NCBI RefSeq assembly: GCF_003334765.1
Contig: NZ_QOWT01000009.1
Source: Escherichia coli
GTDB lineage: Bacteria > Pseudomonadota > Gammaproteobacteria > Enterobacterales > Enterobacteriaceae
Length of the DNA stretch: 64,000 nt
Direction: 5' to 3' (one strand)
How positions within the stretch are numbered: position 1 is the first letter of the stretch; every line of letters starts with the position of its first letter. Under the pieces are notes generated by a model. That model did no database searches and was not told where the DNA came from. It worked only from the letters and a program-made list of their open reading frames with translations. Of the stretch, positions 1-64,000 are shown piece by piece. Position numbers and translations under genes: made by a program.

Positions 1-1166
1 GTGTTAACCCGGTTCGTGGTCAGAACAACGTTCAGGGTGCCTGCGATATGGGCGCGCTGCCGGATACGTATCCGGGATACCAGTACGTGAAAGATCCGGC
101 TAACCGCGAGAAATTCGCCAAAGCCTGGGGCGTGGAAAGCCTGCCAGCGCATACCGGCTATCGCATCAGCGAGCTGCCGCACCGCGCAGCGCATGGCGAA
201 GTGCGTGCCGCGTACATTATGGGCGAAGATCCGCTACAAACTGACGCGGAGCTGTCGGCAGTACGTAAAGCCTTTGAAGATCTGGAACTGGTTATCGTTC
301 AGGACATCTTTATGACCAAAACCGCGTCGGCGGCGGATGTTATTTTACCGTCAACGTCGTGGGGCGAGCATGAAGGCGTGTTTACTGCGGCTGACCGTGG
401 CTTCCAGCGTTTCTTCAAGGCGGTTGAACCGAAATGGGATCTGAAAACGGACTGGCAAATCATCAGTGAAATCGCCACCCGTATGGGTTATCCGATGCAC
501 TACAACAACACCCAGGAGATCTGGGATGAGTTGCGTCATCTGTGCCCGGATTTCTACGGTGCGACTTACGAGAAAATGGGCGAACTGGGCTTCATTCAGT
601 GGCCTTGCCGCGATACTTCAGATGCCGATCAGGGGACTTCTTATCTGTTTAAAGAGAAGTTTGATACCCCGAACGGTCTGGCGCAGTTCTTCACCTGCGA
701 CTGGGTAGCGCCAATCGACAAACTCACCGACGAGTACCCGATGGTACTGTCAACGGTGCGTGAAGTTGGTCACTACTCTTGCCGTTCGATGACCGGTAAC
801 TGTGCGGCACTGGCGGCGCTGGCTGATGAACCTGGCTACGCACAAATCAATACCGAAGACGCCAAACGTCTGGGTATTGAAGATGAGGCATTGGTTTGGG
901 TGCACTCGCGTAAAGGCAAAATTATCACCCGTGCGCAGGTCAGCGATCGTCCGAACAAAGGGGCGATTTACATGACCTACCAGTGGTGGATTGGTGCCTG
1001 TAACGAGCTGGTTACTGAAAACTTAAGCCCGATTACGAAAACGCCGGAGTACAAATACTGCGCCGTTCGCGTCGAGCCGATCGCCGATCAGCGCGCCGCC
1101 GAGCAGTACGTGATTGACGAGTACAACAAGTTGAAAACTCGCCTGCGCGAAGCGGTACTGGCGTAA
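1..1166 (+). CDS. fdhF: Formate dehydrogenase H, C-terminal portion (gene starts upstream of window)
   Basis: Open frame from position 3 (VNPVRGQNNVQGACDMG...) to stop at 1164-1166; molybdopterin oxidoreductase sequence recognised as E. coli FdhF C-terminus; the Sec/UGA codon and SECIS lie outside the window. Confidence 0.9.
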   Translation, partial: VNPVRGQNNVQGACDMGALPDTYPGYQYVKDPANREKFAKAWGVESLPAHTGYRISELPHRAAHGEVRAAYIMGEDPLQTDAELSAVRKAFEDLELVIVQDIFMTKTASAADVILPSTSWGEHEGVFTAADRGFQRFFKAVEPKWDLKTDWQIISEIATRMGYPMHYNNTQEIWDELRHLCPDFYGATYEKMGELGFIQWPCRDTSDADQGTSYLFKEKFDTPNGLAQFFTCDWVAPIDKLTDEYPMVLSTVREVGHYSCRSMTGNCAALAALADEPGYAQINTEDAKRLGIEDEALVWVHSRKGKIITRAQVSDRPNKGAIYMTYQWWIGACNELVTENLSPITKTPEYKYCAVRVEPIADQRAAEQYVIDEYNKLKTRLREAVLA

Positions 1167-1180
1167 TACCGTCCTTTCTA

Positions 1181-1208
1181 CAGCCTCCTTTCGGAGGCTG
1201 TTTTTTTA
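1181..1208 (+). terminator. Rho-independent terminator after fdhF
   Basis: Hairpin cagcctcc-tttc-ggaggctg followed by T-run ttttttta. Confidence 0.7.
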
Positions 1209-1259
1209 TCCATTCGAACTCTTTATACTGGTTACTCCCTACCCAATCGTATTATCAAA

Positions 1260-1949
1260 ATGAAAAAAATTATCGCATTGATGTTGTTTTTGACATTCTT
1301 TGCCCACGCCAACGACTCCGAGCCTGGCAGCCAGTATTTAAAGGCAGCAGAGGCCGGGGACCGACGCGCACAATATTTTCTTGCCGACAGCTGGTTTAGC
1401 TCCGGCGATTTGAGCAAAGCCGAATATTGGGCACAGAAAGCCGCCGACAGCGGTGATGCTGATGCCTGCGCGCTGCTGGCGCAGATCAAAATCACCAATC
1501 CGGTCAGTCTGGACTATCCACAAGCAAAAGTTCTTGCAGAGAAAGCGGCGCAAGCGGGCAGTAAAGAAGGTGAAGTAACGCTGGCGCATATTCTGGTAAA
1601 TACTCAAGCGGGTAAACCGGATTATCCAAAGGCAATTTCGCTGTTAGAAAACGCCTCGGAAGATCTGGAGAACGACTCTGCCGTCGATGCCCAAATGCTG
1701 CTTGGTTTGATTTACGCCAACGGCGTGGGCATTAAGGCCGACGATGACAAGGCAACCTGGTATTTCAAACGCAGCTCTGCAATTTCCCGAACCGGTTATT
1801 CCGAGTACTGGGCGGGAATGATGTTCTTAAACGGTGAAGAAGGTTTTATCGAGAAGAACAAGCAAAAGGCGCTGCACTGGTTGAACCTGAGCTGTATGGA
1901 AGGGTTTGATACCGGGTGTGAAGAGTTTGAAAAATTAACCAACGGTTAA
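1260..1949 (+). CDS. yjcO: Sel1-repeat protein with N-terminal signal peptide
   Basis: 229 aa ORF; signal-like N-terminus MKKIIALMLFLTFFAHA; repeated Ala/Gly/Trp-rich Sel1-like units; position between fdhF and gltP as in K-12. Confidence 0.85.
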   Translation: MKKIIALMLFLTFFAHANDSEPGSQYLKAAEAGDRRAQYFLADSWFSSGDLSKAEYWAQKAADSGDADACALLAQIKITNPVSLDYPQAKVLAEKAAQAGSKEGEVTLAHILVNTQAGKPDYPKAISLLENASEDLENDSAVDAQMLLGLIYANGVGIKADDDKATWYFKRSSAISRTGYSEYWAGMMFLNGEEGFIEKNKQKALHWLNLSCMEGFDTGCEEFEKLTNG

Positions 1950-1950
1950 G

Positions 1951-2218
1951 ATAGGCCTGATAAGACGCGGCAAGCGTCGCATCAGGCATTGATGTCGGAT
2001 GCGGCGTAAACGCCTTATCCGACCTACAAAATCACGCTAAATCAGGCTATTGCGCTGTCTGGCGTAGGCCTGATAAGACGCGTTAAGCGTCGCATCAGGC
2101 GTTGATGTCGGATGCGGCATAAACGCCTTATCCGACCTACAAAATCACGCTAAATCAGGCTATTGCGCTGTCTGGCGTAGGCCTGATAAGACGCGGCAAG
2201 CGTCGCATCAGGCATTCA
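1951..2218. repeat. BIME/REP array: about 2.3 tandem copies of a ~113 bp unit built from REP palindromes
   Basis: Unit starting aggcctgataagacgcg..cgtcgcatcaggc recurs at 1954, 2066 and 2179; contains gccttatccgacctaca REP motifs. Confidence 0.85.
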
Positions 2219-2253
2219 CACATTGCCGGGTGGATATCCCCGGCAATCTTCAA

Positions 2254-3567
2254 TTATTGATCCGCAGTTTTATCAAATTTGCCCAGCACTTCACGCTCAT
2301 AAGCCAGCGCTTTCTTACGGTCAAATTTGTGTTCCCACTTGGCAATCACCAGCACCGCCAGCGCATTACCCACCACGTTCAGCGCAGTACGCGCCATGTC
2401 GAGGATACGGTCAACACCAGCAATAAACGCCAGACCTTCCAGCGGAATACCTACGCTACCCAGCGTTGCCAGCAACACCACAAACGACACGCCAGGCACG
2501 CCAGCAATCCCTTTCGAGGTCACCATCAGCGTCAGCACCAGAATGATTTCCTGCCAGATGGACAGGTCAATGCCATACAACTGCGCGATGAAGATAGCGG
2601 CAATACTTTGATACAGCGTCGAACCATCAAGGTTAAAAGAGTAACCGGTCGGCACCACGAAACTGGTGATCGACGCCGGTGCTCCGTAGGCTTCCATCTT
2701 CTCAATAATTCGCGGCAGCACGCTTTCAGAGCTGGCAGTGGAGTACGCCAGAATCAGCTCATCTTTCAGAATACGAATCAGGATCCAGACGCTTAACCCG
2801 CACAGGCGCGCCACAATTCCCAGCACTACCAGCGCGAAGAACAGAATGGCGAAATGCACCAGCAGCACCAGTTTCGCCAGTGGCCACAGAGACGAGAAAC
2901 CAAAGTTAGCCACCGTCACCGCAATCAGCGCAAACACACCCACCGGTGCATAACGCATCACCATGTGAGTCACTTTAAACATGGTTTCAGAGATGGAGCG
3001 GAACACGGTCACCAGCGGTTCACGATGCGTCGCGGGCAGGGAAGAAAGCCCCAGACCAAACAGCACCGAGAAAAAGATGATCGGCAGCATTTCGCCTTTC
3101 GCCATCGACGCCACAATGTTCGTCGGCACCAGCGACAAAATCGTGCCCATAATGCCGTGGGAACTGCTTTGTACCGCTTCCGTAGTGCTCTGATATTTCG
3201 AGATATCGACGGTCGCCAACTGCGACATATCCACCCCGGCACCGGGCTGGAAGACGTTCGCCAGAGTGATCCCCAAAATGATGGCGACGGTGGTGATCAC
3301 CTCGAAGTAGATAATGGTTTTCGCGCCAATACGCCCGAGCTGTTTGGCATCACCAACACCCGCGATACCCACCACCAGCGTGGAGATCACAATCGGCACA
3401 ACAATCATTTTAATCAGATGGATGAAGATATCACCCGCCGGAGAGAGCAAATTGACGACCAGCCAGTCGCGGCTGTCGCTATGGTAGTGCAGGTAGCTTC
3501 CCAGGAGAATGCCCAGCACCATAGCAAACAGAATCTGCCAGGCCAGGCTGAATTTTATATTTTTCAT
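2254..3567 (-). CDS. gltP: Glutamate/aspartate:proton symporter
   Basis: 437 aa ORF; dicarboxylate/amino acid:cation symporter sequence recognised as E. coli GltP; length matches. Confidence 0.95.
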   Translation of the reverse strand: MKNIKFSLAWQILFAMVLGILLGSYLHYHSDSRDWLVVNLLSPAGDIFIHLIKMIVVPIVISTLVVGIAGVGDAKQLGRIGAKTIIYFEVITTVAIILGITLANVFQPGAGVDMSQLATVDISKYQSTTEAVQSSSHGIMGTILSLVPTNIVASMAKGEMLPIIFFSVLFGLGLSSLPATHREPLVTVFRSISETMFKVTHMVMRYAPVGVFALIAVTVANFGFSSLWPLAKLVLLVHFAILFFALVVLGIVARLCGLSVWILIRILKDELILAYSTASSESVLPRIIEKMEAYGAPASITSFVVPTGYSFNLDGSTLYQSIAAIFIAQLYGIDLSIWQEIILVLTLMVTSKGIAGVPGVSFVVLLATLGSVGIPLEGLAFIAGVDRILDMARTALNVVGNALAVLVIAKWEHKFDRKKALAYEREVLGKFDKTADQ

Positions 3568-3908
3568 ATGAATGACTTCCTCAATGGAGCGCCGTTCCCC
3601 GTTCAGAAACGCGAGAACGTGACATACTGCCAGGGCATGAATTGTGTTGCGTTGGTTTGTAGATTTTTTTAACGCTTATGATCAGTATCATTTGCGCGGT
3701 ATGTTGCGCAACCCTTTAACAACAGAGCTTTTCGCTGCATTAATGCATAATAACGCGAGTTTATGGCAGGATTAATGAATAACCATTTGTTATGGAAAGA
3801 TTTTTATTTGTTTAATCTGCAATAATACTGATTAGTGATTATTTTTGGCATATGTTCATTCGATTATTTTTTATGCAGCTCAATGACATAATCTTCATCA
3901 CCAGATGA

Positions 3909-4505
3909 TTAATCCAATCTCCGCTGCAACAATTTCGCCATATTAATCGACTCAACCAGCTGTGTTCGGTTAACTCGCGGTGAGTTGAGATCCATCACTT
4001 TTTGCCATAGTTCGATGGCTTGCGCGTAGTTCGCCTGCATAAACGCATCGGAAGCCAGCAGCATCAGGGCGGTGATTTCATTACTGTCCAGCGCGAGGGC
4101 TTTGTCGATCATTGCGCGAGTCTGGGCGGTCATATGCTGGCTGGCCTGGTAATAAAGCACCGTCGCCAGCGCCGCATACAGTTCAGCGTTCTCACCACGT
4201 AGTTGCAACGCCTGACGGTACGCCAGCAACGAATTGCTGTAATCGTTTTGCCACAGATAGTACTCGCCCAGTAACGCCCACTGTTCGCTGTTTTGTGGAT
4301 TAGCGCGGATTTTATCCTGCAATGCCTGAAGCTGCGCTTCCGGGGTTTGCTGGCTGGCAAACTGATGTAGCGGATCGCGCTGACGCTGATACTCCGCACG
4401 TACCGCCTGCCATTTTGGGCTTAACAGATAACTGCCGACACAGAGAAATACCATCAATATCGTGAGTGTTGTCAGCATTTTCACCGGTATTTTGGGCTGT
4501 TTCAT
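3909..4505 (-). CDS. nrfG: Formate-dependent nitrite reductase complex TPR subunit NrfG
   Basis: Track ORF 3909..4571; true start taken at internal ATG (4503-4505) giving 198 aa [11 protein letters not shown]...; ATGA overlap with nrfF stop. Confidence 0.85.
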
Positions 4506-4885
4506 CGCTTCGCCCTCACTCGCCAGAGGATCAGTGCCATCAGCAGTAACAACACCACTGGCAGCGCCCATAACACCAGCGTCTGACCCGTTAACGGTGG
4601 GTTATAGCGAACAAAATCTCCGTAGCGTTCGGTCATCCAGCCAATGATTTCGACTTCGTTCTTCCCCTCCGCCACCATGCTGTAAACCTGATGGCGCATA
4701 CTGACAGCCACCGGCGCGTTGGATTCCAGTAAGTTTTGATTCTGGCACTGCGGACAACGTAACTGGCTGGCAATATTTAACGCCTGTTGCTGTTGTTGCG
4801 GATTGGCGAATTGCCAGGTGTCTACGACCTGAGCGTGCGCAAAACAGGTAAATAACAGCAGTAGCGTGAGAAGCCCTTTATTCAT
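4502..4885 (-). CDS. nrfF: Cytochrome c-type biogenesis protein NrfF (CcmH-like)
   Basis: 127 aa ORF with signal peptide and CPQC-like motif (LRCPQCQNQ). Confidence 0.9.
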
Positions 4886-6536
4886 CGCGCTTCTTCCCCC
4901 GCCATCCGCTTAACAATGCGCCCGCAATCATCAACAATCCTCCCCCCCAGATCCAGCGCACACCGCTTTGTACATACAAACGAAAAGCGTAACGATCCGG
5001 CCCAGTTTTCTCCCCCATGACCGCATACCAGTCATGGATGCCGTTCCAGCGAATTGACGGTTCCATCATTTGTTGACGGCGTGCTTCATAAAAACGCCGC
5101 TCCGGCGTCAGTTCACCAATGCGTTGCTGATGGTCAAACAGTGCCACTATCGCTTTTTCGCTGGTGTAATTGCCTTTGGCTTGTAGATCGAGGCACTCAA
5201 AACGGAAGGTGTATCCTGCCAGCGTCACCTGCTGACCCGGCTGTAAATTCAGGCTGATCTCCTGACGGCTGACGCTGGAGACCACGACCCCAGCGGCAAA
5301 TAACAGCACGCCCGCATGAGCTACCAGCGCCGGAAGCTGCACGCGTTTGCCAGAGACAAACGTCGCCAGCACAATCACCACCAGCATCAACAGACCAAAC
5401 GGTAACGTCGCGCGGTTAAAATACGGCGCGCCAACGGAGAGGCGTCCCCAGCCCAGCAGGCCGTAAATCATCGGATAAAGCGTTCCCACCAGCACGATCA
5501 GTAGCACTGCGCAAAACAGCAACAGCGTAGCGAGGATTAACATTTCCCGCGATAACCCCGAAAAATGCACCGCCGGGCCACCGTCCCGCGCTCGCCAGCC
5601 ATACAGAGCCAGAGACGCAAGGCTAATCAGTGCAAACAGGCTGAACAACGGCACGGCGCGGACGTTATCCAGCGCGAACGCATGAACCGAAACCAGAATG
5701 CCAGAACGGACAATTAAGGTGCCCAGCAGCGACAGCATCAGAGTAACTATCGCCAGCAACAGCGACCAGTGGCAAAAAATCCCCCGCTGGCGTGTCAGGG
5801 ACAAACTGTGCAGCAGCGCAGTGGCAGAAAGCCAGGGTAATAAAGAGGCGTTTTCCACCGGATCCCAGAACCACCAGCCGCCCCAGCCGAGTTCGCAGTA
5901 GGCCCACCAGGAACCGAGGATGATCCCCGCCGTTAATGCACTCCAGCCAGGTAACGCCCAGCGCCAGCAAATTCGGGCGCAGGCACCATCAAACTCGCCG
6001 CGCAGTAGACTCGCCAGCGCCACGCTCGCCGCTACCATCAAACCGCCATAGCCAAGGTAAAGCAGCGGTGGATGAAAGATAAGACCGGGATGTTGCAGCA
6101 TCGGATTGAGATCGCGGCCTTCGATTGCTGGTGGAAATATCCGCACGAAGGGATCGGACCACAGCACCACAAACAGTAGCAGTGCGGCGAGCATGAGAGA
6201 TAAAACGGCTAACGTCAGCGGAAATAGCGGATCGGTTTGCTGCCGATAATGCCAGGCAAACAGCGCGCTCCAGGCGGAAAGCAGCAGCACCCAAAGCAGC
6301 AGCGAACCTTCATGGCCGCCCCACACCGCTGCCAGCTTGAGTTCCCACGACAGCAGGCTATAGCTATGTTGCGCGACATAAATGACCGAGAAATCGCTGA
6401 TGAGAAAACAATACGTCAGTACGCCAAAGGCGAGCAGCAGGAGCGCGAACTGCGCCAGAATGCCGATGCAAGTGAGTCGCATCATGGCAGGCCAGCGCAA
6501 CCGCACTCCCGCGAAGGCCGTCAACGGGGTCAACAC
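4878..6536 (-). CDS. nrfE: Cytochrome c heme lyase subunit NrfE (CcmF-like)
   Basis: Track ORF 4878..6560 begins with TTG; 552 aa if started at the in-frame GTG at 6534-6536, which matches the remembered length; start uncertain within 6536..6560. Confidence 0.8.
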   Translation of the reverse strand: MLTPLTAFAGVRLRWPAMMRLTCIGILAQFALLLLAFGVLTYCFLISDFSVIYVAQHSYSLLSWELKLAAVWGGHEGSLLLWVLLLSAWSALFAWHYRQQTDPLFPLTLAVLSLMLAALLLFVVLWSDPFVRIFPPAIEGRDLNPMLQHPGLIFHPPLLYLGYGGLMVAASVALASLLRGEFDGACARICWRWALPGWSALTAGIILGSWWAYCELGWGGWWFWDPVENASLLPWLSATALLHSLSLTRQRGIFCHWSLLLAIVTLMLSLLGTLIVRSGILVSVHAFALDNVRAVPLFSLFALISLASLALYGWRARDGGPAVHFSGLSREMLILATLLLFCAVLLIVLVGTLYPMIYGLLGWGRLSVGAPYFNRATLPFGLLMLVVIVLATFVSGKRVQLPALVAHAGVLLFAAGVVVSSVSRQEISLNLQPGQQVTLAGYTFRFECLDLQAKGNYTSEKAIVALFDHQQRIGELTPERRFYEARRQQMMEPSIRWNGIHDWYAVMGEKTGPDRYAFRLYVQSGVRWIWGGGLLMIAGALLSGWRGKKRDE

Positions 6537-6615
6537 GTTGACCCCGAGACTTAACAACAACGCCAGAAAACCGACTTCAGGAAGGAATACGTCCAGAAAC
6601 CACCTCTTTTCTGGC

Positions 6616-7572
6616 TTACGCCACCGTCAACTGTCCGGCGTAGAGAATGAAAAAGCGCAGCATCAACACGCCGACCAGACTGGCCCCACACGCCGCCAGC
6701 ACGGCAGGAATGCCGGAACTGCGATTGACCCACGGTTTGAGCAGCATTGGCACAATCAGCCCCAGCCCGGCGACACCAAGCCAGAACCACCACGTCCAGA
6801 AACCGCCACCTAATGCCGCCACCAGCGCACGAACTTTACCGTCATCGCCCAGCGCCAGACCGACAAAAAACGCCACCAGCAGGAAGATTTCACCCCATAC
6901 CACAGGGATTTCCATACGGTGTACAAACTGCGCTTCCGTGGAATGCGGGTTACTGCGTTGGCGTATCGCCATGGCGATCAGCGCCACCGCCGCACCGGAC
7001 GAGATGCCGGAGAAGAGGAACAGCACCGGCAGGATCGGGTTATTGAGGAACGGATACGATTTCAGCGCCGACAGCAGAAAGCCGGTATAAGCCCCCAACA
7101 ACACCGCCAGCACCAGCATCAATGTTTCCAGTCCGCGATGAACGGGCGTCAGCAGGCTCAGAACCTTTTGCACGATCCCCAGCTTCGGCAACCAGCGTTG
7201 TTGCAGGGCAAGCAAATCATGTTCAAAGATTTTCGCCAGCCACAGCACCAGCACCACCATGTAGAGCTGAAACAGCATCACCCCCATCGACATCACCGAG
7301 GTAAAACTGTAGTGGAACATCAGCTTCCAGAAGGTCCACGGTCTTGTCAGGTGGAAGACGAGGATCAACAGACCGAGGATCACCGCGCCCGGCCCGACAA
7401 TCAGCGTGGTGCGCAGCAACGTACTGTCTGCACCGCCCGCCTGCGGGTAGAAGCGACGTAACAGCACGGCCAGCGTCACCAGACCAGCAGAAATACCAAT
7501 CAAAAACAGGTAGATGGCAATCGGCCAGTCCCACACCAGCGATTCAAAATGAAATGCGGAAGTCTGCGTCAT
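6616..7572 (-). CDS. nrfD: Nitrite reductase membrane subunit NrfD
   Basis: 318 aa polytopic membrane ORF; overlaps nrfC stop by 4 bp. Confidence 0.9.
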   Translation of the reverse strand: MTQTSAFHFESLVWDWPIAIYLFLIGISAGLVTLAVLLRRFYPQAGGADSTLLRTTLIVGPGAVILGLLILVFHLTRPWTFWKLMFHYSFTSVMSMGVMLFQLYMVVLVLWLAKIFEHDLLALQQRWLPKLGIVQKVLSLLTPVHRGLETLMLVLAVLLGAYTGFLLSALKSYPFLNNPILPVLFLFSGISSGAAVALIAMAIRQRSNPHSTEAQFVHRMEIPVVWGEIFLLVAFFVGLALGDDGKVRALVAALGGGFWTWWFWLGVAGLGLIVPMLLKPWVNRSSGIPAVLAACGASLVGVLMLRFFILYAGQLTVA

Positions 7573-8240
7573 TGGCTCACCTCCCCGTATTTAAACGGTA
7601 CGCGGTACAGCTTCGGTTTGGTTCCCAGCGCCAGCTTGTAGCGGTAAGTGGGCTTCTGGCGCAGCAGTTGCGAAATCTCACTGTTGGGATCGTCCAGATT
7701 GCCAAACGTCAGCGCCTTGGTCGGGCAAGCTTCAACGCACGCGGGCAACTTACCGGCCTGCAAATTGGTCTTACGGCAGAAATCGCATTTGTCCGCCGTC
7801 TTCGTGACCGGATGGATAAAGCGCACGCGGTACGGACAGGCGGCGATGCAGTACTGACAACCGACGCAGAGATCCGGATTAACATCGACAATCCCACTGG
7901 CAGCATCGCGAAAAGACGCACCGGTCGGGCAGACGTCAACGCACGGCGCATGATCGCAGTGCTGGCAAGACTTACGGAAGAAGCGATATTTCACATCAGG
8001 AAATTCGCCCTGCGGCTCGCTACGAATAATCGTCAGGCGCGAGACGCCTTCCGGCACCTTGTTCACTTCCCGACAAGCATCCATACAGGCGGTACAGCCG
8101 ATGCATAACGACTCGTCATGCACCATGCCGTAACGCACCCCATTGATATTCAACGTTTTCGCCACCACGCGCCCTGCGGTGCCGCTGACGGCTGCCAGCA
8201 CGCCGACGCCGGTGAGAAACTGGCGACGAGACCAGGTCAT
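7569..8240 (-). CDS. nrfC: Nitrite reductase 4Fe-4S ferredoxin subunit NrfC
   Basis: 223 aa ORF with Tat-like signal (SRRQFLTG) and several CxxCxxCxxxCP ferredoxin motifs. Confidence 0.9.
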
Positions 8241-8803
8241 GGCTGCTCCTTAAGCAACGGAACAGACGCCGGGTTAAAGTTCGGATTGGTGCGCTGATCG
8301 CTGTGGCAATCGACGCAAATCTTAATCCGTCCTTTGTCACTTAACGTCTGCATCGTATCTTGCTGTGGATGCAGGGAATGGCAGCTGGCGCACGCCACTT
8401 TGGTTACGTGGACATCGTGCGGCCAGAACGCTTTTTGCAACTGTTCCGGCAGATGACAGGACATACAGACGCTGTTCTGCTCTCCAACCTTGTACATCGG
8501 CTCGTTAAAGCGCATCACATCTTTCACCCCTTCGCGGTGTTGCGGTGATGGCTGGCCGTGACAGTTGGTGCAGGTGACCGGCAGTTTGTTATTCGGGTTG
8601 ATAACGGAAGCATGTTTTCCATGCATACCTTCGGTATCTGGTTTATGACAGTCCAGACAGGCGGCATCCGGGTTACGCTGCTGGGTAACTTCGTAGCGAT
8701 CATCAGATGCCTGCGCCGCAGGGGTAGCGGTAATTCCGTTCAGGCTCCACAACAGGCCCGACGCCAGCACCCCGGCAGTTAATAACGAACGTAATACGCT
8801 CAT
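8237..8803 (-). CDS. nrfB: Pentaheme cytochrome c NrfB
   Basis: Track ORF 190 aa; start taken at third codon (MSVLRSLL) for 188 aa; multiple CxxCH motifs. Confidence 0.88.
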
Positions 8804-8847
8804 ATTCACTCCATTGTGTTTTCCGCCCCTTGCGAGGCGGAACGGGG

Positions 8848-12635
<3,788 letters not shown>

Positions 12636-12669
12636 CCCACAATTGCCCGATGCGAGTCGGTAACGGTTT

Positions 12670-12746
<77 letters not shown>

Positions 12747-12834
12747 ATTCGGCAAGGGTTACCCGAGCGTTAACCTTCTCCCATAAGGGAGCGGGAATTA
12801 AAACAATCCCTACATTACCTCTGGAGAATCTGTG

Positions 12835-14795
<1,961 letters not shown>

Positions 14796-14972
14796 TCTCT
14801 CCCCTTCCCCGGTCGTCTGACCGGGGAATACTCTTCCTCTCCCAAATGCATCACCTTTTCCCATAATATTAAACAAATAAACTCATTAAAAAATGAGCGA
14901 TTTTTGACAGTCGTAGAAAATGATAATGCAGAGAATATGCCTTTTCTTTCTTGTTAATTATAAGGATATTTT

Positions 14973-16265
14973 ATGCGCTATAATGGTTTAAATAATATGT
15001 TTTTCCCTCTTTGCCTGATTAACGATAACCACTCTGTCACAAGTCCATCACATACAAAGAAAACAAAATCAGATAATTACAGCAAACATCATAAAAACAC
15101 GTTAATTGACAATAAAGCCCTCTCTCTTTTCAAAATGGATGATCATGAAAAAGTGATAGGCTTGATTCAGAAAATGAAAAGAATTTATGATAGTTTACCA
15201 TCAGGAAAAATCACGAAAGAAACGGACAGGAAAATACATAAATATTTTATAGATATAGCTTCACATGCAAATAATAAATGTGACGATAGAATTACGAGAA
15301 GAGTTTACCTTAATAAAGATAAGGAAGTGTCAATTAAGGTGGTATATTTTATAAATAATGTCACCGTCCATAATAATACTATCGAAATCCCACAGACAGT
15401 AAATGGTGGTTACGATTTTTCACACCTTAGCCTGAAAGGTATCGTGATTAAAGATGAAGATTTATCCAATTCGAATTTTGCAGGTTGCAGACTACAAAAC
15501 GCTATTTTTCAGGACTGTAATATGTATAAAACGAATTTTAATTTCGCCATAATGGAAAAAATACTTTTTGATAATTGTATTCTCGATGACTCAAATTTCG
15601 CTCAGATAAAAATGACTGACGGAACTCTAAATTCATGTTCCGCTATGCATGTTCAATTCTACAATGCAACAATGAATAGAGCCAATATTAAAAATACCTT
15701 CCTTGATTATTCAAATTTTTATATGGCATACATGGCTGAGGTAAATCTTTATAAAGTAATAGCGCCATATATTAATTTATTTAGAGCCGACCTTAGCTTC
15801 TCTAAACTTGATTTAATTAACTTTGAACATGCTGATCTGTCTCGTGTCAACCTGAATAAAGCAACCCTCCAGAATATAAACTTAATTGATAGCAAACTCT
15901 TTTTTACGCGGTTAACAAATACGTTCCTCGAAATGGTTATATGTACCGGCTCTAATATGGCTAATGTTAATTTTAATAATGCCAATTTAAGCAATTGCCA
16001 TTTCAACTGTTCTGTTTTAACAAAAGCCTGGATGTTTAATATCCGTCTCTATCGTGTTAATTTCGATGAGGCTAGCGTCCAGGGAATGGGTATTACCATT
16101 CTCCGTGGTGAGGAAAATATCTCCATTAATAGTGATATCCTGGTAACACTACAGAAATTCTTTGAAGAAGATTGTGCCACTCATACTGGCATGTCACAAA
16201 CTGAGGATAATCTTCATGCAGTCGCTATGAAGATTACTGCAGATATTATGCAAGATGCAGATTGA
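14973..16265 (+). CDS. yjcF: Pentapeptide-repeat protein of unknown function
   Basis: 430 aa ORF in a visibly AT-rich islet; C-terminal two-thirds show A(D/N)LxxxNL-type pentapeptide periodicity (ADLSRVNLNKATLQNINLIDSKLFF...). Confidence 0.8.
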   Translation: MRYNGLNNMFFPLCLINDNHSVTSPSHTKKTKSDNYSKHHKNTLIDNKALSLFKMDDHEKVIGLIQKMKRIYDSLPSGKITKETDRKIHKYFIDIASHANNKCDDRITRRVYLNKDKEVSIKVVYFINNVTVHNNTIEIPQTVNGGYDFSHLSLKGIVIKDEDLSNSNFAGCRLQNAIFQDCNMYKTNFNFAIMEKILFDNCILDDSNFAQIKMTDGTLNSCSAMHVQFYNATMNRANIKNTFLDYSNFYMAYMAEVNLYKVIAPYINLFRADLSFSKLDLINFEHADLSRVNLNKATLQNINLIDSKLFFTRLTNTFLEMVICTGSNMANVNFNNANLSNCHFNCSVLTKAWMFNIRLYRVNFDEASVQGMGITILRGEENISINSDILVTLQKFFEEDCATHTGMSQTEDNLHAVAMKITADIMQDAD

Positions 16266-16359
16266 GGTTAAGTCGAAGAACAGCCAATGAATTGACTTTA
16301 AAAGAGAGATAACTTATTTGTTTTAGAATCATGAATGTTAGCCCGAGCTAACCTGTTAA

Positions 16360-16383
16360 AGGTGCAAAAGATTGCACCTTTTT
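16360..16383. terminator. Hairpin terminator between convergent yjcF and yjcE
   Basis: ggtgcaa-aaga-ttgcacc followed by ttttt. Confidence 0.6.
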
Positions 16384-16418
16384 CAGATTACCTCGGGCCT
16401 GGTTACGTCGCTTTCGGC

Positions 16419-64000: not shown

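What the first reader, a model, noticed from the sequence alone, without database searches (positions are those of the whole stretch)
1260..1949. Secreted Sel1-repeat protein YjcO isolated between respiratory and transport genes
A signal-peptide-bearing protein made almost entirely of Sel1/TPR-like repeats, with its own terminator-flanked transcription unit. Sel1 proteins usually act as adaptors in envelope assembly or signalling, and no partner is encoded nearby.
Basis: partly seen in the sequence, partly recalled or inferred. Interest (0 to 1): 0.25.

Follow-up and report, generated by a model that had tools for sequence, protein, structure and literature searches.

The report
Known periplasmic Sel1-repeat protein YjcO
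This is the already annotated E. coli gene yjcO, which encodes a small exported protein built from five Sel1-type helical repeats; a close relative's crystal structure has been solved, but its binding partner and function are still unknown, so the finding is correct but ordinary.

Summary
The window is E. coli chromosome.

- **Export signal:** the protein has a classic Sec signal peptide (MKKIIALMLFLTFFAHA|ND), and its pattern is kept in all 42 distinct orthologs.
- **Cysteines:** the pair C212/C220 is invariant and looks like an Hcp-type CX7C disulfide staple.
- **Conservation:** the gene is single-copy and core (5417 of 5426 complete E. coli genomes). It is under purifying selection (dN/dS 0.03–0.13). 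It sits between fdhF and gltP throughout the Enterobacteriaceae sampled.
- **Flanks:** upstream is the fdhF intrinsic terminator. Downstream is a REP/BIME array, not a canonical terminator.
- **Partner:** none is encoded nearby. In 19% of E. coli genomes an ABC transporter operon separates fdhF from yjcO.

No paper in the searchable library assigns a function. The most likely role is a soluble periplasmic, disulfide-stabilised repeat scaffold that binds an unidentified envelope ligand. Novelty: already known. Interest: low.

The parts
1180..1201 (+). Intrinsic terminator of the upstream gene fdhF (9-bp stem, 6 G-C pairs, 4-nt loop, then TTTTTTT). It insulates yjcO from fdhF transcription.
   Evidence: The hairpin and T-run are conserved in the alignment.
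1224..1229 (+). Candidate -10 hexamer TATACT of the yjcO promoter. No good -35 and no Shine-Dalgarno sequence before the ATG.
   Evidence: Invariant in 11 upstream regions from Escherichia, Citrobacter, Salmonella and Kluyvera. A genomic SELEX study lists a constitutive RpoD promoter in the fdhF/yjcO spacer without assigning a sequence (PMC3946193). The assignment of this hexamer is inferred.
1260..1949 (+). yjcO coding sequence (229 codons plus TAA).
   Evidence: RefSeq annotation; core gene; purifying selection.
1260..1310 (+). Sec-type signal peptide, residues 1-17 (MKKIIALMLFLTFFAHA). Predicted signal peptidase I cleavage after Ala17. No lipobox.
   Evidence: pattern kept in 42 of 42 orthologs. 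pLDDT is low and the segment is detached from the fold. In one search the 212-residue 3RJV chain aligns from its residue 3 to query residue 20, so the solved chain has no counterpart of the signal peptide.
1323..1358 (+). N-terminal capping helix (residues 22-33).
1359..1457 (+). Sel1-like repeat 1 (residues 34-66; helices 35-48 and 51-63).
   Evidence: Pfam Sel1 at 37-66, E 0.01; helices.
1458..1562 (+). Sel1-like repeat 2 (residues 67-101; helices 67-79 and 86-98). Divergent, below Pfam significance.
   Evidence: aligned over its full length to 3RJV.
1563..1679 (+). Sel1-like repeat 3 (residues 102-140). Divergent. Site of natural in-frame indels.
1680..1799 (+). Sel1-like repeat 4 (residues 141-180). 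Highly conserved (DAQMLLGLIYA.G ... SRTGY).
   Evidence: Pfam Sel1 at 143-173, E 5.5e-5; conservation.
1800..1907 (+). Sel1-like repeat 5 (residues 181-216), ending in invariant Cys212 (codon 1893..1895).
   Evidence: Pfam Sel1 at 181-215, E 7.6e-6.
1908..1946 (+). C-terminal capping helix (residues 217-229) with invariant Cys220 (codon 1917..1919). C212-x7-C220 is a putative disulfide staple.
   Evidence: Both Cys are invariant in 42 of 42 orthologs, whereas Cys70 is variable. The Hcp family tethers the end of one repeat to the start of the next by a disulfide (PMC3851747). The bond itself is inferred.
1952..2216 (.). REP/BIME array between convergent yjcO and gltP: a 113-bp unit repeated 2.3 times, with five REP hairpins (1955-1987, 1994-2023, 2068-2100, 2107-2136, 2181-2213).
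   Evidence: Rfam naRNA4 (REP-derived) matches above gathering score on the - strand. No intrinsic terminator was found here.

Best explanation
The feature is yjcO, a core Enterobacteriaceae gene.

Shown here:
- It encodes a 229-residue precursor with a Sec-type signal peptide.
- The 212-residue acidic mature part (about 23 kDa, pI 4.6) folds into a compact alpha-solenoid of five Sel1-like repeats with N- and C-terminal capping helices. It is essentially identical in fold to the solved Klebsiella ortholog KPN_04481 (PDB 3RJV).

Inferred:
- The precursor is exported by Sec and cut by signal peptidase I after Ala17. It stays soluble in the periplasm because it has no lipobox.
- Its last repeat is stapled to the C-terminal cap by a disulfide between the invariant Cys212 and Cys220 (Hcp-like CX7C), formed in the oxidising periplasm.
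- It works as a protein- or peptide-binding scaffold for a still unidentified envelope ligand. No catalytic domain or motif was detected: the only family matches are Sel1/TPR repeat models.
- It is transcribed on its own from a weak promoter (invariant TATACT -10, poor -35, no Shine-Dalgarno) located between the fdhF terminator and the ATG. Its 3' end lies in a REP/BIME array.
For: - Identity: RefSeq annotation at 99.9-100% identity.
- Real and constrained: present in 5417 of 5426 genomes in single copy; dN/dS 0.03-0.13 against 11 species; 40% of mature positions invariant across 42 orthologs.
- Export: signal-peptide pattern conserved in 42 of 42 orthologs despite sequence turnover.
- Disulfide: Cys212 and Cys220 invariant, Cys70 not. 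[quoted passage not shown]
- Own transcription unit: fdhF terminator; invariant -10 hexamer; RpoD-binding spacer reported in PMC3946193. In 19% of E. coli genomes and in E. albertii the gene upstream of yjcO is an ABC transporter operon rather than fdhF. In E. albertii the sequence just upstream of the yjcO ATG is still recognisable.
- Expression: the yjcO 5' part is transcribed and translated in LTEE clones, according to the bioRxiv preprint 10.64898/2026.01.05.697752.
Against: - No experiment seen here shows export, the disulfide or any ligand. Every paper found calls the function unknown.
- No partner gene is linked, so the 'scaffold' role rests only on what the Sel1-like repeat family generally does.
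- PMC3851747 says the fifth repeat of 3RJV packs back onto the loops of repeats 2-3. The usual open concave groove may therefore be partly closed, and binding may use another surface.
- Only three of the five repeats reach Pfam's Sel1 model, and one of those only at E 0.01.
- The promoter assignment is a conserved hexamer, not a mapped transcription start.
Confidence: 0.6

Rival explanations
1. YjcO is a periplasmic inhibitor or regulator of a specific envelope enzyme or sensor. The models are Sinorhizobium ExoR, which binds the ExoS sensor kinase, and Legionella EnhC, which inhibits the lytic transglycosylase Slt. This is a specific version of the scaffold idea, not a contradiction of it.
For: YjcO has the same kind of protein architecture: a Sec signal plus Sel1-like repeats only, soluble and with no catalytic domain. 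The ExoR and EnhC mechanisms are from my own knowledge of the literature and were not checked here.
Against: No sequence similarity to a characterised regulator beyond the generic repeat. The top PDB matches are all uncharacterised or functionally unrelated Sel1-like repeat proteins. There is no linked kinase or hydrolase gene and no reported phenotype.
Confidence: 0.15
2. YjcO is an orphan immunity protein that neutralises an incoming type VI secretion effector in the periplasm, like the Sel1-repeat immunity proteins Tli5/PA5087 of Pseudomonas and Sel1E of Klebsiella.
For: Sel1-like repeat proteins do act as T6SS immunity proteins (PMC7108748). PA5087 (5jkp) appears among the fold matches (rank 37). 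YjcO's protein sequence evolves 2-6 times faster than its neighbours FdhF and GltP (dN; identities), as might be expected for a conflict gene.
Against: No effector, VgrG or T6SS gene is adjacent in the window or in 43 related loci. The gene is single-copy, core and at a fixed locus, not in a variable island. dN/dS is low, with no sign of diversifying selection. 5jkp is not a sequence-level hit and ranks far below generic Sel1-like repeat proteins.
Confidence: 0.06
3. YjcO binds peptidoglycan fragments or beta-lactams, as proposed for the Helicobacter cysteine-rich proteins HcpA and HcpB.
For: HcpC and HcpB are fold and sequence relatives. YjcO shares one Hcp-style CX7C cysteine pair. The penicillin and muramic-acid binding of Hcp proteins is from my own knowledge and was not checked here.
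Confidence: 0.06
4. YjcO works with formate dehydrogenase H or formate hydrogenlyase, because it sits directly downstream of fdhF on the same strand in all the genera sampled.
For: The order fdhF-yjcO-gltP is conserved in Escherichia, Citrobacter, Salmonella, Kluyvera, Raoultella, Klebsiella, Pluralibacter, Trabulsiella, Yokenella and Enterobacter.
Against: A strong terminator separates the two genes. A 5-gene ABC transporter operon is inserted between them in E. albertii and in 1044 of 5426 E. coli genomes with yjcO still annotated as an intact 690-bp gene. FdhF is a cytoplasmic enzyme (established knowledge) while YjcO has an export signal. Gene order is broadly conserved within this family anyway.
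Confidence: 0.03
5. The ORF is a decaying or functionless remnant.
For: No known phenotype. There is no Shine-Dalgarno sequence. Rare in-frame indel variants and a large LTEE deletion that removes its 3' end are tolerated.
Against: It is a core gene in 99.8% of genomes. dN/dS is 0.03-0.13. The signal peptide and cysteine pair are conserved across genera. An ortholog folded well enough for a 1.65 Å crystal structure.
Confidence: 0.02

Closest known systems
KPN_04481 of Klebsiella pneumoniae (PDB 3RJV; deposited as 'putative Sel1 repeat protein'; unpublished according to PMC3851747)
   Different: Only sequence divergence. Neither protein has an assigned function.
Helicobacter cysteine-rich proteins HcpB and HcpC (PDB 1KLX, 1OUV)
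   Same: Secreted proteins made only of Sel1-like repeats. A disulfide links the end of one repeat to the start of the next helix. They are fold relatives.
   Different: Hcp proteins have a disulfide at every repeat junction, YjcO only at the last one. Identity is about 20%. YjcO is a core chromosomal gene of enterics, not part of a pathogen-specific expanded family.
EsiB / c5321 of uropathogenic E. coli (PDB 4BWR)
   Same: An E. coli Sel1-like repeat protein and the best characterised E. coli relative by sequence profile (E 1.9e-22).
   Different: [quoted passage not shown] YjcO has 5 repeats and is core.
Sel1-repeat T6SS immunity proteins (Pseudomonas PA5087/Tli5, PDB 5JKP; Klebsiella Sel1E)
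   Same: Small all-repeat proteins that act by binding another protein. There is a distant fold match.
   Different: They are encoded next to their effector in T6SS loci, often in tandem arrays. YjcO is solitary, with no effector nearby, and shows no sequence-level similarity to them.
Eukaryotic SEL1L (ERAD adaptor; PDB 5B26)
   Different: A membrane-anchored ER protein working with HRD1. It shares only the repeat module.

Membership tests
Sel1-like repeat (SLR) proteins, Pfam PF08238 | Significant match to the Sel1 repeat profile | tested here: met
   Three Sel1 hits, with i-E 7.6e-6, 5.5e-5 and 0.01. PF08238 is precomputed for all orthologs.
Sel1-like repeat (SLR) proteins, Pfam PF08238 | Tandem units of about 33-44 residues, each a pair of antiparallel helices, stacked into an alpha/alpha solenoid | tested here: met
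   Twelve helices in pairs; pLDDT 85.6 from the single sequence and 90.9 with the alignment. Top fold matches are all SLR or TPR proteins.
[quoted passage not shown] | Full-length high identity to named YjcO proteins at the syntenic locus fdhF-yjcO-gltP | tested here: met
   100% identical CDS in many E. coli genomes annotated yjcO. Synteny holds in 43 loci. No dedicated NCBIfam HMM matched; only weak AlgK and MerG hits appeared.
Sec-exported, signal peptidase I-processed periplasmic proteins | N-terminal positive charge, hydrophobic core of 10 or more residues, small residues at -3/-1, and no lipobox cysteine | tested here: met
   MKK / IIALMLFLTFF / AHA|N, with the pattern in 42 of 42 orthologs. 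Actual export is not testable with these tools.
Helicobacter cysteine-rich protein (Hcp) family | A disulfide-forming cysteine pair at each repeat junction | tested here: not met
   Only one conserved pair (C212/C220). Cys70 is unpaired and variable. Hcp pattern as described in PMC3851747.
AlgK-type TPR/SLR outer-membrane lipoproteins (NF038194) | Score above the curated cutoff, and a lipoprotein signal | tested here: not met
   27.2 bits against a cutoff of 700. No lipobox.
T6SS Sel1-repeat immunity proteins (Tli5 / Sel1E type) | Encoded adjacent to a cognate effector or VgrG gene | tested here: not met
   The neighbours are fdhF (or an ABC transporter operon) and gltP in all loci examined.
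T6SS Sel1-repeat immunity proteins (Tli5 / Sel1E type) | Binds and neutralises an effector | not testable with these tools
   Needs competition assays or binding experiments.
Known anti-phage defence system components (PADLOC-DB) | Match to any defence-system profile | tested here: not met
   0 families at E <= 0.01.

The most novel reading that the evidence does not exclude
YjcO could be a dedicated periplasmic inhibitor. It might act as an orphan immunity factor against incoming Sel1-neutralisable toxins, or as an ExoR/EnhC-like brake on an envelope enzyme or sensor. That would explain why a solitary repeat protein with no linked partner is kept as a core gene across Enterobacteriaceae while evolving several times faster than its neighbours.
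Probability: 0.12. Interest if true: 0.4.

Novelty: already known. Interest (0 to 1): 0.1.

Why it matters
YjcO is one of the E. coli 'y-genes' that is universally conserved, structurally solved in an ortholog, and still without a function. Finding its ligand would close a small gap in the map of the enterobacterial cell envelope. Nothing in the sequence analysis here points to an unusual mechanism. The value of this check is mainly to show that the first-stage call was accurate and that the locus needs no further computational follow-up.

Tried and rejected
- **Partner by gene neighbourhood:** I compared 43 related loci. Only fdhF and gltP are constant neighbours, and fdhF is displaced by an ABC transporter operon in about 19% of E. 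coli genomes. No partner emerged.
- **Functional clue from homologs with solved structures:** I used a single sequence and then a 24-sequence profile. Only generic Sel1-repeat proteins appeared.
- **NCBIfam and PADLOC:** there is no specific family and no defence-system link. The AlgK hit is far below its cutoff.
- **Literature (and the papers read):** most mentions of yjcO concern mutations in the gltP/yjcO REP spacer, incidental SNPs (C43(DE3) E222G) or the LTEE yjcO-lysU deletion fusion. None assigns a function.
- **Sigma-E-type promoter:** 'GAACTC' at 1216..1221 is not conserved in Citrobacter or Salmonella, so I rejected it.
- **Promoter scan:** no sigma-70-like site was found upstream of yjcO. 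The promoter call rests only on the invariant TATACT.
- **Minus-strand ORFs 1232..1498 and 1338..1607:** I take these to be shadow ORFs inside the conserved yjcO frame, by inference. I did not pursue them.
- **Model coordinates:** these are not exposed by the tools, so I could not measure the Cys212-Cys220 distance or map conservation onto the surface.

Full report
**What is at the coordinates**

The window is Escherichia coli chromosome. The stretch 1100..2300 matches strain ML35 at 99.9%, and RefSeq annotates three genes under it: fdhF, yjcO and gltP. ORF listing gives an ATG-to-TAA frame of 229 codons at exactly 1260..1949 on the + strand. The 3' end of fdhF lies upstream at 48..1166 (+), and gltP converges from downstream at 2254..3567 (-). 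The yjcO CDS alone is found in 5419 of 5426 complete E. coli genomes.

**Is it a real, constrained gene?**

A scan of one genome per species recovered 43 orthologous loci in Escherichia, Citrobacter, Salmonella, Kluyvera, Raoultella, Klebsiella, Pluralibacter, Trabulsiella, Yokenella and Enterobacter, at 64-99% protein identity. A protein database search added Shigella and Buttiauxella, and nothing outside the family appeared among the 120 best hits shown.

Nei-Gojobori estimates against 11 species give dN/dS of 0.03-0.13, which indicates clear purifying selection. At larger distances dN is 2-6 times that of the flanking fdhF and gltP. dS is also higher, which by inference is consistent with weak codon bias and low expression. 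Across 42 distinct orthologs, 40% of mature positions are invariant, and conservation is concentrated in repeats 4-5 and the C-terminal cap.

**Signal peptide**

The N-terminus is MKK-IIALMLFLTFF-AHA|NDSEPG. All 42 distinct orthologs keep three features: a K or R within the first five residues, an uncharged run of 11-17 residues, and small residues at -3/-1 just ahead of the conserved (E/D)PGSQ(Y/F) start of the fold. The residues themselves vary freely, which is the behaviour expected of a working Sec signal.

There is no lipobox cysteine, so the product should be soluble rather than lipid-anchored. The 212-residue chain of 3RJV aligns from its residue 3 to query residue 20, so the solved chain has no counterpart of the signal peptide. 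Both AlphaFold models leave this segment detached from the fold and at low confidence. Export itself is inferred, not shown.

**Repeat fold**

- Pfam finds Sel1 repeats at residues 37-66, 143-173 and 181-215.
- The helix pattern defines five units: 34-66, 67-101, 102-140, 141-180 and 181-216. Capping helices sit at 22-33 and 217-229.
- PDB 3RJV (KPN_04481 of Klebsiella pneumoniae, 1.65 Å) is a 70%-identical ortholog over residues 20-229 (E 2.4e-95).

PMC3851747 notes that 3RJV is unpublished and that its fifth repeat packs back against the loops of repeats 2 and 3. The molecule is therefore more compact than an open superhelix.

**Cysteines**

The mature protein has three cysteines. Cys70 is replaced by Y, W, L, I, F, S or V in other genera. 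Cys212 and Cys220 are invariant in 42 of 42 orthologs. They lie at the end of the last repeat helix and the start of the C-terminal cap, seven residues apart. [quoted passage not shown]

I infer a single disulfide staple formed in the periplasm. I could not measure the distance because the tools do not expose model coordinates. YjcO fails the Hcp-family criterion of a cysteine pair at every repeat junction.

**Transcription unit**

A strong intrinsic terminator (9-bp stem, 6 G-C pairs, seven T) lies at 1180..1201, 14 nt after the fdhF stop codon. Between it and the ATG, the hexamer TATACT (1224..1229) is invariant in an alignment spanning Escherichia, Citrobacter, Salmonella and Kluyvera. No good -35 and no Shine-Dalgarno sequence are present. 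A genomic SELEX study lists a constitutive RpoD promoter in the fdhF/yjcO spacer without assigning a sequence (PMC3946193).

Downstream of the stop codon there is no intrinsic terminator on either strand. Instead there is a REP/BIME array at 1952..2216: a 113-bp unit repeated 2.3 times, with five REP hairpins. It matches the REP-derived Rfam family naRNA4 above threshold on the - strand. 'Terminator-flanked' is thus accurate upstream only.

**Neighbourhood and partner**

The order fdhF-yjcO-gltP is kept in all informative related loci. However, in E. albertii a five-gene ABC transporter operon sits between the fdhF terminator and yjcO. It encodes a substrate-binding protein, two permeases and two ATPases. 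The same island is present in 1044 of 5426 E. coli genomes, and I verified its position in strain HS13-1. The fdhF linkage is therefore dispensable and the island is variable, so neither neighbour is a convincing partner. No T6SS, two-component, cell-wall or secretion gene is adjacent. PADLOC gives no hit, and NCBIfam gives only an AlgK match far below its cutoff.

**Literature**

Among 27 papers that mention both yjcO and E. coli, none of those I read assigns a function.
- Several call the function unknown outright.
- Most mentions concern apparent mutations in the repetitive gltP/yjcO spacer.
- One reports an incidental E222G change in C43(DE3).
- One lists a single multicopy-suppressor plasmid that also carried other genes.
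- One reports a 1.28-fold expression change in an rcsB mutant.
- One describes the LTEE Ara+1 57.5-kb deletion that fused yjcO to lysU and was nevertheless selected.

**Most likely mechanism**

Shown: an export-signal-bearing, five-repeat Sel1-type alpha-solenoid that is core and under purifying selection in Enterobacteriaceae.

Inferred: Sec export; signal peptidase I cleavage after Ala17; a C212-C220 disulfide; and action as a soluble periplasmic binding module for an unidentified protein, peptide or muropeptide ligand. I put about 0.6 on this general mechanism. Within or beside it I weigh the rivals as follows:
- ExoR/EnhC-like inhibitor of an envelope enzyme or sensor: about 0.15.
- Orphan T6SS immunity protein of the Tli5/Sel1E type: about 0.06.
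- Hcp-like peptidoglycan or beta-lactam binder: about 0.06.
- Link to formate hydrogenlyase: about 0.03.
- Functionless remnant: about 0.02.

**Verdict**

The gene is already annotated and an ortholog's structure was released in 2011, so it is already known. It remains a function-unknown y-gene, but nothing here is surprising to a specialist. Interest is 0.1.

Noticed in passing
window 1952..2216: The yjcO-gltP spacer is a tandem BIME array: a 113-bp unit repeated 2.3 times, with five REP hairpins. It scores above Rfam's gathering threshold for naRNA4 on the - strand (79 and 71 bits). Copy number differs among E. coli strains (many hits cover 84% of the query in two pieces). Several resequencing papers report 'mutations' here, so it looks like a known hot spot or mapping-artefact region.
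   Followed up: partly
L001 821..5891 (E. albertii); L045 2622..7692 (E. coli HS13-1); insertion point corresponds to about window 1199: A five-gene ABC transporter operon (substrate-binding protein, two permeases, two ATPases) is inserted between the fdhF terminator and yjcO in E. albertii and in 1044 of 5426 complete E. coli genomes. It is absent from this window.
   Followed up: yes
window 1458..1620 (repeats 2-3 of yjcO); proteins P0007, P0001, P0019: Rare natural in-frame length variants remove or add repeat-sized pieces. One is an 18-aa deletion (residues 101-118) in Shigella sonnei and S. flexneri; the window carries the short direct repeat CAAGCGGG at 1551 and 1605, flanking that segment. 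Another is a 20-aa duplication, and a third is a 35-aa deletion of one repeat length.
   Followed up: partly
protein P0025 (E. coli, 351 aa): A predicted fusion joins the last ABC transporter ATPase of the island to YjcO residues 60-229, without the signal peptide. It looks like a deletion-born fusion, similar in kind to the LTEE yjcO-lysU fusion described in bioRxiv 10.64898/2026.01.05.697752.
   Followed up: no
window 1201..1259: The yjcO leader has no recognisable Shine-Dalgarno sequence or -35 element in any genus aligned, yet the -10-like TATACT is invariant. TATACT with a poor -35 is reminiscent of sigma-S-type promoters (my own knowledge), but the usual C at -13 is absent. This is unresolved.
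   Followed up: partly
window 1260..1949 versus 48..1166 and 2254..3567: Synonymous divergence of yjcO (dS 1.1-1.9 against Salmonella, Citrobacter and Kluyvera) is clearly higher than that of the flanking fdhF and gltP (0.6-1.1). This suggests weaker codon-usage constraint or a different local history.
   Followed up: no
L036, L041-L043 (Trabulsiella, Yokenella, Enterobacter sp. JUb54): The spacer between the fdhF C-terminal match and the yjcO match is roughly 440-630 bp in these genera, against 93 bp between the two genes in this window. I did not examine what fills it.
   Followed up: no

Follow-up and report, generated by a model that had tools for sequence, protein, structure and literature searches.

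In the window analysed here, i.e. the whole stretch of 64,000 nucleotides of Escherichia coli DNA, the convergent genes yjcO and gltP are separated by an intergenic spacer of 304 nt (positions 1950-2253), inside which five REP hairpins are present. The first of these REPs starts 2 nt after the stop codon of yjcO, and together they form a tandem array, whose parts are listed in Table 1 along with the flanking genes and the other elements of this kind in the window. The finished chromosome of ML35, the annotation of which was used for the identification of genes, differs from the window at 10 of the 64,000 positions, and within the interval 1500-2700, which includes the array, the two sequences are 100% identical.

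Table 1. Positions in the window of the yjcO-gltP array, its component parts, the flanking genes and the other BIMEs.
Feature	Position	Strand	Basis or remarks
yjcO CDS (Sel1-repeat protein)	1260-1949	+	ORF list and ML35 RefSeq annotation; stop codon TAA at 1947-1949
Z2 REP 1, canonical GCCTGATGCGACGCTTGCCGCGTCTTATCAGGCCTA on the - strand	1952-1987 (36 nt)	-	Pattern match, 0 mismatches
Head-to-head linker 1 (S-type), ATTGAT	1988-1993 (6 nt)		Read from the sequence
Y REP 1, GTCGGATGCGGCGTAAACGCCTTATCCGACCTAC	1994-2027 (34 nt)	+	Pattern match
Tail-to-tail linker 1, AAAATCACGCTAAATCAGGCTATTGCGCTGTCTGGCG	2028-2064 (37 nt)		Pattern match
Z2 REP 2	2065-2100	-	Loop TTAAC (- strand); TGCCG in copies 1 and 3
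Head-to-head linker 2, GTTGAT	2101-2106		Read from the sequence
Y REP 2	2107-2140	+	G-to-A at the loop-closing pair relative to Y REP 1 (GGCATAAAC vs GGCGTAAAC)
Tail-to-tail linker 2	2141-2177 (37 nt)		Identical to linker 1
Z2 REP 3, terminal (the "0.3 copy")	2178-2213	-	Identical to Z2 REP 1
Unique GC-rich hairpin, ATTGCCGGG-N8-CCCGGCAAT	2222-2247		6 nt from the gltP stop codon; outside the repeat
gltP CDS (glutamate/aspartate:proton symporter)	2254-3567	-	ORF list and ML35 annotation; convergent with yjcO
BIME, Z2-S-Y pair	12673-12746		Between acs and yjcH
BIME, Y-Z2-Y cluster	48602-48723		Between lamB and malM
BIME, Y-Z2-degenerate Y	52830-52952		malE-malF
BIME, Z2-S-Y pair	62553-62626		Between pgi and yjbE

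The array was detected by Tandem Repeats Finder at positions 1952-2216 as a repeat with a period of 113, present in 2.3 copies with 95% matches, no indels and a score of 502, and it is the strongest tandem repeat of the 64-kb window. In a repeat search, the copies at 1952-2064 and 2065-2177 showed 96% identity, and a partial third copy of 39 nt (2178-2216) was found to be 100% identical to the first copy, while direct counting gives 4 substitutions in 113 positions between the two full units (viz. at unit positions 19, 20, 37 and 55). When the array is compared with itself at a lag of 113, there are matches at 145 of 152 positions, in contrast to only 32 of 165 at a lag of 100 and about 20-28% at unrelated lags. 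Patterns for the Z2 REP, the Y REP and the 37-nt linker matched the window 3, 5 and 2 times, respectively, where the number expected from 100 shuffles of each is 0, and the three Z2 and two Y copies of the array match these patterns with 0 mismatches. The original prediction had described this spacer as a composite tandem array and not a simple REP pair, with a unit of about 113 bp repeated 2.3 times with few substitutions, and each unit consisting of a REP, a short linker, an inverted REP and a longer closing stretch. The self-match at lag 113 indicates that the repeat is real, the three Z2 and two Y REPs do alternate, and both the order of the parts and the small number of differences between the full units were correctly read. 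The array is also located where it was placed (1951-2218), although its exact bounds are those given above, whereas the stretch following the second REP, which was stated to be about 45 bp, measures only 37 nt.

All of the REPs in the array form strong hairpins on both strands (-17 to -21 kcal/mol, z -4 to -6), and the whole spacer, when compared with shuffled sequences, shows a z of -7 as DNA and of -9 to -11 as RNA. For Z2 REP 1, which aligns with the Z2 half of the Rfam naRNA4 model, the values are -20.4 kcal/mol on the + strand and -21.3 kcal/mol on the - strand (z about -5.7 and -5.9), and for Y REP 1 the value is -19.2 kcal/mol with a z of -5.4. The latter REP contains a paired change that is specific to this locus, viz. 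GTCGG...CCGAC in place of the GCCGG...CCGGC seen in the three other Y REPs matched within the window, and its stem remains intact. The head-to-head linker ATTGAT is, in the Rfam alignment, 7 nt shorter than that of REP325/naRNA4, and the 37-nt tail-to-tail linker folds only weakly (-10 kcal/mol, z -2.15). Of the four substitutions between the units, three affect either a loop or the short linker, and the fourth is the G-to-A change at the loop-closing pair of the Y REP.

The unique hairpin located between the array and gltP (-15.4 kcal/mol on the + strand, -18.1 kcal/mol on the - strand, z about -3.5) is present in every Escherichia allele that was examined, and it may represent a 3'-end structure of the gltP mRNA. 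A U-tract is absent from this hairpin on the gltP strand, and no intrinsic terminators were identified by a terminator scan of the interval 1950-2253. Small changes are seen in the loop and the 3' arm of this hairpin: most B2-like E. coli have an additional CC, and the variants GGGGGATATCCCC and GGATGACC are found in O157 and in E. whittamii, respectively.

A BIME-2 is defined by the presence of Z2 and Y REPs with a short S linker between them, by its occurrence in multiple tandem copies, and by flanking sequences designated as s, l or r. In the yjcO-gltP spacer, REPs of both the Y and Z2 types are present, based on the pattern matches, the Rfam alignment and the hairpin z values noted above, and they alternate in orientation, with the Z2 REPs on the - strand and the Y REPs on the + strand, across S linkers of 6 nt. 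The array is extragenic and is located at 3' ends, between the stop codons of two convergent genes; its copies are in tandem (2.3 in the window, as many as 8 in other genomes) and are joined tail to tail by a locus-specific linker of 37 nt; and the number of its units varies across E. coli from 0 to 8, as has been published for BIME-2. The array is a BIME-2 in which the order inverted Z2, 6-nt linker, Y, 37-nt linker occurs twice and is followed by a closing Z2, and nothing contradicts this identification. A BIME-2 that is locally amplified and variable in size, with presumed roles of its hairpins and of gyrase, is the explanation for the locus as a whole in which we have very high confidence.

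Both the locus and the family to which it belongs have been described earlier, and this information, viz. the BIME-2 nature of the array, its experimental use and the earlier publication of copy-number variation in BIME-2, was absent from the original prediction. A part of the gltP-yjcO BIME from strain MG1655, in the form of the oligonucleotide B319, has served as a cleavage substrate for TnpA-REP (Ton-Hoang et al. 2012; PMC3333891). The MG1655 element is found at the same locus and is built from the same unit, with alternating Z2 and Y REPs, a short head-to-head linker and a longer tail-to-tail linker, but it contains five units and a closing Z2, in contrast to the two units and closing Z2 seen here, and it also differs by a few substitutions.

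None of the four other BIMEs in the window is tandemly amplified, and all of them score above the gathering score of the Rfam naRNA4 model. One of these, the REPs between malE and malF, constitutes the classic case of mRNA stabilisation by REPs. It resembles the yjcO-gltP array in having hairpins of the Y and Z2 types in an untranslated region (3' or intercistronic), with an expected role as a barrier to exonucleases, but differs from it in being located within an operon, as one Y-Z2-Y cluster that has not undergone tandem amplification. Single Y-like REP cores were also identified by a regular-expression scan at 44017-44160, 31152 and 57883, beside plsB/ubiA, tyrB/alr and xylE/psiE, respectively. 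Among the other features of the window, Rfam searches identified the sRNA sraL at 19981-20121 (+ strand, 153 bits), which overlaps the 3' end of soxR with its final 8 nt, and STnc430 at 62338-62487 (+ strand, 72 bits), which is located between yjbE and pgi and adjoins the BIME in this region. A 30-nt tandem repeat of 2.4 copies with 82% match (37598-37668) lies inside the interval 36741-37726, where the ML35 annotation shows a DUF2713 pseudogene with a frameshift. The same annotation shows a frameshifted pseudogene of the SopA family between ubiC and malM (45764-47344) and, following actP, the gene espX5 for a pentapeptide-repeat homologue of T3SS effectors (14973-16265).

The distribution of the array in other genomes was surveyed using a query composed of 600 nt of yjcO and 600 nt of gltP, from which the array was left out, and the length of the spacer was read directly. 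Two samples were examined, the first consisting of 59 E. coli genomes picked at regular intervals from 5,426 complete genomes ranked by similarity, and the second of the best 60 matches, all of which have 1.2-kb flanks that are 100% identical. In the first sample, 22 genomes contain 0 units, 3 contain one, 8 contain two, 1 contains three, 8 contain four and 1 contains five, and in four O157:H7 genomes a single unit with deletions is present. The remainder belong to a second series of spacers, with lengths of 147, 488, 827 and 940 nt, which is typical of phylogroup-B2-like strains and shows one unit in 3 genomes, four in 6, seven in 2 and eight in 1. The intergenic length thus ranges from 77 to 940 nt, corresponding to 0-8 full units, where some of the differences in size may represent collapsed repeats in assemblies based on short reads. 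The sequences that were fetched for each of the size classes are all integer multiples of the 113-bp unit. In about 37% of the sampled strains (e.g. LR-03) there is only a single Z2 at this locus and no Y-Z2 pair.

In the second sample, 48 genomes contain 0 units, 8 contain two and 4 contain four. As the flanks of these genomes are identical, the presence of 0, 2 or 4 units between them indicates that the size of the array changes faster than substitutions accrue in the flanks. A difference of this kind is also seen within K-12, where MG1655 contains 5.3 copies in a spacer of 641 nt (304 nt here), whereas CETR3G40 contains four units; of two identical units lying side by side in MG1655, exactly one is missing from CETR3G40, a loss that may likewise be due to a collapsed repeat. 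The original prediction had suggested that the copy number can vary between strains, which is what these results show for the 59 genomes, and the alternative that it is identical in all strains is false. Variation of BIME-2 copy number from strain to strain had already been published. Its further suggestion of a recombination hotspot also agrees with the behaviour of the array, which, as seen from the five units of MG1655 and four of CETR3G40, is prone to recombination or slippage. In contrast, the proposed use of the array as a strain-typing marker is valid only within clones; beyond these the marker is homoplasic, as arrays of the same size have arisen repeatedly between identical flanks.

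The O157:H7 genomes that were sampled (4 of 4, e.g. MB9-1) have in common a derived allele with one unit, in which a deletion of 12 nt is present inside the linker and the Y REP contains point changes, including one (CCGAC to CAGAC) that disrupts a stem pair. Within this clone, the locus looks fixed.

The 37-nt linker provides information regarding the origin of the unit. Both of its matches in the window are in the array, and it is found in 1,780 of the 5,426 E. coli genomes, from 1 to 6 times in each, in line with the counts of units at the locus. As its occurrence within E. coli is limited to yjcO-gltP, with 1-6 copies per genome, it is not a generic motif. When a degenerate pattern of the linker was searched against the contigs of representative genomes, no match was found in E. 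coli, E. albertii, E. fergusonii, E. marmotae or Shigella, and these representatives may carry alleles in which the linker is absent or variant. The three loci that did match are from Escherichia sp. E1V33, which belongs to a cryptic clade, from E. whittamii, and from one contaminant contig. In E1V33 there are five units between yjcO and gltP, and the last linker passes directly into the unique sequence beside the gltP-proximal hairpin. In E. whittamii the unit is likewise located between yjcO and gltP, and the array begins on Y. In the minimal allele of B2-like strains (147 nt) the linker is joined to the unique sequence on the gltP side, with the last third of the linker being divergent in these strains, and in the lineage of the window the array ends on Z2. 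All of the Y copies at this locus share the private variant GTCGG...CCGAC.

Because this variant of the Y stem is private and the linker is found nowhere else, the array has grown by local duplication of one founding unit, consisting of Z2, S, Y and the adjacent unique sequence. As the same unit is shared with E. whittamii and with a cryptic clade of Escherichia, this founding unit was duplicated in place before the divergence of E. coli and E. whittamii, and the locus is an old one. Since that time, the array has undergone expansion and contraction and presumably also trimming at the edges of the REPs. The third match, contig NZ_JAAIYA010000177.1 (240 nt, coverage 0.53) from the assembly of the myxobacterium Pyxidicoccus caerfyrddinensis, contains two units of the array that are identical to the second unit of the window, a variant which is repeated in K-12 MG1655. 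This contig is almost certainly a contamination from E. coli, e.g. from the prey or from a laboratory strain.

The gain and loss of units would occur mainly by replication slippage or by unequal recombination between the 113-bp direct repeats, and this mechanism is favoured by the loss of a single unit within K-12, which fits with it. The REP-associated tyrosine transposase RayT (TnpA-REP) is a possible contributor by means of strand transfer. If units were mainly gained and lost by the cleavage and strand transfer of single-stranded DNA by RayT, and not by slippage or homologous recombination, then the boundaries of the arrays could be accounted for as well: the registers are lineage-specific, some arrays ending on Z2, others on the linker and one beginning on Y, and these differing ends suggest breakpoints at the edges of the REPs. 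The biochemical work also points in this direction, as TnpA-REP cleaves the linker of the gltP-yjcO BIME in vitro at four sites, which were mapped using B319 (PMC3333891), and it recombines sites composed of iREP and linker into products with added REPs. However, direct repeats of 113 bp that are 96-100% identical are sufficient by themselves for RecA-dependent or slippage events, and the loss in K-12 of one of two identical neighbours is a classic outcome of slippage. The rayT gene was detected in 3,575 of the 5,426 genomes (66%), and activity of RayT on BIMEs in vivo is not reported in the literature examined. Further, TnpA-REP requires the tetranucleotide GTAG for its activity in vitro, whereas in the array of the window the base preceding Z2 REP 1 on the + strand is A and not G, and the sequence here is ATAG. 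A main role of RayT in changing the number of units is considered to be unlikely, and slippage or unequal recombination remains the preferred mechanism. With regard to REPtrons, which are recognized by an adjacent rayT, no rayT is present in the window based on the ML35 annotation, and that of K-12 (247,637-248,134) is located about 4 Mb from the array. The array is a dispersed BIME and not a part of a REPtron.

In terms of function, gyrase cleavage sites are enriched in BIME-2 irrespective of transcription, and the enrichment is stronger for Y than for Z2. By analogy, the binding of gyrase at the array, which the original prediction had proposed, is plausible, and gyrase would act preferentially at the Y REPs, in a region in which positive supercoils accumulate through convergent transcription. 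The hairpins of the array, when transcribed from either side, would act as barriers to 3'-to-5' exonucleases for the mRNAs of yjcO and gltP, and they may also function as partial, Rho-assisted terminators for these mRNAs. Judging from what is seen for related elements, the array would most likely provide two-sided 3'-end hairpins together with a site for gyrase, located where transcription from the two genes converges. On a genome-wide scale, REPs do not measurably lengthen the half-lives of mRNAs, and data on gyrase, Term-seq or half-lives that are specific to yjcO-gltP were not found in the literature examined. A REP located as close to a stop codon as the first REP is here to that of yjcO (2 nt) reportedly stalls terminating ribosomes and lowers translation, an effect which Liang, Rudd and Deutscher are said to have described in 2015.

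Since a single Z2 is all that is present in about 37% of the sampled strains, the array is dispensable, and its additional units, which are likely to be nearly neutral, would have a minor selected function or none at all. In all likelihood, the array is a repeat of a selfish or neutral kind, which is tolerated and partly exploited by the cell. If, instead, the number of units served as a fast-mutating heritable dial by which the read-through of gltP/yjcO, the stability of their 3' ends or the local supercoiling is adjusted, then selection would explain why certain sizes recur between identical flanks, viz. 0, 2 and 4 units in A/B1-like strains and 1, 4 and 7 units in B2-like strains. Such a role is considered to be very unlikely.

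The original prediction had suggested that arrays of this type are candidate binding platforms for IHF. In this case the array would be similar to the RIB/RIP or BIME-1 elements, and IHF would bend the DNA between the paired REPs. A BIME-1 combines Y and Z1 REPs across a long L linker, often with an IHF site, and is present in single copies. The array is similar to BIME-1 and RIB/RIP elements in being intergenic and in having paired inverted REPs, and by our inspection the motif AATCAGGCTATTG, which is one mismatch away from the IHF core consensus WATCAANNNNTTR, is present once per unit in the 37-nt linker. However, the Z1 REP, the long conserved IHF linker and the single copy of such elements are all lacking here, as the partner of Y is Z2, the head-to-head linker is of only 6 nt and the units are tandemly repeated, and the array does not belong to BIME-1. 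Matches with one mismatch to a short degenerate motif are expected to be common, in the B2-type alleles there is a second mismatch (CATCAGGCTATTA), and no exact match to WATCAANNNNTTR is present in the interval 1950-2253. An IHF platform is considered to be extremely unlikely, and this candidate was rejected due to the wrong type of BIME and the lack of an exact consensus in the spacer.

It is just as improbable that the array consists of genes for ncRNAs similar to naRNA4, from which Y-S-Z2 RNAs in the gltP sense would bind HU, bridge cruciforms and compact the chromosome. Two matches to Rfam RF02564 (naRNA4), viz. the Y-S-Z2 pairs with 79.0 and 71.4 bits, are seen on the - strand, which is the sense strand of gltP, and they exceed the gathering score of 59.5; in addition, the 2015 report on this subject dealt with REP325, a BIME-2 of the same build. 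The naRNA4 model itself represents the Y and Z2 pair of this BIME-2. However, as the same threshold is passed by the four ordinary BIMEs elsewhere in the window, such a match indicates the presence of REPs and should not be interpreted as showing a dedicated gene. No promoter-like site is present inside the array, and the pair is missing from the strains (about 37% of those sampled) in which only Z2 is found. In a 2026 preprint, which has an author (S. Adhya) in common with the 2015 work, REP325/naRNA4 do not compact the nucleoid and no REP-REP contacts are seen. REP325, which is located between yjdM and yjdN, and the array are alike in consisting of tandem Y and Z2 pairs with spacers in a 3' UTR, but the head-to-head linker of REP325 is of 13 nt and that of the array of 6 nt, the spacer between the units of the array is specific to its locus, the genes around REP325 are in tandem whereas those around the array are convergent, and the role of REP325 in the nucleoid is now disputed. 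A dedicated sRNA gene was rejected as a candidate, with the RF02564 matches being explained by REP content and internal promoter-like sites being absent. Lastly, there is next to no chance that the 113-bp periodicity is a fortuitous resemblance or an assembly artefact, for which only the general risk of mis-assembly of repeats can be cited, and which is excluded by the Tandem Repeats Finder score, by the 0 matches in shuffled sequences, by the recurrence of integer multiples of the unit in complete genomes from many lineages and in two other Escherichia species, and by the identity of the array in the finished ML35 chromosome.

The identification of the array as a BIME-2 also has a bearing on the resequencing of K-12. 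Near position 4,296,380 of NC_000913.3, which corresponds to 2003-2010 of the window, 2 nt (CG) are missing from the first Y REP of the MG1655 reference (GCGGTAAACGCC vs GCGGCGTAAACGCC), whereas this CG is present in the window, in K-12 CETR3G40 and in all other alleles. A call of "+CG at 4,296,380, gltP/yjcO" with a frequency of 1.0 has been described for an ancestral MG1655 stock (PMC4330922), and a "yjcO-gltP insertion" has been described in 34 of 35 evolved isolates (PMC6120903); both of these calls match the CG that is missing from the reference. A further call in the former study, C-to-T at 4,296,060 with a frequency of 0.33, is likely the result of cross-mapping between units. The recurrent variant calls at gltP/yjcO in the resequencing of K-12 are due to a difference in the reference and to the ambiguous mapping of reads in the repeat. 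The value of the locus as a discovery is small, as BIME-2 arrays, their affinity for gyrase, their effects in 3' UTRs and their polymorphism in copy number are all part of the textbook biology of E. coli. The yjcO-gltP spacer represents a natural series of 0-8 units for the effects of REP number on termination, mRNA decay and gyrase.
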